A DNA stretch of 64,000 nucleotides from a virus, in the UHGV virus genome UHGV-0134778, one strand, 5' to 3'. How positions within the stretch are numbered: the stretch's first letter is position 1; every line of letters starts with the position of its first letter. Both the position numbers and the translations under genes were made by a program. The notes under the pieces are model-generated. The model was not told the origin of the DNA. It was given only the letters and a program-made list of their open reading frames with translations, and ran no database searches. Shown here piece by piece: positions 1 through 64,000 of this stretch.

Positions 1-114
1 TGCCTCTAGGATCACCCAAGACATGTGCTCTGATATGTTTAACAGATACCTTGCATTTAAGGCCAACATAAACCCAGACGAAATTTCCAAAATTAAAACA
101 AGGAGAGCTAAATA

Positions 115-1098
115 ATGCTAAAACTGTGCACTGCAAAGATTATTGCCGACAGTATTTCCGAGAAAGGTAAGCGTATCACCACTTTTGAGCTAGAGTATCC
201 TCGAATTATTCACTCAGAGCTTATGACACATCGAGTGTTCAGCCGAAACGCCATGTCTTCTCGCGCAGTTCCTGTCGGTAAGATGCTGCAGCAGATCGTG
301 GAGAATCCGGCAATGCCAGTTCGCTTCGGTGTAAATAAGCGAGGGATGGAAGATGGTGGGGAACACGATCAAAAGATCCGTGTAGAGTACACTGACATGG
401 AGCTAACCCCTGAAGAGTTTTGGAAAGAAGCTGCAAAAAACGCCGCTTGGCATGCAGAGAAGTTCGCCCTTGCTGGTTACCATAAACAAGTATGTAACCG
501 CTTAGTGGAGCCGTTTCAGCGCATGAAAACAGTTGTAACAAGCACAGAGTGGAATAATTTTTTCCATCTCCGTTGCTGGCACGATGCGGATCCTACGATT
601 CAGATGTTGGCTAATTGTATGTGGGAAGCTCTTGTGAATAGCACTCCTGAAATCCTTAAACCAGGTCAATGGCACACTCCATATGTAGAGCACGTTTATT
701 TGGACGGAGAGTTTAACTACGCTGTACGTGACACAGAAGGGAAGCTATGCATTCTCGATACTAAAGAAGCCCTATCTATTAGTGCTAGTTGCTGTGCACA
801 AGTATCTTATCGAAATATTGACAGCACGTTTGAAAAGGCAGACAGTGTGGCTAAAAAATTGATTGGCGGGGATCGTATTCATGCAAGCCCTTACGAGCAC
901 CAGGCAACACCTATGGATCACGATAACGCAATGGAACGTTTAAACTACTACCTGTCTTCATGTGAAATCACACAGGACAGCTGTGTTTGGCAGGAAGGTG
1001 TAACCCATCAAGACCGTGATGGTAAATTCTGGTCTGCCAACTTTTGTGGGTGGGTTCAGCACAGACAGCTGCTTAATAACCACTTCATGAAAGGTTAA
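115..1098 (+). CDS. thyX: FAD-dependent thymidylate synthase, ThyX family (327 aa)
   Basis: ThyX-like signature THRVFSRNAMSSR (cf. RHRxxSxxxxSxR) and a later NFFHLRxxxxA motif; AGGAGA about 8 nt upstream of ATG. Confidence 0.7.
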   Translation: MLKLCTAKIIADSISEKGKRITTFELEYPRIIHSELMTHRVFSRNAMSSRAVPVGKMLQQIVENPAMPVRFGVNKRGMEDGGEHDQKIRVEYTDMELTPEEFWKEAAKNAAWHAEKFALAGYHKQVCNRLVEPFQRMKTVVTSTEWNNFFHLRCWHDADPTIQMLANCMWEALVNSTPEILKPGQWHTPYVEHVYLDGEFNYAVRDTEGKLCILDTKEALSISASCCAQVSYRNIDSTFEKADSVAKKLIGGDRIHASPYEHQATPMDHDNAMERLNYYLSSCEITQDSCVWQEGVTHQDRDGKFWSANFCGWVQHRQLLNNHFMKG

Positions 1099-1127
1099 TC
1101 CTATCACAGCGATAGGTAACTTTTGTG

Positions 1128-1156
1128 TTGACTAATAGTATTAGATAATCTATAAT
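1128..1156 (+). promoter_or_regulatory. sigma70-like promoter, TTGACT-N17-TATAAT
   Basis: Read directly: -35 TTGACT at 1128-1133, 17-nt spacer, -10 TATAAT at 1151-1156; followed by a 5' stem-loop GGCTCAC/GTGAGCC at 1161-1181. Confidence 0.6.
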
Positions 1157-1196
1157 AATGGCTCACTTTGTTGGTGAGCCAGAAATGGAGACAGGT

Positions 1197-1658
1197 ATGA
1201 GTAATGTTATGATTCCTAAAAAGACATTTATTTCAGTTACTTTAGATTTCCTATCTACTGTTCCCGGATTTAACGTTCGCACACGAAACGGTCTCCGAGC
1301 TGCACTCTTTGCTGTAGGGTTTGATTTAAAAAATATTGATGTTCTTCGTGGAAAAAACGTTCGATGCAAAAATAAGCCAACACATTATAGAAAGGCAGAT
1401 GTATTTGCTGGTGTCATGCGTGCAGACTTTAGATACCCGCAAATGTATAACGGTGTAGATATTTTAGATGTAGATAAAGCACCCGATGAGGCAATGCTTG
1501 TTCAAGATCTTCCCTATGATATCCCTGTAGAAGATCGTGTTAATGTAAGAAAGTATACAAAACAATCTGAAAAGGCTGAAGATATTCATATTGTTGATGA
1601 ACCTTTCAATTTTGAAGATCTGCATCGCCTGGAAAAATTATTCGGTATTGAAAGCTAA
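1197..1658 (+). CDS. hypothetical protein (track ORF 1158..1658; start moved to internal ATG)
   Basis: Track ATG at 1158 lies upstream of the predicted transcription start; ATG at 1197 has GGAGACAGG RBS. Confidence 0.5.
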   Translation: MSNVMIPKKTFISVTLDFLSTVPGFNVRTRNGLRAALFAVGFDLKNIDVLRGKNVRCKNKPTHYRKADVFAGVMRADFRYPQMYNGVDILDVDKAPDEAMLVQDLPYDIPVEDRVNVRKYTKQSEKAEDIHIVDEPFNFEDLHRLEKLFGIES

Positions 1659-1668
1659 GGTGGTGAAG

Positions 1669-1899
1669 ATGAGTCATAACTCCAAGTGGAAGGATCTTGG
1701 TTTTGCAAGTCGGGCAGAATATGTTGGTTGGCTTTGGTTCAACGGTCTGACAAACGATATTAAAATGTATGATGATGTTTACTATGACGAGTATACAGGT
1801 AAAATTATAAATATCTCTGTAGAAGAGGATACCTTTGTCCAGCAAGATACTGATACCTGCCTTGATAAATACGTTGATGAAGTGGAGGAAGCAAATTGA
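1669..1899 (+). CDS. hypothetical protein (77 aa; trimmed from track ORF 1591..1899)
   Basis: ATG at 1669 preceded by AAGGTGG; stop overlaps nrdA start. Confidence 0.5.
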   Translation: MSHNSKWKDLGFASRAEYVGWLWFNGLTNDIKMYDDVYYDEYTGKIINISVEEDTFVQQDTDTCLDKYVDEVEEAN

Positions 1900-4211
1900 T
1901 CACCAAGGTAATTAAAAGCAACGGATGTGAAGTGGCATTCGATCCAGAACGTTTAAATAAGGCGGCTATTTTCGGTGACGACGGTAACGGCAATTGGTCA
2001 CATATTGCACTGGATGCATACAAGCGGCTGTATGATGGATGTACAACCAAAGAAGTTAACCAAGCTATTATAGACTCTTGTGTTAGCCGTAAAGACGAAG
2101 CACATTCCCGTATGGCTGGTCGTGTTCTTATTGGTCAGATTTATAAAGAGGCTTTTGGAGGGTTTACAAAGATCCCTTCCTTACCATCATTTTACAATAC
2201 CATGGTTGAGAAAGGGTATTGGGAGGATATGGGTTATAGCTTTACCGAGCTAAACACTTTAGACGCTGTTATTGACCACAGTAAAGATCTCGGTTATGGC
2301 TATGCAGTCCTTAAACAGTTTCGAGACAAATACGGGATCAAGGATACTCTTAAAGACACCCTGTTCGAATCTCCACAGATGATGTTTATGGGGATAGCGA
2401 TGGCTGTCATGAAAAATATGCCGAAAGAACGCCGTATTGACGATGTTGTAAAATTATACACTTATCTGTCAGACTTAAAGATCAATGCCCCGACACCGTA
2501 CTTAAACGGGCTGCGCACAGGCAAGACAGGGTATGCATCTTGTTGTGTAATAAAAGCTGACGATACAGCAAAATCTATTGGTGTGGCACGTGAAGTTGCA
2601 TACACAATGACGGTTAACCAAGCAGGTATTGGCTACTATTTATCATCAAGATCTGCAGGTGATGGTGTTCGTGGTAACACTATTAAACATATGGGCAAGA
2701 TTCCATATTATCGAGGTATTGATGCTGGGGTTAAGGAGAACAGACAACAATCACGTGGCGGTTCTGCAACAGTATCATTCCTTGCACTGGACCCGCAGAT
2801 TGATGAGCTAATCCGTTTGAGAAACCCTATGACTGTTGCTTCAAAAAGAATCAACACCATGGACTACTCTATAGGTATTAATAGGTCGTTTATCAACCGT
2901 GTGGCTAAAAATTTAGATTGGATGCTTGTTTCTTATAAGCACGCGCCTCAACTGCATGAAGGTATCTTCACCATGTCTATGGAGGAGTTTGATGCCGAGG
3001 TTGATCGTATCGCTAAAGATGACAGTATTCCTAAAACATGGATCCGAGCTAGAGATCTTGCTGTTGAGCTGATCACGCAGCGCACCGAGGTTGGAAGGTT
3101 GTACGTATACTGGACAGATGAGATGAATAGACATACACCTTTTAAAGATGTGATCTATTCAAGTAACCTGTGTGCAGAAATAGCCCTCCCGACAAAAGGC
3201 TATTCAGATATGCGTAATATCTTCAAGTACGATGTTGATGATGGCGAAGTTGCATTGTGCTTCCTGTCATCTCTTGTAGCTGGAAGGGTTACCCCAGAGG
3301 AGTATGAGGATGTTGCATACTACACGGTGCTTATGATTGACAATGTTATGGAAATCATGACATATCCGTATGAAAATATGGAGAGCACTGTTAAAAAACG
3401 CAGATCCATCGGGGTTGGCCTTACCAATGTTGCACATTTTATTGCCAGCCACAAGGTTGCTTACGGGTCTCCTGAAAGTAAACAGCTTGTTCACGATCTT
3501 GCAGAGCTCCACAGCTACAGCTTGCATAAGGCAAGTTTACGATTGGCAAAAGAGCGGGGTGTCTGTGAGTGGATGCATAAAACAAAATACCCGGAGGGTT
3601 GGTTACCAATCGACACTTATAACAAAGAGGTCGATAGTGTGGTGAAAGATCCTTCTCTTAAGCAGGATTGGGAAGGGTTACGTAAAGAAATCATTGAAAA
3701 TGGTGGGCTACGTAATAGCGTTCTTGAAGCATATATGCCTAATGAAAGCTCTTCGCTGGCAACAAACACCACTAACGGGGTTTATCCTGTCCGTGAGCAC
3801 ATTATCTTTAAAAAGTCGCCACAAGGGCAGGTGCTGTTTATCGTTCCTGAATATGATGAACTGAAAGAGTATTATACCTCGGCTTGGGACGTTGATACTA
3901 ACGACATGATTGATATGTATGCTGTGATTCAAAAATTCACAGGACAGGCAATTAGTGCTGACCTATATATTGATTACACCAAGTTGAAAGATGGTAAAAT
4001 TTCAATGAAGGAGCAGCTGGGGTATCTTATCCGTGCTACTAAATTCGGGATGAAGACATGGTATTACTTAAACTCTCGGGTTGGTGCTGGTGACTCTTTG
4101 ACAGAGGAGCTCCACGCGAAGAAACAGGCTGAAGATGAAACCAGAAAGAACTATCCTTTGATTGCAGATAGTTCAGTTGAAGATCCATATTGCGAAAGTT
4201 GTGCACTGTAA
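1896..4211 (+). CDS. nrdA: ribonucleoside-diphosphate reductase large subunit, class I (771 aa)
   Basis: N-terminal ATP-cone (VIKSNGCEVAFDPERLNKA), NLCAEIALPT active-site motif, C-terminal CESC pair; TTG start with GGAGGA RBS. Confidence 0.9.
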   Translation: MITKVIKSNGCEVAFDPERLNKAAIFGDDGNGNWSHIALDAYKRLYDGCTTKEVNQAIIDSCVSRKDEAHSRMAGRVLIGQIYKEAFGGFTKIPSLPSFYNTMVEKGYWEDMGYSFTELNTLDAVIDHSKDLGYGYAVLKQFRDKYGIKDTLKDTLFESPQMMFMGIAMAVMKNMPKERRIDDVVKLYTYLSDLKINAPTPYLNGLRTGKTGYASCCVIKADDTAKSIGVAREVAYTMTVNQAGIGYYLSSRSAGDGVRGNTIKHMGKIPYYRGIDAGVKENRQQSRGGSATVSFLALDPQIDELIRLRNPMTVASKRINTMDYSIGINRSFINRVAKNLDWMLVSYKHAPQLHEGIFTMSMEEFDAEVDRIAKDDSIPKTWIRARDLAVELITQRTEVGRLYVYWTDEMNRHTPFKDVIYSSNLCAEIALPTKGYSDMRNIFKYDVDDGEVALCFLSSLVAGRVTPEEYEDVAYYTVLMIDNVMEIMTYPYENMESTVKKRRSIGVGLTNVAHFIASHKVAYGSPESKQLVHDLAELHSYSLHKASLRLAKERGVCEWMHKTKYPEGWLPIDTYNKEVDSVVKDPSLKQDWEGLRKEIIENGGLRNSVLEAYMPNESSSLATNTTNGVYPVREHIIFKKSPQGQVLFIVPEYDELKEYYTSAWDVDTNDMIDMYAVIQKFTGQAISADLYIDYTKLKDGKISMKEQLGYLIRATKFGMKTWYYLNSRVGAGDSLTEELHAKKQAEDETRKNYPLIADSSVEDPYCESCAL

Positions 4212-4215
4212 TTTA

Positions 4216-4238
4216 AAAAGGGGCTTCGGCCCCATTTT
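4216..4238 (+). terminator. intrinsic terminator/attenuator between nrdA and nrdB
   Basis: GGGGC-TTCG-GCCCC hairpin followed by ATTTT. Confidence 0.5.
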
Positions 4239-4250
4239 AGAGGTAGAATA

Positions 4251-5339
4251 ATGGCTGTATTTAATACTGAGAACACTGCTCATAAAACTGGTGATTATCC
4301 GCTGTTTTTAGGACAGCAGATGGGGATGTACGACTCTATTAACAAAAAGTACCCACAGCTGTTTGAACTATACAAAAAACAAAAAGAACAAGATTGGGCA
4401 GAGGACGAAGTAGATTTGTCACAGTCTATTTCGGATTTCGTAACATGCTCAAAGTCAACTTACGATGTGATGGTGCAGACACTTATGTGGCAATGGGAGG
4501 CAGACAGTGTTGCAGCAAGATCTATCATTTGTCTGTTTTCACCATTTATCACCAATAGTGAACTTTTCACCTTGTTGATGAAGCAGTCTGAGATTGAGGT
4601 TCTTCATGCATTAACTTACTCAGAGATTGTTAGACAATGCCTTCCTAATGCTCGTGAGATTATAGAAGAGATTCAGGAAAACCAGAACGTGCTGAGCAGA
4701 TCTGGAGTTATTGTCAAATATATGCAAGAGCTTGAGGTTATTGGTGCAAAATACCGACTGGATCCTTCCAGTGTTGAAGAGGATGTTGTACGGAAATGTA
4801 TCCTTAGAGCACTTTTTGCACTTTTAGCTCTAGAAAGTATTGAGTTTATTGCAAGTTTTGCATGTACGTTCGCAGTAGCTGAGCAAGGTATTTTTGTTCA
4901 AGTTGCACAACTCGTTCAAAAAATTATGCTTGATGAAATGCTGCATTCGAAAGGCGATTTTGCTATCATCGATATCCTGGTTGATGATCCTGCATGGGAG
5001 CAAAGCTTTCTTGAGATTAAGGGTGAGTTAAAAGAAATTCTTGACGAAGTGCGAATCAAGGAGTACGGTTGGAGTGACTATATTTTCAGCGAAGGAAGAG
5101 CAATTATAGGTCTTAACTCACCATTACTTAAAGAATGGGTTGACTATAACTGCTCACCGATTTATGATTACTACAACATCGACAAAGACTTTGTGCCGCC
5201 AACAAAGGACCCGTTACCGTTTATGCAGGTGTGGATGAAACCTTCACTGCAACAGACGGCTAACCAGGAAATGTCTAACACCGACTACCGCGTCAACACA
5301 ACTGTTAATGACGCTGAAGAAGAAATTTGGGAGTTTTAA
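4251..5339 (+). CDS. nrdB: ribonucleotide reductase small subunit, class I (362 aa)
   Basis: Di-iron ligand motifs EIEVLHALTYSE and DEMLHS; immediately after nrdA. Confidence 0.8.
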   Translation: MAVFNTENTAHKTGDYPLFLGQQMGMYDSINKKYPQLFELYKKQKEQDWAEDEVDLSQSISDFVTCSKSTYDVMVQTLMWQWEADSVAARSIICLFSPFITNSELFTLLMKQSEIEVLHALTYSEIVRQCLPNAREIIEEIQENQNVLSRSGVIVKYMQELEVIGAKYRLDPSSVEEDVVRKCILRALFALLALESIEFIASFACTFAVAEQGIFVQVAQLVQKIMLDEMLHSKGDFAIIDILVDDPAWEQSFLEIKGELKEILDEVRIKEYGWSDYIFSEGRAIIGLNSPLLKEWVDYNCSPIYDYYNIDKDFVPPTKDPLPFMQVWMKPSLQQTANQEMSNTDYRVNTTVNDAEEEIWEF

Positions 5340-5342
5340 TAT

Positions 5343-5621
5343 ATGAGTTGTGAAAAATCTTTTTTCATTATCATCTACGGTAAGGATAACTGCCCACATT
5401 GTGTAAGAGCAAAAGAATTTGCAGTAAGCAAAGGTATACCTTTCGTATACAAGACGCTCGGTGAAGGATACACAAAAGAAGAGCTTATTGAGAAGTGTAG
5501 TCCATTTGTTCCCAGAACGTTGCCTCAGATCTTCTTGGAAAGCAACCTTGATAGTGTCCACATAGGTGGTGCTGACGATTTCATCTCTTTTGTTAAGAAT
5601 GGTCTTGGAGAGAAAAAGTGA
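5343..5621 (+). CDS. glutaredoxin/thioredoxin-like redoxin, T4 NrdC-like (92 aa)
   Basis: CPHC active-site motif in a thioredoxin-fold-sized protein; position between nrdB and nrdD. Confidence 0.7.
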   Translation: MSCEKSFFIIIYGKDNCPHCVRAKEFAVSKGIPFVYKTLGEGYTKEELIEKCSPFVPRTLPQIFLESNLDSVHIGGADDFISFVKNGLGEKK

Positions 5622-6478
5622 AAGTTGTAAAACGGGACGGCAGAGAAGAGGTCTATAACGGAGTTAAGGTAATCAAGGCGGCAGAGTCCGCCTTACTTGA
5701 GTCTGGGCATACTGAAGAAGAAGCTTACCGGATCGCTTGTGCGGTTAATGAAGTTGTTGCCAACAATCTACCAACCGACCAGTGCACGATCTCTGTAAAA
5801 AATATCCATATCCTTGTTGAAGATGCTCTTATGGATATGGGTTTAAAATGTGCAGCCAGAGAATATATCCAGTATAGACAGACAAGAGATAATAACAGAG
5901 AGGCAGGTGGAAAACTGCTTGCAGATATTAGTGGCTTCTTGGATCGAACTTGTGATGAATTTACAAAAGAAAACGCAAATAAGCCCACTAATCATGTACA
6001 TACTCATCGTGACCTGCTTGCAGGTATCCTTAGCAAACACCTTGCATCAACACAGATACTGCCAGATCGTGTCTCCGAAGAGCACAACAAGGGATTCATC
6101 CATGTGCATGATCTTGACTATCTGATCAGTCCGTTAACAAACTGCTGTTTGGTGAATTATCCGGATATGCTGGAAAACGGATTCAACATTGGCAACGCCC
6201 ATGTCAGTAAGCCGAAGTCAATAGGGGTTGCAACAACAATCCTCAGCCAAATCTCTAGTGCAGTAGCTAGTGCTCAATATGGTGGTCAGACCATGAGCCA
6301 TATTGATCATTATCTGGCGCAGTATGCTGAAGCAACCTATGAGAAGAATCTTAAATTTTGTCAGGAACATTGGTTGCCAGATGCTGAGACTGTTGCAATG
6401 CAAATGACAGATAAAGACGTGTTTGATAGTATGCAAACTTTGCTCTACCAAATCAATACGTTAACTTCTGTCAACGGT
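5618..6478 (+). CDS. nrdD: anaerobic ribonucleotide reductase NrdD, exon 1
   Basis: ATP-cone N-terminus (KVVKRDGREEVYNGVKV); frame ends ...SVNG then TAA, which is the first codon of the intron; exon end CAACGGT pairs with intron GCCGTTG (P1, U.G at splice site). Confidence 0.8.
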
Positions 6479-7276
6479 TAACAAACTGGCCGTTGTAAAA
6501 CTCTCCTAACCTCATAAGAGGGGTCGGTAAATCCGGCTAACGGGGAACGCTAAGGCGAAAGCTATGCCAATCCCGTGACTAGTTCTTACAGGAGTTGGAA
6601 CGGTTGTAACGACTAACGAAAGGCAGAGATGCTTGACAAACATTTCTGAACCGAGTAGTGTAGGGGTTAGTTGAAATACTAACTTCGAAATGGAGAGACT
6701 CTATGAAAAAGATCATTCTTAATGGTGAAGAATCGAACTACGTGATTGATGAGGTTGGAAACGTATACGGAAAACGTGGAATGCTGCACCCCATATTGTG
6801 GGGAGGTTATGGAAAAGGTAACAAGCATGTCAAACGCCGCTATATGTATTCTTTCAACCACAAAGGTAAGAAGATTCGAATCCAAACTTCAAGGGTTGTT
6901 GCCTTGTATTGTTTGCCAGATGTCCCAGAAGACCCTGAAAACTGGGAAGTGAATCATAAAGATGGCAATACATTGAATGATCATCCGTCTAACCTGGAGT
7001 GGGTTTTGCCGGAAGATAATAAGAGACATGCTTTCCGAACAGGGCTTTGTCCAGGCAAGTGCTACAGGAAAGTGCAGGCATACCGAGGGAAAACCTTGGT
7101 GGGTGAATATCCTTCACTCTATGCCTGTGCAAAAGCCTTAAATTTGAACGTAGGGAACGTCCATAGGGCTATCGAAGGAAATGCCGAAGGTAAGCATCTC
7201 ACAATAAAGGGTTATTATCTTATTGAAGTAGAGTAAGAGATAGTCTGGCCCTGTGGAAACACAGGGGTGGAGACAG
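6479..7276 (+). mobile_element. group I self-splicing intron in nrdD (798 nt) carrying a homing endonuclease gene
   Basis: P1 pairing with U.G at 6478; intron begins with in-frame TAA; R/S-like P7 strands (GACTAG about 6576 and ATAGTCT about 7240); P9 hairpin CCCTGTG-GAAA-CACAGGG; terminal G at 7276; exon 2 begins CAG complementary to CUG 5' of the guide sequence (P10); length multiple of 3 so exons are co-frame. Confidence 0.75.
6703..7236 (+). CDS. HNH homing endonuclease, intron-encoded (177 aa)
   Basis: HNH motif EVNHKDGNTLNDHPSNLEWVLPEDNKRHA; lies wholly within the nrdD intron. Confidence 0.8.
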   Translation: MKKIILNGEESNYVIDEVGNVYGKRGMLHPILWGGYGKGNKHVKRRYMYSFNHKGKKIRIQTSRVVALYCLPDVPEDPENWEVNHKDGNTLNDHPSNLEWVLPEDNKRHAFRTGLCPGKCYRKVQAYRGKTLVGEYPSLYACAKALNLNVGNVHRAIEGNAEGKHLTIKGYYLIEVE

Positions 7277-8539
7277 CAGACTCCATTCATCACATTAAGT
7301 TTAGGACTGGATACCTCAATCTTTGGTAGAATGATTACCAAAAACTACCTGAAAGTCCACAAAATGGGTCTTGGTGAAGAACGTATCACACCTGTGTTCC
7401 CTAAGGTGTTGTTCTTCCTGGAGGAGGGTATCAACATGAACCCCGAGGATCCTAACTATGATTTGAAACGATTAGCTCTGGAATGCTCTGCAGAGCGGAT
7501 TTATCCTGACTTCGTATCTGTACCACTAAATAGAAAAGTGACAGGTTCAACAGAAGGTAATGTCACAAGCATGGGTTGCCGGAGTTTTCTTAGCAAATAC
7601 AATGACTTGGAAACAGGAGAGGAGAAATACCTTGGCAGATTTAACTTAGGTGTTGTTAGCCTTAACCTACCAATGATTGCAGCCAAAGCTAAAACGGAAG
7701 GTGTTGATTTCTTTGCAGTTCTTGACGAGTACTTGGATCTGGCCTACGAGGCTCACCTTGTAAGGGTTAACCGTCTAAAAGGAACAAAGGCAGGGCAGAA
7801 CCCCATCATGTGGTGTGAAGGAGCCCTTGCTCGCCTGGATCCTGAAGAGAGTATTGATAAACTTTTCTATGACGGGTATGCTTCCATAAGTATTGGATAT
7901 ATTGGTGTGTATGAAACCTGCCAGATTTTAGGCAGAGAGGGAGACAAGTCCTTAGCTCTTGGGATCCTTCAGCACATGAAAGACGCTTGTGATCGGTACA
8001 AAAAAGAAAGTGGTCTGGCATTCAGCTTGTACGGCACTCCTTCAGAGAGCTTGTGCTATAAGGCTGCAACATGTCTAGATCGTGAATATCCTGAAGTGTT
8101 GAAGCACGAGCACGAATACCTTACCAACAGTTTCCACCAGCCCGTGTGGATCAATAGTTCACCTTTTGACAAGTGGAAGTATGAGGAAGGTTTTGCTATG
8201 ATCTCTTCTGGCGGCAACATTGGATACATAGAAACACCTAACCTGAAAAACAACCCGGATGCTTTGGAAGCCCTTGTCGATTTCGGGTATAAACACATTA
8301 TGTATTTTGGTATTAACCAACCTGTGGATAAATGCCTTAAGTGTGGATTCTCTGGTGAGTTCAGTGCAACAGCTAAAGGCTTTGTATGCCCAGAGTGTGG
8401 AAACCATGAAGAAGGAACGATCAGCGTGATTAGACGTGTATCTGGGTATTTGTCTAGTCCAAACTCCCGTCCTTACAACAAAGGTAAGCAAGCGGAAGTT
8501 ATAGAACGGGTTAAGCACTACGGAAGTTGTGGTTGCTGA
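7277..8539 (+). CDS. nrdD: anaerobic ribonucleotide reductase NrdD, exon 2
   Basis: Glycyl-radical motif RRVSGYL near C-terminus preceded by CLKCG...CPECG zinc ribbon; the track's METQGW N-terminus (GTG at 7253) is intronic. Confidence 0.8.
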   Translation, partial: QTPFITLSLGLDTSIFGRMITKNYLKVHKMGLGEERITPVFPKVLFFLEEGINMNPEDPNYDLKRLALECSAERIYPDFVSVPLNRKVTGSTEGNVTSMGCRSFLSKYNDLETGEEKYLGRFNLGVVSLNLPMIAAKAKTEGVDFFAVLDEYLDLAYEAHLVRVNRLKGTKAGQNPIMWCEGALARLDPEESIDKLFYDGYASISIGYIGVYETCQILGREGDKSLALGILQHMKDACDRYKKESGLAFSLYGTPSESLCYKAATCLDREYPEVLKHEHEYLTNSFHQPVWINSSPFDKWKYEEGFAMISSGGNIGYIETPNLKNNPDALEALVDFGYKHIMYFGINQPVDKCLKCGFSGEFSATAKGFVCPECGNHEEGTISVIRRVSGYLSSPNSRPYNKGKQAEVIERVKHYGSCGC

Positions 8540-8602
8540 TACTTGACAAAAGCCACAAGGATGTGGCATATTGTTATCACACAGTAAACTAGGAGGTGCA
8601 GT

Positions 8603-8719
8603 ATGTCTACAGGTATTTATAAAATTTGCAAGTGCGGTTGTCATTGCAATCTTCGTTGGTGTAAGGCACTGGACGATTTTATTTGGCATTGTCCTAAATG
8701 CGATGCGGAGTACTTATGA
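8603..8719 (+). CDS. small Cys-rich zinc-ribbon-like protein (38 aa), below track cutoff
   Basis: AGGAGG 6 nt upstream of ATG; MSTGIYKICKCGCHCNLRWCKALDDFIWHCPKCDAEYL; stop overlaps nrdG start (ATGA). Confidence 0.45.
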   Translation: MSTGIYKICKCGCHCNLRWCKALDDFIWHCPKCDAEYL

Positions 8720-9189
8720 ATATTGTCGGATACACAGAAATATCCTACACCGAAGGGCCGGGTCTCAGGACGGCCTTGTGGGTATCTGGGTGCCCACACG
8801 CTTGTCCTGGTTGCTTTAATCAAGCATTTTGGTCAAAAGATAAGGGAAGAGAATTCACCGAAGAAGATTTGCAGAGAATTTTGTCAGATTTAGACAATGA
8901 ATCTATATGCGGTATTTCTTTGCTTGGTGGAGAACCTTTGGCTACGTATAATGAGCCCGGTATTATTAAACTTATGAGGAGAATTAAGGAAAAGTTTGGT
9001 GACAAGAAAACTATTCTTGTGTATACTGGGTTCACATTTGAGCATATCTCTAGTGATGTTCTTGAGCTGGCTGATATCATCATTGATGGCAAGTATGTAA
9101 AAGATTTACCAACAAAGAAACCATTCCGAGGCAGCGATAACCAAAGAATGTTTAAAAAGGTAGCAGGCGGTTGGGTTCAGGTTGACTAG
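8716..9189 (+). CDS. nrdG: anaerobic ribonucleotide reductase activating protein, radical SAM
   Basis: CPHACPGC (CxxxCxxC) radical-SAM cluster motif; GGAG RBS before ATG at 8716 (track ORF starts at 8698). Confidence 0.8.
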   Translation: MNIVGYTEISYTEGPGLRTALWVSGCPHACPGCFNQAFWSKDKGREFTEEDLQRILSDLDNESICGISLLGGEPLATYNEPGIIKLMRRIKEKFGDKKTILVYTGFTFEHISSDVLELADIIIDGKYVKDLPTKKPFRGSDNQRMFKKVAGGWVQVD

Positions 9190-9192
9190 TCG

Positions 9193-9222
9193 TTGACAAA
9201 GCTTTGGTAAGTTGGTTATAAT
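9193..9222 (+). promoter_or_regulatory. sigma70-like promoter
   Basis: TTGACA 9193-9198, 18-nt spacer, TATAAT 9217-9222. Confidence 0.55.
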
Positions 9223-9251
9223 TATCGTAATGAAAGCAGAGGAGGTGCCAA

Positions 9252-9364
9252 ATGGCTAAAAAAGCCTTGAAGAAGGCGTACAAGAAAGAGATTGCGCTTG
9301 AGCTTAAGAAAAAACACAAGCGTGAAAAGAAATGTCATGAAGATGAAGAGGGGGTGCAACAGTG
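9252..9364 (+). CDS. small highly basic protein (about 37 aa), below track cutoff
   Basis: GAGGAGG RBS then ATG; MAKKALKKAYKKEIALELKKKHKREKK...; end coordinate approximate. Confidence 0.35.
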
Positions 9365-9712
9365 ACACAAGAGCGTATTGATTTAGCCAGTAAGTTTGTA
9401 GATCTCATTTTGCCACGGTTGGTTACTCAACATGCAGACGCTATTTCTACCAATCTTGATGGCTTACGCCTAATGCTGAACCGAACAGATGATCCACGTA
9501 TTCGGGCCGATTTAGAGGCCTCTGCCAACAAACTGGAAAAGTTCTTGCAAGTAGATACGCAAGAAGCCTTGCACAAGATTATGGTGGAAGGTTTCTCTAA
9601 AGAATTCACCGTTAAAGAGCTTAAGGAGCTGATCCGCCAAGAAGAGATGAATATCCGAGTTCAGGCTGTTGCAAGCAGCATGGAAGCGGCTATTGAAAAA
9701 CTGTTGCAGTAG
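9362..9712 (+). CDS. hypothetical protein (116 aa)
   Basis: Co-oriented ORF; GTG start per track. Confidence 0.5.
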   Translation: MTQERIDLASKFVDLILPRLVTQHADAISTNLDGLRLMLNRTDDPRIRADLEASANKLEKFLQVDTQEALHKIMVEGFSKEFTVKELKELIRQEEMNIRVQAVASSMEAAIEKLLQ

Positions 9713-9750
9713 AAGTTCTTGACACATCTCAATCTGAAAGGAGTCCCAAC

Positions 9751-10539
9751 ATGGGTCGAGCTAAAGAAACAAAACGCATGCGTGATGAAGCCAAAGAGGC
9801 TCGCAAATCTGATCGTCTGCGTAAGGCTGCTGAGAAATTTGCTGACGAACGAGAGCACACAGCTCCAGCTCTCAGACCAATGAACAAAAAGCAGCAAAAG
9901 TATCTTGATTATCTAGGATCGCGTAAGATTATTATTGTAAACGGTGTGTTTGGATCCGGTAAGACATTCATGGCATCCGCATATGCAGGTGATCTTTTGC
10001 GTAAGAACGAGATTGATAAGATCATTGTTGCACGCCCTTACGTTCAGACAGGAAAGACTTCAGGGTTTAAACCTGGAAACGCAATGCAGAAACTGTGGCC
10101 CTATCTCCGAAGCATGATGGACACGATTTGTCGTCGTGTTGGCAAAGGTGCTTTTGCCGCAATGCTGGGAGATGGTCAGAACAGTCGTATCGAGATCTGT
10201 GAAGTTGAAAGCATTCGTGGTCGTAGTTTCGATGAGCGGTGCTTTGTCCTAATTGACGAGGCACAGCAAACTAACCCTGAAGAAATGTTATCAATTATCA
10301 CAAGGATCTCTGATCAGGCCACACTTGTAATCATGGGTGATAATAGCCAACGTGACATCCCTGGTAAGTCTGGGCTTGCATGGGTAACGGATTTCTTTAC
10401 TCGTCATCCAGATCCTGAGGTTGGGATGATTAGCTTTGATAGTCCAGACGATGTCGTTCGTTCTGGGTTGGGTCGTCAGATCGCACTCAATCTTATTGAG
10501 GATCGTGCAAATCATATTTGGACCCCTGTTTCCGAGTAA
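9751..10539 (+). CDS. phoH: PhoH-like ATPase (262 aa)
   Basis: Walker A GVFGSGKT, Walker B/PhoH box VLIDEAQQTNPEEM ... VIMGDNSQRDIP. Confidence 0.8.
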   Translation: MGRAKETKRMRDEAKEARKSDRLRKAAEKFADEREHTAPALRPMNKKQQKYLDYLGSRKIIIVNGVFGSGKTFMASAYAGDLLRKNEIDKIIVARPYVQTGKTSGFKPGNAMQKLWPYLRSMMDTICRRVGKGAFAAMLGDGQNSRIEICEVESIRGRSFDERCFVLIDEAQQTNPEEMLSIITRISDQATLVIMGDNSQRDIPGKSGLAWVTDFFTRHPDPEVGMISFDSPDDVVRSGLGRQIALNLIEDRANHIWTPVSE

Positions 10540-10543
10540 TACA

Positions 10544-10566
10544 GAAGGGTGGTTATTCCACCCTTA
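10544..10566 (+). terminator. stem-loop after phoH (possible terminator)
   Basis: AAGGGTGG-TTATT-CCACCCTT hairpin; weak U tract. Confidence 0.35.
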
Positions 10567-10583
10567 AATATCTAAAACAGTTG

Positions 10584-10612
10584 TTGACAAATAGGTAAGC
10601 TTTAGATATTAT
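10584..10612 (+). promoter_or_regulatory. sigma70-like promoter
   Basis: TTGACA 10584-10589, 17-nt spacer, TATTAT 10607-10612. Confidence 0.55.
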
Positions 10613-10640
10613 TATCGGACAAAACAGAGAGAAGGACAGT

Positions 10641-10952
10641 ATGGCTACAATACAAGAGAAACTGAATAAAATATACTGCCTGTTTGTCTATAACGGCGAG
10701 ACAATTTTGGCAAATAAGGGATCCAAGAATGTGTGGACCAAGGACAGCGGTGGTAATATAATTAACTTAGCGTTGCTACGTGAGCGCCGACACAGATTCT
10801 TTATCGAGTCTCGAATTATTGAAAGCAGCACTTGCTACAGAACAGGCGATAAAGTAATTGTTGACAATGATACGTGGTATGTGGTAGACTGGCAATCATT
10901 GAGCTGTGATGCTTCTGACAATCGTAAGTATTCCATAGTGATTGCTAAATAA
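10641..10952 (+). CDS. hypothetical protein (103 aa)
   Basis: Co-oriented ORF downstream of promoter. Confidence 0.5.
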   Translation: MATIQEKLNKIYCLFVYNGETILANKGSKNVWTKDSGGNIINLALLRERRHRFFIESRIIESSTCYRTGDKVIVDNDTWYVVDWQSLSCDASDNRKYSIVIAK

Positions 10953-11012
10953 AGGTAAATGTGAATCAGGTTTAAATAAATAGCTTTCAACTTCCAATAT
11001 TAAGGATTTCTC

Positions 11013-12062
11013 ATGAATTTAACACCTCGCAGAACCATGGTACACGGCATGAAAGAAAAACAGAACGGTTTCGAACCTATGAGTAATAAAATGTTTGGTA
11101 TGCCGGGCGGTATCATGGAAACATACAGCTACCCAACACCTGTTGTTGACCACGTTCTTTATATCGACGATTTGGAAGACTTACAAGACCATATGTCTCG
11201 TCTGCAGACGATCCGTATGGCTCAGCCGGAAGAAAGCATTCGGGTGATCATCAATAGCCCTGGGGGTTGCGTGCACATTGCAATGGCTTATCTGCAGGCA
11301 TTCCGAGAGTCTCAGGCAAGCGTTGTCGTACACGCTGAAGGGATGTGCTGCTCAGCAGGAACAATCTTATGGCTGGGTTGCAAAGAACGCACTGTGGCTC
11401 CGGACACAGAATTTATGTTCCACTACTATCAAGGTGGCACTTATGGTAACGGTGTGAACATGAATACTCAGGTCAGCTACTGGAAAAAACGTTTTGAACG
11501 CCTGATTGAAAAATACTACGGTGGGGTGCTGACAGAAGATGAGATCGCATCCATCACAGCTGGCGGTGAAGTGTGGTTGGATGGAGAAGAGCTGGCATCT
11601 AGAACTGGTGCTATCATCTTGGACGATGAAAACATTCAGCGCATTCAGAATGGACAGAAACCGAAAAAGCTTTTGGCAAAAAGAGATGAAGAAGGTGTGT
11701 TAGGTGAGGCAGGCCTTCCAGAGATTCACCAATGCACATCTTTGGACGAGCTGGTTCATGCTGTTGAGTCTGCAAAAGAAAATGGTATGAAAGGTGATGT
11801 TCACACTGTGTTCCTGAATCTACAGATGGAGAGTGGTGAGACCGTTAAGATTGCACTAGGTGAGATTACCTCGGAAGATCTGCAGCGATTCTCTGTGGTA
11901 GAGCTTCAGGACATTTTGTCCCAATTGAAAACTACCCTGAACGGAGGTGAAGAAGTTCAGGTGAAAGATAAGACTCGCAAGCGTCTGGTGGACAATATTA
12001 TTAAAACAGCAAAAGAGCTTAATGAAAAAATCCTGGGCGCAGGAATTGTCGAAGAAGCTTAA
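11013..12062 (+). CDS. ClpP-family serine peptidase-like protein with C-terminal extension (349 aa)
   Basis: ClpP-like motifs INSPGGCV, catalytic-Ser context GMCCSAG, His in FMFHYY; about 150 aa extra C-terminal region. Confidence 0.6.
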   Translation: MNLTPRRTMVHGMKEKQNGFEPMSNKMFGMPGGIMETYSYPTPVVDHVLYIDDLEDLQDHMSRLQTIRMAQPEESIRVIINSPGGCVHIAMAYLQAFRESQASVVVHAEGMCCSAGTILWLGCKERTVAPDTEFMFHYYQGGTYGNGVNMNTQVSYWKKRFERLIEKYYGGVLTEDEIASITAGGEVWLDGEELASRTGAIILDDENIQRIQNGQKPKKLLAKRDEEGVLGEAGLPEIHQCTSLDELVHAVESAKENGMKGDVHTVFLNLQMESGETVKIALGEITSEDLQRFSVVELQDILSQLKTTLNGGEEVQVKDKTRKRLVDNIIKTAKELNEKILGAGIVEEA

Positions 12063-12074
12063 ACATTAATTCTA

Positions 12075-12098
12075 AAGCCCTCTTCGGAGGGCTTTTAT
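12075..12098 (+). terminator. intrinsic terminator
   Basis: AGCCCTC-TTCG-GAGGGCT hairpin followed by TTTTAT. Confidence 0.55.
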
Positions 12099-12113
12099 GA
12101 TCTGGAGATTTGC

Positions 12114-12647
12114 ATGACTTGTGCTAGAAAACCTGACGAACAACGTAACGCCTATGATGAATATGTGACACCAGAGTGGTGTGCAGAAGGGTTGTATGAC
12201 CTCATTCCGTTCCCAGAAGATTGGACCTATTTGGAGCCTTGCAGGAATAGCGCCTCAGGTGTGTTCTACTCCCGTATGCCGTTAGGATCTGCATGGGGAG
12301 AAATCCAAGAAGGTGTTGACTATCTGAATACAGAATACAACCATGTTGACTGTATTATCACCAACCCGCCGTACAGCCTGGCTCGTGAGTTTGTGGACAA
12401 GGCGTTGAAAGATGCCGACGTAGTTATTATGCTTTTGCGTCTTAATTTTCTGGAAAGCAAGGCCAGATTTGAATGGTGGCTTGATAATGCCCCTACCACT
12501 GTGATCACAATATCTAAGCGTCCATCATTCCAATCGAATGGCAGAACTGACGGGCAAGCATATGCATATTTTGTGTGGGACAAGAAGAACCGTTTAGACC
12601 TACCGCCATTTATGTGGTTGGCACCTCCGGAGGCAGACTTGAAATGA
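12114..12647 (+). CDS. dam: phage Dam-type DNA N6-adenine methyltransferase (177 aa)
   Basis: NPPY catalytic motif (CIITNPPYS); N-terminal YVTPEW region typical of small phage Dam proteins. Confidence 0.65.
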   Translation: MTCARKPDEQRNAYDEYVTPEWCAEGLYDLIPFPEDWTYLEPCRNSASGVFYSRMPLGSAWGEIQEGVDYLNTEYNHVDCIITNPPYSLAREFVDKALKDADVVIMLLRLNFLESKARFEWWLDNAPTTVITISKRPSFQSNGRTDGQAYAYFVWDKKNRLDLPPFMWLAPPEADLK

Positions 12648-12928
12648 AAATGAGTGCTAAGGACAAGTTGCACCAGTTAGCGCTAAAACGTCCTGTAACT
12701 CTCCCTGACGAGCTTAACTCCATTTATGATGCGATTGTAGGGGAGATACAAAATAAGGCGTTAGCAGGCTTTCTGGGATGCGGATTTTCGATAAATCTTC
12801 CATCACACCTCTCAGACTACTTACCACACATCGTTGGGGATTTGAGGGCAGGAGGTCTGCAGGTGGATGTTGTTGGCATCTCCCCGGAGAAAAATAACAC
12901 AGTTGCCTACTTGACAGTGACCTGGTAG
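12644..12928 (+). CDS. hypothetical protein (track ORF 12575..12928 trimmed)
   Basis: ATG at 12644 overlaps dam stop (ATGA); GGAGG upstream. Confidence 0.5.
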   Translation: MKMSAKDKLHQLALKRPVTLPDELNSIYDAIVGEIQNKALAGFLGCGFSINLPSHLSDYLPHIVGDLRAGGLQVDVVGISPEKNNTVAYLTVTW

Positions 12929-12930
12929 TA

Positions 12931-13203
12931 GTGTATTTTGTTTTCAACAAGAGGGGGTCATCTATGTATAAGTCATTTTCAATCTACTCAAGACAGACAA
13001 AACACTACACAGAGATTCTGATCACTCAGAAAAAATCTGTGGAAGGTGAGTGGGAATATCATCATAAAATGTTGCGTCCAGACTGGGTTTTTGACAGGCT
13101 TATTGCTATGATCCCTCTTGGAGAAGTATACCCTCTGACAGGTCATAGGGATGCTTGGGATTTAATTGACTATATAGATTCATTTAAGGAGCCTAGATTA
13201 TGA
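12931..13203 (+). CDS. hypothetical protein (90 aa)
   Basis: Co-oriented packed ORF. Confidence 0.5.
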   Translation: MYFVFNKRGSSMYKSFSIYSRQTKHYTEILITQKKSVEGEWEYHHKMLRPDWVFDRLIAMIPLGEVYPLTGHRDAWDLIDYIDSFKEPRL

Positions 13204-13598
13204 AGATTGAGATTACTGAAGAAGGTAAGAAAGTCTCTGGTAACTATGCAACAGTTATCCGTGATGTAATGTTCGAAGTCACTAAGATTGGCACATCCAA
13301 GGTTGGTCAAACGGTGAGTGTGCAAGGTAATATCACCTCAGGAGAGAAGATATTCATCGTAATAAAAGGCCAGGACCCTGTAGAAGGGACAGTTGGACGT
13401 GGCGGATACCTGTGTATCTCTGAAGAGCCTCGCATGCTAGTTGCTGATAACTCTACAGGTAAAAAGCGGGTATGTAACACGGACGAGGTGATGATTATCT
13501 ATCCAGTCAACCCGGATGATCCGGCAACATGGATTGTGGGAAATGAAATCTTCTCTTTAGAAGAGTTATCCTTCCCAGCTCCGCGATCTGTTCAGTAA
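13200..13598 (+). CDS. hypothetical protein (132 aa)
   Basis: Co-oriented packed ORF, start overlaps previous stop. Confidence 0.55.
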   Translation: MKIEITEEGKKVSGNYATVIRDVMFEVTKIGTSKVGQTVSVQGNITSGEKIFIVIKGQDPVEGTVGRGGYLCISEEPRMLVADNSTGKKRVCNTDEVMIIYPVNPDDPATWIVGNEIFSLEELSFPAPRSVQ

Positions 13599-13637
13599 TA
13601 ATTTATCTTACCAGGGACGGTAAAAGTAGGAGGTAGC

Positions 13638-13871
13638 ATGAAAGTTAAATTTCTTACAGATTTAGGGTACCCTTCCTTGGTTGACTGTGTTGGTAAAATT
13701 GTGGAAGCAAAACGGCTATCTGCAAACGATAATGTTGTCATGGTTAAGGGAAAAGATTTACTAGCTGCAGGTGCAGAGTCTGGCAGGATCTCTCCTGACT
13801 ATACGTATTACCTGTCTTTAAGTAATCTACCAGAACGAGGCGGCAAAGGCCTTGAAGTTGTGGAGGAGTGA
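13638..13871 (+). CDS. hypothetical small acidic protein, 'VEVVEE-tail' paralog family
   Basis: MKVKFL...GKDLLAAGA...GLEVVEE; paralogous to 17196, 17413, 18925, 19287, 19555, 20359. Confidence 0.6.
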   Translation: MKVKFLTDLGYPSLVDCVGKIVEAKRLSANDNVVMVKGKDLLAAGAESGRISPDYTYYLSLSNLPERGGKGLEVVEE

Positions 13872-13876
13872 CAGGT

Positions 13877-14413
13877 ATGCTTCTGATTAACTGGGAAGAC
13901 CTCTATGGGGACAAAGACCCTGTTGCGTTTGTTGATCGTAGGTGGAGGTACACTGAAGAACAACTGGCTGCAAAAAATTTAACTGCAAAACGCAGAAAGA
14001 TCATCCAGTGCAAGTACAAATACGCACAGTTTGCTGCAAAAGTGTCTCCACAAATCGAGAGTTTTGTACTTAAATTGTATGACGAGTACCTCAAATTCAA
14101 ATTGGATTTTGTACAGGTATACCGTGCACAGGTACGTCCAGATACCAACATCTGTAGATGGAAGGTTGTTTGTGATGGTAAAGATTTGCCGCTCAGTTTG
14201 ACAATTGAGTGGCGTTGGGGGTATCATGAGTGCGGTTTGTATGATATTTGGGATGTCATTGTAGATCCTGCTAAGTACCTGAACACAGAGGAGCTGGAAT
14301 ATATCAATAAGGTTATTCTAGATATGTTTTTCAGCTACACCCATGAAAACTCTGAGAAAGAACGGGATAATTTTCTTGACACCCTCGGCAACCACCTGCA
14401 GTGTACAATTTAA
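13877..14413 (+). CDS. hypothetical protein (track ORF 13868..14413)
   Basis: ATG at 13877 with GGAGG upstream. Confidence 0.5.
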   Translation: MLLINWEDLYGDKDPVAFVDRRWRYTEEQLAAKNLTAKRRKIIQCKYKYAQFAAKVSPQIESFVLKLYDEYLKFKLDFVQVYRAQVRPDTNICRWKVVCDGKDLPLSLTIEWRWGYHECGLYDIWDVIVDPAKYLNTEELEYINKVILDMFFSYTHENSEKERDNFLDTLGNHLQCTI

Positions 14414-14431
14414 CCTACAAAGGAGGAGCCA

Positions 14432-14635
14432 ATGAGTATAGATGCTGTGCTGATAGGTTACCTGGTAGTAGCTGTTATAACAGCAGTAATCTTGGCAGGT
14501 ATATGCATCGTGTCTACCCGAAGGGTGAAGTTTGATGATTTTATCACCATCATCACTGCTGCGCCCTTTTGGCCTGTTGTTATCTTCATCGTAATAATGT
14601 GCCTAGTTGATTACCACAAGAATATCCGTAAGTAG
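14432..14635 (+). CDS. hypothetical small membrane protein (67 aa)
   Basis: Strongly hydrophobic throughout. Confidence 0.5.
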   Translation: MSIDAVLIGYLVVAVITAVILAGICIVSTRRVKFDDFITIITAAPFWPVVIFIVIMCLVDYHKNIRK

Positions 14636-14887
14636 AAAAAGGAGAGTAGGGATGGATACCGCACCTAAAACTGTTTATACTGTTCTTAAAGAGATTGCAT
14701 TCTACGCAGATCTTAGCCGGGCACCTTTATGGGAAAAGAATATGTATTTAAAATGGTGCGTGAAATTAGGGGGGCCTTCTAATGTTTCAAGCCATGTTTA
14801 TTGAAATGCTCTCTGGGGTATTACTGCTGGTAGCCATTTTAGGTGGCGCGGCGCTGATGTATAATTATCTTGAAAAAGGGGACAGTA

Positions 14888-15073
14888 ATGACAAAAAATA
14901 AATCCTTAGAACAGGCTGAAAACCTTCTCCACGAGCTGGTAAAGGAGTGGAAAGTTGAATACTCAGATTTTAATGCAAGAGAGGGGGAAGATTATTGGCC
15001 TACGGAGCGCTCAGAGGGAGAGTGGTATCAAGATTTCATAGAATGGCTATATCAGACGTGCGATGAGGGGTGA
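14888..15073 (+). CDS. hypothetical protein (track ORF 14870..15073 trimmed to ATG)
   Basis: ATG at 14888 preceded by AAAGGGGA. Confidence 0.45.
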   Translation: MTKNKSLEQAENLLHELVKEWKVEYSDFNAREGEDYWPTERSEGEWYQDFIEWLYQTCDEG

Positions 15074-15531
15074 CGATGTTTGTTAAATATGTAAAAACGT
15101 GCCTCAACAACCTTGGTAGAGAGCATTGGTACACACTGCTTGAAAAAGGAGAAATTTTAACAAAATCTGGAAAGATAACTTTGATACCTTTGGACGATAA
15201 AGACCCGTCACTACTTGTCATAGATGATTACGTTACAGGTGTGTCGTACGAGGTATCTGTGGAGAGGTTAATACGCAGATCTGGAGGTCCTTATGACCGA
15301 AGAGAGTATGTTTTCGATTCCGTTACAGAGAAGGAAGATCCGTCTCTAATGTTTAGGATGGTAATCAGGGATATGAAATCATCTATAAATAGGATCGTAA
15401 AGGACATTAAGGAGCCTTTTAGGGTAAAAGTTAAGAAGTTTTTTGATTCTAAGATCAACATACTTGCAGTTGTGCTAGGCGTAATTCAACTTCTGTTAAT
15501 TTTGCACTATTTTGAACTGTTGTTTAAGTAA
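15070..15531 (+). CDS. hypothetical protein (153 aa), hydrophobic C-terminus
   Basis: Co-oriented ORF with ATGA overlap. Confidence 0.5.
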   Translation: MTMFVKYVKTCLNNLGREHWYTLLEKGEILTKSGKITLIPLDDKDPSLLVIDDYVTGVSYEVSVERLIRRSGGPYDRREYVFDSVTEKEDPSLMFRMVIRDMKSSINRIVKDIKEPFRVKVKKFFDSKINILAVVLGVIQLLLILHYFELLFK

Positions 15532-15591
15532 TGTGCATTATGGCACAAAGGATGTGCCATAACTAAATAAACTAAGAAAGAGGTAGAGAGA

Positions 15592-15939
15592 ATGTCAAAG
15601 ATTAAATCGATATTAATGTGGGTGGCTGTTGTAGCTTTTGTAGGATACTGGACTTGGGAAACTGAATTAAAAGATATTGGGTATACCAGTCTTGAGAGTA
15701 AGGCGTGCATTGGCATAACCGATGCATTCAGGCAGAATGCTATGGATCACGAATGTGTCGATGCAGATATAGATGAGAAACTGTCTAAGGACAAAGATTT
15801 TTACCATGGTCATGCCTTGCTTGATAGTGGTGATACTGTAGAATTCTGGTCGTGGTTCCGTGAAGATGGGACAATAAAGACAGCAGTAAAGATTTCCAAC
15901 AAAGAGTTGATGCTGTTGCAGCAGAAGGAGGTGCAATGA
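15592..15939 (+). CDS. hypothetical protein with N-terminal transmembrane segment (115 aa)
   Basis: N-terminal hydrophobic helix ILMWVAVVAFVGYW; AGAGGTAGAGAG RBS. Confidence 0.5.
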   Translation: MSKIKSILMWVAVVAFVGYWTWETELKDIGYTSLESKACIGITDAFRQNAMDHECVDADIDEKLSKDKDFYHGHALLDSGDTVEFWSWFREDGTIKTAVKISNKELMLLQQKEVQ

Positions 15940-16205
15940 TCTGGATATCCTACGCTGATGGCACCATGCTGTATACTGCAGGTACTAGATATGAAGTTAA
16001 GGAGGACGATAAAAAATTTATCGTAAAAACATTTGACAAGGACGACAACCTTTTGCTAGAATTGACTTACAAGGTTGGGGATGTATCTAGCATCCAATTG
16101 GATTGCGGTCATAAAGATAACCCGCTCAAGAAACCTGGGGTAGGTAAAGCTTCAGAAGAACGCCTGTCTCGTATTGCAGAAAGCGTTTCTGCACAAAAAA
16201 TCTAA
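15936..16205 (+). CDS. hypothetical protein (89 aa)
   Basis: Overlapping start/stop with previous gene. Confidence 0.5.
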   Translation: MIWISYADGTMLYTAGTRYEVKEDDKKFIVKTFDKDDNLLLELTYKVGDVSSIQLDCGHKDNPLKKPGVGKASEERLSRIAESVSAQKI

Positions 16206-16220
16206 AAAGGGGACTAGAAA

Positions 16221-16415
16221 ATGAAAAACTTACATTTTAACACTTATTACTACAACACTTTGAATGATTTGTATTATATTGTTCGAAGTAAAAATCCTGA
16301 AACAGTCCTATTCTGCCGCGAACCTTTCAAAGGAGAGGAAGTGGAGTCTGAGATGAATGTTAGCCAGATTACCTCTTTGTTGCTCTCAGGTGCAATGGAA
16401 GAAGCAATATTCTAA
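16221..16415 (+). CDS. hypothetical protein (64 aa)
   Basis: Co-oriented packed ORF. Confidence 0.45.
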   Translation: MKNLHFNTYYYNTLNDLYYIVRSKNPETVLFCREPFKGEEVESEMNVSQITSLLLSGAMEEAIF

Positions 16416-16433
16416 ACCAGGCGGGAGGGTTTT

Positions 16434-16622
16434 ATGAAGCACTATTGTCTGTCTGGTAGGATGGGGGTGGATTGTGATTGGGTTTTCTTAAAACTTGTCA
16501 GCGTTCGAGAGTCCATCCCAGAGGAAGAGCAAGAAAGCGAGCTGATGTCATGGATCAACCATTACGGTAACACTTTTCGGCATGTTAAGGTAGAAGAGTT
16601 GCCAAGCGAGGCTGAATTATGA
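16434..16622 (+). CDS. hypothetical protein (62 aa)
   Basis: Co-oriented packed ORF. Confidence 0.45.
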   Translation: MKHYCLSGRMGVDCDWVFLKLVSVRESIPEEEQESELMSWINHYGNTFRHVKVEELPSEAEL

Positions 16623-16915
16623 AACTTTTTGAGTGGTTTAAAAAGTTTAAATATAAAGCTGTAGCCATCGTGCCGTGGTCCATTCAGTGGGTTGATGAAG
16701 GTGGTCTACCGATACCTGGTGACAAAGATACTGGGTACTGGATTATGATGGAGAACGGGTTTGGAAAGCGAAAGTATACGTGCACAAACTCTACTCGATC
16801 TGCACTTAATAGAGTGCCTGGTTACAAACTTATGGTTGTGTGGAAAATGTCAGGCGTGCCTCCAGCCAATGCTCAATTTCTTACTGACAATCCGACCACG
16901 GTAGAGGGAGATTGA
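16619..16915 (+). CDS. hypothetical protein (98 aa)
   Basis: ATGA overlap with previous gene. Confidence 0.5.
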   Translation: MKLFEWFKKFKYKAVAIVPWSIQWVDEGGLPIPGDKDTGYWIMMENGFGKRKYTCTNSTRSALNRVPGYKLMVVWKMSGVPPANAQFLTDNPTTVEGD

Positions 16916-17199
16916 TAATGAAAAAGATTAACAGTAGTGAAGTAGAGTTTAAACTTGTCGGAAAAGGCACTTACTGGGAAGTTCGTCAAAAGGTATATTT
17001 GTTCGGTCTTATTCCCTACTGGTCTAAATTCTACTGGGGAGCTAACGAGTTGGGAAGATACGCCACCAAATCAATGGCACTTATTGGTATAGCAGAGTAC
17101 ATTGCAGCCCGAGACAGGGTTGGAACCACTTATTACTACACTGCTGACGATATTCGTAACAGTGTTTACGTCCCACAACCACCTGATGGAGACCGTTGA
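16912..17199 (+). CDS. hypothetical protein (95 aa)
   Basis: ATGA overlap with previous gene. Confidence 0.5.
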   Translation: MIMKKINSSEVEFKLVGKGTYWEVRQKVYLFGLIPYWSKFYWGANELGRYATKSMALIGIAEYIAARDRVGTTYYYTADDIRNSVYVPQPPDGDR

Positions 17200-17423
17200 T
17201 GAAAGTTAAAGTTTTAGATTCAAGCTTCTATATTGGTCAGGAGCCTTTAGTAGGAAAAGTGTTTACTGCTGTCCCTAACGAAGATTACCCTGACCTTTTA
17301 AAAATAAAAGGAGCAGATCTTATTGCCGCTGGTGCATCTCAGGAATGCTTTGACAGTCAGTGGACCTATAACTTTGCCCTAGGTGAGGATGTAGAGGTAG
17401 TGGAGGACGATCATGAAGGTTAA
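17196..17423 (+). CDS. hypothetical small acidic protein, 'VEVVEE-tail' paralog
   Basis: MMKVKVLDS...GADLIAAGA...EDVEVVEDDHEG. Confidence 0.6.
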   Translation: MMKVKVLDSSFYIGQEPLVGKVFTAVPNEDYPDLLKIKGADLIAAGASQECFDSQWTYNFALGEDVEVVEDDHEG

Positions 17424-17667
17424 AATTCTTGATTCTAACGTCTACTTGGGACAATCCTTCCTGAATGGAAAGGTCGTTCCTGCGGTATACTTTGAAGGGT
17501 TGCCGTGGGATGATCCTGTGCGGCAACATCACAGTTATGTAGGCCACAACGTGGTGTTTATCTTGGGATCAGACCTGATCACCGCTGGTGCACCTGAATA
17601 TTATTTCGGGGAAGAGTCCTACTATGCCTTTGGGGTAGGGTCAGATGCAGATATTGTAGAGCTGTGA
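17413..17667 (+). CDS. hypothetical small acidic protein, 'VEVVEE-tail' paralog
   Basis: MKVKILDSNVYLGQ...SDLITAGAP...SDADIVEL. Confidence 0.6.
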   Translation: MKVKILDSNVYLGQSFLNGKVVPAVYFEGLPWDDPVRQHHSYVGHNVVFILGSDLITAGAPEYYFGEESYYAFGVGSDADIVEL

Positions 17668-17679
17668 TGGGTAACCGTT

Positions 17680-18078
17680 GTGAAAAATAAACTGTTTAAA
17701 GTTACAATGAAAATTCGCGGAGCTTGGAGCGTAAAGCAAGGGCGCATCCCAGAGTTTGAGAAAGACTTCTACGTAGTCTCCACCTCTGAAGAGGCTGCAT
17801 GCTGGCAGGCTGGATATGCCTATGCAAGAACCTGGTACGAAGGATACCAGACTGGAGGCTATGACGGAGAAATTGTCAGCAAGGGTGTGGAAGAAATTAA
17901 TGTGTTGACAAGTGAAAAAGTTTTTGTTATAGTGCATCCTGATTCTAGAGTGAAGCATTACTGGAATGCCAGAACAAAAACCTGGACACCGTTTGCAGAT
18001 TCTGCTACACCGCTTTTAAACCAGAAAGCTCTTGACTCTGCCCCAAGCTATGGGGTTGTTGAAGAAAAGATAAGCTGA
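17680..18078 (+). CDS. hypothetical protein (132 aa), paralog of 19887..20282
   Basis: Shared pattern HPxS...YW...WTP...L with 19887..20282. Confidence 0.6.
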   Translation: MKNKLFKVTMKIRGAWSVKQGRIPEFEKDFYVVSTSEEAACWQAGYAYARTWYEGYQTGGYDGEIVSKGVEEINVLTSEKVFVIVHPDSRVKHYWNARTKTWTPFADSATPLLNQKALDSAPSYGVVEEKIS

Positions 18079-18095
18079 AATAGTGGGGTACTTAC

Positions 18096-18386
18096 ATGAT
18101 GGATTTAGTTTTGGACACTGATAACACCGAATCGTTTAAAAAAGATGGTGTAATAAGCATGGACCAACCCTGCCATGCCAAGATTGACTCAAAATGGACC
18201 TACAAGTTTGACGGTGAGATCTTCGCAAATGATGAGAAGGTCGTGGATGCTGTAGCCATTTTAAACGCTTTAGGGTATGACCCTGTGAACTCATTGATCA
18301 AGGATCCTGTTGAGTTTGCAGAGTATGTTCGTAAAATGGCAGATCTTGCAGTAGATATTTTAAAAACTATCGACGACAAGCTGTAA
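18096..18386 (+). CDS. hypothetical protein (96 aa)
   Basis: Co-oriented ORF. Confidence 0.5.
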   Translation: MMDLVLDTDNTESFKKDGVISMDQPCHAKIDSKWTYKFDGEIFANDEKVVDAVAILNALGYDPVNSLIKDPVEFAEYVRKMADLAVDILKTIDDKL

Positions 18387-18392
18387 AAACTG

Positions 18393-18421
18393 TTGACACA
18401 ACACTTGATCTTTAGTATCAT
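18393..18421 (+). promoter_or_regulatory. sigma70-like promoter upstream of hpf
   Basis: TTGACA 18393-18398, 17-nt spacer, TATCAT 18416-18421; followed by stem-loop AGAGGG-TTTGGTT-CCCTCT. Confidence 0.55.
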
Positions 18422-18468
18422 TATTTTCAAAGAGGGTTTGGTTCCCTCTTCTTTAAAAGGAGCACGTT

Positions 18469-18786
18469 ATGCAGATTGAAATCACTGGCAACGTAGAGAT
18501 CACTGAAGGTATGGTGTCTTTCATTTCCCACAAAATGTCCAAACTGGAGCGTTTGCACCCATCTGCCAACTATGCACGTGTGAGTGTAAAAGTTGAAAAT
18601 GATCACCAGGAAGTTATGGCTTTTATTTTTGACAATTCTGGGAAAGAAGTTATCGCCAAAGCTAAAGGTAGCGATGCTTACGAGGCAACTGACCGTATGG
18701 TGGATGTTGCAGCACGCCAGTTGGCTAAATGCGGTGGAAAGAAAGGTAAGGGAAAAGGTAAAGTAAAGATTGACTTTTTAGATTAA
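18469..18786 (+). CDS. hpf: ribosome hibernation promoting factor / ribosome-associated inhibitor homolog (105 aa)
   Basis: Close match by eye to bacterial HPF/YfiA: MQIEITGNVEITEGM...KLERL...VSVKVEN...AKAKGSDAYEATDRMVDVAARQLAK. Confidence 0.7.
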   Translation: MQIEITGNVEITEGMVSFISHKMSKLERLHPSANYARVSVKVENDHQEVMAFIFDNSGKEVIAKAKGSDAYEATDRMVDVAARQLAKCGGKKGKGKGKVKIDFLD

Positions 18787-18795
18787 GGTGCTACA

Positions 18796-18897
18796 ATGGG
18801 CATGATTAAGAAATTAGTCCCAAATGTAGAGATTGCATGCTTTGAAATTATGTTTGCAATCGCAGTTGTAGTTAATGTGTTAGGTTACGGCTATTAA
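18796..18897 (+). CDS. small hydrophobic peptide (33 aa), below track cutoff
   Basis: AAGGTG RBS; MGMIKKLVPNVEIACFEIMFAIAVVVNVLGYGY. Confidence 0.35.
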   Translation: MGMIKKLVPNVEIACFEIMFAIAVVVNVLGYGY

Positions 18898-18924
18898 TTA
18901 TCAAATAATTGAGGAGACCTCTAA

Positions 18925-19194
18925 ATGAAAATTAAATTATTCAAAACTGAGCTGGCAGACAAAAACTGCGGACTGGTTGAAGGCATGATCGTTGAAGCAC
19001 AACCAGTTGACTACATGAAGGTGGTTCGTGATGCCCTGGGTGAAGGTTTTGATCTGATGGAGCCAGCTCTGCGAGAAGATGTCATCGAGATGGCTAAAAA
19101 GCACACACCGGAAGGTTTGGTAGTGTTTGTTGCACCAGGTAACGGGGAAGAGTTGATTGTAACTCCGGATGTGTATGAGGTTGTAGAAGAGTAA
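18925..19194 (+). CDS. hypothetical small acidic protein, 'VEVVEE-tail' paralog
   Basis: MKIKLFK...VTPDVYEVVEE. Confidence 0.6.
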   Translation: MKIKLFKTELADKNCGLVEGMIVEAQPVDYMKVVRDALGEGFDLMEPALREDVIEMAKKHTPEGLVVFVAPGNGEELIVTPDVYEVVEE

Positions 19195-19286
19195 TCCTGC
19201 TTGGGTTGGAATACTTTCCTCGACAAGAAAGGTTTATAATTATTTGTGGGAAAGGAATCCCCATCTCTTACCAGAGGTGATACTAT

Positions 19287-19550
19287 ATGATTGTTTATTT
19301 TAAAACTTCAGGTGGATACCCTGATTCTCAAAGCTTGATTGGAAAAACGTGCACAGCATACTCACCTCTTGATGAGGAGGTAAGTGGTATCCTACGAGAT
19401 ATGTATCGGATTGATCCACAAGAAGCTTTTGATCAAAACCTTGTATTTGTCAAGGGATCAGACATAAAGTCTTTGGGGGCATTCCCTGAAGCAGATGATG
19501 ATGCTGTTTATTCGTTTATGACACCTTTTGAAGCTATGGTTGTGGGGTAA
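19287..19550 (+). CDS. hypothetical small protein, related to the 'VEVVEE' family
   Basis: MIVYFKTSGGYP...VKGSDIKSLGA...; first gene of duplicated 3-gene module. Confidence 0.55.
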   Translation: MIVYFKTSGGYPDSQSLIGKTCTAYSPLDEEVSGILRDMYRIDPQEAFDQNLVFVKGSDIKSLGAFPEADDDAVYSFMTPFEAMVVG

Positions 19551-19554
19551 GAAT

Positions 19555-19887
19555 ATGAAAGTACGCTTTATTGGTGAAACAATTCCTGTGCATCTCCGGT
19601 CTCCTGAAGACTCTGCAGATCTTGCATCTCAAAAGGCGAGAGGGTATGATAAGAAAGTGATCTCAAGCAATGTAGAGCTTGAGGCCACCAGTCTGCCTGA
19701 CCCAGCTGCATTCTTCAATCATTATGGCTACTATTTTAGCAATCTGATGAATATTGGTGAGCTTGTGTTTATTAGTGGTGGAGAGATAGTTAGCAAGCTT
19801 GGTGGAGATCCGGATATCTTTCATGAAACCTGTCCTTTTGCATTTGTGGTGGGTTCAGATGTGGAAGTTATTGAGGAGGTTCGGTAA
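19555..19887 (+). CDS. hypothetical small acidic protein, 'VEVVEE-tail' paralog (track ORF 19528..19887 trimmed)
   Basis: ATG at 19555 with GGGGTAAG upstream; ...GSDVEVIEEVR. Confidence 0.55.
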   Translation: MKVRFIGETIPVHLRSPEDSADLASQKARGYDKKVISSNVELEATSLPDPAAFFNHYGYYFSNLMNIGELVFISGGEIVSKLGGDPDIFHETCPFAFVVGSDVEVIEEVR

Positions 19888-20282
19888 TGGTAAGTCTATA
19901 CCGTGTTGAGTATAGCTCGGATACTGTATACAACGTAAGAAGCAAAGATCGCAGTGATAGAGTGCAAGAAATGTATGTTCTTGCAGATAGTCCGTTATCT
20001 GCAGCGTTCAAGGCAGGAGCTCTTGCATCTCGTTGGAAATTTGAGGGTGGATCTTTCTATGAAGAAACCCTCGAAGATTCTGTTGTTATTTCTTCTGTAG
20101 AGGTTTCAACCGACTACGAAGGGAAAAAGTTCGTAATGCGGCACCCACACAGCAACATTGCGTACTACTGGGATGTTCTGAACAATGAGTGGACACCTGA
20201 TCTTCAGAAGGCCACTGTTCTAACCCCATTCCTGGCAGATAAGTTCCCACCAGAAGGTAATTTATCTGCACTGTTTCAGTAA
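19887..20282 (+). CDS. hypothetical protein (131 aa), paralog of 17680..18078
   Basis: Shared HPHS..YYW...WTP motif. Confidence 0.6.
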   Translation: MVSLYRVEYSSDTVYNVRSKDRSDRVQEMYVLADSPLSAAFKAGALASRWKFEGGSFYEETLEDSVVISSVEVSTDYEGKKFVMRHPHSNIAYYWDVLNNEWTPDLQKATVLTPFLADKFPPEGNLSALFQ

Positions 20283-20300
20283 TTTTATGCCACACAGGTG

Positions 20301-20329
20301 TTGACAACACCAACCCTGTGTGCAATAAT
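20301..20329 (+). promoter_or_regulatory. sigma70-like promoter with flanking palindrome
   Basis: TTGACA 20301-20306, 17-nt spacer, AATAAT; inverted repeat CACAGG...CCTGTG brackets the -35. Confidence 0.45.
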
Positions 20330-20358
20330 ACCTTCATCTTAACAAGATAGGAGACCGA

Positions 20359-20619
20359 TTGATGAAGATTAAATTGAAAAACCTTGAAACGGCAGAGATT
20401 CAGGAAGGTGTTGATTTCCGTTCTAAAGATGGAGACATCCTAGAGGCGAATGTCCCGACATATAAGTTGATTAAAGGTTTTGGCAACGTTCCGGAGGAGG
20501 ATATTACAGACATTCTTATGATGTTGATCCTTGACGGGACTGTGTTTGTAGGTGAAGGTGAGAACGCTATTGCAATCCCGAGCCATTTTTATGAAGTAGT
20601 TGACGAAGAGGTGCTGTAA
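20359..20619 (+). CDS. hypothetical small acidic protein, 'VEVVEE-tail' paralog
   Basis: MMKIKLKN...SHFYEVVDEEVL. Confidence 0.6.
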   Translation: MMKIKLKNLETAEIQEGVDFRSKDGDILEANVPTYKLIKGFGNVPEEDITDILMMLILDGTVFVGEGENAIAIPSHFYEVVDEEVL

Positions 20620-20970
20620 ATGAAAGTAGAGATCACAGGTTTTGATATGAATGCGGTTCCGGAAGATATTTTAGCTAAACTCCCGGAAGGTTTTGGTAAC
20701 GGTGTTGTGGTTGATGCTGTTCCTCCTACCAAAGACATCCTGCTGCAGTATGGTGTGGCAGAGGAAGATGTTGATAAAGTTCTTACAATGATGGCAATCG
20801 ACCGTGTTGTCGTTGTTAAAGGTCTTGAAGGTTTTGATAACGATCCTCTGATTATTCGTGGTGATGACTATCGTATCATCGACAACGAAGGTCAGGGGTT
20901 CTACGAACCTTCTGCTGAAGATGTTCTTAACTTACTACTGGAAGCAGGTACCGTAGAGGAGGCAGAATAA
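20620..20970 (+). CDS. hypothetical acidic protein (116 aa)
   Basis: Co-oriented; acidic C-terminus GTVEEAE. Confidence 0.5.
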   Translation: MKVEITGFDMNAVPEDILAKLPEGFGNGVVVDAVPPTKDILLQYGVAEEDVDKVLTMMAIDRVVVVKGLEGFDNDPLIIRGDDYRIIDNEGQGFYEPSAEDVLNLLLEAGTVEEAE

Positions 20971-21299
20971 TGAAAATTGATCCGTTACTGAAGGCTCGTG
21001 CAGAAAAAGCATACACTATTAAGCTGACCTCTCTGGTTCCTACTTGTCATCCAGATGTAGGTTGGCCTGAAGGTCTGGTAGAGGGGACTGTAACAGCCGC
21101 ATATCTCCCTAACATCAAATACCTCATGGAGATCTTGGAGATGGATGAGGAAACGGCAGAACAGTTCCAGTTAGACATGAAGCAAAGTGGGACTCTGGTT
21201 ATTCACGGGTGGTATAATACTAAAGATGCAGAAGATCCCCTGGTAACTTCTAATCTGGCATATGAGATCTTAGGGCCTTTGAACTTGGGGGAAGACTAA
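20970..21299 (+). CDS. hypothetical protein (109 aa)
   Basis: Co-oriented packed ORF. Confidence 0.5.
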   Translation: MKIDPLLKARAEKAYTIKLTSLVPTCHPDVGWPEGLVEGTVTAAYLPNIKYLMEILEMDEETAEQFQLDMKQSGTLVIHGWYNTKDAEDPLVTSNLAYEILGPLNLGED

Positions 21300-21586
21300 T
21301 GAAAGATTTGGTTAAGATCAAGATTAAAGACACCAATGGAGAACTCAGCCATTTTGGAATTAACGATGGTGACGAGCTGATCGCCCACCTGCCTACCAAG
21401 GAAGTTGTAAGCAAAGCGGTTGCCGGAGAAGAAGATGCAATGCAGGCTGCAGGTGTGGATGAAAACTATGTAGCAATGTGTATGTGCCGAGATCAGGTTG
21501 TTCTGTATAAAGCGTATCGACCAAATGGAGCACCTGAGTGGCTTGTTTTCCGACCCGAAGGATATGAAATTTTAGAGACGCTATGA
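21299..21586 (+). CDS. hypothetical protein (95 aa)
   Basis: Co-oriented packed ORF. Confidence 0.5.
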   Translation: MKDLVKIKIKDTNGELSHFGINDGDELIAHLPTKEVVSKAVAGEEDAMQAAGVDENYVAMCMCRDQVVLYKAYRPNGAPEWLVFRPEGYEILETL

Positions 21587-21675
21587 TAAATCTTGCCAAG
21601 GTTGCAACGGCACTGTTAATTATTTGCTGGATAGTGACCTTGGCACTATGTCTTGTATTTCATTAAGGGGGCTGT

Positions 21676-21939
21676 ATGAACATCTTGGTGTGGGTTGTAG
21701 CAGTAGCGTTTGTTGCGTGCCTCTCTTGTTGGGTTGCTGTGAGGATTTCTATAGCCACTCTTCGGAAATTAGGGTTCTCAGAGTGGGATATTAATATCCT
21801 TTCTTTTCGCAATGAGACAATCTCAGCCGCCCTGCTGTGTAAGAAGTTTAAGTGGGAACCTTGTGAGGTCATGAACTATCTAAGAACAGGAGATATTCCT
21901 GAGAGATTTAAAAAAGTTCTTGACGGCAAAGACAAATGA
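21676..21939 (+). CDS. hypothetical membrane protein (87 aa)
   Basis: N-terminal hydrophobic helix ILVWVVAVAFVACLSCWVAV. Confidence 0.5.
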   Translation: MNILVWVVAVAFVACLSCWVAVRISIATLRKLGFSEWDINILSFRNETISAALLCKKFKWEPCEVMNYLRTGDIPERFKKVLDGKDK

Positions 21940-22094
21940 TAGTATAGTGACTAACAAGAGGTGAGGAATGACTGATTTTACTGAAGCTTTAATGATGGCC
22001 TTATCTGTTTTAGCGCTATCGGTGTGTTTTGGGGCGTTATTCACATCTCTGGTTAAAGTTTTACATACCATATTCTCACCCAAGGAGCACAGTA

Positions 22095-22346
22095 ATGACG
22101 AAGATTGACTTAAATGCTGGCGACCATGTTGTTGTCAAATGCATCGGGGATTATCTTGGATTCACAATCGGCAATACTTACGAGGCAGTGGTGGCGAAGG
22201 TTTATCATGATAAAGTCCTTAGCCTTGTATTTGACTGTGATGATGACGGAGATGACCGCTACGTCTGTGAGGTGCTGGCACGTGACGATAGTGAAGACCA
22301 GAAATTCCTGGTTATCGAACTGAACGGTATTTTTGTAGAACGTTAA
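22095..22346 (+). CDS. hypothetical protein (track ORF 22029..22346 trimmed)
   Basis: ATG at 22095 preceded by AAGGAG. Confidence 0.5.
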   Translation: MTKIDLNAGDHVVVKCIGDYLGFTIGNTYEAVVAKVYHDKVLSLVFDCDDDGDDRYVCEVLARDDSEDQKFLVIELNGIFVER

Positions 22347-22374
22347 TTTAAAACAATATAAGGAGACTCTTACT

Positions 22375-22680
22375 ATGGCTAAATCTAAAGTTGAACTGTT
22401 CACCTCTCTGCCTTCTGACACTGCAGAGCGTGATCGCCTCCGTAAAACAATTGAAGAGCTGGTGGAACTTCAGCTTCAGATTAAAGATCTGAAAGACGCT
22501 ATCAAGGATATTATTCTTGTAGAGAAACAGGATCACCTGTATTCTCCTAAGTTTATCAAGTCATTGGTGGCTACCGAATTCGATATCCGCTATGAAGCTG
22601 AAAAACGTCGAGCTAAAATCGAAGAAGAGGTTGAGCACATGTCTGAAGCAGACATTCTGTTCAAACGCTCTGCAGAATAA
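22375..22680 (+). CDS. hypothetical coiled-coil protein (101 aa)
   Basis: AAGGAGA RBS; heptad-like charged sequence. Confidence 0.55.
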   Translation: MAKSKVELFTSLPSDTAERDRLRKTIEELVELQLQIKDLKDAIKDIILVEKQDHLYSPKFIKSLVATEFDIRYEAEKRRAKIEEEVEHMSEADILFKRSAE

Positions 22681-22686
22681 CAACGA

Positions 22687-22711
22687 AGAGGGGTCTTGGC
22701 CCCTCTTTTTT
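22687..22711 (+). terminator. intrinsic terminator
   Basis: GAGGGGTC-TTGG-CCCCTC hairpin followed by TTTTTT. Confidence 0.6.
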
Positions 22712-22734
22712 ACTATCTATGAAGGAGATTAGAG

Positions 22735-23061
22735 ATGCTAATGCCGATTACTGTAAAAGAACTAAATGAACGTGATGCAGGAGGCCTGTGGCCTGCACGG
22801 AAAATACGCTGCGTTTATATGAAAGAGAATCTTGAACACCTTGATCAACAGATTGCGGTTGGCGATATTTTCGAAGTTCTCTATTCTAATCGTCGCAACT
22901 GGGAAACCATTCAACCTTCCGGTTTTGTTCTTGCCAGACTTGATACCGGAGAAGTGATTATCCCTGGGCTGGATATTGTCTTCGAAATTATCCAGGAGTG
23001 GGATCCTGATAAGATTAAATATGAAGAGTTATTCGGTGAAGGTATTATCAGGCCTGTATGA
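22735..23061 (+). CDS. hypothetical protein (108 aa)
   Basis: GAAGGAGA RBS. Confidence 0.5.
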   Translation: MLMPITVKELNERDAGGLWPARKIRCVYMKENLEHLDQQIAVGDIFEVLYSNRRNWETIQPSGFVLARLDTGEVIIPGLDIVFEIIQEWDPDKIKYEELFGEGIIRPV

Positions 23062-23369
23062 GGTGGATTATGTCTACAACGACAGCTAAATACTCCTATA
23101 TGCCAGCAACCTCGGCAGAAATAGACTTCAGTTTTGATGTGTTTCCATTGTTTGAGGTGGTTCTGGCATACCCAACAATACTATCTACTCCTGAATCCCT
23201 TGTACCTGTTAAGTTGCAGAACGCTATGCATTCCATGCATTACAACAATAAATGTAGGCACAGATGGTGTCAAGACGAGGAAAAAGATCTGGAGAGTTTG
23301 AAAGATTTTGACAGTCACCTTTTGACACCTTTTAGTTACTCAAACCTAGACAAGCCTTCATGGGTATAG
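23058..23369 (+). CDS. hypothetical protein (103 aa)
   Basis: ATGA overlap with previous gene. Confidence 0.5.
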   Translation: MRWIMSTTTAKYSYMPATSAEIDFSFDVFPLFEVVLAYPTILSTPESLVPVKLQNAMHSMHYNNKCRHRWCQDEEKDLESLKDFDSHLLTPFSYSNLDKPSWV

Positions 23370-23393
23370 CAAAATATCAAATTTAAGGCACAT

Positions 23394-23420
23394 AGGACGC
23401 TATGTGGCGTCCTTTTCTTT
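23394..23420 (+). terminator. intrinsic terminator
   Basis: AGGACGC-TATGTG-GCGTCCT hairpin followed by TTTCTTT. Confidence 0.55.
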
Positions 23421-23582
23421 ATCTGGTGCACGATTCCATACCTTAAGCAGTTAATCTCATTACAGAGCGTTTAAAGGCGGCTTACAAGCAACTCTCTATT
23501 TCGAGCGTAGCGAGAACGCACGTCCGTTTTGACCCAAATCACCATACGCTCGGATTTTAACCAAACCCTCGCGGCGTTTCTG

Positions 23583-23611
23583 TTGACACATTACCGCTCC
23601 AGTGATAATAT
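23583..23611 (+). promoter_or_regulatory. sigma70-like promoter
   Basis: TTGACA 23583-23588, 17-nt spacer, TAATAT 23606-23611. Confidence 0.5.
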
Positions 23612-23631
23612 CCACACATCATTTGGAGAAT

Positions 23632-23733
23632 ATGGGATACACAATGAAAACATTGTCAGAGGTTTTGGTGGTGATCCTGATGATCATTACGTCCATAGTG
23701 GCTGTTGCCGGAATACTCACGGGTGGAACATGA
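23632..23733 (+). CDS. small hydrophobic peptide (33 aa), below track cutoff
   Basis: GGAG RBS 4 nt upstream; MGYTMKTLSEVLVVILMIITSIVAVAGILTGGT; lies inside doubtful track ORF 23529..23942. Confidence 0.4.
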   Translation: MGYTMKTLSEVLVVILMIITSIVAVAGILTGGT

Positions 23734-24063
23734 TAAACACACATGCATCTGAAGAGACATCCAAAGGAGTGACTATATGTCCCTTGGCTGAGCCAGTGAA
23801 AGAGGAAAACTTAGATTCTGAAGATTCTCCATCTTCGCTCCAGGTAGATCCTGAGGCTGATGACCTAACGTGGGAAGACATCGTAGACATCTGGTTCTCC
23901 ATTATGCCTGAGCACGAAGAGTTCAGAGGTGGCAGACTATGAAGCACCGAGCCCACACAGGTTCCTCATGCTAAAGCATGGCCTGAAGAGGCAAACGTGC
24001 ATAATTCCTGTGCATTGGAACGTATAAAACCCTGTTCACACTCTCATTTCTAGAGGAGATTTC

Positions 24064-24279
24064 ATGAAGATAGAAATATTTGGTGGAGCTGACAACACTT
24101 GTGGCCTGATTTACCTCGAATTCGATGAATCGTACCTGCCAGAAGTGTTAAACATGGATTCTGTTGCTGAGGCTTTGGGAGTAAGTCCTAAAGATCTCTA
24201 CTCTGGTGCTGAGATTGATGGTTGGGAGGAGACCATGAACATCGATTTCAGTGAAGTAGGTGATGAACCGCTGGACTGA
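24064..24279 (+). CDS. hypothetical acidic protein (71 aa), last plus-strand gene of block
   Basis: AGAGGAGA RBS upstream. Confidence 0.5.
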   Translation: MKIEIFGGADNTCGLIYLEFDESYLPEVLNMDSVAEALGVSPKDLYSGAEIDGWEETMNIDFSEVGDEPLD

Positions 24280-25802
24280 CACACAATTAGTTGCCCGGCT
24301 AAAGTGCTGGAAGCACCCATAACATCTTCCAACTAAATTTCCTACCAACACAGTTACTTACCCACCACACATGACTGTTTGCTTGTTTAGTGAGCAGTCA
24401 TCCCTTGACATTCTTGCCTATCTTGATAAAATTAAGTTCTTCTCTTTTCTTTTACCGAGTAATTCGGGTTTTCTGTTCTCTTCGGTTTGAAGGGGTATGG
24501 AGATACACCTGAGTGAACAGGGTGAACAACCGAACCTTTAGCTATGGCATTAGCATGGCGAAGCGGACGGGTGACGAAAGAGGGGCCGGAGGACACCAGT
24601 CACTGCCATATAGTATATGGGTGATAACCTGAAGAGTCTGAATAAGTGTTTAAGTACCAGTCAGAGGAAAAGGTGAATGGTAGCCGAAGGGGGAGGGGGG
24701 TTTCTTATATCTTTAATTTGTATACTTTATATACACTTGTAAACCAATTCAATTAGGATCTGTTTACCACACAAAGTGGATGGAGACAAATATCACCTAT
24801 TAAACTTGAATTATTTATAGAAAATACCACAACACTACTTAAGTCTTTGATTTTACACACAAATCCTACAGATACTCACCCTCCATATTTAACATACTTG
24901 TAACATATCCCATACTCTACCTGTCTGATCAATTTACCCAACTACATCCCCATATTTTTCCTGTCTGTACTACCCCTGCCCCGCCGGGAGTCCCGTCATA
25001 TCTGGCTTCCCAGCAAATATCACACCCACAAATATCATTGCCTGAAGAGGGTTTCATCCCATAATACACACCTTGCCTGAAGAGCGATTCATACACCAAC
25101 TAAATTTTTTAATTGACCCCTCCCCGCCGCCGGAGAGGTTGGCTTTTCCCACACAGGCCTGAAGAGTCAGCCAGAAATATCTGAACAGGCCCAGTTATAC
25201 CACGATTTTGACATGACCGACAGGAGTGCTACCCTGTCAGGAGCCGGTAGCGACTGGAGTGCTGCCAGGCGGACGAAATGGGAATACTTCTCATTCTTAT
25301 AACAATTCTCAAATATCGAGGCAGTGAGGCAAATTAATAGGTGAGGCCGTTCACACAGTGGCACAACATTTGCAACCTATCTTGTGGGGTGAATGAGAAT
25401 ACCTATCATTGTGAGAATAGTTATCATTACGGGCAATTTAACATAATACCCATTATGCGCACCACTGGCGATACATACAGGGATTGATAACATGGGTTAC
25501 TGTTTACGCACATAACAATTATATTTCTTACTATTTGTGCGGGATATAGTTAGCAACCAATAGATTAGATATTGACCTGCGGACTTCTGACCGTCCAGAC
25601 GTCTAAACGCCCACACAACAAGGGTTATACATACATTCCTGAATGTAAACAGGGCCGCAAAAATGCTACCATACCAGTTTGTAAATTTTTCATGCAGCAC
25701 TTGACAAAGAGGAGAAAAACTTGTCTGACACTTTTGCCACTTTTGACACTTTTACCTTTGACACAATATGACACAATAACGGCTGTTACTATTCCATATC
25801 TC

Positions 25803-25858
25803 ACTGTTTACGCATAGACTGTTTACGCCTGAATAGTTTACGCCCAAACTGTTTACAC
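25803..25858 (+). repeat. four tandem iteron-like repeats ACTGTTTACGC
   Basis: ACTGTTTACGC at 25803 and 25818, AGTTTACGC at 25835, ACTGTTTACAC at 25848; further copies near 25508 and 26322. Confidence 0.7.
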
Positions 25859-25869
25859 AGAGATGATGA

Positions 25870-26163
25870 GCCATGCCATTCGTTTGCATGAAAACAATTA
25901 ACAAGATAACAATTAACAAGTTAATAATCTTTCGCTGGCTATGCCAGGTGACTAGGTCACCCCTTCGGGCGTTTATATGACATAATATAAAAGCAGGGCA
26001 ACTATTAGAAGATCTATAGTTGCCTTGCTTGTTATGTCATGATTAACTAAATACAAGGCAACTATGATCTGAGTAATAGATTGCAGAAAAACTATCACGG
26101 GGGTGATGGTTACTGCTTTTATATTATGTCGCGACTCCGTCGCGCCATGCCATTCGTTTGCAT
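25870..26163. repeat. composite element: 20-bp direct repeats flanking 18-bp inverted repeats and GGCAACTAT hairpins
   Basis: DR GCCATGCCATTCGTTTGCAT at 25870 and 26144; IR GACATAATATAAAAGCAG (25979-25996) vs CTGCTTTTATATTATGTC (26113-26130); GGCAACTAT/ATAGTTGCC four times; palindromes GGTGACTAGGTCACC and GCGACTCCGTCGC. Confidence 0.7.
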
Positions 26164-26780
26164 AGTTGCCTTATTGTTACAGGTAAAATAATTACATTAT
26201 TAATTATTTCTTATCTTTCTCTTAGTCATCTAATGATTCCAGTCAGTATAGTAATGTACAGTAAACATTAGACGACTAAAGATTTCTCTGTTTATGATAA
26301 CTCATCGTGATAATTTCGGGCTGTTTACGAAAAATGTTGACACCTGAGCTGATTTATGTTATGCAGTCTACACGAATAATTATTTTATGCAGGTATTGAC
26401 TATTCCGTTATTCTGTGGTTGGAATAAATACTTTGCAGGCTATAGAATGGCGTGCGTACGTGAATTCTGAGATCTGGCGGCTATAGTTATACTCGATTTT
26501 TCGCGTAGAACACGCTTTAGATGCTGTGTAAGTGTATGACTTATAAAGATTTTTAGTTGTTGACAAGATATTGGAGATGTGCATCAGGTTAAAATTTGTG
26601 CAATAGCGGCATTACGTGCACTTTTGGGAGAGAAAACGGGTAAAAATGGACTTGCTACCACACAATGAAAAATTATGCAATAGTTATTTTCCATGTATAT
26701 TTGTACAGTATGTGGGATTGATGGCTAGTCAATTATTCCACTTGCCAGGTAGGGCCGTTTATGGTAGGAGAAGAGCAGAC

Positions 26781-26805
26781 AAAAAGAAAGGGGCCTAAGC
26801 CCCTT
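26781..26805 (-). terminator. intrinsic terminator ending the minus-strand block
   Basis: On minus strand AAGGGGC-TTAG-GCCCCTT hairpin followed by TCTTTTT. Confidence 0.6.
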
Positions 26806-26823
26806 GATAATTCAGTTAAAAAA

Positions 26824-27243
26824 TTATAATGATTCGTATATTTCAAAAATCCGATTTGCCAGGTCGTTACGGTAGCTGAATTTTTCCTCACGTTTGATCA
26901 TAAGATCTTTATAGCCGTACTCTTTAAGCACTTCATTAACTTTATGGCGGCATACTTTCATATTATCCTGCGCGTCACCAATAAATCTGTTGCTATGGTG
27001 CATGGCTTTAATTTCTTCTTCCAGGACCAGGGCAACTATGCGGACCGGATCAAGCTGATAGGCGGTAACATCCATGCGGCATTGTAAACGGCTTTTTACG
27101 TCTGCCACCGGATATACTGCAACCTCTTCCCCGTCAACATTGACAATAATTAGTTTACCATCGATTTCGAATCCTTTCGCCGCCGGACCGTGACAAAAAG
27201 CGTTATCAAAGCTATATGCCGGATTATTAGATTTAATGTTCAT
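26824..27243 (-). CDS. hypothetical protein (139 aa)
   Basis: Co-oriented minus-strand ORF. Confidence 0.55.
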   Translation of the reverse strand: MNIKSNNPAYSFDNAFCHGPAAKGFEIDGKLIIVNVDGEEVAVYPVADVKSRLQCRMDVTAYQLDPVRIVALVLEEEIKAMHHSNRFIGDAQDNMKVCRHKVNEVLKEYGYKDLMIKREEKFSYRNDLANRIFEIYESL

Positions 27244-27387
27244 GGTGTTTTTACCTCTTAGTTAATTTTCTTACAACTTCCCTTCAAAAAAGAATATAGC
27301 AAAACTGCCGATCCCTGTCAACCAGGGATAGCGTAATTTTTATGTGATCAAGGGGCTTTATTGCCCCTGACCATGTAACTTGTTGTA

Positions 27388-27651
27388 TTATTTGTTGCTC
27401 ATCCAGTTTTCCCAAGCTGCCTGATAATCTGCCTCACTACGGCGGATCTCTTCTTGCTCTTCAAGGCGGATCTCTTCTTCCAGGTACCCCAAGATGTCAG
27501 CCTTTTTAGTCTGGCGTAGCATCCAGTCATCTTTTTTGCGAGTGAAGATCTTATAAGCTTTCTCGCAAACCTCTTTTTTGCTACCTTTCTGGACTTCAAG
27601 AACACGATAAGCCATATATTGAACTAATTTGAGCTGATCAAGACGTTTCAT
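27388..27651 (-). CDS. hypothetical protein (87 aa)
   Basis: AAAGAGG RBS; upstream GC hairpin. Confidence 0.55.
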   Translation of the reverse strand: MKRLDQLKLVQYMAYRVLEVQKGSKKEVCEKAYKIFTRKKDDWMLRQTKKADILGYLEEEIRLEEQEEIRRSEADYQAAWENWMSNK

Positions 27652-27711
27652 GATGTTTACCTCTTTGTGCGGTTCTGATTAGTGGGCCTTTTGGCCCGTG
27701 TCATTATCTTA

Positions 27712-27984
27712 TTACTTATGGCGGCAGAATTCAAGCGTTTTTAATTGATAATCTTCCTCAGCTTGGAGTACGACCGCCTCGATCATTTCGTTGGCATTGT
27801 TAAAGCCATAACCTTTAGCGAACTCATCCGCGCCACCTTCGTGATCATGTTCTGCGTTCATCGCTTCCACAAAATGGAATTCCAAATTGTTGAGGTAGGG
27901 GCTTGATGTTCCGTCCTCTTTTTCGATGAGATCCCAAATAGCATTAAAACGTGATTCGACTTCTTGATTAATCCAGCTTGACAT
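27712..27984 (-). CDS. hypothetical acidic protein (90 aa)
   Basis: GGAGAGAGG RBS; upstream GC hairpin. Confidence 0.55.
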   Translation of the reverse strand: MSSWINQEVESRFNAIWDLIEKEDGTSSPYLNNLEFHFVEAMNAEHDHEGGADEFAKGYGFNNANEMIEAVVLQAEEDYQLKTLEFCRHK

Positions 27985-28201
27985 AGTGTTTTCCTCTCTC
28001 CTGGTTGTTGTGTGGGCACTTTTGCCCCTTCAAGATAAATGTTACCTCACCCCATGGCAGATGTCAACGGTTTTTATAGTTCTTATATGACAGGCAGGCC
28101 CGGTGATTGTCTCCCCCTGTTCCCAAGTGCCGCCCGTTTAATAAGAATAGCAAAAGGGGCCGAACAAGTCAACCCCAAAATCAGTACCAAAACACTTTTA
28201 T

Positions 28202-28513
28202 TTATACGGTCCGATCATTGGCCTTTGTCCAGGACCTGGCGATCCGTTTCCCGGTCACCTGGAACGGAGGCTGCATTGTGTGTAATGAGTCCAGAGTAAG
28301 GGAGGACCGTTTACGGCGTATCTTCAGGATCGCTAACGTATTGTCCATCTCACGGCCAGGTCCTGGGCGGTATGGTGTGCCTCCAGCGTTAAGGTTGATG
28401 ATCTCATGTATTGAGATCCGGCGTTGTTTTGCTTCCGCATCTTTGAAGATAGCCAGCGGAGGCGCTATGCGTTGCCGATACCAATCTAAAACGGTTGGCG
28501 TAATAGCGATCAT
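28202..28513 (-). CDS. hypothetical protein (103 aa)
   Basis: GGGGGTAAAAT RBS; preferred over antisense track ORF 28107..28562. Confidence 0.45.
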   Translation of the reverse strand: MIAITPTVLDWYRQRIAPPLAIFKDAEAKQRRISIHEIINLNAGGTPYRPGPGREMDNTLAILKIRRKRSSLTLDSLHTMQPPFQVTGKRIARSWTKANDRTV

Positions 28514-28701
28514 ATTTTACCCCCTATGTAGTCCGGTCGGTTTTTCTCTGTCATACGCTTAAGCAATTCTTGCATGTTGCTTATGGCTTGTAGTGTATCC
28601 TCTTCAAGGGATGAATCAAGATAATCAGGATCATTCTTCACCTTGCAATGATTATGATAACGCAGCACCGCCAGTACTTTTTTAACTTCTTCTGCTGTCA
28701 T
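28510..28701 (-). CDS. hypothetical protein (63 aa)
   Basis: ATGA overlap with downstream gene. Confidence 0.5.
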   Translation of the reverse strand: MTAEEVKKVLAVLRYHNHCKVKNDPDYLDSSLEEDTLQAISNMQELLKRMTEKNRPDYIGGKI

Positions 28702-28846
28702 TATTCCACCTAAAACAATGAGTTAATATATAACATTAGATCGCTGACCACCAGGACAACACTGATCAGCACATGCCTAACCATAAAGGGAAAGATCGCC
28801 AACATTGCCACCACGATCCCCATGGTAATAATTATCTTTCTCATGG

Positions 28847-29131
28847 TTAACGGTTCACGTAAGTTTTCCCGTTTACGGTTATCGGCAGATCCTCCAGGTC
28901 TGGATCTTCTTTAAGGTCGCGAGCAAGTTCACCGCACCGGACGCCCTCGAATCCGTAGTACTCTGTCGTTCCGTCCTTAAAAGTTTTTGCGGCAAGGCAT
29001 AAGCGATAAGTAACACCGATTTGATTGACGGCATGGATATCAGTTAGATCTACCTCTTTTGCCAGCTCTTTGGCCATTACAGGCGCATTAAGTCCAATAA
29101 CCAAGGCAACCACTGCGATCATCTTTTTCAT
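28847..29131 (-). CDS. hypothetical secreted protein (94 aa)
   Basis: Signal-peptide-like N-terminus MKKMIAVVALVIGLNAPVMA. Confidence 0.55.
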   Translation of the reverse strand: MKKMIAVVALVIGLNAPVMAKELAKEVDLTDIHAVNQIGVTYRLCLAAKTFKDGTTEYYGFEGVRCGELARDLKEDPDLEDLPITVNGKTYVNR

Positions 29132-29220
29132 GTTTTCTATTCTCTTTCTGTTGCGTTTAAGGCGGCGACAACCGCCTGTTTATGCTTTGTCGGTTAATAG
29201 GGCGTACGGTATAGATTAAA

Positions 29221-29445
29221 CTATGCTGTACGCTCAACTATGACAACGGCTTGAGGGATCTCACCTTCCACCACTATCAAGGCTTTTTTCTGCGTAATAG
29301 ATATCTTTACCCGCTTCAGCGTGGCGGTAAAGTCTTTCATTTCGTCACGTGGTGTTTTAGTGCAATGCCAGATCTCAGGCTTACCTATTTGCAAGCCGCG
29401 TAAAAATTCCGTTTTTCCTGTTTTGTTCGTGATCATTTGTTTCAC
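29221..29445 (-). CDS. hypothetical protein (74 aa)
   Basis: Co-oriented ORF. Confidence 0.5.
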   Translation of the reverse strand: MKQMITNKTGKTEFLRGLQIGKPEIWHCTKTPRDEMKDFTATLKRVKISITQKKALIVVEGEIPQAVVIVERTA

Positions 29446-29446
29446 C

Positions 29447-29551
29447 TTACCCGATACCGTTGGAAGACAAGATCATATTAGCCATGGTTGCAATCAGGCC
29501 AATACCCAGGGCAATAACCAGGATCACCGCATCAATTAATTTCTGTTTCAT
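29447..29551 (-). CDS. small hydrophobic peptide (34 aa), below track cutoff
   Basis: AAGAGGAAAACAAG RBS; MKQKLIDAVILVIALGIGLIATMANMILSSNGIG. Confidence 0.4.
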   Translation of the reverse strand: MKQKLIDAVILVIALGIGLIATMANMILSSNGIG

Positions 29552-29897
29552 CTTGTTTTCCTCTTCTTGTTCCAGGTGGCGGACCATTCCGCCGCCTTAT
29601 GTATTATGCTTTGTTAGATGGTTGTTTGTTGTCAAACTGTTTTAACGATAATCATCGTACGCTTTATTAACCTGGCGAATATAACATTCAAAAGCCAGAT
29701 CAATAGATTTATATTCACGGATATATTCACCATAGGAAACTACATACATTTCTATAGCCTCCTCATATGCGAGGAGAATAGAATCCAAGCCTACGATCTC
29801 AGTCTTTGCAATAATAGCCATGATTTTTTATCCTCTTTGTGGTTGGTGGGGCTTGTTGCCCCCTTTGATTTATATACTACAGTCTTATAGGGTCATG

Positions 29898-30131
29898 TCA
29901 ACTATTTTCAAAAAATTTTTCTGCTGTGATATTTTTCCCGGTAGGGTTCGCTACTTTTAAAATTCTATCATGCACCGGACGCCCGAAAGAATAAGATCCG
30001 TATACAGTAAACCAATAATCACCGTCAGGCTGTACTATTACCGCCGCATATGGTACGCCTTTTTCATTATTGCTCACAAAATAGATCACATTGCCATTAA
30101 TAGCCTCAGCGCGTTTAATTTGTTCCATCAT
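29898..30131 (-). CDS. hypothetical protein (77 aa)
   Basis: AAAGAGAGG RBS; upstream GC hairpin. Confidence 0.55.
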   Translation of the reverse strand: MMEQIKRAEAINGNVIYFVSNNEKGVPYAAVIVQPDGDYWFTVYGSYSFGRPVHDRILKVANPTGKNITAEKFFENS

Positions 30132-30187
30132 GATGATTTGCCTCTCTTTATTTTCATAATTGGGGGGCCTTTTCGGCCCCGCCAGGT

Positions 30188-30472
30188 TTATTTATTGATA
30201 GCGTGCAGCGGGAAAGGTACGCCAGGTTGATAGATAACTTTTACAACCTCATCAGGACAAAAGAAGTTGCAGAACTCACCGCAATAGGCCTCATCCTCTT
30301 TCAACTCTTCATCAACATACTCAAAAAAGTAGTCGATGCTTGGATAATCCTGGCCGGGATTATAGTCGACCATCGTTAATAGTAACTCTTGATCATTCCG
30401 TAGGATATGCATACCCGCTTTTAAGTATTTTGCTTCCATTTCTACTACATCGCCAACGGTAACAATAGCCAT
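30188..30472 (-). CDS. hypothetical acidic protein (94 aa)
   Basis: Co-oriented ORF; upstream GC hairpin. Confidence 0.55.
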   Translation of the reverse strand: MAIVTVGDVVEMEAKYLKAGMHILRNDQELLLTMVDYNPGQDYPSIDYFFEYVDEELKEDEAYCGEFCNFFCPDEVVKVIYQPGVPFPLHAINK

Positions 30473-30696
30473 GGTTTTAACTCCTATCTATCCGGTTAAT
30501 GATTGGGGGCCGCCCCCCTGATACGTCCTATTATCCATATTGTAGGGCTTGATGCAAGTACTTCTTTAAATTTTTTTAAGCGCCTTGGGGGCCGCTGTAA
30601 CGCTAAAATAATAAAGGCCATGCAACCGCATAGCCTTTATGTGATTATATCGCTTCAGGCCCTGCTAGGGGCCTTATTTTGCATCATTTGCCGGAA

Positions 30697-31017
30697 TTAT
30701 TCAGAGAAAACATCGTTCACAATAGCGATCACAATGCCGCCCACCTTGTCACGGTCAACAATGCACAAATCACCATAGATCATGTGGTAGTCTGGATGAT
30801 CTTTCACGGAATAGTCAATGAGCGTTTTCTTGTCGTCCAGCTTTGTAACTTCCATTCTCATAACGATACGAGAATCATCAAAGGCATTATTCCGAAAAGT
30901 CATAGCCTGACCACCAGGGCACCCAGTGATCTCCACTTCCACGCCGTCTACGATCTGACCATCAAAGAAATAAAGATTATTGGCGGGTATAAACATGATC
31001 ATTGCTCCTTTTTGCAC
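30697..31017 (-). CDS. hypothetical protein (106 aa)
   Basis: AAAGGAG RBS; 45-bp repeat upstream. Confidence 0.55.
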   Translation of the reverse strand: MQKGAMIMFIPANNLYFFDGQIVDGVEVEITGCPGGQAMTFRNNAFDDSRIVMRMEVTKLDDKKTLIDYSVKDHPDYHMIYGDLCIVDRDKVGGIVIAIVNDVFSE

Positions 31018-31040
31018 TGATTATTTTAACAGGGTTTAAA

Positions 31041-31085
31041 TTTACTTTATTGATGGCCCTGGAGTCAAGGCCATCTAAAAATAAA
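31041..31085 (-). repeat. 45-bp conserved intergenic repeat, copy 1 (promoter-like)
   Basis: TTTACTTTATTGATGGCCCTGGAGTCAAGGCCATCTAAAAATAAA; on minus strand contains TTGACT-N18-TAAATT and an ATGGCC/GGCCAT stem. Confidence 0.7.
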
Positions 31086-31087
31086 TT

Positions 31088-31288
31088 TTACAGATCTACA
31101 ATCTCTTTAATTCGTTTTACTGCTGCCTCAGCGCCTTGAGGGTAGAAATTATGATAACCAATCACGCGGGTAATACTGATCGCCGCTTGGTGGTCCTCGT
31201 AGTCGCCTTTGAATATTTCTTGACCATCAACCAGCACAGCAATTTTTTCTTCTTTTTTGAAGTTAATAACGCGGATATTGTTGCTCAT
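31088..31288 (-). CDS. hypothetical protein (66 aa)
   Basis: Co-oriented ORF. Confidence 0.5.
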   Translation of the reverse strand: MSNNIRVINFKKEEKIAVLVDGQEIFKGDYEDHQAAISITRVIGYHNFYPQGAEAAVKRIKEIVDL

Positions 31289-31772
31289 TTTGTTTCCCCT
31301 TTTGGAACTTTGTCTGTGTGGTGGGGAGTGTCTCCCCGTTGATTGTTATTATCCATATTCTGGACCGGATTGCAACACTCAGGAAGAAAAATTTTTTGAA
31401 AAAAGTTAGGCCCCCAGGGATCGGGGGCCGTTATCAGTTGCTTACAGCGATAAAATACATCCCTACGCCTAACAATATTTCAAGGGCGATGATCTCCAGC
31501 CATACCATAACACGGCGCGCCTTATCGGTGCGGGGCTTATCCTTGGGTGTCATCGTCTCCCTCTTTCCTCCTGTTAGTAGTGACGTGGTTTACAATGGTC
31601 CCCAGGAGTACTATCGCCACGCACATTACGAGAAAAATTATTTCTTCCGTTGTTCGGTCCATTGTTATAAAACCTCTCAAGATCAGGCCTAAAAGTAAAT
31701 CTTTCGTTATTGAATCCGTCACGCCAGGCGGCTGGCTTCAAATCTTCACTAAATGGATTAATTAACGTGGCA

Positions 31773-32144
31773 TTATTTAAACGGTTGGCCCACATATTTT
31801 CTATTCCTCTCAAATAGGCGATCCGCCTCAGTTAAACATATCTCATGGGCGTGATCTCTGGTTTTAGCTTCATCAAAAACCTGTTGTGCAAGGCTGCAAC
31901 GTAGGGAGACTGGAAGATCACTATAATAGGCGTTGACAAACGTTTGAGCGTCGTACAGGTCTGAAAATACTTTACCCTTTCTATTATTCCCCTTGTCAAC
32001 AATTGCAAGGATAACCAATACAATAGTTGCAACCACCCCCAGGAAAATAGATATAATAAACCATAAAAAGGCGGATCTTCCCATCTTGCCAGCGATCCAG
32101 GCGTTAAACAAGGCAACCAATATAGCCAAAATAATAAATTCCAT
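31773..32144 (-). CDS. hypothetical membrane protein (123 aa)
   Basis: Two hydrophobic helices at N-terminus. Confidence 0.55.
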   Translation of the reverse strand: MEFIILAILVALFNAWIAGKMGRSAFLWFIISIFLGVVATIVLVILAIVDKGNNRKGKVFSDLYDAQTFVNAYYSDLPVSLRCSLAQQVFDEAKTRDHAHEICLTEADRLFERNRKYVGQPFK

Positions 32145-32210
32145 TCTATGTACCCTCTTACAATTCTGCGTAGCAATAAGGCGGCAAATATGCCGCCGCC
32201 TGTTACCTGA

Positions 32211-32627
32211 TTAAAAATTATCGCCGTAAATCTTTCCGCTTTCTACCCATACCACCACGCGAGGCATACTATCCCACACGTCTTGTTTTAGATTGAGCGC
32301 GTGCAATTCTTCGGTGGTGCTCATACCAGGCACGGGCTGATTGTATACTGCAAAACGACCACCTGCATAATCATAGGCCAGAGTTAAATCACACTGGATC
32401 ATCTTTTTGATCATGGCGTTAAGCATAGCGTTAGCCGCATATTGGTCACGTTTTAAAGGCAACTCTTTGATTAGTTTGCGATAGTTTTCGATATGGTCGC
32501 ACACTGTTTCACGTGGAAGATCTTTCATATCTTCACGGAATGTAACCAGGTTAAACATAACGGTGTCAATAGCCTTGGTGGTGTTTTTCATGATGTTTTC
32601 CTCTTTGTTTTGTGTGGGGCAAGTCAT
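32211..32627 (-). CDS. hypothetical protein (138 aa)
   Basis: AAAGAGGAAAACATC RBS; upstream GC hairpin. Confidence 0.55.
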   Translation of the reverse strand: MTCPTQNKEENIMKNTTKAIDTVMFNLVTFREDMKDLPRETVCDHIENYRKLIKELPLKRDQYAANAMLNAMIKKMIQCDLTLAYDYAGGRFAVYNQPVPGMSTTEELHALNLKQDVWDSMPRVVVWVESGKIYGDNF

Positions 32628-32681
32628 CTCGCCCCCTTGATTTTTAATATAGCAGGTTTTTAGATTATTGCAACACTTTTC

Positions 32682-33305
32682 TTATGAAAAACTCATCTCA
32701 CCATATTCATCTACATCAAACCGCCAGTCGTTGGCCTGGATGAGGTCGATCAAGGTCTCGACTGCAAATTGTTCGTCGTAGGCATTCTCCAGATCTACGT
32801 AAACCTTGCGAGAAATTTCTCTGACCGTCTCAGTGATCAACTCTTCCAGCTCTTCAACCTTGCTTTCTTGCTTGGCGGTCAGATTCAGCCAAGTAGTATC
32901 AATGTATCCGCTTACAGTGTTTTCGTGACTATGGCGGCTATATGGATCACGCTCAACACTTGCAGATAGCTCGCCATCGTGCATTGTGCCGAACAAGTGA
33001 CGAATTGAGCGGAATTTAGTCAGAGATTTGACTTTACGCAAGAATTTTTCTAAATCAACGTTTTCAGCACTGATTGACGCGCCGTCACCCTGGCACCAAA
33101 AGCCGGACCAATGTACTTCGGTATCTTCAAGGCCATACTCTGGAAAAACATATTCTTTATAGTATTCAATCACGCTTTCTGCAAAAAAGTTATCCCCGCT
33201 GTGTTCTTCTCTTTCGCGGACCATTTCAACGGCTTTTTCTTTTTGTTCGTCGGTCAGCACGTCGAAAGATAAGTTGTAACCTGTGGTAATGTTAACGGTG
33301 GTCAT
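32682..33305 (-). CDS. hypothetical acidic protein (207 aa)
   Basis: AGGAGAAAATATC RBS; promoter and hairpin upstream. Confidence 0.6.
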   Translation of the reverse strand: MTTVNITTGYNLSFDVLTDEQKEKAVEMVREREEHSGDNFFAESVIEYYKEYVFPEYGLEDTEVHWSGFWCQGDGASISAENVDLEKFLRKVKSLTKFRSIRHLFGTMHDGELSASVERDPYSRHSHENTVSGYIDTTWLNLTAKQESKVEELEELITETVREISRKVYVDLENAYDEQFAVETLIDLIQANDWRFDVDEYGEMSFS

Positions 33306-33362
33306 GATATTTTCTCCTGTTTTCTTTATTAGTGGCGGGAAGTTTTCCCGCCTGTGTGTTTA

Positions 33363-33390
33363 ATTATACTTATTGAGATTTACTTGTCAA
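33363..33390 (-). promoter_or_regulatory. sigma70-like promoter (minus strand)
   Basis: Minus strand TTGACA (plus 33385-33390), 16-nt spacer, TATAAT (plus 33363-33368). Confidence 0.5.
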
Positions 33391-33640
33391 CACTATTTTT
33401 TAAATTATTGTGGCGTAAAATGTTCAAGATCTCTTCAACGTCATCAACACGGCGGCAATTTTTAAACGCTACCAATTGCCCCATGATTTTAATCACTGGG
33501 CGGCCTTGCCAGTGCCCCTGGAGAAAGCGCGCCTTGACTTTATCGGTGGAGCTATCACGCCACCAAATGGCCTTGTTGTTGCAGTAGTAAAAATTATTCA
33601 GGACAACATCAACCTTATCAAAATTTTTTAATTTACGCAT
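33380..33640 (-). CDS. hypothetical protein (86 aa)
   Basis: Co-oriented ORF. Confidence 0.5.
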   Translation of the reverse strand: MRKLKNFDKVDVVLNNFYYCNNKAIWWRDSSTDKVKARFLQGHWQGRPVIKIMGQLVAFKNCRRVDDVEEILNILRHNNLKNSVDK

Positions 33641-33881
33641 GGCGTTTACTCCTTTCTCTCTTTGATGTGGTTAGTATAGCTAACCTGTTTAAGATGTCAA
33701 GCTTTAAATAAAATCACTGTCAATAATATTTTTAACGCCATAAAACGGCCCTGGGCGATGTTTTCAGGTTAAGAAAGGGGATTGCATAGGTGGGGGCCTT
33801 TTTGGCGCTTATAGGGCCAACCAGGGGCGCTATTCGTAGGATAGAAATAAAAAGCCCCGCACAATGGCGGGGCGTTGGTTG

Positions 33882-34103
33882 TTATTTGTCTTTATGGCGG
33901 TATCGTTCTGCCTGTCGTTCACGTTCCAAAAGTAGGCCAGGCAATTTACGATCATAATGATTTCGCCAGATCTTTCCAAATCTTTTTGGCTTATTCAGTT
34001 TATTGTTACGCTGGCGGCGTTCCGGCAACTCTTCGGAATCATGAGGACGCTTTACAATTTTTTCGAAATTAATTTTCATAGCTTCCCCCTTTACTGATTT
34101 CAA
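33882..34103 (-). CDS. hypothetical basic protein (73 aa)
   Basis: Co-oriented ORF. Confidence 0.45.
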   Translation of the reverse strand: MKSVKGEAMKINFEKIVKRPHDSEELPERRQRNNKLNKPKRFGKIWRNHYDRKLPGLLLERERQAERYRHKDK

Positions 34104-34440
34104 TATTTGCCTGAATCGCCCGGATACGGCGTTTTATAACCTCCTGATCCGTGCAATCATATCCCCAAAAGTCTACAATTTTTGCGCCCCCAGCTTTTAA
34201 GCGGTATAGTGTTTCTTGCATCTTGTAAGCTGGGATCGGTCGTGGTGTTACCTGGTCGCCTTTCTCATCCTTGTACTTGATAATATAATCTTCATTGTCG
34301 TTGAATACCCAAAATGGGTATTCTGTAAGGGCGTTGCTCTCTTTTTCGTTTTTGGATTGGATCTTGTTTACAATTAAAGCCGTAGCAATAGCGCCAATGA
34401 TAAAACTTGCACCGCTGATCATGTTACTTTCTCCTTTCAT
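34069..34440 (-). CDS. hypothetical membrane-anchored protein (123 aa)
   Basis: N-terminal helix ISGASFIIGAIATALIV. Confidence 0.5.
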   Translation of the reverse strand: MKGESNMISGASFIIGAIATALIVNKIQSKNEKESNALTEYPFWVFNDNEDYIIKYKDEKGDQVTPRPIPAYKMQETLYRLKAGGAKIVDFWGYDCTDQEVIKRRIRAIQANIEISKGGSYEN

Positions 34441-34497
34441 GGTGTTAATAAATTATCTTTATAGATGGCCCTGCAGCCAGGACCACCGAAAAAATAA

Positions 34498-34743
34498 CTA
34501 TTTCACAATGCCTACAAAACAGATCCCGCCTTCCCCGACGTAGGCAATATCGGTCACTTTATAGTCGGTTAAGATCTGTTTATTCAGATCATTAATAAAA
34601 TCGGTCATTGCGTTGGTGTAGTTGTCTTCCATATCTAAGGCATAATCCCAGGTGTAAACCTTTTTACGTCCGAAGCCTTTTACCATGATACGGGCGCTTT
34701 TGGTGTTGGTAGGCGCATAATATTTGGTGATTAGTGCTGCCAT
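34498..34743 (-). CDS. hypothetical protein (81 aa)
   Basis: Co-oriented ORF; 45-bp repeat upstream. Confidence 0.55.
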   Translation of the reverse strand: MAALITKYYAPTNTKSARIMVKGFGRKKVYTWDYALDMEDNYTNAMTDFINDLNKQILTDYKVTDIAYVGEGGICFVGIVK

Positions 34744-34786
34744 GGTTTTAACTCCTCTGTATTAGTTCAGTGTTAACAGTGTAAAG

Positions 34787-34831
34787 TTTACTTTATTGAT
34801 GGCCCTGGAGTCAAGGCCATCTAAAAATAAA
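34787..34831 (-). repeat. 45-bp conserved intergenic repeat, copy 2
   Basis: Identical 45-mer to 31041..31085; diverged copy at about 34457..34497. Confidence 0.7.
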
Positions 34832-34832
34832 T

Positions 34833-35174
34833 TTACTCGTTTTCTTCCAGTTCTGCAAGCTCTTCTTTTGCTTCTTCCAACTCTGTCTGTAATTCCTGGT
34901 ATTCTTCATCGTCCTCAATATCCAGGCTGTCGATGTAGTCGCTAAATCCGCAGCGGTAAGCGATAGGATCTAGCTCCTTGAGGATACGCGACGGAAGAAA
35001 AGAAATGTTTCCGATCATGATTTCGCCGTAGACCTCGTCTAACCATTCATCATAGTTTTCGTCGTACTTGTCCTCGTCGATTTCAAAGTTATCGATCTTG
35101 TTCTCAAGGTCTGCGATCTGTTTTTTCAGTGCGGCAACCTGAATAGCTTTTTCTGCGGTGGTCATAGTAGTCAT
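34833..35174 (-). CDS. hypothetical acidic coiled-coil protein (113 aa)
   Basis: AAAGGAGAAAAC RBS. Confidence 0.55.
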   Translation of the reverse strand: MTTMTTAEKAIQVAALKKQIADLENKIDNFEIDEDKYDENYDEWLDEVYGEIMIGNISFLPSRILKELDPIAYRCGFSDYIDSLDIEDDEEYQELQTELEEAKEELAELEENE

Positions 35175-35225
35175 GGCGTTTTCTCCTTTTGTGTGTTCTG
35201 GGAAGTTTTCCCGTTTACGTGTTTA

Positions 35226-35253
35226 AGTATACCGATTCAGATTAGCTTGTCAA
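35226..35253 (-). promoter_or_regulatory. sigma70-like promoter (minus strand)
   Basis: Minus strand TTGACA (plus 35248-35253), 16-nt spacer, TATACT. Confidence 0.45.
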
Positions 35254-35373
35254 TTAAAAATTTAAGAAAAATTTTGCAAAACTGTTAGCGCTACTCATTA
35301 ACATTTGCGCCAGGATGTACCCGACAACGCAAACGATAATAGTTACCTTTGTGTATTGGCGTGTAGTGCTCAT
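35254..35373 (-). CDS. small hydrophobic peptide (39 aa), below track cutoff
   Basis: GGGGGG RBS; MSTTRQYTKVTIIVCVVGYILAQMLMSSANSFAKFFLNF. Confidence 0.4.
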   Translation of the reverse strand: MSTTRQYTKVTIIVCVVGYILAQMLMSSANSFAKFFLNF

Positions 35374-35408
35374 CTTAAAGCCCCCTTTTTTCGCTTAACT
35401 GAGATTAA

Positions 35409-35453
35409 TTTACTTTATTGATGGCCCTGGAGTCAAGGCCATCTAAAAATAAA
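35409..35453 (-). repeat. 45-bp conserved intergenic repeat, copy 3
   Basis: Identical 45-mer. Confidence 0.7.
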
Positions 35454-35454
35454 C

Positions 35455-35859
35455 TTAGTAAGTTTTCAGTACTTTCCCGTCCAACCTGTCAAGCTGAATC
35501 TCGATAGCTGCAGAAAACCTATTGTACACCACGTCGCCCATGGAATCCAACCAGTCTATGACGTTATATACTTGCTCTTTGTTCTTGCAGGTCCGGATCC
35601 GTTTCATGATGTAAGCCGGATCAATATTGGTACTTTCGTTAGTGTTCCCCTGTACCTGATTTGCCGTATTAGTTACATCTTTAATGGCCTTTACCACCAC
35701 CTGGAAGGGCTTTAAGGTGCCTTTTGCGTTCATCTCACGCGCTTTTGCGGCGCGGTTGTTATATGTTACACAACGGCGGCAAATGTTCACCAAATGCATG
35801 TCAATAATTTTTTCATCGTTTGCCAGTTCGTTCATGATGCGGCGTACGTTCTTATTCAT
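35455..35859 (-). CDS. hypothetical protein (134 aa)
   Basis: AAAGGAAAAAGATC RBS; upstream GC hairpin. Confidence 0.55.
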   Translation of the reverse strand: MNKNVRRIMNELANDEKIIDMHLVNICRRCVTYNNRAAKAREMNAKGTLKPFQVVVKAIKDVTNTANQVQGNTNESTNIDPAYIMKRIRTCKNKEQVYNVIDWLDSMGDVVYNRFSAAIEIQLDRLDGKVLKTY

Positions 35860-35941
35860 GATCTTTTTCCTTTGTGTTGGCGGGAAACATTCCCGCCTTT
35901 TGTGACTAGTTTACTTGAATTTTGCAGCGTGTCAACAATTT

Positions 35942-36340
35942 TTATTCGTGGGCGCATGTTACAATGTGCTTTTTATAGCCCAGGTGGTTAGCAAGTGCCG
36001 ACAAAAACTCTTCTTCATAGATCCAGCCGTTGGCAGTGATCCCCATAGCATTTAATGCGCTCTCAAGTGCTGCATTAGCTTTATCGTAGCCGTGACCGCT
36101 CGCCTTCCCGCCAGTATAACCGTACTTATTGTTCTTGTTGTCGTGAATCCAAAAAACGCAGTATTGAGTGTTCCCGCTGGCGGCGGCATAATACCGGATC
36201 TCAGCTACTTCGTGCAAATTATTGTCATCGTCCAGGCCCACCAGATTATAAGCCTTGTAAAATCCACGATCACGGCGGCAGTTCTTGACATCAGAAAAAG
36301 AAAAGTCCGCATTATCAAAATTAAAGGTAGTGGTTTTCAT
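35942..36340 (-). CDS. hypothetical protein (132 aa)
   Basis: Co-oriented ORF. Confidence 0.55.
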   Translation of the reverse strand: MKTTTFNFDNADFSFSDVKNCRRDRGFYKAYNLVGLDDDNNLHEVAEIRYYAAASGNTQYCVFWIHDNKNNKYGYTGGKASGHGYDKANAALESALNAMGITANGWIYEEEFLSALANHLGYKKHIVTCAHE

Positions 36341-36404
36341 GATTTTATCCTCTTAGTGTCTTTTGTGCTTTTAGTGTATTTGGTGTCGGACTATATGTCA
36401 ATAC

Positions 36405-36602
36405 TTATTTTTTATTAAACCAGTGGTTGATCTGTCCTTTTGTCAGGGCGCAACGATTAAGCTGTTGCCGGGTATAGCTCTGACCGCGACGGAATTTATA
36501 AAGGCCTTGCCCGTTGTTGATGGTTACGTCCACCTGGCAAATCATTTGATCGGTGACGGCCTGGCGAGTGTTGCGACGTACTTTAATTCCGTAGGCGTTC
36601 AT
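36405..36602 (-). CDS. hypothetical basic protein (65 aa)
   Basis: Co-oriented ORF. Confidence 0.45.
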   Translation of the reverse strand: MNAYGIKVRRNTRQAVTDQMICQVDVTINNGQGLYKFRRGQSYTRQQLNRCALTKGQINHWFNKK

Positions 36603-37059
36603 GATTTTTATCCTCTCTGTTAATTAGTGTGGTGTTGTTCACCTTGCGAGGATAAGAATAACAGAACTATCCGAGCTGTCAACCGTTAGTTAGAATTATT
36701 TTTTGGGCAGAATTCTCCAGCCGCCGCCACTGCCAGGTTAACCATCATTTTTTCGTACTCTTCTTTATGTTCCAACGCTCCCGCCATAGCCTTTTCAACC
36801 AGGGTGATAGCCTCAGCGTCATTAATCGCTACATTTCCAGGGGATCAAATTACCTTTCATTTTTGTACCTCCTCTTCAATTGTTACCTGCCCTGTAGCAT
36901 AGGCCTACCAGGTTTGCAAGTTTTCACTCTCTCCTACCTGGTCAGTCAGGTCCTGCCAGGCTGGCCCCGCCAGGTTGCAGCGGTTGGTGCATTATGTTAG
37001 AAAAAATTTTTGAAGAAGTGTTGACAGCGGCCCCGCCAGGTGGCACAATATACCTATCG

Positions 37060-37340
37060 AAAGGACGGCAGGCACCGGTGACGGGGGAGACAACCACCGG
37101 GGATAGGCGCTGCATAAAATGAGAACGGTTATCATTATCATTTAAAAATTTATGCAAAAAATCCTTGCTTTCTTTGTCCTGTGTGATACTATAATAACAA
37201 GCCGGGGCAACAGGGGCCGGGAGACAATCACCGGGGGTGCCCGTTATTCTGCAAACGAGAATGATTATCATTCAAAATTCTAAATGAGAACTCCTCGCAT
37301 TTAATAAATTTAATTAGCATGCTAATTACCCTCCGTAACA
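37060..37340. repeat. two tandem copies of an approximately 135-bp repeat unit
   Basis: GGGAGACAACCACCGGGG...GAGAACGGTTATCATT (37084-) vs GGGAGACAATCACCGGGG...GAGAATGATTATCATT (37219-). Confidence 0.65.
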
Positions 37341-37399
37341 ATTTCCTATAAAACAATATCTCATAAAATATTCCCATATATAAATTTTAAAAATCCATT

Positions 37400-37569
37400 T
37401 CTGAAAACGAAAAATCGATTTCGTCCCCAAAAATTTTAGGTCGAGCGCCGGAACGATTTCCAGAAAATCTGATTCAGAAAACGAAAAACAGATCGAGTAC
37501 TAAGAAATTTATCGAGAAAAATTTTCAGAAAATCAGGTATTTGAAATGAAAAACAGATCGAGTACCGAG
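37400..37569. repeat. three iteron-like direct repeats GAAAACGAAAAAC(A)GATCGAGTAC
   Basis: Copies at about 37400, 37475 and 37543 in an A-rich tract. Confidence 0.6.
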
Positions 37570-37879
37570 AGAGATGTGCCGAAACTTTCTGATAGGTAAT
37601 GGACTTATTGTTATAAAAGGTCAGAGGTAAGCTGGGAAAGTTCTGGTAGAAGGGTGAGAGTATGTGCGGAAAATCTGGAATAGTGACTTAAAGTACGGTG
37701 CGAACGATAGAATGAGCAGCACAGCTTATCGTGCCTGTCTTGAAAAAATCCATTTTAGTTTTCGATCCATTTTCTGATTTTCTAAGAATTTTAAAATATC
37801 CGGCCAGGTGAAATATCAAAAGGAGGAAATCCATTTTAGAAATCCTCCTTATGTTTGATGTGCCAGGGATTTTCAAGTA

Positions 37880-38209
37880 TCAACTATCTTTGTTTTTAGG
37901 CTTGTACATGCGTAGAGGTATAGTCTTTGTAACATTCCATCTCCCCAACCCTTCCCAGTTCCAATTGTGAGCGTGATACCCGGTTATGCATGCACTGCTG
38001 GCGTGATCATAAGCATAAGAGAACGCTATGCGAACCAGGTGGGGCCAGTCTTTCCACGGCTGTGGCCCGTAAGCCTTTCTCCAACACCGACACAAACTAA
38101 ATGTCTCAAGAATAGGCAGGATAACAAATCCATACACCACCACCAAGATGATCAGCGCAATGATTGTCAGGAATACATACCCTGCAGTTGAAATAATGAT
38201 CTCTGTCAT
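37880..38209 (-). CDS. hypothetical membrane protein (109 aa)
   Basis: N-terminal helix YVFLTIIALIILVVVYGFVILPI. Confidence 0.5.
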   Translation of the reverse strand: MTEIIISTAGYVFLTIIALIILVVVYGFVILPILETFSLCRCWRKAYGPQPWKDWPHLVRIAFSYAYDHASSACITGYHAHNWNWEGLGRWNVTKTIPLRMYKPKNKDS

Positions 38210-38409
38210 TTGTCATCCCCTTTCTTACGGATATAGATGTGAGAGCCTGCTTGTACATAAATTTCCCGACCATCTTCTGCAAAGATGTGGAATACACGGT
38301 CGCCTTCGTATTCAATACGGGATATCTTCATAACGGTCTTCCCACCCGGGATGCGGATCTCATCACCAACAGCAATGTTCCATGCAGATTTAAGCTTAAA
38401 CATCTGCAC
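38206..38409 (-). CDS. hypothetical protein (67 aa)
   Basis: ATGA overlap. Confidence 0.5.
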   Translation of the reverse strand: MQMFKLKSAWNIAVGDEIRIPGGKTVMKISRIEYEGDRVFHIFAEDGREIYVQAGSHIYIRKKGDDK

Positions 38410-38641
38410 CCTCCTTTGGGAGCTCTAACTCTGGCATAGCCATATACGCCACAACAGGGTTGTAATCAAAGTAGAAATGACCGTTAATTATCCCAGTTTT
38501 GTGGGCATAGTCACCAGATCCCGCAAGAACAATTTCGCAAACTCCGAAATCCACCTTGCCACTCTCATCTGCCATGGCTACAATATACTTTCCTAGAGGC
38601 ATGTTTTTAACGCCGTCTACAAATGTCCACCCTTTGTTCAT
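38396..38641 (-). CDS. hypothetical protein (81 aa)
   Basis: Co-oriented ORF. Confidence 0.5.
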   Translation of the reverse strand: MNKGWTFVDGVKNMPLGKYIVAMADESGKVDFGVCEIVLAGSGDYAHKTGIINGHFYFDYNPVVAYMAMPELELPKEGADV

Positions 38642-38661
38642 ACTTTATCTCCTGCACTTTC

Positions 38662-38994
38662 TTAAGGTAACCAGTAAACAATCTCGCCCTTCAGCTTCAT
38701 GTCGTTTCCAACATAGATTTCCCAGCCATCCATCTTAGCAACTGTAGGCCCAAAGTCATCCGCACCCCTTACCTCTTTCCAGGCTCCGTAGTCAGGTTGC
38801 CAGATATAGAATCCACCTTCTTTGTCCCATGCTCCGTACACTACGTTTAACAGGTTTCCCATTGCAACAATGGTGGGCCGTGGGAATAATACATCTACAG
38901 ATGCGCCACAATTTCGGGTATCTTTTAAGTTGCAATCCCAAAAGATGTCTGCCAGTGTGGCGGCGATAGCTTTACGTCTTTCTAATGTTACCAT
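38662..38994 (-). CDS. hypothetical protein (110 aa)
   Basis: Co-oriented ORF. Confidence 0.5.
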   Translation of the reverse strand: MVTLERRKAIAATLADIFWDCNLKDTRNCGASVDVLFPRPTIVAMGNLLNVVYGAWDKEGGFYIWQPDYGAWKEVRGADDFGPTVAKMDGWEIYVGNDMKLKGEIVYWLP

Positions 38995-39004
38995 AGCACA
39001 ATAC

Positions 39005-39196
39005 TCACTTGTTGTTAAGAAGTTCTAATGCTTTCTGTTTTACTTTATCAAGATCTGTTGATTCAAAAACTGTGCGATATCCCCAACTTTGCCCATAGGA
39101 GTAACTGCAATCTCCGTAACACCATTGCTCAATTTGATAGTATTCAAGGAATGGGTGCTGTCTAACTATGATACCGTCTCGATTAAAAATTACCAT
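39005..39196 (-). CDS. hypothetical protein (63 aa)
   Basis: Co-oriented ORF. Confidence 0.45.
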   Translation of the reverse strand: MVIFNRDGIIVRQHPFLEYYQIEQWCYGDCSYSYGQSWGYRTVFESTDLDKVKQKALELLNNK

Positions 39197-39259
39197 AATG
39201 TATCCCTCTCTGCTGGTTTATGTTTGTATTATACACCGCAGTTTTCAGATGTCAATCTT

Positions 39260-39511
39260 TTACAGGTTACTCCAGTATAATCGGCATTTACATTTTGGGC
39301 AATGAGGTTCTTTTATGTAATAGCCGTCAGTCTTTGGAACACTTTTTGGTGCAGTTTTAAGATTGTACCGAGTAAAACACCGGAAGCATGTTACCTCTCC
39401 GACCTGTTGATCGTTGATCCACTCACCAGAGTAAAGCTCTTTCTTGTTTCTCATAATTATCTCTCCAATCCTCTGCAATCTTCTACCAGAATCTCCAGCC
39501 AGAAAGCACAC
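39260..39511 (-). CDS. hypothetical Cys-rich protein, possible zinc finger (83 aa)
   Basis: CFRC...CPKCKC cysteine pairs. Confidence 0.45.
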   Translation of the reverse strand: MCFLAGDSGRRLQRIGEIIMRNKKELYSGEWINDQQVGEVTCFRCFTRYNLKTAPKSVPKTDGYYIKEPHCPKCKCRLYWSNL

Positions 39512-39705
39512 GGGAACACTTTGAGGATTGAATCTTTACTCGGTTCGGAAGTTCTTTTTCCATAGGGCAGGTAGAAATACCCTCCTGCAGATTCAAACAT
39601 GGCTCCTTCTGTTGTATCTATCACAGCTAGAATTAAGATTTTAGTCTCCATAGTGTTCCCCTGTCTTAGTCATTGTGGTGACTATACCACCTCAAACTCC
39701 GGCTG

Positions 39706-40164
39706 TCAACACTCTTTGTACTCCACCACGATAATATCTATATCAAAAGTGGCAAGGTTAATAACGTCCTCCACGTGTCCCCACTTCAAGCCGCCTATGC
39801 CGCACCCAATCTTAGGTATGTAGAATGGTAAAGTCGATCTCTTGAATATCTCATTTACTCGCTCAAAGCCTTTCAGAATTGAGAAATACTCAGCATTAGG
39901 TCCTGGGTAGAACTGAGTGTATAGATTGATTCCGTATACAATACCTTTCGGAGATAAGTGCTCCCACCGAGAGAACGCTCCTAGCTTACTTAGGCAACCG
40001 TAGGTAGTCGTTTTGTCAGCCGCCAATGCTTGAGGGAACTCACGGGAAATTTGTTTTGCTACACCCTTACCCATTGTGTGGAAGCAGTTACAACCGTGGA
40101 TCAGGTGACCAGCACCGCTCTTAAAAAGGGAGATTAGATCTCCCTCTACAGTATCAATAATCAC
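39706..40164 (-). CDS. macro-domain (ADP-ribose-binding/processing)-like protein (about 152 aa)
   Basis: Macro-like motifs GDLISLF, HGCNCFHTMGKGVAKQI, IPKIGCGIGGLKW; likely GTG start at 40164 with GAGGAG RBS (track ORF extends to 40263). Confidence 0.45.
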   Translation of the reverse strand: MIIDTVEGDLISLFKSGAGHLIHGCNCFHTMGKGVAKQISREFPQALAADKTTTYGCLSKLGAFSRWEHLSPKGIVYGINLYTQFYPGPNAEYFSILKGFERVNEIFKRSTLPFYIPKIGCGIGGLKWGHVEDVINLATFDIDIIVVEYKEC

Positions 40165-40579
40165 GATATGCCAGCTCCTCTTCCACAATTTCAAAAAACT
40201 CAGTCCAGCACTGTGGCATATTAGAGTTACCGAAGTGGCTTTCATAGTAAAGGTTCTCACCACTCGGAAGATAGAAATCTGTTACCTCGTAGAATCCACA
40301 ATCGTCGCACTCACCTTCTTCAAACTTGGCCTCAACCTTAATACCGAGGAAGGTGAAAAGTTTATGAATATCTTCAGTTTCGAACTCCCAGTGAATGTTG
40401 TTTTCCGCATCGGTGTAGAACTGGATCAGCAGACCATTGTCCAGTTTACCAAAATACTCTGTGAAGTAACTCCCTTCCCAGAAATCTTTATGACAAATAA
40501 TATCCATGCGTTTGCCCATAATAATGGTGTGAGCGTTTTGGGCATCGTCACGAATCAGTTTTGGCATTTCATAGATCAT
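40154..40579 (-). CDS. hypothetical acidic protein (141 aa)
   Basis: GGAGAACTAAG RBS before ATG at 40579. Confidence 0.55.
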   Translation of the reverse strand: MIYEMPKLIRDDAQNAHTIIMGKRMDIICHKDFWEGSYFTEYFGKLDNGLLIQFYTDAENNIHWEFETEDIHKLFTFLGIKVEAKFEEGECDDCGFYEVTDFYLPSGENLYYESHFGNSNMPQCWTEFFEIVEEELAYRDY

Positions 40580-40647
40580 CTTAGTTCTCCGGGTTCAACA
40601 GGTGGTGGCGCTATAGGAAGATCATAAAACATGGCGATCACATTCTC

Positions 40648-40845
40648 TTACGCAGGAATTGCTTCAAACAGGCCGTTATCGATACCATCCTTCAAGTAAA
40701 GATTATACTCTATGTCAGTATCTGTGTAAAGGGCAGCATCTAGCATTCTATCTGTGAGTCCATCCATTGGGTGGAGAAACCACCACCCACGCCAGTCAAA
40801 GTAACAACCTGGTGCATCTTCTCTCACACGGATTCGATAAATCAT
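40648..40845 (-). CDS. hypothetical protein (65 aa)
   Basis: Co-oriented ORF. Confidence 0.45.
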   Translation of the reverse strand: MIYRIRVREDAPGCYFDWRGWWFLHPMDGLTDRMLDAALYTDTDIEYNLYLKDGIDNGLFEAIPA

Positions 40846-40941
40846 GGGCAGTGGCCTCCTGTTAGTTACACATCCCAGTTTTCTTCGTTCATCACATCCT
40901 CCAGCTCTACAAGGTTATAATTGCACACCTTCCAACCAGTG

Positions 40942-41358
40942 TCAACAGAAAACTTCAACAAATTCTTCCACAGTTTTAATGTCGTGGGAAAAAGGTTTGC
41001 GGCTATAACGGGCAATAGCACTGTCAACCACCTCCCGGTACTCCAAATCTCCAGAATATTTCATGAAGCATTGCAGAGTCTCCGGACAGATAGCCAGATA
41101 GCTCCACCACCCCTCTTCGGATTGGTAGTCAAATCCCATGCTCTCCAGCCACGAAGCGTATACACCTGCACCTTCCAGCCAGTGAGTATTTTCATCAAGG
41201 AACTTGTTAACAGTCATGTGAGCTTCTAAGCATTTATCCAGCTCTTTTCCGTTAACCAGCCACGCACTGACAGTGGCACATCCAAGGTCCACAGATTGAG
41301 TTGATAAATTGTATTGATCATAGTTCTCAGGTTTAACAATGATATCTTCTAATGTCAT
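40942..41358 (-). CDS. hypothetical protein (138 aa)
   Basis: AAAGAGG RBS directly after terminator. Confidence 0.55.
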   Translation of the reverse strand: MTLEDIIVKPENYDQYNLSTQSVDLGCATVSAWLVNGKELDKCLEAHMTVNKFLDENTHWLEGAGVYASWLESMGFDYQSEEGWWSYLAICPETLQCFMKYSGDLEYREVVDSAIARYSRKPFSHDIKTVEEFVEVFC

Positions 41359-41371
41359 TTTTCAGGCCTCT

Positions 41372-41405
41372 TTATACAAAAATGCCCCACCCTTTCGGGC
41401 AGGGC
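41372..41405 (-). terminator. intrinsic terminator after SSB-like gene
   Basis: Minus strand GCCCTGCC-CGAAAG-GGTGGGGC hairpin followed by ATTTTTGTAT; identical hairpin at 51530-51551. Confidence 0.6.
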
Positions 41406-41420
41406 TATGTTAACTAGATG

Positions 41421-42647
41421 TTAAAAAGGGATGTCATCATCAAAGGTGTACTGTGCCGGATTCTGATCCATCGGGTCGTCTTCCCCATCATCTACAGGAG
41501 GAGCGTCTACAGTGTTTTGCTGTGGAGAGGCTTCCTGTTTGGCAGCTTGAGGTTCTTGATGGTCAGTGGTCCCAGCACCGTTCTTGATCCAATCATACAA
41601 CGGTTCAGCAAGATTAGTCAAGACATCTTTTGCCTCTGCAGTAATTGCTACTGCAAAATCATCAACTTTCGTTTTCTTGTCAATACGGCGACAAGCGTTC
41701 AATACCGCATTACCAACACTGGCACCTACTTCATCTTCAGTTCGGTTGGTGGCTTGAGCGTACTCTTTCTTAAGCTCGATGGTGACCACGTGCAGTGTTT
41801 TAGCCACATCTAAAGGGCTGTCAATCTTAAACCCGCGATCCAGGATGATCTGCAATGCATTGATACTGTGCCCTGTCTCTACACCGATGGGGTCGTAAGA
41901 GGATTTACGCTTACCACCAGAACCTTGTGTACCGTTCTCTGCTTTAGGCGGGTAGGCCTTGAAGCCGCTGATAATATTCCCGGTATCTTTGTCAACAATA
42001 GCCGCAACACGACCGCCAACCACCAGGTCTTTAAGCTGCTCATCGGAGACAACCATAGCACCTTCGCCAATCTTGTGGTCATTGACAGTAACCACGTTAC
42101 CAACAATCTGAGTCACATCACCATAGATGCGTAAAACGTCCTGATTGGCATTCTGCTGAGGTTTCTGCTTCTGGCCTTGTGATTGTGTGCCTTGTTGCTG
42201 TTTTTGTTGCTGTGGAGCTGCTGGAGCCTCTCCTGCCCCCAGCTTAACCATTTTAGCCAATGAGCCTTTGTAGTAGGTCTTACCGTTATGCTCATTTGCC
42301 TTTAAAGGGATATTTACGATCCATCCTGGCGTTACTGTTTCCCACTTGTCATCAATTTTAACAGAGACGGAATCTTGATGACCTGGTTTGAGCAATTTAT
42401 CACCCATGCTGATCCAAACTTCTTCACCACCTTGGAGTAGGTTATCAGAAGAATCCAGCTCAGAAATCAGTAAAGAGATGGTGTGGCTGGACTCAATTTT
42501 CTTACCTTGCCACACAGTGGTTTTAATACCTGTTGTGGGATCAGCACCTTTGATTGGCTTGATGCTGACACGTTTAATCATACCGTGAGCCAGTAAAACA
42601 GTTTCACGAGGATTCATCGGGTTGGCAAATTGTTGAATAACGCTCAT
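41421..42647 (-). CDS. putative single-stranded DNA-binding protein with SSB-type acidic C-terminal tail (about 408 aa)
   Basis: C-terminus ends DDDIPF (bacterial SSB tip); Q-rich linker; start set at ATG 42647 (GGAGACAAAT RBS); track's 457-aa N-terminus overlaps the upstream gene. Confidence 0.45.
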   Translation of the reverse strand: MSVIQQFANPMNPRETVLLAHGMIKRVSIKPIKGADPTTGIKTTVWQGKKIESSHTISLLISELDSSDNLLQGGEEVWISMGDKLLKPGHQDSVSVKIDDKWETVTPGWIVNIPLKANEHNGKTYYKGSLAKMVKLGAGEAPAAPQQQKQQQGTQSQGQKQKPQQNANQDVLRIYGDVTQIVGNVVTVNDHKIGEGAMVVSDEQLKDLVVGGRVAAIVDKDTGNIISGFKAYPPKAENGTQGSGGKRKSSYDPIGVETGHSINALQIILDRGFKIDSPLDVAKTLHVVTIELKKEYAQATNRTEDEVGASVGNAVLNACRRIDKKTKVDDFAVAITAEAKDVLTNLAEPLYDWIKNGAGTTDHQEPQAAKQEASPQQNTVDAPPVDDGEDDPMDQNPAQYTFDDDIPF

Positions 42648-43057
42648 TATTTGTCTCCTTGTTCTTCGTTGGTGTTTGCTGTGTGTGCAAACCCTGCTTG
42701 AATTAATTTGTCCTGCACTTGAGCCAACAGGCCCATTGCAAAACTTGTCGTCCCAGAAAGGGCCATTAGCATATCTCGTTGCTGAGCTACCCAACCTAAG
42801 GCATAATCCAAACGACGATATTTTTCTTCTTCGCGCAGAGCCTGGAATAACTGTTCAGCCTCTGGTTGTTGTGTGAGCTCCTGAAGTCTCCCCATGAAAG
42901 AAGAAAGTACCAGCAGAAGAGACACTTGATCTTTGCTTAACCCTAAGAAAAATTCTTGAGGTTGTTCTTGCTCGTTCATCGCAACCGACGTTTGATCGTT
43001 CATTTGTTCCATTGTGGAATCTCCGATTTTATTTGAACAACATAAAGGAGACACCAT
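42647..43057 (-). CDS. hypothetical protein (136 aa)
   Basis: Stop overlaps SSB-like start. Confidence 0.55.
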   Translation of the reverse strand: MVSPLCCSNKIGDSTMEQMNDQTSVAMNEQEQPQEFFLGLSKDQVSLLLVLSSFMGRLQELTQQPEAEQLFQALREEEKYRRLDYALGWVAQQRDMLMALSGTTSFAMGLLAQVQDKLIQAGFAHTANTNEEQGDK

Positions 43058-43094
43058 TTTAGCATCTCCTTCTGTAAATTACAACAGGTATTTG

Positions 43095-43340
43095 TTAGCC
43101 AATTACTTCGAAAGTACCCCAACTCCCGTTCAGCAGGCAGGTGATCGGATCACCATCATCGTCAATTATTTCAAAGTTTTCAACATCCAGAATATGGTCA
43201 TCGAACACAATACTTTCGTCACCACCACCAGAAACAACAGTGTATTCCTTACCTTGAGTCAAGTTTTGACACCCTTTGCCACCAAAACCTACTTCAACAC
43301 AACGTACTTTCTGTCCTGCGCGAGCAACTACTTCAGCCAT
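43095..43340 (-). CDS. hypothetical acidic protein (81 aa)
   Basis: Co-oriented ORF. Confidence 0.5.
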   Translation of the reverse strand: MAEVVARAGQKVRCVEVGFGGKGCQNLTQGKEYTVVSGGGDESIVFDDHILDVENFEIIDDDGDPITCLLNGSWGTFEVIG

Positions 43341-43357
43341 CTTAAGGTCTCCTGATA

Positions 43358-43678
43358 TTAATCGTCAAGTTCAAAATAGATTTTAACAGCTTCATCAAAG
43401 ATTGGAATCCCGATGTTGTTGATAAGCTGCCAAACTACCATATCTTTTCCTGGATCTGGGAGAATGTCAACCTTTCTCCATGCGCTGTATATCCAGTTCG
43501 GACCGCCTTCTGCACTAACTGGTAGATTTTCACCAGCTTCCTGTAGATACTTATACAGCAAAAGATATTCTGGGTACTCTAGAACACTATCTTCTGTAGT
43601 ATACAGCAGTTCACGGTATACTTTCAAGAATCCTGTTGGGTTGATGTTTTCAGTCTTCATTTGCTGCTTCTCCTGCAT
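43358..43678 (-). CDS. hypothetical protein (106 aa)
   Basis: Co-oriented ORF. Confidence 0.5.
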   Translation of the reverse strand: MQEKQQMKTENINPTGFLKVYRELLYTTEDSVLEYPEYLLLYKYLQEAGENLPVSAEGGPNWIYSAWRKVDILPDPGKDMVVWQLINNIGIPIFDEAVKIYFELDD

Positions 43679-44069
43679 TCATCAGATCTGCCATAGCGTC
43701 ACCAACGAAGAGGACAACCACGTCGTTGACAGCGTCAGCATCATCTTTATTGATGTTGCTGAATTTGGGGCACACTGCAATGACCATATAGACCCCGTTG
43801 CCCAACTGAACAGTGCGTGTAGTGCACATCAGTGTGGTGCTTGTGCCTTCTTTAAAGGCAAATCCTTGCAGACGTTCTTCCAGAGAGTCACCTGTTGATT
43901 TCAACAAGGCAAGATCTCCCAATGCGTAGGTAGTGTCCTCATAGGTAAGTCCAGAGGTCAATGTTACCTTTCCATCAGAGACTATAATAACTCCATCGGC
44001 ACCGTCAAGCTCAGAGGCTTCAAAGATATTAATATCCCAAATGTTTTTCATCACGCGCTTCCTCGTCAT
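43650..44069 (-). CDS. hypothetical protein (139 aa)
   Basis: Co-oriented ORF; start may be internal. Confidence 0.5.
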   Translation of the reverse strand: MTRKRVMKNIWDINIFEASELDGADGVIIVSDGKVTLTSGLTYEDTTYALGDLALLKSTGDSLEERLQGFAFKEGTSTTLMCTTRTVQLGNGVYMVIAVCPKFSNINKDDADAVNDVVVLFVGDAMADLMNAGEAANED

Positions 44070-44313
44070 CTAATGAGTTGAAGATTTCACCGAAGTATTC
44101 TAAGACTTCCAGCTCACGGGTGGTGCAGAAAACACAGTCCCCGTTGTCATCTTCGATAACGGCCTCTTTGCCAAGAACATCCACTTCAAATTCATCGTTT
44201 AACAGAACGGAACCTGTGTAAACTTTATCTGCCGTGCAGTCCCGAAAAGCAGAGTCCTTCTCCAAGTAGTCTGGCTTAACCTTGGCTTTAATTCGTTGAT
44301 ATTGTTTGGTCAT
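44029..44313 (-). CDS. hypothetical protein, paralog of 44377..44631 (track ORF 44029..44373 trimmed)
   Basis: Shared VKPDYLEKDSAFRDCTADKVY / LKPECVANDRAFKDCTIGTVY motif; ATG 44313 with AAAGGGGA RBS. Confidence 0.55.
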   Translation of the reverse strand: MTKQYQRIKAKVKPDYLEKDSAFRDCTADKVYTGSVLLNDEFEVDVLGKEAVIEDDNGDCVFCTTRELEVLEYFGEIFNSLDDEEARDEKHLGY

Positions 44314-44344
44314 TGCTGTGGTCCCCTTTCGTTTTGATAGGGCC

Positions 44345-44373
44345 ATCATATTAGGCCCTATCGCTGTTGTCAA
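44345..44373 (-). promoter_or_regulatory. sigma70-like promoter (minus strand)
   Basis: Minus strand TTGACA (plus 44368-44373), 17-nt spacer, TATGAT. Confidence 0.5.
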
Positions 44374-44376
44374 GTA

Positions 44377-44631
44377 TTAATGCTCAGGTTTTACAAAAAC
44401 TACTTCGTTAACAGTGCACCAGACAGAATCTCCTTCATCATCTTTAAAGGTAAGACACTGGGCTGAGTTTTCCAGCTCATCAAGTTCTTCTTGTGATAAA
44501 TAGGTCCCTTCTTCCAGAAGGGCTTTTACCAGAGGGTTCTCACAAAACTCTGCTTCATAAACTGTACCGATTGTGCAATCTTTAAAAGCTCGGTCATTTG
44601 CAACGCATTCTGGCTTCAAAGTAATTTTCAT
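44377..44631 (-). CDS. hypothetical protein (84 aa), paralog of 44029..44313
   Basis: See paralog motif. Confidence 0.55.
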   Translation of the reverse strand: MKITLKPECVANDRAFKDCTIGTVYEAEFCENPLVKALLEEGTYLSQEELDELENSAQCLTFKDDEGDSVWCTVNEVVFVKPEH

Positions 44632-44681
44632 CTTGGCGGTCTCCTTAATTATTTAAAATCAACGCTCTGTCTGTGTGGGGT

Positions 44682-44710
44682 ATCTTACATCTACCCCAAC
44701 TTGTTGTCAA
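44682..44710 (-). promoter_or_regulatory. sigma70-like promoter (minus strand)
   Basis: Minus strand TTGACA (plus 44705-44710), 17-nt spacer, TAAGAT. Confidence 0.5.
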
Positions 44711-45105
44711 CGACTATTTTCAATCATCCACCAAGGATCGAGATAAGTTTGTTGACTTTTTGCCCACTGGCAAACTTCATTGTACATCTGGATCTCTTTG
44801 TCCGTCAGTTCACGAATAGGCTCATCTATACCCTCATTTTTGTGGTAATCCCAGTCGGCATCGATTTCCCACAACCATGACTTACGATCTTCACGCTTAC
44901 GCACACAGAAGTCCCCAGGACGGCCTGCCAGTGCATTTAAGAACTCGTTCTCCGCTCTCTCCTGGAGAATACTGAGGAGCAAAACGTTGGAGCACGACCG
45001 TAAGATATGCTTCAGCTCACAATCATCGATCTCAACTTCAATACGTTGCTTGACTGTGTGGGTACCTTTTACTAACATTCTACCTCCTCTAGACGAACTC
45101 TGCAA
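44707..45105 (-). CDS. hypothetical protein (132 aa)
   Basis: Co-oriented ORF. Confidence 0.55.
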   Translation of the reverse strand: MQSSSRGGRMLVKGTHTVKQRIEVEIDDCELKHILRSCSNVLLLSILQERAENEFLNALAGRPGDFCVRKREDRKSWLWEIDADWDYHKNEGIDEPIRELTDKEIQMYNEVCQWAKSQQTYLDPWWMIENSR

Positions 45106-45283
45106 GGGTTGTGTTGTTCACTGCACCGCAGTAGATGGAGTATCCCAACCCGTTAGGGTGTAGAAACCACGGCACACCTTGATCATCCTTCACGTATACA
45201 TCTCCATTTTCCGTAAAGGGCCAATACTCTTCTCCAAGGGTAAAATACCTACTCATACCTTCAGCCAGATACTTTACTTTCAT
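45089..45283 (-). CDS. hypothetical small protein, paralog family with 45280 and 45504
   Basis: Shared pattern G..Y.V...DD.G..W(F/Y). Confidence 0.5.
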   Translation of the reverse strand: MKVKYLAEGMSRYFTLGEEYWPFTENGDVYVKDDQGVPWFLHPNGLGYSIYCGAVNNTTLAEFV

Positions 45284-45507
45284 AGATCCTCTTCAACAGC
45301 TACAAACTTGGCAAGTAGGGTGGTTCCATAGATATGATACTCACCGTTTGCCAGATGGGAGATATACCAGGAGATACCGTCCTCGTCTTCGATCATATTG
45401 TTTCTGCGATCCTTATCGTAATACACCTTGTAGGTCTTTCCTTCTTTAAAGAATGACAAGCCTGTCATCTTTTCTTCTACAAACGTAGCTTTAACCAAAG
45501 TTGTCAT
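45280..45507 (-). CDS. hypothetical small protein, paralog
   Basis: KVYYDKDRRNNMIEDEDGISWYISH. Confidence 0.5.
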   Translation of the reverse strand: MTTLVKATFVEEKMTGLSFFKEGKTYKVYYDKDRRNNMIEDEDGISWYISHLANGEYHIYGTTLLAKFVAVEEDL

Positions 45508-45788
45508 TGATCTGCCTCCTTCTTGTTGAGCCGGAACACTGCAATAATGACATTTCCAAGATGCAGTGTCAAATCATTTCCCAGATACCACAGCATCCCA
45601 CGGTCATCTTTAATGAAAGGGTAACAATCTGGTGCCTTCCAGACATTGTACACTTTCCCAACCTGAAAGAAATCAGGCCCTGTTGGGATTTTGGTGCCAG
45701 GCCACACTTGAGATACCTGAACACACTCCACCTGCATAATAACAGGAATAGTCATGGATGTAAATGTTTTTGTCGGTTCTACTACCAT
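45504..45788 (-). CDS. hypothetical small protein, paralog (track ORF 45504..45878 trimmed)
   Basis: ATG at 45788 with GAGAGGAG RBS; avoids overlap with polymerase 3' end. Confidence 0.5.
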   Translation of the reverse strand: MVVEPTKTFTSMTIPVIMQVECVQVSQVWPGTKIPTGPDFFQVGKVYNVWKAPDCYPFIKDDRGMLWYLGNDLTLHLGNVIIAVFRLNKKEADQ

Positions 45789-45837
45789 AAAAGTCTCCTC
45801 TCTGTCTAACAACACTTCCGTGTGTTGATAGTTTACA

Positions 45838-48615
45838 TTAGTGACAATCACCCCAGTTACGACCACACAAGTATTCACCTGTGATCTGGAACGGAACGCC
45901 CATCATTTTAGAAGCTTGCCAGAAGCAATGTACCACCATTTCGCCCACAGGGCTCCAGATAAGTTCAAGCTTTCCGTCATCGTTCAAGATAGGATCGTAT
46001 ACCGTATTTCCATCCCTGTCAACTACTTCGTTTCCTTCTTCATCCTTGCGTGCCTTTTTGTACTTATGACCGTCGAACACATGAAGTTTAGCCTCCTGCT
46101 GGGACTTAAATGTTTCCAGCTCTTCAATTGTGTCGAAGGTGTATACAGTTTTATACTTAGGTGTGTCAGGGACTTGAAGTTGATATTCGTCATGGTAATA
46201 AATAATACGACGAACACCCTCATCATACCATCCACGCTTCACCATCTGGTGGTGCATGAGTATCCCAACTAAGTCACACAATGATGCACCGCCATTTTGC
46301 TGATATGCATTAAGCAAAGAGTGTTTAGATCGGGTCCAAATGGCATGACCGTCAAAAGAGTAGATAAATTTCTTACCTGTTGCTTCCCAGAATTTCTCCA
46401 GATCCTCTTTACGACCCTTAAGACCTGGGTTGGCATCCCAGAGAGCGTCAATTACTCTCTGTCCCAGTTCTGGAGAGATATCTAGCATATCTGCAACTTT
46501 ATCTTTTTGTGCCCCGTACATAACCCCATACGTGACAGGCTTACCATCGTTACGAGACACCTCCCTGCCTGCTACTTTTGTATATGCCTCAGCATTGTTT
46601 TGGTGCGCATCTCCGTTACTTACAACATCATAATACAGACCGTTGTCAAACTCAAAGGCACCCCAGGCCCCGATGAGCTGCTCTAAGTTGGACCCGTCAA
46701 TACCGATCTCAAAGTATCCTGGAGGAACACCCCACAGACTACGCATCTCTTTACCCATAACCACTTTAGGAGATGGTTTAGGCATGTTTGCACAAATGCT
46801 GTGTTTCTGTCTGGAAGTGTTTGTTAATCCAGAACTTTTAGCAGGAAGCTTATGGTCAATCTTCAAACGTGGATGATTAAGAAGACCAGTATCAACCTTA
46901 TCCTCCTTGATTGGATCAAGGACCGATCTACGGTTTCGCAAGGATAACCACAAGACGATATCTTTAGCCATCTCTCCGTTCAACTTTTCAAGATTCGGAC
47001 ATAGGTGTCCAAACGTATCTTTCAGTTGCGGAGAAGTAATAAGCGCTCTGGCTTTTCTACGTATCTTCCCAAACACTTCCTTTTTAATCCTTTCTGAGTT
47101 AGGGAAGCTTCGGAACTTGTGCACGGTTGTCTGAAACTTAGCATCAGTTTTGTTCCAGAAGTTGATAATTAGGTCACAATACTCTGACTCTAAAAGCTCG
47201 TCCATATATGCATATACTCGTGCATCAACATCAGCATCAGGCAGAGCTTTCTTCTTGCTGTCCTTGGTTACATCTTTAGTTCTCCACATTGTTGGGAGCC
47301 AACCAGCGCTGATCAAATATCGCTTAATATCGTCCTGGTTGCTGATCTTCATAGGTATCTTGCAGTCAGGCATCCGCTTCTGCTGCAGATCACTTATTGC
47401 CTGATCCATTAGTTCTTTAGGTAAAGGATGTGGTGTAGAGGTTCCTTTGATATACCCCCTCAAGAAATCAGCCATCTTATCTGGGTCTTTACAGCCCATC
47501 TCTTCACACCATTTTATCCCCATTTTGCTGACATCCCCTGTGGAGGTAAATGCTCGCTTAGGAGGAGCTTTGAACTCTAAAGCGCTCATGTCCACAGGAT
47601 AGCCAAGCTTGTCTTTTAACCATTTCCAACCATTATTGGAGATTGTCCCATCCTGGTTAAACGGCTTTTCAGGGAACTTAGGCCGCTGAGACATTGATAA
47701 CTCTTTTAAAGGAAGTTGTGGTTCAACACGATCAGCGATCTCCTTCATCCACGCATCGCAGCGGTCACGTAAAGCAATAGCTCCATCTATGTCGAAATAC
47801 ACACCCTGTCGAGCCTGCAGCTCCATCAGGAAATGCTGCAGCATGCCTCGGCGTAATGCATTCTTCCAGGTAATCTTCTTGAATCCTTTAGGCTTCTCTT
47901 TGGCAGGGTCATACATAAAGTTCTGCATGTCAGATTTGCCGTAGAATACACCTTTTGATTCCGCTACCAACTCTTTCCAGAGCAACTCCTGGATGATAAC
48001 GTCCTCGAACACACGATCCACATATTTCCACAGCGGAAGCTCACGCCAGTCATCGATTTGAACTTTCTGGTTACCAAGGGCATAGCCCCATGCCATAAGG
48101 CCATGAGGTCCAACAGGCTGCATTTTCTTGGTAACTGGATTGAATACTGCGTCCGGACAACCTTTTGGCAAAGGGCGGTCAGGCCACAAGATTCGACTCA
48201 TCGCTAACGTATCAAACAGATTAACCTGGTGGTCGTTGATAGTTCCCATGCATTTAGGATCACGGAACATATCAAAATGAATACCGGATAATCTTTCCAT
48301 CAGCATAAAGTCGTAACTGTAGCAGTTATGGCAGTTCAAAGCCGTAGGTGACCAGTCTGAATTGCCTGTAAGCCAGCCTTCCAACTCTGAAAAATCTGCT
48401 ATGCGAGCCTCAAAATCTGTATAAAGGGTCTTCTTTGCCAGAATGAAGTTCTTAGCTTTCTCCACATCCTCTTCAGAGTAGTGTGTGCGGTCATTTAGAG
48501 GAAGGAACAGCATAAAACGGTTCTTATTCAGCTCTTTAAACAAACCGCAGTGATAATAAAGATCTGGGTCTTCCAGCAAGCCAGAGGCCTCAAAATCGAA
48601 CGACCACATGCTCAT
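45838..48615 (-). CDS. DNA polymerase, family A (Pol I/T7-like) with 3'-5' exonuclease domain (925 aa)
   Basis: Exo I FDFEASG; Pol A motif A IGIDGSNLEQL; motif B RNDGKPVTYGVMYGA; motif C YYHDEY. Confidence 0.85.
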   Translation of the reverse strand: MSMWSFDFEASGLLEDPDLYYHCGLFKELNKNRFMLFLPLNDRTHYSEEDVEKAKNFILAKKTLYTDFEARIADFSELEGWLTGNSDWSPTALNCHNCYSYDFMLMERLSGIHFDMFRDPKCMGTINDHQVNLFDTLAMSRILWPDRPLPKGCPDAVFNPVTKKMQPVGPHGLMAWGYALGNQKVQIDDWRELPLWKYVDRVFEDVIIQELLWKELVAESKGVFYGKSDMQNFMYDPAKEKPKGFKKITWKNALRRGMLQHFLMELQARQGVYFDIDGAIALRDRCDAWMKEIADRVEPQLPLKELSMSQRPKFPEKPFNQDGTISNNGWKWLKDKLGYPVDMSALEFKAPPKRAFTSTGDVSKMGIKWCEEMGCKDPDKMADFLRGYIKGTSTPHPLPKELMDQAISDLQQKRMPDCKIPMKISNQDDIKRYLISAGWLPTMWRTKDVTKDSKKKALPDADVDARVYAYMDELLESEYCDLIINFWNKTDAKFQTTVHKFRSFPNSERIKKEVFGKIRRKARALITSPQLKDTFGHLCPNLEKLNGEMAKDIVLWLSLRNRRSVLDPIKEDKVDTGLLNHPRLKIDHKLPAKSSGLTNTSRQKHSICANMPKPSPKVVMGKEMRSLWGVPPGYFEIGIDGSNLEQLIGAWGAFEFDNGLYYDVVSNGDAHQNNAEAYTKVAGREVSRNDGKPVTYGVMYGAQKDKVADMLDISPELGQRVIDALWDANPGLKGRKEDLEKFWEATGKKFIYSFDGHAIWTRSKHSLLNAYQQNGGASLCDLVGILMHHQMVKRGWYDEGVRRIIYYHDEYQLQVPDTPKYKTVYTFDTIEELETFKSQQEAKLHVFDGHKYKKARKDEEGNEVVDRDGNTVYDPILNDDGKLELIWSPVGEMVVHCFWQASKMMGVPFQITGEYLCGRNWGDCH

Positions 48616-48673
48616 ATACAGTTCTCCTTAAAGGGGAGGCGGTTGTACTACCCCTCCCACTCTTGGTTAAACA

Positions 48674-50752
48674 TTAAAAAGGTGTTTCGTCGTCTTCAAA
48701 ACCGGGGACGTGGTTAGAGGACGGATCATCATACTGAGGATCTTCCTGTGTGTCAACTGGGGTAACAGTAGGAGTTACAACCTTATCAGCCACAACCTTG
48801 CCCACAGGTGTTTCCACAACTGCATGATCTTGATCCTCAAACATAGCCTGAGGTCTCCAAACAACCTCCCCACCTTCTCCGTCTGTAAACATTTGCATTT
48901 CTTTATCCCAGTACCAATTGCTGGCATCGTGGAACTTGCCTGTGTGAGGATCCATAACTAAAGTGTCCGCAATACCTAGGGTTTTTGCTGGGCGGTTTTT
49001 AAGACTTACCAGTCGGACACGTCCACGGGAACGATCCACCATCTCTTCTGCTTCTACCCCAACAACTACCCAGCTGAGTTGCTCCAATCCGGCACTACCT
49101 CGAAGGTTCTCTTTTCGTACAGGGTACCAGAAAGGCAACGGATTCCCATCCTTATCCTTAGGAGGTACAATCTCTGTACGTTTCAGGTGAGCAATCACCA
49201 GGATAAACACATTAAACTGCTTACAGAACGCGGCTAGTTGAGTCATAGCCATGTCAAGTTCTTTGCGCTCATCCTTAACATTAAGCCCTGAAATCACCAT
49301 AGACAAGTGATCCAGCACAATGTAACGGCAGTGATACAGGCACACCATTTGTTTAAGCTTAGTGATCAGCTCATCCACAGGGATGGAGCCGAAATGCTTG
49401 AACACTTTGATTTTTCCGGTCTTGGCCCAAGATTGATGAATCTCAGCGTGCTCCTGGTCGGTCAGGAACTGACTGGGGTCTTCAACAAACTCTTTAACAT
49501 CAAACCCCAGCTGGTTAGCGTACAGAGAGTTGATTGCTTCCTCAGGATCCTCTTCAAGGTGAATCAGACACAGGCGATCATCCTCTTCATAATCATCAGC
49601 TTTAGGGCATGTTGGATCCATCAAGTATCTTGCAATGCAGTGTTCCAGCTTCTTGGCTATAGTTGTTTTACCACCGCCAGATGGGCCTGTTAGCATCATC
49701 AAGGTGCCTTTGTGGAGCCCTTTCAGCATCTTCTGCAATTTAGGGAACTCCGCACTGATATCCACGCCATTGGAAGTCTTCTTACGAAGAGATTCAATGG
49801 AGAAGTCTTCTAAATCAGATACAGCATCAGGCACATATTTGACTGGGTGACGGAACATGTTGACAATATCTTCCAGCTTTTTAGCCTTCAGCATGTCACG
49901 AATATCTTTTACACCATCGGGATCGTTTACCTCTCCTGGGTATTCCACGTGGTAAACGTTGTCAGCCATTAAAAATGCTGCGATATTATGTGTGGCTTCA
50001 ACACCTTTGATAACGTGTTTTTGCTTCTCTACCTCGTTAGCTGCATCGTTGTCCATTGCAAGGACCACTGTTCCATAGCTACGGATAAATTTCTCATTGT
50101 TCGCAAAAGTGTCTACGGCGTTTGCACACCCGCAGTTAATTCCAACAAAAGGCAGGCAGGGTTTTCCTGCCAGGTCTCCGCCGTTGATAACTGCATCAAT
50201 CCCATCTTGAACTTCTTTAGCCCACTGCTTCACCTTCGCTGGGGCTTTAGCATTGGTGAGAATGCCCTTCACTTGTATCTGATATGCAGCTTGCCATGCT
50301 GCAATAACATCACCCTCCCCCTCGCAGACGTTAATCTGTTTACGGTTGTTGGAGGATGCACACAGCTTTTGACCAAACATCTGAGAGTTGGCCTTTACTA
50401 TGCCAACAACTGAGAAATGGCCTCTTTGCTCTTTAGGGATTGTCCAGTCACGCTTTTTAAAGCCGGATAGATTACCGTAGCGGTCGTAATATGGGAAATA
50501 TGTTGCGGTGACCGTTACCCCGTCTTCCTGAGACAATGCTGATCGCACACCAAAATATTGTGCAGCCATCAGTCCGATATTTTGTTGTGGAACAGGGACA
50601 ATTTTAGTATTTTCTAAAACAGTCTCTACAGTTTCAACCTCTTTTTCATCACGATAGTCTCGTTTCACACTTCCCCCACTTTTATACTTAGTTGCTTTCG
50701 GGTTTGGCTCACCGAAACGGTTGTATGCAGATGCCATGAATTTACTGCCCAT
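48674..50752 (-). CDS. primase-helicase (TOPRIM + DnaB-like helicase; T7 gp4-like) (692 aa)
   Basis: TOPRIM acidic motif VCEGEGDVIAAW; Walker A GPSGGGKT; acidic C-terminal tail ending DDETPF; no N-terminal Cys4 zinc finger. Confidence 0.75.
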   Translation of the reverse strand: MGSKFMASAYNRFGEPNPKATKYKSGGSVKRDYRDEKEVETVETVLENTKIVPVPQQNIGLMAAQYFGVRSALSQEDGVTVTATYFPYYDRYGNLSGFKKRDWTIPKEQRGHFSVVGIVKANSQMFGQKLCASSNNRKQINVCEGEGDVIAAWQAAYQIQVKGILTNAKAPAKVKQWAKEVQDGIDAVINGGDLAGKPCLPFVGINCGCANAVDTFANNEKFIRSYGTVVLAMDNDAANEVEKQKHVIKGVEATHNIAAFLMADNVYHVEYPGEVNDPDGVKDIRDMLKAKKLEDIVNMFRHPVKYVPDAVSDLEDFSIESLRKKTSNGVDISAEFPKLQKMLKGLHKGTLMMLTGPSGGGKTTIAKKLEHCIARYLMDPTCPKADDYEEDDRLCLIHLEEDPEEAINSLYANQLGFDVKEFVEDPSQFLTDQEHAEIHQSWAKTGKIKVFKHFGSIPVDELITKLKQMVCLYHCRYIVLDHLSMVISGLNVKDERKELDMAMTQLAAFCKQFNVFILVIAHLKRTEIVPPKDKDGNPLPFWYPVRKENLRGSAGLEQLSWVVVGVEAEEMVDRSRGRVRLVSLKNRPAKTLGIADTLVMDPHTGKFHDASNWYWDKEMQMFTDGEGGEVVWRPQAMFEDQDHAVVETPVGKVVADKVVTPTVTPVDTQEDPQYDDPSSNHVPGFEDDETPF

Positions 50753-51506
50753 TAATTCTGCTCCTTACTGCAGGCTCGTTTGCTAAGAATACAGCTTTAG
50801 CCCAGCCACGTGGTGTGAGGCTTCGAATCATCTTCGTCCTTGCACTCTTTCCACCTAGCTTAGCGTGTTGCATAGAATAACCGCTAACCGCATCCACTAT
50901 TTGCGGGACAGGTTTTGTGGCTGGGATTATAAATCCATTGCCTATCCAACCGCAAGTTATTTTTGGGTAGGCATCACGTGGAGCTATAAATTCAGGAAAC
51001 CATGGGTTTACATCATCTTCTGGTAAATAACCGCCATAATCTGAAGGATGAAAACGATAATCAGGTTTTCGCCACAGTGTGGACATAACCCCCACAGGGT
51101 TCTCTACATGCCACGGGCAATCGTAAATCTCTCCCAACTCTTCTGCAACCCGAGCATCTTTTACAGCATTAATTTGAATCAGAGGGTCCTTAGCCAGCTT
51201 TTTCTTAAAATGTGCAGCGCCTGATACTGCTAGATGCGTGCACGGAGGAAATGCAAGAATAAAGTCTGGAGCTGGGTACATGCAAAAAGTTTCTTGAGGG
51301 AACCACGGGTCAATCCAATAATCCACGTAGTGAATGTTTGGATGATCTGTTATCACCTCTGCATAACTGCCATGGTCAGCGCCTTCTGCGTTAAAGCACA
51401 GGCACAGATATCCAGCTTTTGCCCAGTCAATGACTGCACCGCCAGATCCGTCAAATAGACTCCACACAACACCTTTGTGGTGGTGTTCTTTATAGATAAA
51501 TTTCAA
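50742..51506 (-). CDS. C5-cytosine DNA methyltransferase-like protein (about 254 aa)
   Basis: Motif I LFDGSGGA, motif IV AFPPCTHLAVSG, motif VI HVENPVG; start moved to TTG at 51506 with AGGAGA RBS because the track GTG start lies inside the terminator hairpin. Confidence 0.55.
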   Translation of the reverse strand: MKFIYKEHHHKGVVWSLFDGSGGAVIDWAKAGYLCLCFNAEGADHGSYAEVITDHPNIHYVDYWIDPWFPQETFCMYPAPDFILAFPPCTHLAVSGAAHFKKKLAKDPLIQINAVKDARVAEELGEIYDCPWHVENPVGVMSTLWRKPDYRFHPSDYGGYLPEDDVNPWFPEFIAPRDAYPKITCGWIGNGFIIPATKPVPQIVDAVSGYSMQHAKLGGKSARTKMIRSLTPRGWAKAVFLANEPAVRSRINGQ

Positions 51507-51519
51507 TTTGCTGTCTCCT

Positions 51520-51551
51520 AATGCAAAAAGCCCCACCCTTTCGGGCAGGGC
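51520..51551 (-). terminator. intrinsic terminator (same sequence as 41384-41405)
   Basis: Minus strand GCCCTGCC-CGAAAG-GGTGGGGC then TTTTTGCATT. Confidence 0.55.
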
Positions 51552-51557
51552 CTAGTG

Positions 51558-52040
51558 TTAAACCCGGATACCTATTGTATACTCGGTGGATACCAATGTC
51601 AAATCTAAATTTAAAATTTCTTGCATCTCATAGTATGCATCCAGGGTGAGATACATTTCCCCATCCTTTTCTACATACTTGTCCAAGTGCTTGAGGCATT
51701 TCGGATAACTATCAAGGGCAGCCTTTAGGCACTCAAACTCTGTGCTGTTGATGAGTCCTTCCATCTTGGCTACCCGTTCTGGGGTAACGATAGCACTGTA
51801 GTGAGATTTAGCTTCCTGGATGCAATGGGTCCAAGCATCAACTTTCTCTTCGAAAAGTCCGAAGAACTTCTTTTTGGTGAGCTTCAGATTCTTTAAGTGC
51901 TTAAGCACTCGGTTACCGATCACGGCCACATCACGAAACTTAAGGATCACTTTGTCGATATCCTCGCGGCCTATTTTCACAAAGCAAGCCTCACACATTT
52001 CAGGAGCTGCGTAACCTACTTTCCACATAAAATCTGACAT
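51558..52040 (-). CDS. hypothetical protein (160 aa)
   Basis: Co-oriented ORF. Confidence 0.55.
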   Translation of the reverse strand: MSDFMWKVGYAAPEMCEACFVKIGREDIDKVILKFRDVAVIGNRVLKHLKNLKLTKKKFFGLFEEKVDAWTHCIQEAKSHYSAIVTPERVAKMEGLINSTEFECLKAALDSYPKCLKHLDKYVEKDGEMYLTLDAYYEMQEILNLDLTLVSTEYTIGIRV

Positions 52041-52052
52041 AACACTATCCCC

Positions 52053-52451
52053 TTATTCTTCCTGAAAAGCAACGATATCATATGAACTTGCAGACGATCC
52101 TGGTGAAGAATGACTCCAGTCTAGGTCATCAGAGTAGTCAGCGTACTGTGCACCACTACGTAGTTTATATTTTACCCACTTACCTGGTGCAGGGTTTTCA
52201 CCACCTTCCCATACTTCCCAGCCTTCTGGCAGGCCGTCCTGGGGACAGTCATCCACCTCACTAATAATCTTAGGGTTTGGCACCAAGATCCCTGCAGGCT
52301 CTTCCTTCCGGATAAGTGTCCACACAACGTAGGTGTCTGAGCAGGCGCATGATAGCAAAGTATATCCACTATTCAGAACTTCTGCAAGCTCTTTTTCAGC
52401 ATCTTCCAATTTGGTTAAGTGGTATTGGATAACCTTCACACCTGTAATCAT
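52053..52451 (-). CDS. hypothetical protein (132 aa)
   Basis: Co-oriented ORF. Confidence 0.55.
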   Translation of the reverse strand: MITGVKVIQYHLTKLEDAEKELAEVLNSGYTLLSCACSDTYVVWTLIRKEEPAGILVPNPKIISEVDDCPQDGLPEGWEVWEGGENPAPGKWVKYKLRSGAQYADYSDDLDWSHSSPGSSASSYDIVAFQEE

Positions 52452-52795
52452 CAGAAACCTCCCACTTCTTCAGCAAATGCAGCTGCTGTCGTCGCTGCAT
52501 CCAGATAGGACTCTAGTTCACGGGCTGCACGTTTGTAAATTGAGTGGCGCATATCGTTTGGCAGTTTGTGGAAGTCCACCTCTTCACCGTTGTGGTAAAC
52601 ATGCACATCGGTAATTTGTCTAAATCCGTAATAGTCAACATCAGAATCACGGCACTCTGGGTCTGGCAACTGGACAACTGCCTGAGCTTCCACAGTGAAC
52701 ATCTCGTCAAGTTCGAAATCGATTTCAAAAGTGTATGGTTTATAACGTTTCATCATTTGATTGTACTCTTTATTGGTCAGACTTATCTTTCGCAA
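52451..52795 (-). CDS. hypothetical protein (114 aa)
   Basis: Overlapping stop/start. Confidence 0.5.
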   Translation of the reverse strand: MRKISLTNKEYNQMMKRYKPYTFEIDFELDEMFTVEAQAVVQLPDPECRDSDVDYYGFRQITDVHVYHNGEEVDFHKLPNDMRHSIYKRAARELESYLDAATTAAAFAEEVGGF

Positions 52796-54095
52796 TTAAG
52801 GTCGGGGTAAGTTTGTAATAACGGAAGCCACCACCACCTTCCCAGTTTACAGACTTAGAAATACCACCTTGATCTTCACCATCGATCACTTTTTCCAAGC
52901 GCGGAATAATATGGGTATGACAATGATCACCTAGCTCGATTGAGATCCAACGTCTTTTCATCTTGTGAGCTACAGCAGCAGTAGTTCCCGAACCACCGAA
53001 TGAATCCAATACCAAATCGCCTTCTCGCGTACACATTTCGAAAATCCGCTTCAAAAGCGCTTCTGGTTTTTTCCCATTTTTGAAACTAACGCCGCCTTCA
53101 TTTGCTATTCCATTCCAACTAATGTCTGTCCAAACATCAGTTATTAGTTCCGCAGGTTGCATCTCACCGTCAATTTCCAAAAGCCTGTTGGAGTAAAAGA
53201 CCATTTGCCTACCATTTGCGATATAAAATCCTTCAACATCTTCATTTGGATGTACATAAACCTTATCCCTGTCTTTCTTTGACTTCTCGATAGTTTCTTT
53301 TCTCTTTATTTTAGCTCCACCGCCAATTGCAACAGATTGAAATACACGTTCTGCATTATCAATTGCGAATTGTGCTAATTCATCATCGAATGTATCAGGC
53401 AGTTTTTTCTTGGCTTCTTTTGCATCTTTATAGCCATTGGCCTTTGCAAACGCATCGGCAATACCGCACCACGTCCAATTTTTATAATGGTCATCCGGGT
53501 TTAATAGGTATTTGTTATATCCTGTATCATACCCTTTAGGTATATAGATTTTGTTAAGCGGTTTCTTGGTGCGATCTTTTGCATATACAAGCAAAAAGTT
53601 TGCTGTGGAGAAAACTGTGGCTCCTGTTGCCTTAAATCCCGAAGGAGAATTTGTGGTCATCGATATGGTATTTAACTGATTTGCACGACCAAAAATCTCG
53701 TCCATCAAAACTTTTAAATATGCCATTTCGCAATCATCTAAGTGAACGAATATTACCCCATCATCACTTAGAAGATTACGAATTATTTCTAACCTATCCC
53801 TCATTAAGCCCAGCCAAATGGAATGCTCCAGGCTATCATCGTAGTGCTCAAAAGCCCTCCCGGTATTGAATGGTGGGTCTATGTAAACACACTTCACTTT
53901 GCCTGCATACTCTTGCTCTATCGCCTTCAATGCTAATAAGTTATCTCCAAAAATCAGTTTATTATCAAAAATATCGTTTTCGGTCACTTTCTGGCTGTGG
54001 TAAGATTTGCTAGAATCTTCTAACAAAATGTACGGCTCTAACTTTTTGCGCTCGTTTTTACCTATCCAGGTAAGTTCTAATTTGGTTTTACTCAT
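52770..54095 (-). CDS. DNA methyltransferase, beta-class amino-MTase (N6-adenine or N4-cytosine) (441 aa)
   Basis: Motif IV DPPF (VYIDPPFN) precedes motif I (LDSFGGSGTT), the beta-class order. Confidence 0.75.
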   Translation of the reverse strand: MSKTKLELTWIGKNERKKLEPYILLEDSSKSYHSQKVTENDIFDNKLIFGDNLLALKAIEQEYAGKVKCVYIDPPFNTGRAFEHYDDSLEHSIWLGLMRDRLEIIRNLLSDDGVIFVHLDDCEMAYLKVLMDEIFGRANQLNTISMTTNSPSGFKATGATVFSTANFLLVYAKDRTKKPLNKIYIPKGYDTGYNKYLLNPDDHYKNWTWCGIADAFAKANGYKDAKEAKKKLPDTFDDELAQFAIDNAERVFQSVAIGGGAKIKRKETIEKSKKDRDKVYVHPNEDVEGFYIANGRQMVFYSNRLLEIDGEMQPAELITDVWTDISWNGIANEGGVSFKNGKKPEALLKRIFEMCTREGDLVLDSFGGSGTTAAVAHKMKRRWISIELGDHCHTHIIPRLEKVIDGEDQGGISKSVNWEGGGGFRYYKLTPTLIAKDKSDQ

Positions 54096-54156
54096 CGTTT
54101 GGTGCTCTCCTTAGTTTTTGTGGGGAGGGGTGCCTCCCCTTTATACTCACATCTTA

Positions 54157-54498
54157 CTACTCAAGGTCTTCAGAGTCAAGCTCAAAAAGAATCAAACTGT
54201 GCATGCCTGCAGAGAGATTAACACACCCTGCAACAATAAGGGTTTGATAGTAAGGTTCAGCACCCTCAATATCTTCGTTAAAATCCACAACAAGGTAGTC
54301 ACCTTTGTTAAAGGTGTATTTGTCCGATGTAAACGCAAAACCTGCCCAGTCCCCTACTGCAGGATCTTTATCAGTCACCTTTGTTAGCAGTAGATCTTTT
54401 TCACGAGATCTTTTAGTAAAATCGTGAATCACAACATCCTTCTCTTCAGAAGTCGGATTGCCACACACGTAGTTAACGATATTTCTCCACAAACTCAT
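54157..54498 (-). CDS. hypothetical protein (113 aa)
   Basis: Co-oriented ORF. Confidence 0.5.
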   Translation of the reverse strand: MSLWRNIVNYVCGNPTSEEKDVVIHDFTKRSREKDLLLTKVTDKDPAVGDWAGFAFTSDKYTFNKGDYLVVDFNEDIEGAEPYYQTLIVAGCVNLSAGMHSLILFELDSEDLE

Positions 54499-55865
54499 AC
54501 GTCCCCCTTTTCTGCTCTAGTTTCAAAATCTTTCCTGACTTTCTCGTCTAAGCCAGGGAAAGTTGTATTATAAAACTCTACGACTCTCGGGTCAACAATA
54601 ATATCCACCTCTCTTAATGGACGCAACAAGTTTATTCCTTGTATCGTCTTAACCCGACTCAAGGCAACATACGTCATTCCGGGAGAGAAAGCTCCGTTCT
54701 TTCCGAGGTCTAGGTTGTAACAATCTAACGTAAGTCCTTGACTTTTATGCGATGTTACTGCGTACCCAGATTTCAAAGGAAGTTGCTCATAAGACCCGAT
54801 CACAACCCTCTCTATGAACTTCTCCATCTTCCTTTCGGCAATATTGTACCTCTGGGAAGGTTTGTACTCGTTATTCTCCCACAATCTTGGCTCAATTTCA
54901 ACCTGTGTTCCGTCTTCTAGCTCAACTACTACGGATTTGGTCTTGAATTTTACCACTGTGGCACGTGTCCCGTTAACATAATACGGAACTTTGTGAGTAG
55001 GGTCAACATCGTTTGAGGTTATCATAACCTTCATCCCTATCTTCAGCCTCATTTCCTGCTCCACAGGTAGTGTGGAAGGGAACTTACCTTTCATTTTACC
55101 AATGTAGGTCTTCTCTGGGGCCTTGATGGCATCATAGAAACGTCTGTTCACCTCCTCTGCTTGCTTATTGGTGGCACAGATGGTCAAGGCATCTGTTGGG
55201 ACACCACCATGATAGCAACGAGTGTTAAGCTCTGCTACAACCTCTTTTATGCGACGACCTTCACGAACACAGTTCAACATTGTGGCGAAGCGAACAGATT
55301 CCTGACGGAACTGGTCTACTAAGGCTATGTTGTGAAGATTAAGATCCTCCCAAGATTCTGTATAGCAACACAGGTCTGTGTGGTAGAAGTTGAAGTAGGC
55401 TTCTTTCTCCATAGAAGAGACAACTGGAGGTGCTTGGTAGAAATCTCCAAACAATAACACCTGAATGCCTCCGAAAGGTTTGTCATTTTTCCGAAGAAAG
55501 CGGAGTTTTCTATCCATCTCTATGAACTTGTCAGCACGGATCATAGAGATTTCATCGATAATCAGGATGGTAAATGCCTTGCTTTTCAGAGGCTTTGCTG
55601 TTTTTGCCCTTATTGCTGTCCAGTCTGACTCCATGCTCACACCTGCGGCAAGATCGAAAGTTCGGTGCGCTGTTGCTCCATTAACGTTTAAAGCGGCTAC
55701 CCCTGTCGGGGCAACCGTTATGCAAGAGTCTCCATACATGGACTGGATCATGTTGATAAGATATGTCTTCCCGGTTCCACCAGGTCCACTTACGAAGACA
55801 TTCTCACCGCTCATGATTGCAACAAGGGCAGCATCTGTGCCTACATCGTACTGCCCTTTTTCCAT
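54495..55865 (-). CDS. SF1B DNA helicase, Dda/RecD/Pif1-like (456 aa)
   Basis: Walker A VSGPGGTGKT, motif Ia TVAPTGVAA, C-terminal YVALSRVKT. Confidence 0.75.
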   Translation of the reverse strand: MEKGQYDVGTDAALVAIMSGENVFVSGPGGTGKTYLINMIQSMYGDSCITVAPTGVAALNVNGATAHRTFDLAAGVSMESDWTAIRAKTAKPLKSKAFTILIIDEISMIRADKFIEMDRKLRFLRKNDKPFGGIQVLLFGDFYQAPPVVSSMEKEAYFNFYHTDLCCYTESWEDLNLHNIALVDQFRQESVRFATMLNCVREGRRIKEVVAELNTRCYHGGVPTDALTICATNKQAEEVNRRFYDAIKAPEKTYIGKMKGKFPSTLPVEQEMRLKIGMKVMITSNDVDPTHKVPYYVNGTRATVVKFKTKSVVVELEDGTQVEIEPRLWENNEYKPSQRYNIAERKMEKFIERVVIGSYEQLPLKSGYAVTSHKSQGLTLDCYNLDLGKNGAFSPGMTYVALSRVKTIQGINLLRPLREVDIIVDPRVVEFYNTTFPGLDEKVRKDFETRAEKGDV

Positions 55866-57106
55866 TACGCCTCCTCGTAGATAATGTCGATAGTATTACC
55901 GTCGCGGTCAACCACGTACTCAATTGGGTCGCCATCTTTGCGCGATTCTGGAGCTACTACGATTTCGTAGCGGCATGCACGGCACTTGGCGCTGTTGTGT
56001 TGGTAAGGTACACTAACTACATCGGCAGGGTCAACCATAACCGTCATCACAGTTCCGTAGCTCTTTGCATACTCTTTGCTGGCACAGTGCAGGCCATAAG
56101 AGCATGCAGCTTCCGGATCATCCTCTACAAAGTTACGAGGCATGGATACAAAAGCCCCCTGGTATTGTGGGACTTTACCACTGTGCCAATCCACCCACTT
56201 GTCGCCGTTAAACTGAACCCCTTTGTAGCAAATGATTCGACCATCTTCTGCAATCTGAATGTCGTTTGCCTGCATAAAATCGTAGAGCATGTTTACAGAT
56301 TTTGCAGAAGGATTGCGTAGCAGGCGAACGAGGAATTTCACATAGCGGTCATCCAGTGTTCCGTCTGCATAATCTTTCTCAATTTTCTTTGCAATGGTGG
56401 ATCGCATCTCTACACCGTAGTAGTAGAGCTTACCATCTTTCATGATCAGGTTGTCTGCAAGTGTGGTGAACTCATTCTTGCGTTCCAGCCAGACAAGGAT
56501 TTCACCAATTGCCTCGTCATATTCCTGAACAGAGATATGGTCGAAGACTTTCTGGTAAACTTCCTCACTTTCACTGCGGCGAATTTCAAAAATACCTTCG
56601 TTGCAGGTGATCTGGAGGAGTTCCCCGCAAATAACCACCAAAGGCTCGATGCTTCGGGTCTGTTGCTGAGACACACTGCTCACCACCTCCAGCACCGGGT
56701 CTTTTACTTCTACTAAAGGTTCTTCTGACTTGATTGCTACCCCAGTGAACCCTACACCGTGAACAACACACAGTGGATATACCACACCCCAACGTTTAAC
56801 GGAACCTTCTCCTAAATCTAAGATCATGGCGTACTTACCGTTATCTTCCAGCCCATATCGAAATAAACGGGCCTCTTCACGGGTTTCAAAATCCTCACGG
56901 GTGTAGCAGACGCTGTCACGGTCAGGATCGAACAACTCTGGGGCACCTACTGCCAGTGTCCAGGTTGTGTTACCTTTCTCAATAGCGCATGTGAAACCCT
57001 TCTTCTCAAGCTCTGCACGGCGGTCACGTGCTTCTTTACGAGTTTTGAAATGTTCGTAGATGAAAATCATCTTGGTCTCCTTATTTGATGTTATTCTTTG
57101 TATCAA
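55865..57106 (-). CDS. rIIB: rIIB-like protein (413 aa)
   Basis: C-terminal half recalled as matching T4 rIIB: LYDFMQANDIQIAEDG, CSYGLHCASKEY, VDPADVVSVP...AKCRACRYEIVV; adjacent to rIIA. Confidence 0.7.
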   Translation of the reverse strand: MIQRITSNKETKMIFIYEHFKTRKEARDRRAELEKKGFTCAIEKGNTTWTLAVGAPELFDPDRDSVCYTREDFETREEARLFRYGLEDNGKYAMILDLGEGSVKRWGVVYPLCVVHGVGFTGVAIKSEEPLVEVKDPVLEVVSSVSQQQTRSIEPLVVICGELLQITCNEGIFEIRRSESEEVYQKVFDHISVQEYDEAIGEILVWLERKNEFTTLADNLIMKDGKLYYYGVEMRSTIAKKIEKDYADGTLDDRYVKFLVRLLRNPSAKSVNMLYDFMQANDIQIAEDGRIICYKGVQFNGDKWVDWHSGKVPQYQGAFVSMPRNFVEDDPEAACSYGLHCASKEYAKSYGTVMTVMVDPADVVSVPYQHNSAKCRACRYEIVVAPESRKDGDPIEYVVDRDGNTIDIIYEEA

Positions 57107-59063
57107 TCAGTTCACGGTATTCAATCATAGCAGGAGTGTCCCAATATTTCAAGCCTACATGCTTCAAAAGTGGATATTTCTTTTCCAATCTTGCAATATA
57201 GGCCTTCCCGCACTTAACCCGGTTGGCGATTAAGATTTTGGCACGATGATTTAGCTCACCGTACTTCCACGTGGTGCTACCTTCCCACTTGTGGAAATGT
57301 GGCCGATAACTTCCAAAATCCTGCATGGGGATAATTTTACCTAACTGTCTGTACAGGCTGTCATATGAAGTTTCATTTGCTGCGCGAGTTAGTAAGAATT
57401 TCCAAGCATCCTCTTTCAACAAATGTTCCACATTCTTCTCTGTAACATATTGGCAATCAGGATCAGTCCAAAGCAGACGAGATTCCGACACCAGGTACAG
57501 ATCTTCCCCTTCAGGAATCTGGAGTGCCGCACGCACACGGTCATAATCTTGCTGGTAGATGTTGCTCATCTGCCCTAGCCAACAACTTCCGCGTTGGATA
57601 TCCCCCTCATACGGTATGCAGTGCTTAATCTTCCTGAACTCTGCCTTAGTAATACGCTCACGCCGGAAGTAACCATCCTTCTCAAGTTTTTTAACCCAAT
57701 AGCCTGGTTCGTAACGGGTTTTGGTTTCACCTTTCTTCGTAGGTCGGCGTGGAAGCTCCGATAACAATTTGACCGTATCTGCAAAAAACGGATGGTGTGC
57801 CGCCTCTTTAAACTCTTTCACCAGATCCGTGTTACGGCAATAGAAAACGTTGCGTCCGGTAATCTCGCTTAAGTAGTTACACTTATTCCGGTTATATTTG
57901 CCGTCTCCGTCGTTAAATACTAAATAAACTCCCCGTAAGAATTCTACCTTTCCGTAGCAGGCGTAACCTATGCGGCCTTTATTTAAGCCGCCAGCGAAGA
58001 TCTCGCAGTCCCCCAAATTTCCTAGCCCTGTTTCTTCCCAGCGGTCATACATAAAATTCTTACCGAAGATGTGCCCGAACACTCCACTGTTCTTCATCAT
58101 CTCGCGTGCTTCTGAGGATGTTTTTGCTGTCTCCAGTTCTGCAACAACTTCTGCTCCACGAAGGCGAATGCCTTCTTTGACAAAAGCTTCCAAACGCTCT
58201 TGGAATCCACCATCGTCGTGACCTTCTATGGTCCATTCACGCCCTGGGTTAATATTGCAATCTCCGATAGGGATCTCTACACAAATTGCAGGATAATCTA
58301 TTAGTGTCTCCAGGAACTTAGAACGGTAAGGTTGGTGACCCATTACCACACGACTCTCGTCAGAGCTGGTATAACCCTTCAGGATGGTCATCTTCCAACC
58401 ATCTTTTTCATAATAATACTGCGCCTCTACTTTGTCTCCCTCCAGCATCTTGCTCGTCATCGGGTCGGTGACAGTGAACGGAAATTTTGCATAGCGCAGG
58501 CATGATGCAATAGCGGTGCGATATTTCAGAACATGCTCTTTCTTAACATGAAACTGAACTTTTACCCCGTTGTGCTCTTCAGTCTTCCGCTCACGGATCT
58601 TGGTGACATTTGGGATACCCTGGTCCAAGAACAATAGGTATGTGCTTTCCACACCGTTGTGCACACTGATTACATCGAAAGTGTCCACCATGCTGAACGG
58701 GGCCTTTGAACCAACACCTTTATTGCCTACCAGAGCGTTGCTGTTGCGCTTGGTCGACTCACCGAGGTTCATGAAAGTGTTACGGACCATCTCTTCTGAC
58801 ATGCCTAATCCAACGTCCTGCACAAAGAAGTATGGTTCAAGGTCTGTAGGAGAGTGAATGATGATCGGTACATCACCTCGTCCAGACTCAACATGTGAGT
58901 CCACAGCATTGAAGATCGGTTCACGGCAGCTTGCCAGTACCTTATCTTCATAAATCCCTTTGATGATTAGCCCAAAAGTCTCTTTGTTCAGAGAAATTGA
59001 TCCCCTGGTTACCTCCATATTCCCAGTTAGCACCGCTTTAGTTTCATTGCTGTTTACAATCAT
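57081..59063 (-). CDS. rIIA: rIIA-like protein with N-terminal GHKL ATPase fold (660 aa)
   Basis: Bergerat-fold motifs EPIFNAVDSH and FVQDVGLGMS; sits directly upstream of rIIB. Confidence 0.7.
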   Translation of the reverse strand: MIVNSNETKAVLTGNMEVTRGSISLNKETFGLIIKGIYEDKVLASCREPIFNAVDSHVESGRGDVPIIIHSPTDLEPYFFVQDVGLGMSEEMVRNTFMNLGESTKRNSNALVGNKGVGSKAPFSMVDTFDVISVHNGVESTYLLFLDQGIPNVTKIRERKTEEHNGVKVQFHVKKEHVLKYRTAIASCLRYAKFPFTVTDPMTSKMLEGDKVEAQYYYEKDGWKMTILKGYTSSDESRVVMGHQPYRSKFLETLIDYPAICVEIPIGDCNINPGREWTIEGHDDGGFQERLEAFVKEGIRLRGAEVVAELETAKTSSEAREMMKNSGVFGHIFGKNFMYDRWEETGLGNLGDCEIFAGGLNKGRIGYACYGKVEFLRGVYLVFNDGDGKYNRNKCNYLSEITGRNVFYCRNTDLVKEFKEAAHHPFFADTVKLLSELPRRPTKKGETKTRYEPGYWVKKLEKDGYFRRERITKAEFRKIKHCIPYEGDIQRGSCWLGQMSNIYQQDYDRVRAALQIPEGEDLYLVSESRLLWTDPDCQYVTEKNVEHLLKEDAWKFLLTRAANETSYDSLYRQLGKIIPMQDFGSYRPHFHKWEGSTTWKYGELNHRAKILIANRVKCGKAYIARLEKKYPLLKHVGLKYWDTPAMIEYRELIDTKNNIK

Positions 59064-59560
59064 TTATTGCGCTCCTTGTAGTAGATATGGCTCCCGAATT
59101 GAGCTGTCCTCTGCATCTTTTTTGCCCATTTCGGTCGTACTTTTGTTGTATGGTAGTGTGTTGCTCCGCCTGTTATATCCATAGCCATGTATGCAACATG
59201 GTTGTTATTATAGACCTTTAGAAGCATCTTTGCAAGACTTTTAGCGTGATCCCATGAATCTTTTTCTGTCACCTTAAAAGTTTTGCCGTGGTTTGTCCAC
59301 GAAAACTGGTTAGGTTGGTAGACAATCTTTCTTATAGTGTCTGGGTATTTGGGGTGAGATTTCCTGTTTAGTGTGGCAAATCCGGATGCCAGCATACCCA
59401 TCGTGCCATCCCCTCTAGCCTCCCTGTAGATATTGCATGCTAGAATGTTTTCCTTAGTATCCGACGGCTTGCAAGTGTGATATACTTTTTGTTTTGGTGC
59501 TGCAACAACAGGCAGCGATAAAAATGCGCTCAAAATAATAGCAAAGATTTTAATTTTCAC
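59060..59560 (-). CDS. secreted cell-wall hydrolase, SleB/CwlJ-like (166 aa)
   Basis: Signal peptide MKIKIFAIILSAFLSLPVVAA; motifs NIYREARGDG, ATLNR, NQFSW. Confidence 0.5.
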   Translation of the reverse strand: MKIKIFAIILSAFLSLPVVAAPKQKVYHTCKPSDTKENILACNIYREARGDGTMGMLASGFATLNRKSHPKYPDTIRKIVYQPNQFSWTNHGKTFKVTEKDSWDHAKSLAKMLLKVYNNNHVAYMAMDITGGATHYHTTKVRPKWAKKMQRTAQFGSHIYYKERNK

Positions 59561-59609
59561 AATAGCTCCAAATAGAAAATCCCCGCCGAAGCGGGGTGTG
59601 TCTTAGAAA

Positions 59610-59990
59610 TTAATCGTAGTGTGCCAAAATCTCTCCATCGTTGCAAGTCCCCTCTACGAAGTTGTGAAGATTCATGCATTCATCTTGATAGAAGAATTTA
59701 CCGCTTTTCAGCCGTAGACCAAACAACTCCGCATCTCCACGATGGCAAGCCTCTACAAGTTCATAGATTTCATACGGTAATTCCCCATCGTCATGGAAGA
59801 ACCCCGCTTTATCGTTGACATAGATGAAGAAATAGTCACTGCTGTCGCAAGCGTCCAGTATTTTAAACCAGATTTCATCCACATCTTTTTCTCGGATATC
59901 GATCACACAAGCGGAGCTGCATTCGTACTCCTTCTCCGGCTCCTCGGTCAATACCACCAAGTAGTTTCCCCGCTTACCTACTTTAGCCAT
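59610..59990 (-). CDS. hypothetical acidic protein (126 aa)
   Basis: Co-oriented ORF. Confidence 0.55.
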   Translation of the reverse strand: MAKVGKRGNYLVVLTEEPEKEYECSSACVIDIREKDVDEIWFKILDACDSSDYFFIYVNDKAGFFHDDGELPYEIYELVEACHRGDAELFGLRLKSGKFFYQDECMNLHNFVEGTCNDGEILAHYD

Positions 59991-59999
59991 ACAACCTCC

Positions 60000-61184
60000 T
60001 CAAGCTTTAGCTAAAATGGCGCTAAACTCTTCACCAAACTCTTTTACAATCTTCATCAGGTTTGGGTATGCTTTGATCAGCTGAGCAACGATCTTGTCCC
60101 TGCCTTTACCAATAAGTAAGGCATTTCCTAAGGCGTTAGGTTTCATCATCGCCATAAAGACTGAGAATACAAAGTCTCGGTTCTCATCCTTGAAATTTTC
60201 CCAAAGGAAATCAAGGAAGTTTGCCACACAGCTGACGAGATCTTCGTCGGAGATACTTGCATTTTCCATCATATTACGAATAGCGATACAACCTTCAGAC
60301 CCCAGAATCCACAAGATGTCTGGCTGCTTAGGACCTACATATTCTTTGCAGCCTCCTGCCATAATCCGACCGATTTCTGGCAAGTTTCGTTTCTTGGTGT
60401 GGTAGGTCCAAATTTCTACCGCTGCAGTGTGACCAATTGCACCTTGTAGAAGGACACGGGCCATAGCGTCAGAAATAATACCGCTGTCAAAATCGTGCAG
60501 GATGTCAGATGCAGCAACCCAAGATCGCGGTGTAGCAAAAGATGGACAATTAATCTCAGCCATGGCCTCATAATTATCGATGGCTGATGGGACTCTTTTC
60601 AGATATCCAATTACCGAGGAGTGCACCCCATTAAGGAATGCATAGTCCTCAATAAACACCTCTGCACTGCTTGTAACTTCTACAATGATAAAGCGGTTAG
60701 CTAGAGGAGCTTCGAGCGCCGAAAGAACAGCACCGTCTGTAGCACGGTTACCTGCAGCTACAAAAACAGAGCCCTTAGGAAATGCATAGGTGCCGCACTT
60801 GTGGTCGAGCATAATTTGCATTGCAACCTTCTGCAGGTAGTTATCTGCATGAGTAAGCTCATCTAGAAAGATAATTCCGCTCCAGTCCGGATCTGCAGGC
60901 CAAAATTCTGGAATTGCAAACACTGTGCGTGTAGTCCCATCCGACTCTACAGGGATAGGTAGCCCAGATAAGTCAGCAGGATCTTTATCTGACAACCGCA
61001 CGTCAACCAGGTTGTCATCTCGCTCGCCGAACATATTATCAGCAATCTGCTTCATCACCTGGCTCTTCCCCACGCCCATCGGTCCTAAAATCAGGACAGA
61101 TCGGTTATGACGCTGGGCAAATTGAATAATAGCTGGCAACTCGCGGACAGTGATTTGACCACTTTCGAATACGTTTCTTGACAT
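60000..61184 (-). CDS. AAA+ ATPase, MoxR/AAA_5-like (394 aa)
   Basis: Walker A ILGPMGVGKS, Walker B IIFLDEL. Confidence 0.6.
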   Translation of the reverse strand: MSRNVFESGQITVRELPAIIQFAQRHNRSVLILGPMGVGKSQVMKQIADNMFGERDDNLVDVRLSDKDPADLSGLPIPVESDGTTRTVFAIPEFWPADPDWSGIIFLDELTHADNYLQKVAMQIMLDHKCGTYAFPKGSVFVAAGNRATDGAVLSALEAPLANRFIIVEVTSSAEVFIEDYAFLNGVHSSVIGYLKRVPSAIDNYEAMAEINCPSFATPRSWVAASDILHDFDSGIISDAMARVLLQGAIGHTAAVEIWTYHTKKRNLPEIGRIMAGGCKEYVGPKQPDILWILGSEGCIAIRNMMENASISDEDLVSCVANFLDFLWENFKDENRDFVFSVFMAMMKPNALGNALLIGKGRDKIVAQLIKAYPNLMKIVKEFGEEFSAILAKA

Positions 61185-61453
61185 TAGTAAAAGTCCTCTA
61201 CTTGTGTGTAAGTGTTTTCAAAGTTTTCCAAAACAGACATCACATCGGATCTGTCAATATCATACGCAACTCTCCAGCCATATGCAACCCTTTCTGCTGT
61301 TGCCTCTTCTGGCGCTAGTCGTCTGCTGGCATAAAAGAGTGTTGGAGTACACTTTCTTGCTTGCCCTCTAACTTTCCCATAATAATATCTGTGAATATCT
61401 TTGTCAAAATTTAATTCTTTTTCTGCACGAAGTTCGTACTGCTGGTATAACAT
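61184..61453 (-). CDS. hypothetical protein (89 aa)
   Basis: Overlapping stop/start. Confidence 0.5.
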   Translation of the reverse strand: MLYQQYELRAEKELNFDKDIHRYYYGKVRGQARKCTPTLFYASRRLAPEEATAERVAYGWRVAYDIDRSDVMSVLENFENTYTQVEDFY

Positions 61454-61497
61454 CTCTACTGCTCCTTAAGCAGCATCCTTGCCGCCATCCCTACCCA

Positions 61498-61878
61498 CTA
61501 AAATGCAGTCCGAATCCAGACAAGGTTCTTATCTGCCCAATCATAGAGGCAAGTCATTGCACTATTGAATTGCTCACACGGAGGATAATCTTCTTCCATC
61601 TTGCGCATAGCAGAGCCTTGTGGGTAAAGCTCCCGTGCTGCAAACCACGCGTCGTAGTCATCAACGGTATCGAAGTAGTATACAACATCCTCCAACTCAG
61701 GATCGAACTTTGAACTATCAGGATCCAGCTGTTCAGGGAACTTGGAGCGTAACTTGCCAGCCACAATACTTGCCAACTCGCTAACATGTTTGTTGTCCCA
61801 CTCTACCAGTTTCCCGTCTTCAGTTATGCGTCCTAACCACTGATCATGAAGGTCAACTGTTGTCTTCCACTGGGCCAT
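61498..61878 (-). CDS. hypothetical protein (126 aa)
   Basis: Co-oriented ORF. Confidence 0.55.
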   Translation of the reverse strand: MAQWKTTVDLHDQWLGRITEDGKLVEWDNKHVSELASIVAGKLRSKFPEQLDPDSSKFDPELEDVVYYFDTVDDYDAWFAARELYPQGSAMRKMEEDYPPCEQFNSAMTCLYDWADKNLVWIRTAF

Positions 61879-61880
61879 TA

Positions 61881-62138
61881 TCAGTCTACCTCTTCTTCTC
61901 GTTGCAGTTCAAGATACCCATAGGTCTGGATATCTTCAAAGGTGTGGAACTCTCCATCTGCCGCTAAGGCACGGACAACCTGGCATAGAGTTTTATAAGG
62001 TACTTTCTCCAAACCCATATTCAGCGCAGGAAAAACCTTATCTAAGTCAACAAAATATACAAACTGTAGCTCACCAGTTTCAAAAGGCGTATCTTCGATA
62101 AACATCTTCTCGGCATTAGTTAAGATTTGCACTTTCAT
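61881..62138 (-). CDS. hypothetical acidic protein (85 aa)
   Basis: Co-oriented ORF. Confidence 0.5.
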   Translation of the reverse strand: MKVQILTNAEKMFIEDTPFETGELQFVYFVDLDKVFPALNMGLEKVPYKTLCQVVRALAADGEFHTFEDIQTYGYLELQREEEVD

Positions 62139-62494
62139 TATTCTGCCTCCTCTTCTTTTTCTTCAGCATTAGTTTCAGTACCACCCCACTCTGGAGTTTC
62201 CACCTCGACAGTAAACTCACGCACTACACGGTAATTGCCCATGAAGCGCTCCACTTCTTCAAGGCTTATGGAGAGGCCATTGGCAACCAAGTCTGCAGCA
62301 CCCTTCTCTACCAGGTAGTCCAGATTGGCTTCCAAGGCTTCAGGCTCAAACCCTGTCAATGCAATCATATAACCTTCCCCTTCATCAGGGAGGGCAATAC
62401 AGCCCAACTGATTTTCTTTAAAAAAGCAGTGACCATCACTATTGATTGGTTGCTCATTGCAGTAAATAGCTGCACGATAAGTAACTTTAGACAT
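62138..62494 (-). CDS. hypothetical acidic protein (118 aa)
   Basis: Overlapping stop/start. Confidence 0.5.
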   Translation of the reverse strand: MSKVTYRAAIYCNEQPINSDGHCFFKENQLGCIALPDEGEGYMIALTGFEPEALEANLDYLVEKGAADLVANGLSISLEEVERFMGNYRVVREFTVEVETPEWGGTETNAEEKEEEAE

Positions 62495-62506
62495 TGATAG
62501 GCCTCC

Positions 62507-62785
62507 TTAGGCAACTGTCATTTTACATTCTTGAAATTTTAGCACAAGACGGTGATTGTGTCTAGTGTCTAAAAAGATTTTTTCAACCATCAGGCACACG
62601 GTATAACCGTCTGTCTTGTTGACAACAAAATCCCCAGGGTGAGGGAGAATGTCCCCAGGATTGGGGAAACATAACCCGCTCAAGAAGGCATCATCGGTGG
62701 TGGACTTAATGGATTTCCACACACTATCTGCCTGAACATTCTCACCAACATAATATACACTACCACATGACTTCATCATAGTCAA
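62507..62785 (-). CDS. hypothetical protein (92 aa)
   Basis: Co-oriented ORF. Confidence 0.5.
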   Translation of the reverse strand: MTMMKSCGSVYYVGENVQADSVWKSIKSTTDDAFLSGLCFPNPGDILPHPGDFVVNKTDGYTVCLMVEKIFLDTRHNHRLVLKFQECKMTVA

Positions 62786-63681
62786 ATCTCCGCGTAAATT
62801 AAACTGGAATCAGTATACTTCTTTAGTGGGTAAATATCCTGTCCATAGATGCCGTCATTAAACACCTCATCTACCCAAAGGCTACACTTATATCCCATCA
62901 TCTCTAAAACACCCATCTCTTCTTCGGTAAACTTATCACCGCTCTTGCAAGATGTCAACACCTCATTCTGTACTCTTGCTACCTCGAAGCGATTATTGGC
63001 AATATCGCTATTGGCGATCAAATACTCACCTAAAGGGTGTGCGGCATTAAAGATGCACAGTGGGCGGTTGACGTAATAGTCTCCCGGTGTATAAAAATTG
63101 TTGAGATCCTTCACCAGAACATTCTTATCAGTCACTTCATTTATAACATCATGCATATCACACATCTTTATATGTTTGAGGATTCCATCCCCCATCACAA
63201 AATAAAAACTTGCTGAGACACTCTCGGCATAGATCTTACTAGATCCGTTGTAGTTGTATTTTACGCGAATGCTTACAGGGGTTTTGCCTGTCGCGTTAGC
63301 CATCATCCAAAGGAACGGAAGTTCAAACTTCTCCTCTGAGGAAACAAAAGGTGAAGTTGCCAGAGATCGGAAACCACCAGAGAAGTTGAAAGTTACAGAG
63401 CCGCTCCGGCGATATGATACCGCATATTCTACTTTTATATCGACATAGCCGTTGGAGTAAGTGTGGCCTCCATTATCCAGATATGTCCATTTATCAGATC
63501 CGGATACCAGCCTACGCTCAATAACCTTCATTACTATAGGAATTAGCGGGTTGGTACAAACCGATTTTGAAGTAGCTTTATCATCCAAAGCCTCGTAAAT
63601 TGCAGAAAGGATATCACCTGCTGAGAGATTGGTTGTGATATCTTGTTTCCACCTGGTGCTAAAACTGTTAAGATTTGCCAT
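62782..63681 (-). CDS. hypothetical protein (299 aa), first gene of minus-strand block
   Basis: Long ORF; divergent from plus-strand promoter at 63764. Confidence 0.6.
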   Translation of the reverse strand: MANLNSFSTRWKQDITTNLSAGDILSAIYEALDDKATSKSVCTNPLIPIVMKVIERRLVSGSDKWTYLDNGGHTYSNGYVDIKVEYAVSYRRSGSVTFNFSGGFRSLATSPFVSSEEKFELPFLWMMANATGKTPVSIRVKYNYNGSSKIYAESVSASFYFVMGDGILKHIKMCDMHDVINEVTDKNVLVKDLNNFYTPGDYYVNRPLCIFNAAHPLGEYLIANSDIANNRFEVARVQNEVLTSCKSGDKFTEEEMGVLEMMGYKCSLWVDEVFNDGIYGQDIYPLKKYTDSSLIYAEI

Positions 63682-63763
63682 GCGTAAGTGCTCCTATGTT
63701 AGTTTTCTTTTGAATGGGTGCACTATATCGTGGATTTAGAGTAAAGTCAACACGTTTTTCAGG

Positions 63764-63792
63764 TTGACATCTTCTCAGGCACTTGGTAAGAT
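63764..63792 (+). promoter_or_regulatory. sigma70-like promoter
   Basis: TTGACA 63764-63769, 17-nt spacer, TAAGAT 63787-63792. Confidence 0.5.
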
Positions 63793-63823
63793 TTCTCCAC
63801 CCACAGAGAACAAGAGACAACTC

Positions 63824-64000
63824 ATGAATCTTGAAAAATATTATACACCAGAAGAGTTAGAGCGCTTGCTCAAAAAATACAGACGCAAACAGAATAACGC
63901 ACGGAAACGGGATATAGAGTTCAACCTGTCATGGGAAGAATATCTCCTATTTGGTAAAAAACTTTTAGGAGAGGGAGTATGCGACTATACCCTTATACCT
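63824..64000 (+). CDS. freestanding HNH-family endonuclease, 5' fragment (runs off window)
   Basis: N-terminal pattern RKRDIEFNLSWEEYLLFGKKLLGEGVCDY resembles phage HNH endonuclease N-termini; catalytic motif not in window. Confidence 0.4.
   Translation, partial: MNLEKYYTPEELERLLKKYRRKQNNARKRDIEFNLSWEEYLLFGKKLLGEGVCDYTLIP

Follow-up and report, generated by a model that had tools for sequence, protein, structure and literature searches.

A 45-bp intergenic repeat of an rV5-like phage corresponds to an RNA hairpin with the architecture of phage T7 RNase III sites

Three intergenic spacers of virus genome UHGV-0134778 carry the same 45 bp, letter for letter, which raises the question of what a sequence of exactly this length is conserved for. 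The window, that is, the whole stretch of 64,000 nucleotides that was analyzed, is from an rV5-like Escherichia coli phage (Vequintavirus). An earlier note on this DNA had reported identical copies at 31041, 34787 and 35409, and all three were confirmed by exact matching of TTTACTTTATTGATGGCCCTGGAGTCAAGGCCATCTAAAAATAAA (plus strand, 31041-31085, 34787-34831 and 35409-35453; none expected from 100 shuffles). The fourth, diverged copy, which the note had placed near 34457, is also real; it spans 34453-34497 and has 62% identity across the 63-nt family. A covariance model of the family recovers these four copies and no others in the window, with scores of 78.7 bits for copy 3, 79.5 for copy 2, 71.8 for the diverged copy and 80.4 for copy 1. 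The genome-wide search for further copies that had been proposed was extended with this model to the complete 138-kb rV5 genome and again returned four copies only, all within 4.4 kb. Far from being absent in related phages, an outcome that the note had held against its own reading, the element is found about three times per record in 121 phage records.

The genes of the region are all on the minus strand, and every copy begins 1-3 nt past a stop codon. The distance from the hairpin formed by each copy to the next start codon is only 24-43 nt. The copies and the promoters mapped near them are as follows.

35409-35453, minus strand: copy 3, 1 nt past the stop codon (35455-35457) of a 134-aa gene; a 39-aa ORF is next
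34787-34831, minus strand: copy 2, 1 nt past the stop codon of a 113-aa gene; an 81-aa gene is next
34453-34497, minus strand: diverged copy, abutting the stop codon of the 81-aa gene; a 117-aa membrane-protein gene is next
31041-31085, minus strand: copy 1, 2 nt past the stop codon of a 66-aa gene; a 102-aa gene is next
35908-35935, minus strand: early promoter TTGACA-16-TAAACT, driving the 134-aa gene upstream of copy 3 (consensus scan 10/12, intergenic map)
31348-31375, minus strand: promoter-like TTGCAA-16-GATAAT followed by a 5' hairpin, ahead of the 66-aa gene after which copy 1 stands (9/12, intergenic map; a weaker call)

The promoter scan and the intergenic map thus place the element between cistrons of sigma-70-driven early operons. 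The genes flanking the copies have no mutual paralogy (blastp without any hit below E=0.8), and the suggestion that the repeats might bound paralogous genes found no support. A homologue of T7 gp1.1 (PF08200, E 3e-11) is encoded one gene downstream of the diverged copy.

In the sense (minus-strand) early transcripts the 45-bp repeat gives rise to an RNA element. Exactly 45 nt are conserved because the entire 45-mer forms one long imperfect hairpin, which stands in the intercistronic spacer straight after the stop codon. This hairpin has two parts, an A/U lower stem of 7-13 bp and a G+C-rich upper stem of 10 bp capped by a tetraloop, separated by an internal loop with 2 nt on the 5' side and 3 nt on the 3' side. 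The earlier note had taken only ATGGCC/GGCCAT as an inverted repeat and missed the full-length hairpin. On the sense strand the four copies share an identical dot-bracket structure at -19.8 to -24.3 kcal/mol with z from -5 to -6.5 (copy 3, -22.7 kcal/mol, z -5.7; copy 2, -24.3, z -6.5; copy 1, -23.6, z -5.9). The diverged copy adopts the core-type structure on the minus strand only, at -20.0 kcal/mol (z -5.5) vs. -8.1 kcal/mol (z -1.7) on the plus strand. The internal loop reads UA/AAU in the core copies and UC/UAU in the diverged copy.

The variation among relatives was analyzed in 30 distinct variants from 17 genomes. Across these variants, 95.5% of the pair cells are paired on the sense strand, compared with 84.1% on the antisense strand and at most 58% when the partners are slid. 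In the upper helix the figure is 99.7%; five of its pairs are altered on one side only, and 26 of the 27 altered cells are G·U- or C-G-compatible in the sense orientation. The lower helix contains double changes in four pairs (AU/GC/GU, UA/CG, UA/AU/GC/GU and AU/UA), a covariation that represents few independent events, chiefly between the core and diverged lineages. The diverged copy likewise retains the fold through G·U and compensatory changes. These compensatory and wobble changes show that selection acts on RNA pairing. The variable positions cluster in the tetraloop and internal loop, and the letters of the internal loop and stem are conserved beyond what pairing alone demands. The earlier view of perfectly conserved copies under strong selection holds for the identity between the three copies and for constraint, but not for perfection across genomes, where the hairpins are better conserved than their flanks yet have a pairwise diversity of 0.011 to 0.081. 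Copy 1 is the least variable (0.011 vs. 0.064 and 0.108 in its flanks), and the values are 0.033 vs. 0.073 and 0.102 for copy 3, 0.041 vs. 0.047 and 0.063 for copy 2, and 0.081 vs. 0.108 and 0.073 for the diverged copy. In phage Gotham copy 3 has been destroyed by a 5-nt deletion, and at least this copy is therefore dispensable.

The architecture of the hairpin is that of the RNase III sites in the early region of phage T7. R1 and R1.1 of T7 are likewise laid out as lower stem, 2/3 internal loop, 10-bp upper stem and tetraloop, and R0.3 has the same layout but an upper stem of 9 bp. Even the internal-loop letters recur, those of the core copies in R1 (UA/AAU) and those of the diverged copy in R0.3 and R1.1 (UC/UAU). 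Both groups contain GGCC in the G+C upper stem, comprise several near-identical hairpins per genome and are located between cistrons of sigma-70-transcribed early polycistronic mRNA in an E. coli phage. The element differs from the T7 sites in belonging to an unrelated myovirus lineage (Vequintavirinae), in a lower stem that is almost pure A/U and takes in the preceding stop codon, in positions 1 and 3 of its proximal box, and in lacking a gp0.7-type kinase context.

A covariance model built from five T7 early sites only (R0.3, R0.5, R1, R1.1 and R1.3) was run over the whole 64-kb window, on both strands and with filters off. The four copies were its four best matches; every one lay on the minus strand and aligned gap-free over its full length, with 25.1-28.6 bits and E-values of 7e-5 to 7e-4 that, for a home-built model, are rough (copy 3, 28.0 bits, 9e-5; copy 2, 25.1 bits, 7e-4; diverged copy, 27.0 bits, 2e-4; copy 1, 28.6 bits, 7e-5). 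Run on the complete rV5 genome, it placed three of the four copies in its first three ranks. As a positive control, the model found a site of 44.7 bits in an unrelated T7-like phage (UA/10 bp/4/10 bp/AAU), and the scores of the element are well under that of this true T7-group site. In the reciprocal search of the T7 early region, the best matches of the family model fell on R1.1, R1 and R0.3, all with E>1. The T7 model and the element have some sequence in common (GGCC, AU). The site coordinates behind the training sequences are those reportedly given by Dunn & Studier 1983; the T7 folds and the conserved GGCCUUUAUGAU motif are consistent with them.

The features that determine RNase III reactivity also bear on this resemblance. 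A hairpin about two helical turns long, with an asymmetric internal loop where the cut is made, is the T7-type signal for single cleavage by RNase III. The substrate requires the tetraloop and the scissile bond to be at least 11 bp apart, non-canonical pairs included (PMC1540722). In the element, the count of 11 is reached with ten Watson-Crick or wobble pairs and the first apposition of the internal loop, a geometry identical to that of R1.1, and the cut is therefore predicted after U37, at the following positions.

Between 35417 and 35416, minus strand: predicted cut in copy 3
Between 34795 and 34794, minus strand: predicted cut in copy 2
Between 34461 and 34460, minus strand: predicted cut in the diverged copy
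Between 31049 and 31048, minus strand: predicted cut in copy 1

The distal box of E. coli RNase III consists of U-A followed by U·G as the second and third pairs from the loop (PMC1540722). The core copies carry this canonical box (U19-A26, U18·G27), as does T7 R1.1. In the diverged copies C-G replaces U·G, a change reported to lower the reactivity of the minimal R1.1 substrate. The preferred proximal box has G-C at position 1, A-U or U-A at position 2, A-U at position 3 and neither G-C nor C-G at position 4. Positions 2 (A-U) and 4 (A·A) of the core copies are within this rule, while positions 1 (U-A) and 3 (G-C) are off the optimum; the G·U at position 2 of the diverged copy would lower reactivity in the minimal R1.1 substrate. 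Where an internal loop is present, only one strand is cut and a protective 3' hairpin is left behind (PMC1540722, PMC3867540). The element goes unmentioned in the rV5 genome paper, and the literature searched contained nothing on cleavage or transcripts at it in rV5-like phages.

The copies are also break-points for the loss and exchange of gene cassettes, and in this respect the earlier description of the repeat as a recombination boundary proved apt: several cassette deletions and one cassette shared between subfamilies end exactly at copies. The segments involved are listed below.

34832-35408, minus strand: segment between copies 3 and 2 (39-aa ORF, promoter, 113-aa gene), deleted in some relatives
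34498-34786, minus strand: cassette of the 81-aa gene, from copy 2 to the diverged copy, deleted in phage 241Ecol014PP
34787-35254, minus strand: mobile cassette of promoter, 5' GC hairpin, 113-aa gene and hairpin copy 2
35253-35226, minus strand: sigma-70 promoter of the mobile cassette, TTGACA-16-TATACT
About 35200-35212, minus strand: 5' GC hairpin of the mobile cassette
35174-34833, minus strand: 113-aa gene of the mobile cassette

Precisely the DNA separating copies 3 and 2 is missing from 4 of 16 Vequintavirus-type loci (L003, L009, L010 and L012). These four, phages phiWec189, magaca and ECP32 and one IMG/VR contig, possess a single hybrid copy, which has the sequence before it in common with copy 3 and the sequence after it in common with copy 2. 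In 241Ecol014PP (locus L011), a chimera of copy 2 and the diverged copy joins a core-type 5' part to a diverged-type 3' end (...ATAAAG|ATAA); the sequence after it is that found downstream of the diverged copy, and the 81-aa gene is gone. The mobile cassette has 94% identity to the phi92-like phage KKE7M (Justusliebigvirus), which belongs to another subfamily. The homology begins at the -35 and extends through the final base of hairpin copy 2 (34787), and this is the only contiguous block containing a hairpin copy that is shared with KKE7M. Derived variants (ACUU, ACAC, U9C) recur in both copy 3 and copy 2 of the same genome, which indicates gene conversion. Being near-identical, the copies are subject to gene conversion, and homologous recombination between them deletes or transfers cassettes of promoter, gene and hairpin.

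The earlier note had also suggested a class of promoter with an operator. The features behind this proposal are present: on the minus strand TTGACT is followed after an 18-nt spacer by TAAATT or TAAACT (9/12 consensus positions), and the inverted repeat occurs as ATGGCC-N10-GGCCAT. A sigma-70 promoter would then have its -35 at the loop, its -10 (TAAAyT) at the 3' base, the A/T-rich 5' flank as UP element and a start about 7 nt beyond the repeat, with a regulator binding the overlapping dyad. The hexamers keep their 18-nt spacing in all three core copies, some variants have a perfect TTGACA, the geometry yields a leader of 20-35 nt with a ribosome-binding site, and PhagePromoter annotations cover two copies in phage Gotham. 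In T7, moreover, minor E. coli promoters and T7 promoters adjoin RNase III sites, so that promoter and RNase III functions can coexist. However, a 9/12 match with a suboptimal spacer is what many chance matches also reach (29 found, 20 expected), while genuine early promoters nearby (TTGACA-16-TATAAT/TATACT) reach 10-12/12 with spacers of 16-17 nt and have, unlike these sites, a GC 5' hairpin after them. The would-be spacer is near-invariant and the region upstream of the -35 is conserved as much as the hexamers, whereas variability peaks at the last position of the -35. In the diverged copy the -35 is lost (CTGGCT or CTGGTA in its place), and the DNA dyad is broken by changes that keep only the pairing of sense-strand RNA. 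The sites are also absent from the stringent promoter list of the rV5 authors. The case for a promoter with operator is therefore weak, and as the main explanation it is unlikely, although the sites may have some promoter activity. An intrinsic terminator, which a G+C-rich hairpin directly past stop codons might suggest, is hardly credible: on both strands the stem has a U-rich run on its 5' side and an A-rich run on its 3' side, the reverse of the terminator order, and no U-tract follows the hairpin (3' flank AAUAAAGUAAA sense, UAAAAAUAAA antisense). A terminator scan did not report the hairpin copies but found true terminators nearby at 31429-31409 and 33873-33854.

Cassette turnover itself might be what is selected, the element serving mainly as a recombination module for small early-gene cassettes, with RNA structure secondary. 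The exact deletions, the chimeric copy, the KKE7M cassette bounded by promoter and hairpin end, and the signs of gene conversion all fit this, as does the precedent of T4-type PeSLs, composites of promoter and stem-loop described at the borders of indels in hyperplastic regions (PMC4122927). Nevertheless, any identical repeats of 45-60 bp are expected to recombine with no need for selection, and DNA homology alone does not require compensatory and wobble changes. Further, PeSLs are numerous, while four copies exist in 138 kb, and the PeSL stem-loop is upstream of a good promoter, while no separate promoter follows the hairpin here. A role mainly in recombination thus appears rather improbable. 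The well-supported RNA structure could instead be bound by a phage-encoded or other host factor without RNase III cleavage, as a translational operator, an antitermination site, a signal for processing by another nuclease or, as with REP elements, purely a barrier to 3' exonucleases. The conservation of loop and stem letters beyond pairing needs and the off-optimum proximal-box positions would agree with such a factor, and RNase III itself is able to bind such motifs without cutting (PMC1540722). There is no known candidate, however, and the agreement with the T7 sites, which extends from stem length and 2/3 loop to loop letters and distal box, would then be coincidence, so that binding by another factor is quite improbable.

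Other repeated hairpins resemble the element in part. E. coli REP/BIME are imperfect palindromes repeated 3' of cistrons and are able to stabilize upstream mRNA, but REP is chromosomal, with hundreds of copies, a different consensus and no 2/3 internal-loop architecture. An Rfam search gave no match at E≤1 except three at chance level, and no similarity to REP/BIME. In the Bacillus subtilis phages SP82 and SPO1, Panganiban and Whiteley reportedly described in 1983 several intergenic hairpins, highly conserved, about 50 nt long and each with an internal loop, at which a host RNase III-type enzyme cuts the early polycistronic mRNA; host and enzyme differ, and the likeness is one of description only. 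Like the element, T4-type PeSLs are short repeated stem-loop regulators among small ORFan early genes in a plastic region, where indels and exchanges between close relatives end at repeats and DNA between two tandem copies is deleted (Arbiol 2010, PMC2839356; Comeau 2014, PMC4122927). A PeSL, however, combines a stem-loop of terminator type with a good sigma-70 promoter, Shine-Dalgarno and start codon directly downstream of it. The element has an RNase III-type stem-loop without U-tract and only four copies; its sole promoter candidate overlaps the hairpin, and the 24-43 nt to the next start codon leave no separate downstream promoter.

Overall, the element is probably an intercistronic RNase III processing and 3'-stabilizer signal of the T7 type, whose copies also recombine and thereby move cassettes. 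Host RNase III would make a single cut in the 3' strand of the internal loop, 13 nt beyond the tetraloop. The mRNA of the upstream cistron would keep the hairpin as its 3' end, a barrier against 3' exonucleases, and the cut would free the downstream cistron as a separate RNA. With the hairpin retained upstream and the downstream RNA freed, the expression and decay of neighboring early genes would be uncoupled.

The earlier note described the repeat correctly, as the exact copies, the diverged member, the hexamers and the dyad were all found. Three exact copies of the 45-mer, given in plus-strand coordinates, are present where shuffled sequences lead to the expectation of none, and a diverged fourth was recovered by a repeat finder, which extended the similarity to about 63 nt. 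On the minus strand, the element contains both the TTGACT/18 nt/TAAAyT arrangement and the ATGGCC-N10-GGCCAT dyad.

31041-31085, sense on the minus strand, copy 1
34787-34831, sense on the minus strand, copy 2
35409-35453, sense on the minus strand, copy 3
about 34453-34497, sense on the minus strand, diverged copy

All genes in 28-39 kb of the window are on the minus strand, and this region is the leftward early unit ORF164-238 of rV5 (PMC3606486). A small gene (66, 113, 134 or 81 aa) has its stop codon 1-3 nt before the start of each copy, while the next start codon lies 24-43 nt past the end, and in three of the four cases the element comes after the first gene behind a promoter. The suggestion that these flanking genes are paralogous was rejected when they were compared, and searches of the flanking proteins against Pfam and PHROGs gave no function except PF08200 for a 65-aa ORF. 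Most other spacers in 29-36 kb, including 33337-33390 and 35200-35253 (minus strand), carry a second repeated module, in which a near-consensus sigma-70 promoter (TTGACA-16/17-TAnnnT) is followed about 10 nt on by a short GC hairpin (e.g. GGCGGGAAAACUUCCCGCC) and then a ribosome-binding site. This module would put a 5' stem-loop on each early mRNA.

About 120 genomes of rV5-like coliphages (Vequintavirus, Vequintavirinae) share 92-97% identity with the window. A 61-nt query around copy 2 found 121 records with about three places each, all from Vequintavirus except for one phi92-like phage, and a pattern scan of IMG/VR found one contig only. Seventeen phage records labelled as Campylobacter jejuni (MG0656xx, 'Campylobacter phage', UNVERIFIED) have 92-93% identity to this Vequintavirus region and the same hairpins, which likely reflects host mislabelling or contamination.

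When read as RNA of the sense (minus) strand, the entire 45-mer forms one hairpin,.(((((((..((((((((((....))))))))))...)))))))., with an A/U lower stem, an internal loop of 2 nt (5') and 3 nt (3'), a 10-bp G+C upper stem and a tetraloop. This hairpin has a free energy of -19.8 kcal/mol (z -5.3); with the flanks included, the lower stem grows to 10-13 bp, at -22.7 to -24.3 kcal/mol. The diverged copy has the identical dot-bracket on the sense strand (-20.0 kcal/mol, z -5.5) but reaches only -8.1 (z -1.7) on the other strand. Because the whole 45-mer is one hairpin whose fold is kept in the diverged copy, exactly 45 nt are conserved.

Variation among the copies agrees with this fold. From 17 sources, 58 copies were gathered, and 30 of the 42 distinct 57-mers were aligned. 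Among these 30 variants, the proposed structure has standard pairs in 95.5% of pair cells, compared to 84.1% in the antisense reading and at most 58% with the partners shifted by 1-3 columns. In the upper helix, 99.7% of cells are paired and one-sided changes occur at five pairs (A-U→G·U, C-G→U·G, U·G→C-G, U-A→U·G and G-C→G·U); on the sense strand, 26 of the 27 cells with such a change are wobble-compatible. The lower helix has two-sided changes at four pairs, and the variable sites within the element are tetraloop positions 3-4 and the internal loop. With a covariance model built from the element's own variants, the count was exactly four both in the window (72-80 bits) and in the complete rV5 genome, all lying within 4.4 kb; no further diverged copies were found with this model in the window, in rV5 or in the phi92-like phage KKE7M. 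Given the fold, the pairing statistics and these covariance-model results, an RNA structure in the sense transcript is well supported. In 28-39 kb, Rfam (E≤1) gave only three chance-level matches (Clostridium-PBP, snoZ194 and DUF2693), none of them relevant.

A terminator was rejected for the element, which has no U-tract and on both strands has a U-run before the stem and an A-run after it. True terminators with a U-tract were returned by the terminator scan at two places:

31429-31409, terminator with U-tract
33873-33854, terminator with U-tract

The earlier note had suggested, as one possibility, a promoter class with an operator, in which the hexamers would be the promoter and the dyad the operator. 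The hexamers fit, PhagePromoter put 'promoters' over copies 1 and 2 in the record of phage Gotham, and T7 likewise has promoters adjoining its RNase III sites. However, the hexamers match at chance grade, the 'spacer' does not vary, the diverged copy has lost the -35, and the asymmetry of the dyad runs in the RNA-compatible direction. On these grounds the proposal was not upheld and is considered unlikely, although minor promoter activity at the element is possible. A DNA operator palindrome was rejected because of the asymmetry of the diverged copy. Consensus alone is no ground for annotating these sites as promoters, which was done in one GenBank record.

The anatomy of the RNA hairpin resembles that of the early RNase III sites of T7. 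Coordinates for five of these sites, which we take to be those of Dunn and Studier (1983), agree with the conserved GGCCUUUAUGAU motif and the folds. R0.3, R1 and R1.1 fold into a 9-10-bp upper stem containing GGCC, a tetraloop, an internal loop of 2 nt (5') and 3 nt (3') and a lower stem. The internal loop is UA/AAU in both R1 and the three core copies (copies 1-3), and UC/UAU in R0.3, R1.1 and the diverged copy. The known T7 cut is at the end of the 3' internal loop. As a blind test, a covariance model made from the five T7 sites alone was run over the whole window, on both strands and with filters off, and its best four matches were the four copies (28.6, 28.0, 27.0 and 25.1 bits; rough E-values of 7e-5 to 7e-4), all on the minus strand, gap-free and full length. 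In the whole rV5 genome, the top three matches were three of the copies. As a positive control, the T7 model was applied to a T7-like Providencia phage, whose early region gave a 44.7-bit site (UA/10 bp/tetraloop/10 bp/AAU). The reciprocal search of the T7 early region with the family model had its best matches on R1.1, R1 and R0.3, which were not significant.

The fifth match of the T7 model in the window (20.1 bits, E 0.018) lies at 30598-30654 (minus strand), in the spacer that separates the 102-aa gene from the 94-aa gene. This match is a perfect 13-bp hairpin, AUAAAGGCUAUGC-GGUU-GCAUGGCCUUUAU, then UAUUUUAG, and contains the T7-like GGCCUUUAU. This hairpin also appeared in the terminator scan and may be a terminator, an additional RNase III target that lacks an internal loop, or both.

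[quoted passage not shown] With residues counted along the sense 45-mer, the core copies have U19-A26 and U18·G27 at the distal-box positions, and A12-U33 and an A·A apposition at proximal positions 2 and 4, but depart from the rule at positions 1 (U-A) and 3 (G-C). Judged by its sequence, the diverged copy may be a weaker RNase III site, since its distal box contains C-G and its proximal position 2 is G·U. From the T7 geometry, the cut is predicted after U37:

between 31049 and 31048, minus strand, predicted cut in copy 1
between 34795 and 34794, minus strand, predicted cut in copy 2
between 35417 and 35416, minus strand, predicted cut in copy 3
between 34461 and 34460, minus strand, predicted cut in the diverged copy

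Internal loops confine RNase III to one strand, and a protective 3' hairpin remains (PMC1540722, PMC3867540). In the proposed mechanism, read-through early transcripts would start at the promoters at 35935, 35253 and about 31375, and host RNase III would cut them at the hairpins. The 3' hairpin would stay on the upstream cistron, the downstream cistron would be released as an RNA of its own with a 5'-monophosphate, and neighboring early genes could thereby differ in stability. That some other RNA-binding factor binds the hairpin is possible but seems unlikely.

The copies are also sites of recombination, and the possibility that they mark a recombination boundary was borne out by deletions, a chimeric copy and a cassette edge that all fall at copies. 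In 4 of 16 Vequintavirus-type loci (phiWec189, magaca, ECP32 and one IMG/VR contig), exactly 34832-35408 is missing, which holds a 39-aa ORF, a promoter and the 113-aa gene, and the single copy left at each locus is preceded by the flank of copy 3 and followed by that of copy 2. The 81-aa gene is missing from phage 241Ecol014PP, which has a chimeric copy that is core-type up to ATAAAG and then diverged-type, disrupting two lower-stem pairs. In KKE7M, a Justusliebigvirus of another subfamily, a hairpin copy occurs in only one contiguous block, corresponding to 34787-35254 (94% identity), whose edges are the promoter -35 and the final hairpin base. The left boundary of this cassette lies inside one of the promoter-GC-hairpin modules. 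Many relatives (FFH2, phiWec193, slur12, magaca and others) have an extra 351-nt gene, absent from the window, at about 30684-30695, on the downstream side of the 102-aa gene homologue; the 45-bp repeat is not at the edges of this indel.

Strong selection had been proposed from the exact identity of the copies. The RNA constraint supports this in part, but concerted evolution also contributes, and the identity within genomes is attributed to both jointly. Copies 3 and 2 within a genome often have derived variants in common (ACUU, ACAC and U9C), which indicates gene conversion. Across genomes, diversity is lower in the hairpin than in the flanks for copies 1 and 3 and marginally so for copy 2; it is not clearly lower for the diverged copy. 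In Gotham (MT682716, 6313-6352), copy 3 is destroyed by a 5-nt deletion (GGGCC) that takes out most of the upper stem's 3' arm; either this copy is dead or the sequence is in error.

Other recombining elements were compared. The recombination behavior agrees with a PeSL-like role, but the anatomy disagrees (PMC4122927), and such a role is considered unlikely. An integron attC-like element was considered, since an imperfect hairpin follows each ORF with GTTAA downstream. It was dropped because homologous recombination explains the deletions, the junction of the chimera falls within shared sequence, and neither the compared flanks nor the rV5 record has an annotated integrase. An antitoxin mimic of the ToxI type, such as the rV5-like phage phiTE has, was dropped as well, the copies being dispersed and not tandem.

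The 113-aa protein of the mobile cassette (34833-35174, minus strand) has a very acidic C-terminal and belongs to PHROG 9294, of unknown function. In tblastn searches it has relatives in many unrelated phages, including those of Citrobacter, Vibrio, Klebsiella and Serratia and PAK_P1-like phages of Pseudomonas, as well as T7-like phages of Providencia and Proteus, where they lie in the early regions. The homologue in Providencia phage PS3 closely follows a strong T7-type RNase III site (2856-2905 of the compared locus).

It can be tentatively proposed, as a rather doubtful reading, that RNase III-type hairpins are portable 3' ends of 'promoter-gene-hairpin' early cassettes that recombine among unrelated coliphages (Vequintavirinae, phi92-like Stephanstirmvirinae and T7-like Autographiviridae), and that the rV5 hairpins and the T7 R sites have a common ancestry. 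Hints of this are the KKE7M cassette that ends at the hairpin, the homologue of the 113-aa gene by the T7-type site in PS3, and a homologue of gp1.1 near the diverged copy:

33882-34079, minus strand, 65-aa ORF (MKINFEKIVKRPHD...) matching Pfam PF08200 'Bacteriophage 1.1 protein' (E 2.6e-11, 44 bits against a cut-off of 21)

This ORF is one gene downstream of the diverged hairpin, and T7 gene 1.1 is directly downstream of the R1.1 RNase III site. If the proposal is true, a signal for RNA processing serves in addition as a junction at which early genes are shuffled across families, a role likened to that of attC sites or PeSLs in their own systems.

Within the window, about 36600-37900 has no convincing ORFs, and dispersed direct repeats of about 47-55 nt (families D7 and D9, spaced 65-74 nt) occur at 37390-37570. 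The rV5 genome map shows a 'non-coding' box (PMC3606486), and the stretch is possibly an origin or a set of iterons.

Both RNase III signals in phage early mRNA and repeat-mediated shuffling of cassettes are of known kinds. Neither the element nor any RNase III site in these phages is mentioned in the founding rV5 paper or the searched literature, in which no Vequintavirus transcript maps or RNase III sites were found. The element would be a new predicted RNase III signal in another phage lineage, one in which the two roles are linked unusually clearly. The rV5-like phages are widely used in typing of E. coli O157 and in phage-therapy cocktails, and to our knowledge their early gene regulation is essentially undescribed. 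The comparative data provide a clean natural case in which a short repeat that encodes an RNA structure is also a substrate for DNA recombination, deleting cassettes within the genus and marking the edge of a cassette moved into another phage subfamily. If the four hairpins are RNase III sites, they give precise, testable cut positions, and host processing of early polycistronic mRNA extends beyond the T7 group and lambda.

What the first reader, a model, noticed from the sequence alone, without database searches (positions are those of the whole stretch)
36610..37870. Second non-coding repeat locus: tandem 135-bp units plus GAAAACGAAAAACAGATCGAGTAC iterons
About 1.2 kb within the minus-strand block has no convincing ORF. 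It holds two tandem copies of an approximately 135-bp unit (37060-37340), three iteron-like repeats (37400-37569) and an AGGAGG/CCTCCT hairpin (about 37811-37840). It could encode small RNAs, each unit having GC-rich stems and an AT-rich tail, or a second origin-like site.
Basis: seen in the sequence. Interest (0 to 1): 0.55.

Follow-up and report, generated by a model that had tools for sequence, protein, structure and literature searches.

The report
Phage non-coding island with Fur-type operators
This 1.2-kb gene-free stretch of an rV5-like coliphage is a highly conserved non-coding island: two promoter-led RNA-like modules, each ending in a near-perfect binding site for the host iron regulator Fur, then an AT-rich stretch and repeats, which suggests an undescribed link between lytic-phage regulation and host iron status.

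Summary
The window is an rV5-like phage (Vequintavirus). Positions 37019-37530 are non-coding yet better conserved than the flanking genes: 94-99% column identity and no indels in nine phages.

- **The two "135-bp units"** are paralogous modules on the + strand, against the flanking genes. Each has a sigma-70-type promoter, a ~55-nt GC-rich "B element" (core GGAGACAAnCACCGG) and a Fur-box-type palindrome (AATGATTATCATT).
- **The B element** has a third copy at 28.1 kb. It recurs in over 200 phages of two subfamilies.
- **The palindrome** is nearly invariant across genera. In bacteria the same 16-mer lies upstream of TonB receptors and other Fur/Zur-regulon genes.
- **The "iterons"** are two exact 18-mers plus one degenerate copy. 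Related repeat arrays occur in sister genera.
- **The AGGAGG hairpin** is the terminator of the upstream minus-strand gene.

No Rfam family, tRNA, DnaA box or GC-skew inflection was found, and evidence for RNA structure in the B element is weak.

My best reading (confidence ~0.4) is an early non-coding-RNA and regulatory island gated by host Fur. A transcription-primed replication origin remains a live rival. Function needs experiments.

The parts
36686..36860 (-). Small ORF (phrog_21957), disrupted in this window. It forms the left border of the gene-poor stretch.
   Evidence: Only the C-terminal 31 aa match the PHROG profile. The ORF is frameshifted at a poly-C run in the window and in 5 of 8 relatives.
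36872..37000 (.). Poorly conserved spacer with GGCCCCGCCAGGT-type short repeats (CCWGG-rich).
   Evidence: Repeat family D4. Column identity is 0.64-0.83, with a 53-nt indel in 5 of 9 phages.
37021..37049 (+). Promoter-like site P_u1: TTGACA-17-CACAAT, with TG before the second hexamer.
   Evidence: 10 of 12 consensus matches. The segment is 99% conserved in 9 phages.
37056..37116 (+). B element copy u1 (core GGAGACAACCACCGG at 37086-37100).
   Evidence: Repeat family D8 and an exact pattern match. The fold z-score is only -0.84.
37117..37141 (.). Fur-box-type palindrome of unit 1 (AAATGAGAACGGTTATCATTATCAT). The right half-site ATCATTATC matches the classical Fur consensus exactly; the left half is degenerate.
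   Evidence: D5. The comparison with the 19-bp consensus GATAATGATAATCATTATC is from my own knowledge; the Fur-box models are reviewed in PMC2189734.
37165..37195 (+). Promoter-like site P_u2: TTGCTT-16-TACTAT preceded by TG, overlapping TATAAT.
   Evidence: Read from the sequence. It falls below the scan's threshold. It occupies the same position as TTGCAA-17-TATATT in other genera.
37199..37252 (+). B element copy u2 (core GGAGACAATCACCGG at 37220-37234). This is the copy orthologous to the element in other genera.
   Evidence: The terminal helix has one AU/GC compensatory pair and 16 G.U cells in the orthologues. The fold z-score is +0.58.
37253..37275 (.). Fur-box-type palindrome of unit 2 (AAACGAGAATGATTATCATTCAA). 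The inner 13-mer AATGATtATCATT is perfect.
   Evidence: The sequence is nearly invariant across genera. The same 16-mer lies upstream of Fur/Zur-regulon genes in bacteria.
37282..37302 (.). Second, degenerate palindrome (AAATGAGAACTCCTCGCATTT).
   Evidence: Read from the sequence. Better-preserved extra boxes occupy this position in CR3, phiTE, phiWec179 and the Mydovirus locus.
37290..37400 (.). AT-rich spacer (21-30% GC) containing a 15-nt 2.1-copy repeat.
   Evidence: Column identity is 90-98% with no indels.
37390..37436 (.). Repeat unit 1 (degenerate box). It contains the hairpin ACGAAA/TTTCGT.
   Evidence: Repeat family D2. The scan scores it as terminator-like on the minus strand.
37464..37510 (.). 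Repeat unit 2, with the exact box GAAAAACAGATCGAGTAC at 37483-37500.
37516..37570 (.). Repeat unit 3, with the exact box at 37548-37565.
   Evidence: Arrays of three units ending in CGATCGAGAACC occur in Seuna-, Certre- and Mydovirus.
37570..37737 (.). Purine-rich, poorly conserved stretch, bracketed by a 19-nt inverted repeat (37518-37536 / 37774-37792).
   Evidence: Column identity is 0.78-0.85 with four 1-2-nt indels. Inverted repeat I2. GC skew reaches +0.6.
37738..37800 (.). Conserved block with AAAATCCATTT-type short repeats.
   Evidence: Column identity is 95-100%. Repeat family D6; the motif count in the whole window is not above chance.
37817..37853 (-). Intrinsic-terminator-type hairpin ending the upstream gene 37880-38209(-).
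   Evidence: z = -3.04 on the minus strand, followed by UUUUGAUAUUU. slur16 carries a GC-to-AU compensatory change. A T-to-C change in 3 phages gives a G.U pair only in the minus-strand RNA.
28080..28170 (-). Third B element copy (u3), outside the finding. It has its own TTGACT-17-TATTCT promoter and points the same way as the neighbouring genes.
   Evidence: Homologues occur in 257 phage records. In Certrevirus this copy is also followed by a Fur-type box.

Best explanation
The locus is a conserved, early-expressed non-coding RNA and regulatory island.

**Proposed mechanism.**
- Two host-type (sigma-70) promoters fire on the + strand, against the flow of the surrounding early genes.
- Each promoter transcribes a ~55-nt B element and then immediately meets a high-quality operator for the host iron regulator Fur.
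- When iron is plentiful, Fur-Fe bound at the palindrome limits these transcripts to short B RNAs.
- When Fur is off the DNA, transcription continues into the AT-rich stretch and the repeat array, and further on runs antisense to the upstream early genes.
- The repeat array is a set of binding sites for a protein specific to each phage clade, or a third transcribed module.

**Shown here.** The stretch is non-coding. Nucleotide conservation is extreme. The promoter-plus-B-element module is conserved in several genera and in several copies. The palindrome has Fur-box identity. The hairpin is a terminator.

**Inferred only.** That transcription occurs. That Fur binds. That Fur gates elongation. 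What the RNAs do.
For: **Identity.** The window is 96% identical to Vequintavirus ECP32, and 122 phage records match at megablast level.

**Conservation.** Positions 37019-37530 show 94-99% column identity and no indels in 9 phages. The flanking genes show 83-97%.

**Not coding.** The deposited annotations are inconsistent with one another.

**Cross-genus conservation.** Outside the genus only the B element plus the palindrome stays alignable, at 80-90% over 60-80 nt. This holds in Mydo-, Seuna-, Certre-, Henuna- and Phapecoctavirus.

**Same island in relatives.** In each of these genera the match lies in a ~0.8-1-kb CDS-free gap inside a minus-strand gene block.
- + strand promoter-like sites are enriched there. 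CR3 has 6 against 1.4 +/- 1.2 expected, PVP-SE1 has 6 against 1.6, and Mydovirus locus L004 has 4 against 1.5, all four on the + strand.
- In those genera the slot of window unit 1 holds another promoter-led element, "unit A". It has a consensus fold and an AU/GC compensatory pair.

**B element as a self-contained module.** A third copy with its own promoter sits at 28.1 kb on the other strand. It is found in 257 records.

**Strand.** In the terminal helix of B, 16 cells are G.U. These would be A.C mismatches in the opposite-strand RNA.

**Fur-box identity.**
- The site matches the 7-1-7 Fur motif.
- TGAGAAT-n-ATTCTCA-type sites number 12 in the window against 5.5 expected, and six or seven of them fall in the two non-coding loci.
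- The palindrome is nearly invariant across genera.
- The same 16-mer is mostly intergenic in bacteria. Of six downstream genes scanned, two are TonB-dependent receptors. One is a Bacillales ferredoxin/thioredoxin-reductase-type gene, with a near-identical orthologue at a second locus that I did not scan. One is a cyanobacterial ThrRS, likewise with an unscanned orthologue.
- Unrelated phage contigs carry arrays of the same box.
Against: - No transcript data exist for this phage group in the literature I could search.
- The B element is not thermodynamically unusual: z = +0.58 and -0.84 for the window copies, and most orthologues are near 0.
- RNAalifold gives no consensus structure for B.
- The covariation score of my hand-drawn structure is no better than versions with the 3' partners slid by 2-3 columns.
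- No intrinsic terminator follows the B elements.
- A Fur site 55-75 nt downstream of a start site is an unusual place for repression.
- The third copy in this window has no Fur box.
- P_u2 fails the promoter scan.
- The Fur identification rests on sequence and on the genomic context of sites in other organisms. It does not rest on any binding data.
Confidence: 0.4

Rival explanations
1. Replication origin of the transcription-primed type. Tandem promoters feed transcripts into an AT-rich unwinding region, and the flanking repeats are iterons bound by a phage initiator. The anatomy resembles the T7 primary origin (two promoters plus an AT-rich region), T4 oriF/oriG (a promoter plus an unwinding element) and lambda ori (iterons plus an AT-rich region).
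For: - Two tandem + strand promoters come first, then 110 bp at 21-30% GC, then three repeat units.
- 510 nt are conserved without a single indel.
- The repeats are clade-specific while the host-factor site is invariant.
- A/T tracts and GATC sites occur in the repeat units of sister genera.
- One unrelated phage contig (L082) carries the same palindrome next to two TGTGGATAA DnaA boxes.

The comparison with the T7, T4 and lambda origins is from my own knowledge.
Against: - The cumulative GC skew turns at ~24 kb, not at 37 kb. The rV5 authors likewise found skew changes only where transcription changes direction.
- There is no DnaA box in the locus.
- The Bas54 transposon study singled out only the other, ~2-kb non-coding region as free of insertions.
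- B elements also occur in an ordinary intergenic context.
- No initiator gene was identified nearby.
Confidence: 0.2
2. A purely DNA-level control region for the minus-strand early genes. On the minus strand the conserved 30-nt block reads TTGAAT-N18-CAGAAT with the Fur box in the spacer. That would be a Fur-repressed promoter built like the aerobactin iucA P1 promoter. It would drive the downstream genes (36860 leftwards), or it would face the + strand promoter in a convergent, iron-sensitive switch.
For: - The block ATTCTGCAAAyGAGAATGATTATCATTCAA is the best-conserved part of the element across genera.
- A promoter is needed between the terminator at 37817-37853 and the next minus-strand genes, and the scan finds none of quality there.

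The iucA P1 comparison is from my own knowledge.
Against: - The would-be -10 varies at its key second position: CAGAAT, CGGAAT, CTGAAT, GAGAAT, TAGAAT.
- Unit 1 and the Certrevirus copy next to the third B element have no such -10.
- The scan does not report this site.
- The orientation of the module relative to the genes is reversed in the third copy.
Confidence: 0.15
3. Anti-defence RNA decoys. The B RNAs, or the transcribed repeat array, would mimic a host RNA or antitoxin, as the pseudo-ToxI repeats of the related phage phiTE do.
For: - A relative, phiTE, carries a non-coding repeat locus that evolves into a ToxI mimic (PMC3475682).
- The B element is multi-copy, promoter-led and found in many genera.
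- In sister genera a + strand promoter sits directly before the repeat array.
Against: [quoted passage not shown]
- The repeats here are 65-74 nt apart and only 72-76% alike, so they are not near-identical tandem units.
- No Rfam family matches.
Confidence: 0.1
4. The stretch encodes a real small protein: the 92-109-aa ORF on the minus strand (rV5 ORF198, phrog_14993).
For: The ORF is open in 9 of 9 Vequintaviruses and matches phrog_14993 at E = 1e-60.
Against: - The matching PHROG profile is 92 positions long and presumably built from these same annotated ORFs.
- Variable sites by codon position are 7/10/13, with 9 synonymous and 18 non-synonymous variants. The flanking genes show 3/5/13 and 8/5/22.
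- No Pfam family matches.
- The ORF spans two promoters and two paralogous elements that other genera conserve without any ORF.
- Several records do not annotate it.
Confidence: 0.05

Closest known systems
Fur box: operator of the ferric uptake regulator (19-bp GATAATGATAATCATTATC; 7-1-7 model TGATAATnATTATCA)
   Same: The palindrome of unit 2 has a perfect inner 13-mer AATGATnATCATT and 13 of 14 positions of the 7-1-7 motif counted from my own alignment; one search reports it at 2 mismatches because the first base also differs in the window copy. Unit 1 has a perfect right half. The same 16-mer sits upstream of iron-uptake genes in bacteria. Arrays of several boxes occur in relatives, as in Fur-regulated promoters (PMC2189734).
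   Different: It lies in a strictly lytic phage, not upstream of any gene. It sits 55-75 nt downstream of a promoter rather than over the -35/-10 region. No copy of the sequence exists in E. coli genomes at blastn sensitivity. Binding has not been tested.
T7 primary origin and T4 oriF/oriG (promoter-primed origins); lambda ori (iterons plus AT-rich region)
   Same: The order of parts is the same: tandem promoters, an AT-rich stretch, then direct repeats.
   Different: The promoters are host sigma-70-type. The transcribed element also occurs away from any AT-rich stretch or repeat array. There is no skew signal and no known initiator.
pseudo-ToxI non-coding repeat locus of the rV5-like phage phiTE (PMC3475682)
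   Same: It is a non-coding, repeat-bearing, transcribed locus in the same phage group.
   Different: It lies at a different genome position and its repeats are 36-nt near-identical tandem units. The repeats here are 65-74 nt apart and diverged.
HK022 put / lambda nut: promoter-proximal RNA elements that modify RNA polymerase
   Same: The B element always lies in the first ~60 nt after an early sigma-70 promoter, in several copies per genome. The comparison itself is from my own knowledge.
   Different: There is no sequence similarity that I can name, and no well-supported two-stem structure. This is a resemblance of position only.

Membership tests
Fur box (FUR-family operator) | Match to the 19-bp / 7-1-7 inverted-repeat consensus | tested here: met
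   37256-37270 matches TGATAATnATTATCA with 2 mismatches; 3 such sites occur in the window against 0.53 expected. The inner 13-mer is perfect in unit 2. Unit 1 matches on its right half only.
Fur box (FUR-family operator) | The same sequence serves as an operator of iron- or metal-regulon genes in bacteria | tested here: met
   The 16-mer is mostly intergenic in 96 bacterial loci. Of 6 downstream genes scanned, 2 are TonB-dependent receptors, 1 is a Pyr_redox_2 gene (ycgT-like, Bacillales) and 1 is a cyanobacterial ThrRS. Their regulon membership is from my own knowledge.
Fur box (FUR-family operator) | Metal-dependent binding of Fur and an iron-dependent effect on transcription | not testable with these tools
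   Needs a gel shift or footprint, ChIP, a Fur titration assay, or a fur-deleted host.
Iteron-type replication origin | Three or more direct repeats of one box next to an AT-rich unwinding region | tested here: inconclusive
   There are two exact 18-mers plus one degenerate copy. An adjacent 110 bp has 21-30% GC.
Iteron-type replication origin | Host initiator sites (DnaA boxes) or a strand-composition switch at the site | tested here: not met
   No TTWTNCACA motif in the locus. The cumulative GC skew has no extremum at 37 kb.
Iteron-type replication origin | Replication starts there; a cognate initiator binds the repeats | not testable with these tools
   Needs marker-frequency analysis or 2D gels, and protein-DNA binding assays.
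Bacterial or phage small RNA gene (promoter + structured RNA + intrinsic terminator) | Own promoter conserved in position | tested here: met
   P_u1 scores 10 of 12. Promoter-like sites occupy the equivalent positions in CR3, PVP-SE1 and the Mydovirus locus and before the third copy.
Bacterial or phage small RNA gene (promoter + structured RNA + intrinsic terminator) | Conserved secondary structure with covariation | tested here: inconclusive
   RNAalifold finds no consensus. z-scores are about 0 for most copies. The terminal helix is 89% paired with 1 compensatory pair, but the overall score is no better than the slid controls.
Bacterial or phage small RNA gene (promoter + structured RNA + intrinsic terminator) | Rho-independent terminator at the 3' end | tested here: not met
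   No + strand terminator-like site lies after either unit. The palindrome hairpin is AU-rich and has no U-tail.
Type III antitoxin-like RNA repeats (ToxI / pseudo-ToxI) | Near-identical tandem repeats of ~34-45 nt | tested here: not met
   Units are 65-74 nt apart and 72-76% identical. Tandem Repeats Finder reports no such array. The phiTE pseudo-ToxI lies at another locus.
tRNA or any Rfam family | Match to a tRNA model or to a covariance model | tested here: not met
   ARAGORN finds none in the window or in relatives, including the record that annotates a tRNA-Met here. Rfam finds none at gathering score, and only chance-level hits at E <= 10.
Protein-coding gene (phrog_14993 / rV5 ORF198) | Open frame kept, with an excess of synonymous and third-position change | tested here: not met
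   The frame is open in 9 of 9 relatives. Variable sites are 7/10/13 by codon position, with 9 synonymous against 18 non-synonymous variants; the other frames look similar and the flanking genes show clear bias.

The most novel reading that the evidence does not exclude
Lytic phages of the Vequintavirinae and Stephanstirmvirinae, and apparently several unrelated phages, carry high-affinity operators for the host iron regulator Fur. In the first two groups these are coupled to a new promoter-led RNA element.

Two uses are possible. The phage could read the host's iron status and gate early non-coding or antisense transcription accordingly. Alternatively, once the genome is amplified, the boxes could soak up Fur and derepress the host iron-uptake regulon, as a multicopy plasmid does in the Fur titration assay.
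Probability: 0.22. Interest if true: 0.8.

Novelty: new variant of a known kind. Interest (0 to 1): 0.58.

Why it matters
Early regulation in rV5-like phages is essentially unknown. The rV5 genome paper found only host-type promoters and no origin of replication.

This island has three notable properties:
- It is more conserved than the genes around it.
- It is shared in outline by two phage subfamilies that are used in therapy and biocontrol.
- It contains at least one, and in relatives two, RNA-like elements that are absent from Rfam.

If the palindromes bind Fur, this would be a direct link between iron availability and the programme of a strictly lytic phage, or a phage-borne Fur decoy. 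Iron is the key variable in the gut and in infection sites. The idea can be tested directly with a fur-deleted host, iron chelation and small deletions.

If instead the locus is the origin, it would give the first replication start site for this group.

Tried and rejected
- **tRNA lead.** Record OY978796 annotates a tRNA-Met over the homologous element. ARAGORN finds no tRNA there or anywhere in these loci, so I treat that annotation as unsupported.
- **Rfam.** Nothing at gathering score in the window, and nothing at permissive thresholds in the locus or in five relatives.
- **Host origin of the element.** No copy in 5,426 E. coli genomes.
- **RNA consensus structure for the B element.** RNAalifold returns none. 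Single-sequence z-scores are mostly near 0 on both strands. A hand-drawn two-helix model supports only the outer helix, and weakly.
- **Collection scans.** This spent the single metagenome scan and yielded only about five new true variants.
- **pseudo-ToxI.** It lies at a different locus in phiTE.
- **Origin tests.** No DnaA boxes and no GC-skew signal at the locus.
- **Unit A.** Its homologue is absent from this window.
- **Literature.** I found no transcriptome of these phages and no report of Fur boxes in lytic phages. The only phage Fur box found was upstream of sitABCD on lambdoid prophages.
Full report
**What the window is.** The stretch 36300-38200 is 96% identical to Escherichia phage vB_EcoM-ECP32, and 122 phage records match it at megablast level. 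Nearly all are Vequintavirus, the rV5-like phages. The finding lies inside the long minus-strand block of small early genes.

**Checking the observation.**
- *Two units.* They exist but are loosely alike. An 18-nt core (37085-37102 / 37219-37236) is 94% identical and a 33-nt block (37117-37149 / 37253-37285) is 73% identical, both 134-136 bp apart. Overall identity is ~65%, and Tandem Repeats Finder does not call them.
- *Iterons.* The 18-mer GAAAAACAGATCGAGTAC occurs exactly twice, against 0.05 expected. The third copy is degenerate. Full units are 72-76% alike, spaced 74 and 65 bp.
- *Hairpin.* The hairpin at 37817-37853 is real.

**Coding or not.**
- A 109-aa minus-strand ORF (36942-37271) stays open in all nine Vequintaviruses compared, and it hits phrog_14993.
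- Its variable sites are spread 7/10/13 over the codon positions, with 9 synonymous and 18 non-synonymous variants. This resembles the other five frames. The two flanking genes show 3/5/13 and 8/5/22, with synonymous change in excess.
- No Pfam family matches.
- Depositors annotate this kilobase in mutually inconsistent ways, and two records leave it empty.
- The small ORF at 36686-36860 is frameshifted at a poly-C run in the window and in five of eight relatives.
- I therefore accept "no convincing ORF".

**Conservation pattern within the genus.**
- Positions 37019-37530 have 94-99% column identity and not one indel.
- The flanking genes have 83-97%.
- 36872-37000 is variable, with a 53-nt indel. 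37570-37737 is variable, with four 1-2-nt indels. 37738-37800 is again 95-100% conserved.
- The functional core is therefore about 510 nt of non-coding DNA under tighter constraint than the genes.

**Anatomy of the units.**
- Unit 1 starts with a + strand promoter-like site, TTGACA-17-CACAAT with an upstream TG (10 of 12 matches).
- Unit 2 starts with TTGCTT-16-TACTAT/TATAAT. I read this from the sequence; it is below the scan's threshold.
- Each promoter is followed by a GC-rich ~55-nt "B element" with the core GGAGACAAnCACCGG. That core occurs exactly three times in the window: 37086, 37220 and, on the other strand, 28100.
- Each B element is followed by an AT-rich palindrome.

**Relatives.**
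- A sensitive search finds that only unit 2 (element plus palindrome) is alignable outside the genus. Identity is 80-90% over 60-80 nt in Mydovirus, Seunavirus, Certrevirus, Henunavirus and Phapecoctavirus.
- In each of these genera the match sits in a CDS-free gap of ~0.8-1 kb inside a minus-strand block.
- Those islands share an order of parts:
  1. a + strand promoter and a ~100-nt "unit A";
  2. a + strand promoter (TTGCAA-17-TATATT) and the B element;
  3. one to five palindromes;
  4. in Seunavirus and Mydovirus, a third + strand promoter;
  5. two or three clade-specific repeat units. In Seuna-, Certre- and Mydovirus these end in CGATCGAGAACC, which is clearly related to the window's CAGATCGAGTAC.
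- The promoter scan confirms an excess of promoter-like sites there, mostly on the + strand: CR3 6 against 1.4, PVP-SE1 6 against 1.6, Mydovirus locus L004 4 against 1.5.
- Vequintavirus lacks unit A and has a second B-type unit in its place.

**The third copy.**
- The B element at 28080-28170 has its own TTGACT-17-TATTCT promoter, and it points the same way as its neighbouring genes.
- Homologues are found in 257 records, including Phapecocta- and Justusliebigvirus.
- In Certrevirus this copy too is followed by the palindrome.
- The constant unit is therefore promoter, then B element, then usually a palindrome, in either orientation relative to the genes. That behaviour fits a self-contained transcription unit.

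**Is B a structured RNA?** The evidence is weak.
- RNAalifold finds no consensus structure.
- Fold z-scores are +0.58 and -0.84 for the window copies and near 0 for most orthologues; CR3 reaches -2.4.
- A terminal helix (AUAGCGGG / CCCGCUAU in CR3) is 89% paired in 17 orthologues. It has one AU/GC compensatory pair, and 16 cells form G.U pairs. Those 16 would be A.C mismatches in the opposite-strand RNA, which favours the + strand.
- However, the overall covariation score is no better than the slid controls.
- Unit A of the relatives is stronger. Its consensus fold is -17 kcal/mol, with an AU/GC pair split 6:6.
- No Rfam family matches anything here, and there is no tRNA.

**The palindrome.**
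- ATGAGAATGATTATCATTCAA is nearly invariant across genera.
- It matches the Fur box. The inner 13-mer AATGATnATCATT is perfect, and it fits the 7-1-7 motif (models reviewed in PMC2189734).
- Sites of the type TGAGAAT-n-ATTCTCA number 12 in the window against 5.5 expected. Six or seven of them cluster in two places: this locus and the other non-coding region at 25279-25426.
- In bacterial genomes the same 16-mer is mostly intergenic. The six downstream genes I scanned include two TonB-dependent receptors, a Bacillales ferredoxin/thioredoxin-reductase-type gene and a cyanobacterial ThrRS. From my own knowledge these are members of Fur or Zur regulons.
- Unrelated phage contigs carry arrays of the same box in non-coding, repeat-rich regions. 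One of them sits next to two DnaA boxes.
- E. coli itself has no copy of the element.
- I therefore call these Fur-type operators, by sequence and context only.

**The hairpin.** On the minus strand it folds with z = -3.0 and is followed by UUUUGAUAUUU. slur16 carries a GC-to-AU compensatory change. Three phages carry a T-to-C change that gives a G.U pair only in the minus-strand RNA. It starts 27 nt after the stop of gene 37880-38209(-). It is that gene's terminator and is not part of the repeat system.

**Mechanism.**
- I favour (0.4) an early non-coding-RNA and regulatory island. Host RNA polymerase starts at P_u1 and P_u2, makes B RNAs, and meets Fur at the palindromes. Iron status would then set how far + strand transcription runs into the AT-rich stretch, the repeats and, beyond them, antisense into the upstream early genes.
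- The main rival (0.2) is a transcription-primed origin with iterons. The anatomy fits. Against it stand the absence of a skew signal, the absence of DnaA boxes, the B copy in an ordinary intergenic context, and the fact that the Bas54 transposon study singled out only the 2-kb locus as insertion-free.
- A Fur-repressed minus-strand promoter (0.15), anti-defence decoy RNAs (0.1; precedent in phiTE, though at another locus) and a real small protein (0.05) remain possible.

**Novelty.** I found no description of this island, of the B element, of unit A, or of Fur boxes in lytic phages in the searchable literature. The rV5 paper lists no + strand promoter here and annotates ORFs 198 and 199 instead. 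The parts are of known kinds: promoters, a Fur operator, direct repeats and a terminator. The combination and its setting are new, so I rate it a new variant of a known kind.

Noticed in passing
window 28080-28170 (minus strand): A third copy of the promoter-led B element (TTGACT-17-TATTCT, then ...GGGGGAGACAATCACCGGGCCTGCCTGTCAT). It lies between two minus-strand genes, just upstream of the promoter the rV5 paper calls P168. It has no Fur-type box here, but the Certrevirus homologues have one.
   Followed up: partly
L250 (CR3) 1015-1140; L006 (PVP-SE1) 1330-1450; L004 1310-1420; L248 1075-1185: "Unit A" is a ~100-nt promoter-led element (…ACGCCACCCCACGGCGAAAAGGCGGGGCUAACGUACCGGG…GGAAGGUGGAUCGCCGGUAGUUCG) present in 232 phage records of Certre-, Seuna-, Mydo-, Phapecocta- and Justusliebigvirus. 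It has a consensus fold and one AU/GC compensatory pair, and no Rfam match. It is absent from this window and looks like an undescribed phage RNA motif.
   Followed up: partly
window 25279-25426 (within the large non-coding region ~24900-26400): Four more Fur-type palindromes in two pairs (for example TGAGAATACCTATCA and TGAGAATAGTTATCA). They follow GC-rich stretches downstream of a TTGACA promoter-like site. This region corresponds to the ~2-kb intergenic region reported free of transposon insertions in Bas54, and the GC skew turns here.
   Followed up: partly
window 36686-36860 (minus strand): The small ORF (phrog_21957) is frameshifted at a poly-C run in this window and in 5 of 8 close relatives. 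It is intact in ECP32 and FV3. It may be a decaying gene, a slippery tract, or a recurrent homopolymer sequencing error.
   Followed up: partly
IMG/VR loci L090, L139, L141, L143, L053, L082: Unrelated phage contigs carry arrays of two to four copies of the same Fur-type box in non-coding, repeat-rich regions. In L082 the box lies next to two TGTGGATAA DnaA boxes. Fur-type operators may be widespread in phage non-coding DNA.
   Followed up: no
L004 (OY978796.1) 878-1573: This Klebsiella phage record annotates tRNA-Lys, tRNA-Ile and tRNA-Met here. ARAGORN finds no tRNA in the locus. The "tRNA-Met" overlies the B element and the Fur-type box, so it is likely an annotation artefact.
   Followed up: yes
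window 37518-37536 and 37774-37792: A 19-nt inverted repeat (89% complementary, 237 nt apart) brackets the poorly conserved, purine-rich stretch 37570-37737. Its meaning is unknown.
   Followed up: no
L491-L493, L496 (Phapecocta- and Justusliebigvirus homologues of the third B copy): The promoter of this copy is built into a terminator-type hairpin. The -35 hexamer lies in the loop, and a T-run lies between the stem and the -10 hexamer. One stem position is G.T in two phages and A-T in a third (CAGGGC or CAGGAC pairing with GTCCTG). This looks like a compact terminator-promoter junction.
   Followed up: no

Follow-up and report, generated by a model that had tools for sequence, protein, structure and literature searches.

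A stand-alone macrodomain protein of an rV5-like Escherichia coli phage is related to T4 Tk.4 (AdfM) and may erase DarT2 marks from phage DNA

We asked what is encoded by a short minus-strand gene within a 64,000-nucleotide stretch of the virus genome UHGV-0134778 (hereafter the window), and what it could do for the phage. A preliminary description had read it as a macro-domain-like protein, a candidate for reversing ADP-ribosylation-based host defence, whose GTG start overlaps the upstream gene. The window belongs to an rV5-like E. coli myovirus (Vequintavirus), and phages YN3, HMD-6, ECP26 and about 115 more match the 2.5-kb stretch around the gene at 92-97% identity. Sixteen near-identical records bear the name Campylobacter phage, yet their genomes are those of an rV5-like E. 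coli phage. Comparison with four relatives gave a dN/dS of 0.09-0.15, indicating purifying selection on the gene, and tblastn identified homologues in 2812 phage records. Based on these two results, we concluded that the gene is not a chance open reading frame.

The start codon was then to be chosen among three positions in the same frame (Table 1). The mechanical open reading frame extends upstream to 40263, the annotation of the close relative NHEP1 starts at the equivalent of an in-frame ATG at 40245, which is 81 nt above the GTG and gives a 540-nt CDS, and the GTG-equivalent start (459 nt, 152 aa) is annotated in three records, HMD-6, Bas50 and slur16. We found that the GTG, the GAGGAG and the overlap are identical in the window and these three phages, and that the GTG is also present in NHEP1. 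Homologues of other phage families begin at the aligned position, with MIVKYIKGD in T4, MIIDTVKGD in Krischvirus and a general MI[IV] pattern. Moreover, the alignment shows few substitutions ahead of the GTG; all are non-synonymous in the macro frame, while half of them are synonymous in the frame of the upstream gene. No Shine-Dalgarno sequence was found before the ATG at 40245. The GTG start is favoured for these reasons, and the longer ATG start of the NHEP1 annotation was rejected.

The stop of the upstream gene (TGA, 40156-40154) lies inside the macro gene, which itself ends at TGA 39708-39706, and the two genes share 11 nt (GTGATTATTGA). The G of the GTG is located 8 nt before the T of the upstream stop, and 5 nt separate the two codons. 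The 7 nt given for this distance in the preliminary description reflects a difference in counting; the overlap it reported stands, as do the in-frame GTG at 40164 and its GAGGAG, both of which are seen in the sequence and conserved in relatives. Because of the 11-nt overlap, the two genes are probably co-transcribed, and the arrangement is consistent with translational coupling of the macro gene to the upstream gene. We considered whether the upstream 141-aa protein could be a detached DarT-binding domain of DarG or a known defence or anti-defence protein, and rejected both since it had no PADLOC or Pfam match.

Table 1. Positions of the macrodomain gene, its functional codons and the neighbouring signals in the window
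Feature	Position	Strand	Remark
Macrodomain gene, T4 tk.4/adfM homologue	39706..40164	minus	152 codons + TGA; profile, fold, homology, dN/dS
GTG start codon	40162..40164	minus	conserved in five vequintaviruses; annotated start in HMD-6, Bas50, slur16
GAGGAG Shine-Dalgarno-like sequence	40175..40180	minus	10 nt before GTG; inside 3' end of upstream gene; invariant in four phages
Upstream 141-aa gene, PHROG 8157, function not assigned	40154..40579	minus	last 11 nt overlap macro gene
First ADP-ribose-binding loop, codons H23-A36 (HGCNCFHTMGKGVA)	40057..40098	minus	invariant G24, N26, G34, A36
Codon N26	40087-40089	minus	aligns with DarG N22 and SCO6735 N27
Codon Q84 (CAG) in NLYTQF	39913..39915	minus	invariant in 47 homologues; alignments
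Second, diphosphate-binding glycine loop, codons I116-W127 (IPKIGCGIGGLKW)	39784..39819	minus	P117, G120, G122 invariant
Sigma-70-like promoter match, TTTACA-17-TATAAT, 11/12	40702..40730	minus	about 120 nt upstream of 141-aa gene; consensus match only
Sigma-70-like promoter match, TTGACA-17-TATAGT with TG, 11/12	39681..39709	minus	-35 hexamer contains macro stop; consensus match only
Sigma-70 consensus promoter match, perfect 12/12, TTGACA-16-TATAAT	39228-39255	minus	consensus match

Profile searches identified the protein as a macrodomain. The Pfam Macro model (PF01661) matched at 26.6 bits, above its gathering score of 22, with the alignment restricted to residues 22-53, and PHROG 335 ('phosphatase') matched end to end with an E value of 2e-58. 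DarG was the sole model of the defence library matched by the window protein, with 45.9 bits for the NCBIfam model and 48.8 bits for the PADLOC model over residues 5-147; T4 Tk.4 scored 36 bits against the latter. The best solved structures by sequence were DarG macrodomains, SCO6735, Poa1p, BT1257 and TARG1. The AlphaFold model, built on 47 homologues, had a pLDDT of 96.4 and a pTM of 0.91 and showed a three-layer alpha/beta/alpha macro fold. A Foldseek search with this model returned TARG1, the DarG of T. aquaticus and M. tuberculosis, Poa1p, a DarTG complex and SCO6735 at the top, with TM scores of 0.69-0.79 (0.75-0.79 for TARG1 and DarG). The probability was 1.00 for TARG1, DarG, Poa1p, SCO6735 and viral macrodomains, with viral MacroD-type domains ranking lower. 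On the basis of this ranking, the predicted fold places the window protein in the TARG1/DarG/Poa1p-like (ALC1-like) class and not in the MacroD class. The macro-domain-like assignment of the preliminary description was thus borne out by both the profiles and the predicted structure, and two refinements can be added to it, namely this class and a glutamine at the position of the catalytic lysine.

When the 47 homologues were aligned, G24, N26, G34, A36, N80, Q84, P117, G120 and G122 were invariant. The motifs quoted earlier as ADP-ribose-binding loops (GDL, HGCNCFHTMGKGVAKQI and IPKIGCGIGGLKW) are all present in the translation, and both glycine-rich loops, MGKGVA and IGCGIGG in the window protein, have invariant positions in the homologue family (G34, A36, G120 and G122), which agrees with that reading. 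The catalytic lysine of DarG is absent, and the invariant Q84 occupies its column; this column holds the catalytic lysine of DarG (K80), TARG1 (K84) and PhiKZ AdfM (K78), and Gln85 of SCO6735. The activity of SCO6735 requires both Gln85 and Asn27; this enzyme is efficient at clearing DNA of thymidine-linked ADP-ribose, and it counteracts DarT in E. coli, rescuing the cells (PMC9411070). Since a Gln/Asn site is active on thymidine-linked ADP-ribose in SCO6735, the lysine-less site of the window protein is compatible with the same activity.

With the gene, its start, its conservation, its fold, class and family relationship, and its active-site residues established here, we infer the substrate and a putative anti-DarTG2 role from its relatives. 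The closest characterised one is T4 Tk.4 (NP_049723), which is 39% identical over the full length (122 bits, E 4e-41) and carries the motifs HGCNCFHTMG and NLYTQF in identical form. The window protein is also 64% identical to the product of the Krischvirus MIZ5 gene at the vs-tk.4-tk position; this synteny was found in T4 and Krischvirus only, and the window gene lies outside such a cluster. Compared with T4 Tk.4, all homologues of the vequintavirus group scored 99-132 bits; with Adpp of Vibrio phage Gary, their scores were 58-75 bits. In T4, a transposon screen picked out tk.4 alone as becoming essential on a DarTG2 host; a clean knockout confirmed that its deletion sensitises the phage to DarTG2, and the gene was renamed adfM, for anti-DarT factor Macrodomain (bioRxiv 10.1101/2025.11.20.689424). 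This evidence is genetic and comes from a preprint, and the anti-DarTG2 phenotype has been demonstrated in T4 only (10.1101/2025.11.20.689424). Another paper on tk.4 deals with sRNA binding and not with function. The earlier suggestion that such a protein could reverse an ADP-ribosylation-based host defence therefore has experimental backing for the T4 homologue against DarTG2.

Since the window protein is a clear relative of T4 Tk.4/AdfM, we consider a role as DNA eraser the most likely one: by analogy, it is somewhat probable that the protein is an AdfM-like, lysine-independent eraser of DarT2-made ADP-ribose on phage DNA, through which DarTG2 would be defeated. In this scheme, the protein would be made early, together with the upstream gene product, from host-type promoters, and would bind the ADP-ribose that the host toxin DarT2 places on thymidines of single-stranded phage DNA. 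It would then hydrolyse the bond between ribose and base, so that replication could continue, and would in effect act as an orphan DarG2 antitoxin. Catalysis may proceed independently of lysine as in SCO6735, with N26 holding Q84 and Q84 positioning the distal ribose for attack by water. Two properties of the protein count against this role: the long, lysine-bearing mobile loop with which SCO6735 holds DNA has a short counterpart here, and the protein is roughly neutral, with a pI of 6.9. The surroundings of the gene, where no vs gene is adjacent as it is in T4, count against it as well.

The genomic surroundings were examined for expression signals and partners. Read in the direction of transcription, the macro gene follows a replication module (family-A DNA polymerase, DnaB-like primase-helicase, methylases, PIF1-like helicase and rII-like genes) at a distance of about 5.7 kb, and it is part of a long run of small minus-strand genes without assigned function. 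In 38500-43500, sigma-70-like matches occurred about twice as often as they did in shuffled sequence. The match upstream of the 141-aa gene is a candidate for the early promoter of the two-gene unit, and the one overlapping the macro stop would drive the next small genes. Such consensus matches fit early transcription of the two-gene unit by the host polymerase. Among the ten nearest neighbours, the Pfam and PADLOC searches revealed nothing informative except a zinc-binding domain (Pfam Phage_zn_bind_2, E 8e-23) in the 64-aa protein encoded at 39263-39454 (minus strand), two genes downstream of the macro gene, which was the sole neighbour with a domain. PADLOC gave no match for any of the ten and identified no darT.

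Two further regions of the window drew our attention. The minus-strand gene at 41424-42647, three genes upstream of the macro gene, encodes a 408-aa protein of PHROG 4477 without a Pfam match. It contains a linker rich in Gln and Pro, and its last residues, FDDDIPF, are the motif at the C-terminal tip of SSB in E. coli; the protein may serve the phage in binding single-stranded DNA, or may mimic the tail through which SSB interacts. At 24000-26800, plus- and minus-strand gene blocks meet in a strand switch with no open reading frame above 81 aa. This region carries 15-nt tandem iteron-like repeats (GTTTACGC plus 7 nt) at 25806-25856, a cluster of inverted AAGCAGGGCAACTAT copies at 25979-26179, and a 20-nt direct repeat whose copies at 25870 and 26144 match exactly. 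It may be an origin of replication or a control region. In the vequintavirus Bas54, an intergenic region of about 2 kb between oppositely transcribed genes tolerates no transposon insertions (HIDEN-SEQ preprint), and it is probably the counterpart of 24000-26800.

The main rival to the AdfM-like eraser is a Poa1p/Adpp-like phosphatase, which would convert the ADPR-1''-phosphate produced by RES-type NAD+ phosphorylase defences (aRES) to ADP-ribose; we regard it as rather unlikely. Its appeal comes from Poa1p being among the best sequence and fold matches, from the name 'phosphatase' used by PHROG 335 and several GenBank records, and from the 33% identity (69 bits, E 2e-20) to Adpp of Vibrio phage Gary, which shares the loop motifs and the glutamine. 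H23 of Poa1p is presumably conserved as H23 here, with the numbering of the Poa1p sequence checked against the PDB mutants H23A and S30A. Gary Adpp is KNV71_gp137, encoded between Adps and Namat; it is 35% identical to T4 Tk.4 and has the HxCNC, Y-x-Q and IGCG motifs in common with the window protein. This Poa1p-like macrodomain dephosphorylates ADPR-1''-phosphate in vitro, which lets NARP1 rebuild NAD+ after aRES attack (bioRxiv 10.64898/2026.01.28.702374). Because a proven phosphatase shares these motifs, the active-site residues do not separate anti-DarT from phosphatase activity, and activity of the window protein on ADPR-1''-phosphate in vitro is plausible. Similarity and gene context, however, do set the two proteins apart as far as the sequences can tell. 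The window protein is nearer to T4 Tk.4 than to Adpp (122 versus 69 bits), and Adpp functions only within the Adps-Adpp-Namat operon (10.64898/2026.01.28.702374). With Gary Adps and Namat as tblastn queries, neither the window nor the close relative NHEP1, searched over its complete genome, yielded a homologue (all E > 0.8), and the full annotation of NHEP1 lists no gene for these NARP1 partners. Dephosphorylation of ADPR-1''-phosphate alone would not restore NAD+ without NARP1, which disfavours the phosphatase role. Furthermore, a macro gene occurs in about 15% of 859 NARP1 operons (10.64898/2026.01.28.702374); compared with homologues in 2812 phage records, this means that most homologues are stand-alone, outside NARP1 operons. 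In Vibrio phage VPMCC14, an Adpp-like macro gene between Adps and Namat (3501-3979 of its record) is split over three frames, either as a frameshifted pseudogene or through a sequencing error. T4-type RNA ligase repair leaves no 2'-phosphate, and neither Appr>p nor Appr-1''-p would arise; a Poa1p-like role in tRNA splicing was rejected for this reason.

It is unlikely, too, that the window protein erases another ADP-ribose conjugate in place of the DarT2 mark, be it protein or RNA mono-ADP-ribosylated by transferases of a host defence or of a phage, or the O-acetyl-ADP-ribose that the phage's own Sir2-like enzyme would make. TARG1 and SCO6735, of the same class, act on proteins as well, and the label O-acetyl-ADP-ribose deacetylase appears on one relative in GenBank and on several entries from metagenomes. 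NHEP1, a close relative, has a gene for a Sir2-like protein (17141-17821 of its record), and this phage Sir2-like enzyme and the distant macrodomain could be functionally linked; but the gene is about 50 kb off and outside the window. In NHEP1, an Rnl1-like RNA ligase, the Sir2-like NAD-dependent protein and a nucleotide pyrophosphohydrolase lie side by side at 15769-18549, about 12 kb before the position corresponding to the window start. T4 has Tk.4 but is not known to have a Sir2 gene, which we count against such a substrate. The Lys84/Asp125 dyad used by TARG1 for protein substrates is also missing, with Q84 and a glycine in the two places, and no ADP-ribosyltransferase was found adjacent to the macro gene when its neighbours were compared with PHROG, PADLOC and Pfam. 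That the protein only binds ADP-ribose, for instance as a sponge for ADP-ribose-derived immune signals, is very improbable. Macrodomains can be pure binders and the DarG/TARG1 lysine is missing here, but the invariant Q84 and N26 match the residues that SCO6735 needs for catalysis, Gary Adpp is enzymatically active with these residues, and the T4 phenotype involves a DNA-modifying toxin and not a signalling system. A broader and more speculative proposal is that the Gln-type stand-alone phage macrodomains (T4 Tk.4, the window protein and those in over 2000 phage records) differ in mechanism from DarG and PhiKZ AdfM and make up a lineage of their own, lysine-independent and with broader substrates, in which one small early protein erases DarT2 marks on DNA as well as ADPR-1''-phosphate or other conjugates. 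We hold this to be doubtful; if true, such macrodomains would counter more than one NAD+-based defence.

In a neighbour-joining tree, the Gln-type group (phage Tk.4-like proteins, Adpp and SCO6735) was separated from DarG and PhiKZ AdfM with 87.5% bootstrap support, and the window protein grouped with Bas50 and slur16 (100%), beside the Krischvirus genes (85%). The deep phage branches had bootstraps of 10-57%, leaving Adpp unplaced inside or outside the Tk.4-like clade. We rejected orthology with PhiKZ AdfM, which is barely similar to the window protein (BLASTP E value of 1e-3 over 20 residues) and has lysine where the window protein has glutamine. The two proteins named AdfM, T4 Tk.4 and PhiKZ gp104, differ in the same residue and belong to different lineages; the one name spans macrodomains with an active-site Gln and with an active-site Lys. 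A homologue on a 648-kb contig was checked for a bacterial darT beside it; none was found there, and the contig looks viral, with small genes of no assigned function and ankyrin repeats.

These results do not amount to new biology. Close GenBank relatives are already labelled "macro domain protein" or "phosphatase", and the role of the family has been published for T4, so the window protein adds no new kind. Their interest lies in the phages concerned: vequintaviruses, E. coli phages with a broad host range, are under consideration for therapy, and most of their early genes have no assigned function. Assignment to the AdfM/Tk.4 family predicts natural resistance of vequintaviruses to DarTG2. 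Separately, Bas60-62, classed as Vequintavirinae, carry a NADAR-type AdfN against DarTG1. As Adpp shares the Gln-type site, motifs alone do not distinguish anti-DarT erasers from phosphatases of NAD+ salvage, and telling these macrodomains of phages apart takes gene context and biochemistry; together with the two lineages behind the name AdfM, this is the point of wider interest.

Among the known systems, human TARG1/OARD1 (PDB 4J5R) is the best structural match (TM 0.78). With the TARG1 sequence checked by its K84/D125 numbering, the Lys84/Asp125 dyad would correspond to Gln/Gly in the window protein, and a Ser would stand at N26. The macrodomain of DarG2 (PDB 5M31, 5M3I) and PhiKZ gp104 AdfM have the same fold, class and glycine loops, and N22 of DarG and N23 of PhiKZ AdfM correspond to N26 here, but both use a catalytic lysine (K80 and K78) where the window protein has glutamine. 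Both remove DarT2 marks from DNA, and PhiKZ AdfM does so in vitro and protects the phage (PMC13309987). In DarG, a domain that binds DarT follows at the C-terminus and the gene lies next to darT, neither of which holds for the window gene; the window protein spans positions 3-143 of the 338-position NCBIfam DarG model, and its 45.9 bits are far under the cutoff of 250. SCO6735 of Streptomyces coelicolor (PDB 5E3B) shares the class, the fold, the Gln in place of the catalytic Lys and the supporting Asn. It is, however, a bacterial housekeeping gene product only about 27% identical to the phage protein in the multiple alignment, with a longer mobile loop (QHGMKTGSKGAP) bearing Lys89 and Lys94 for DNA binding, where the window protein has the short QFYPGPN, and with Val25, whose proposed role is through its backbone, in place of Gly24. 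Adpp has a loop 7 residues longer after the Gln, and HQCNCFCR where the window protein has HGCNCFHT. T4 Tk.4 has IGAGIGKG against IGCGIGGL, and lies in the context vs-tk.4-tk.3, whereas the window gene has no adjacent vs and both its neighbours belong to PHROG families of no assigned function. Like the window protein, T4 Tk.4 is a stand-alone macrodomain of the same size with the same Asn/Gln pair, and its gene, too, overlaps the stop codon of the gene before it.
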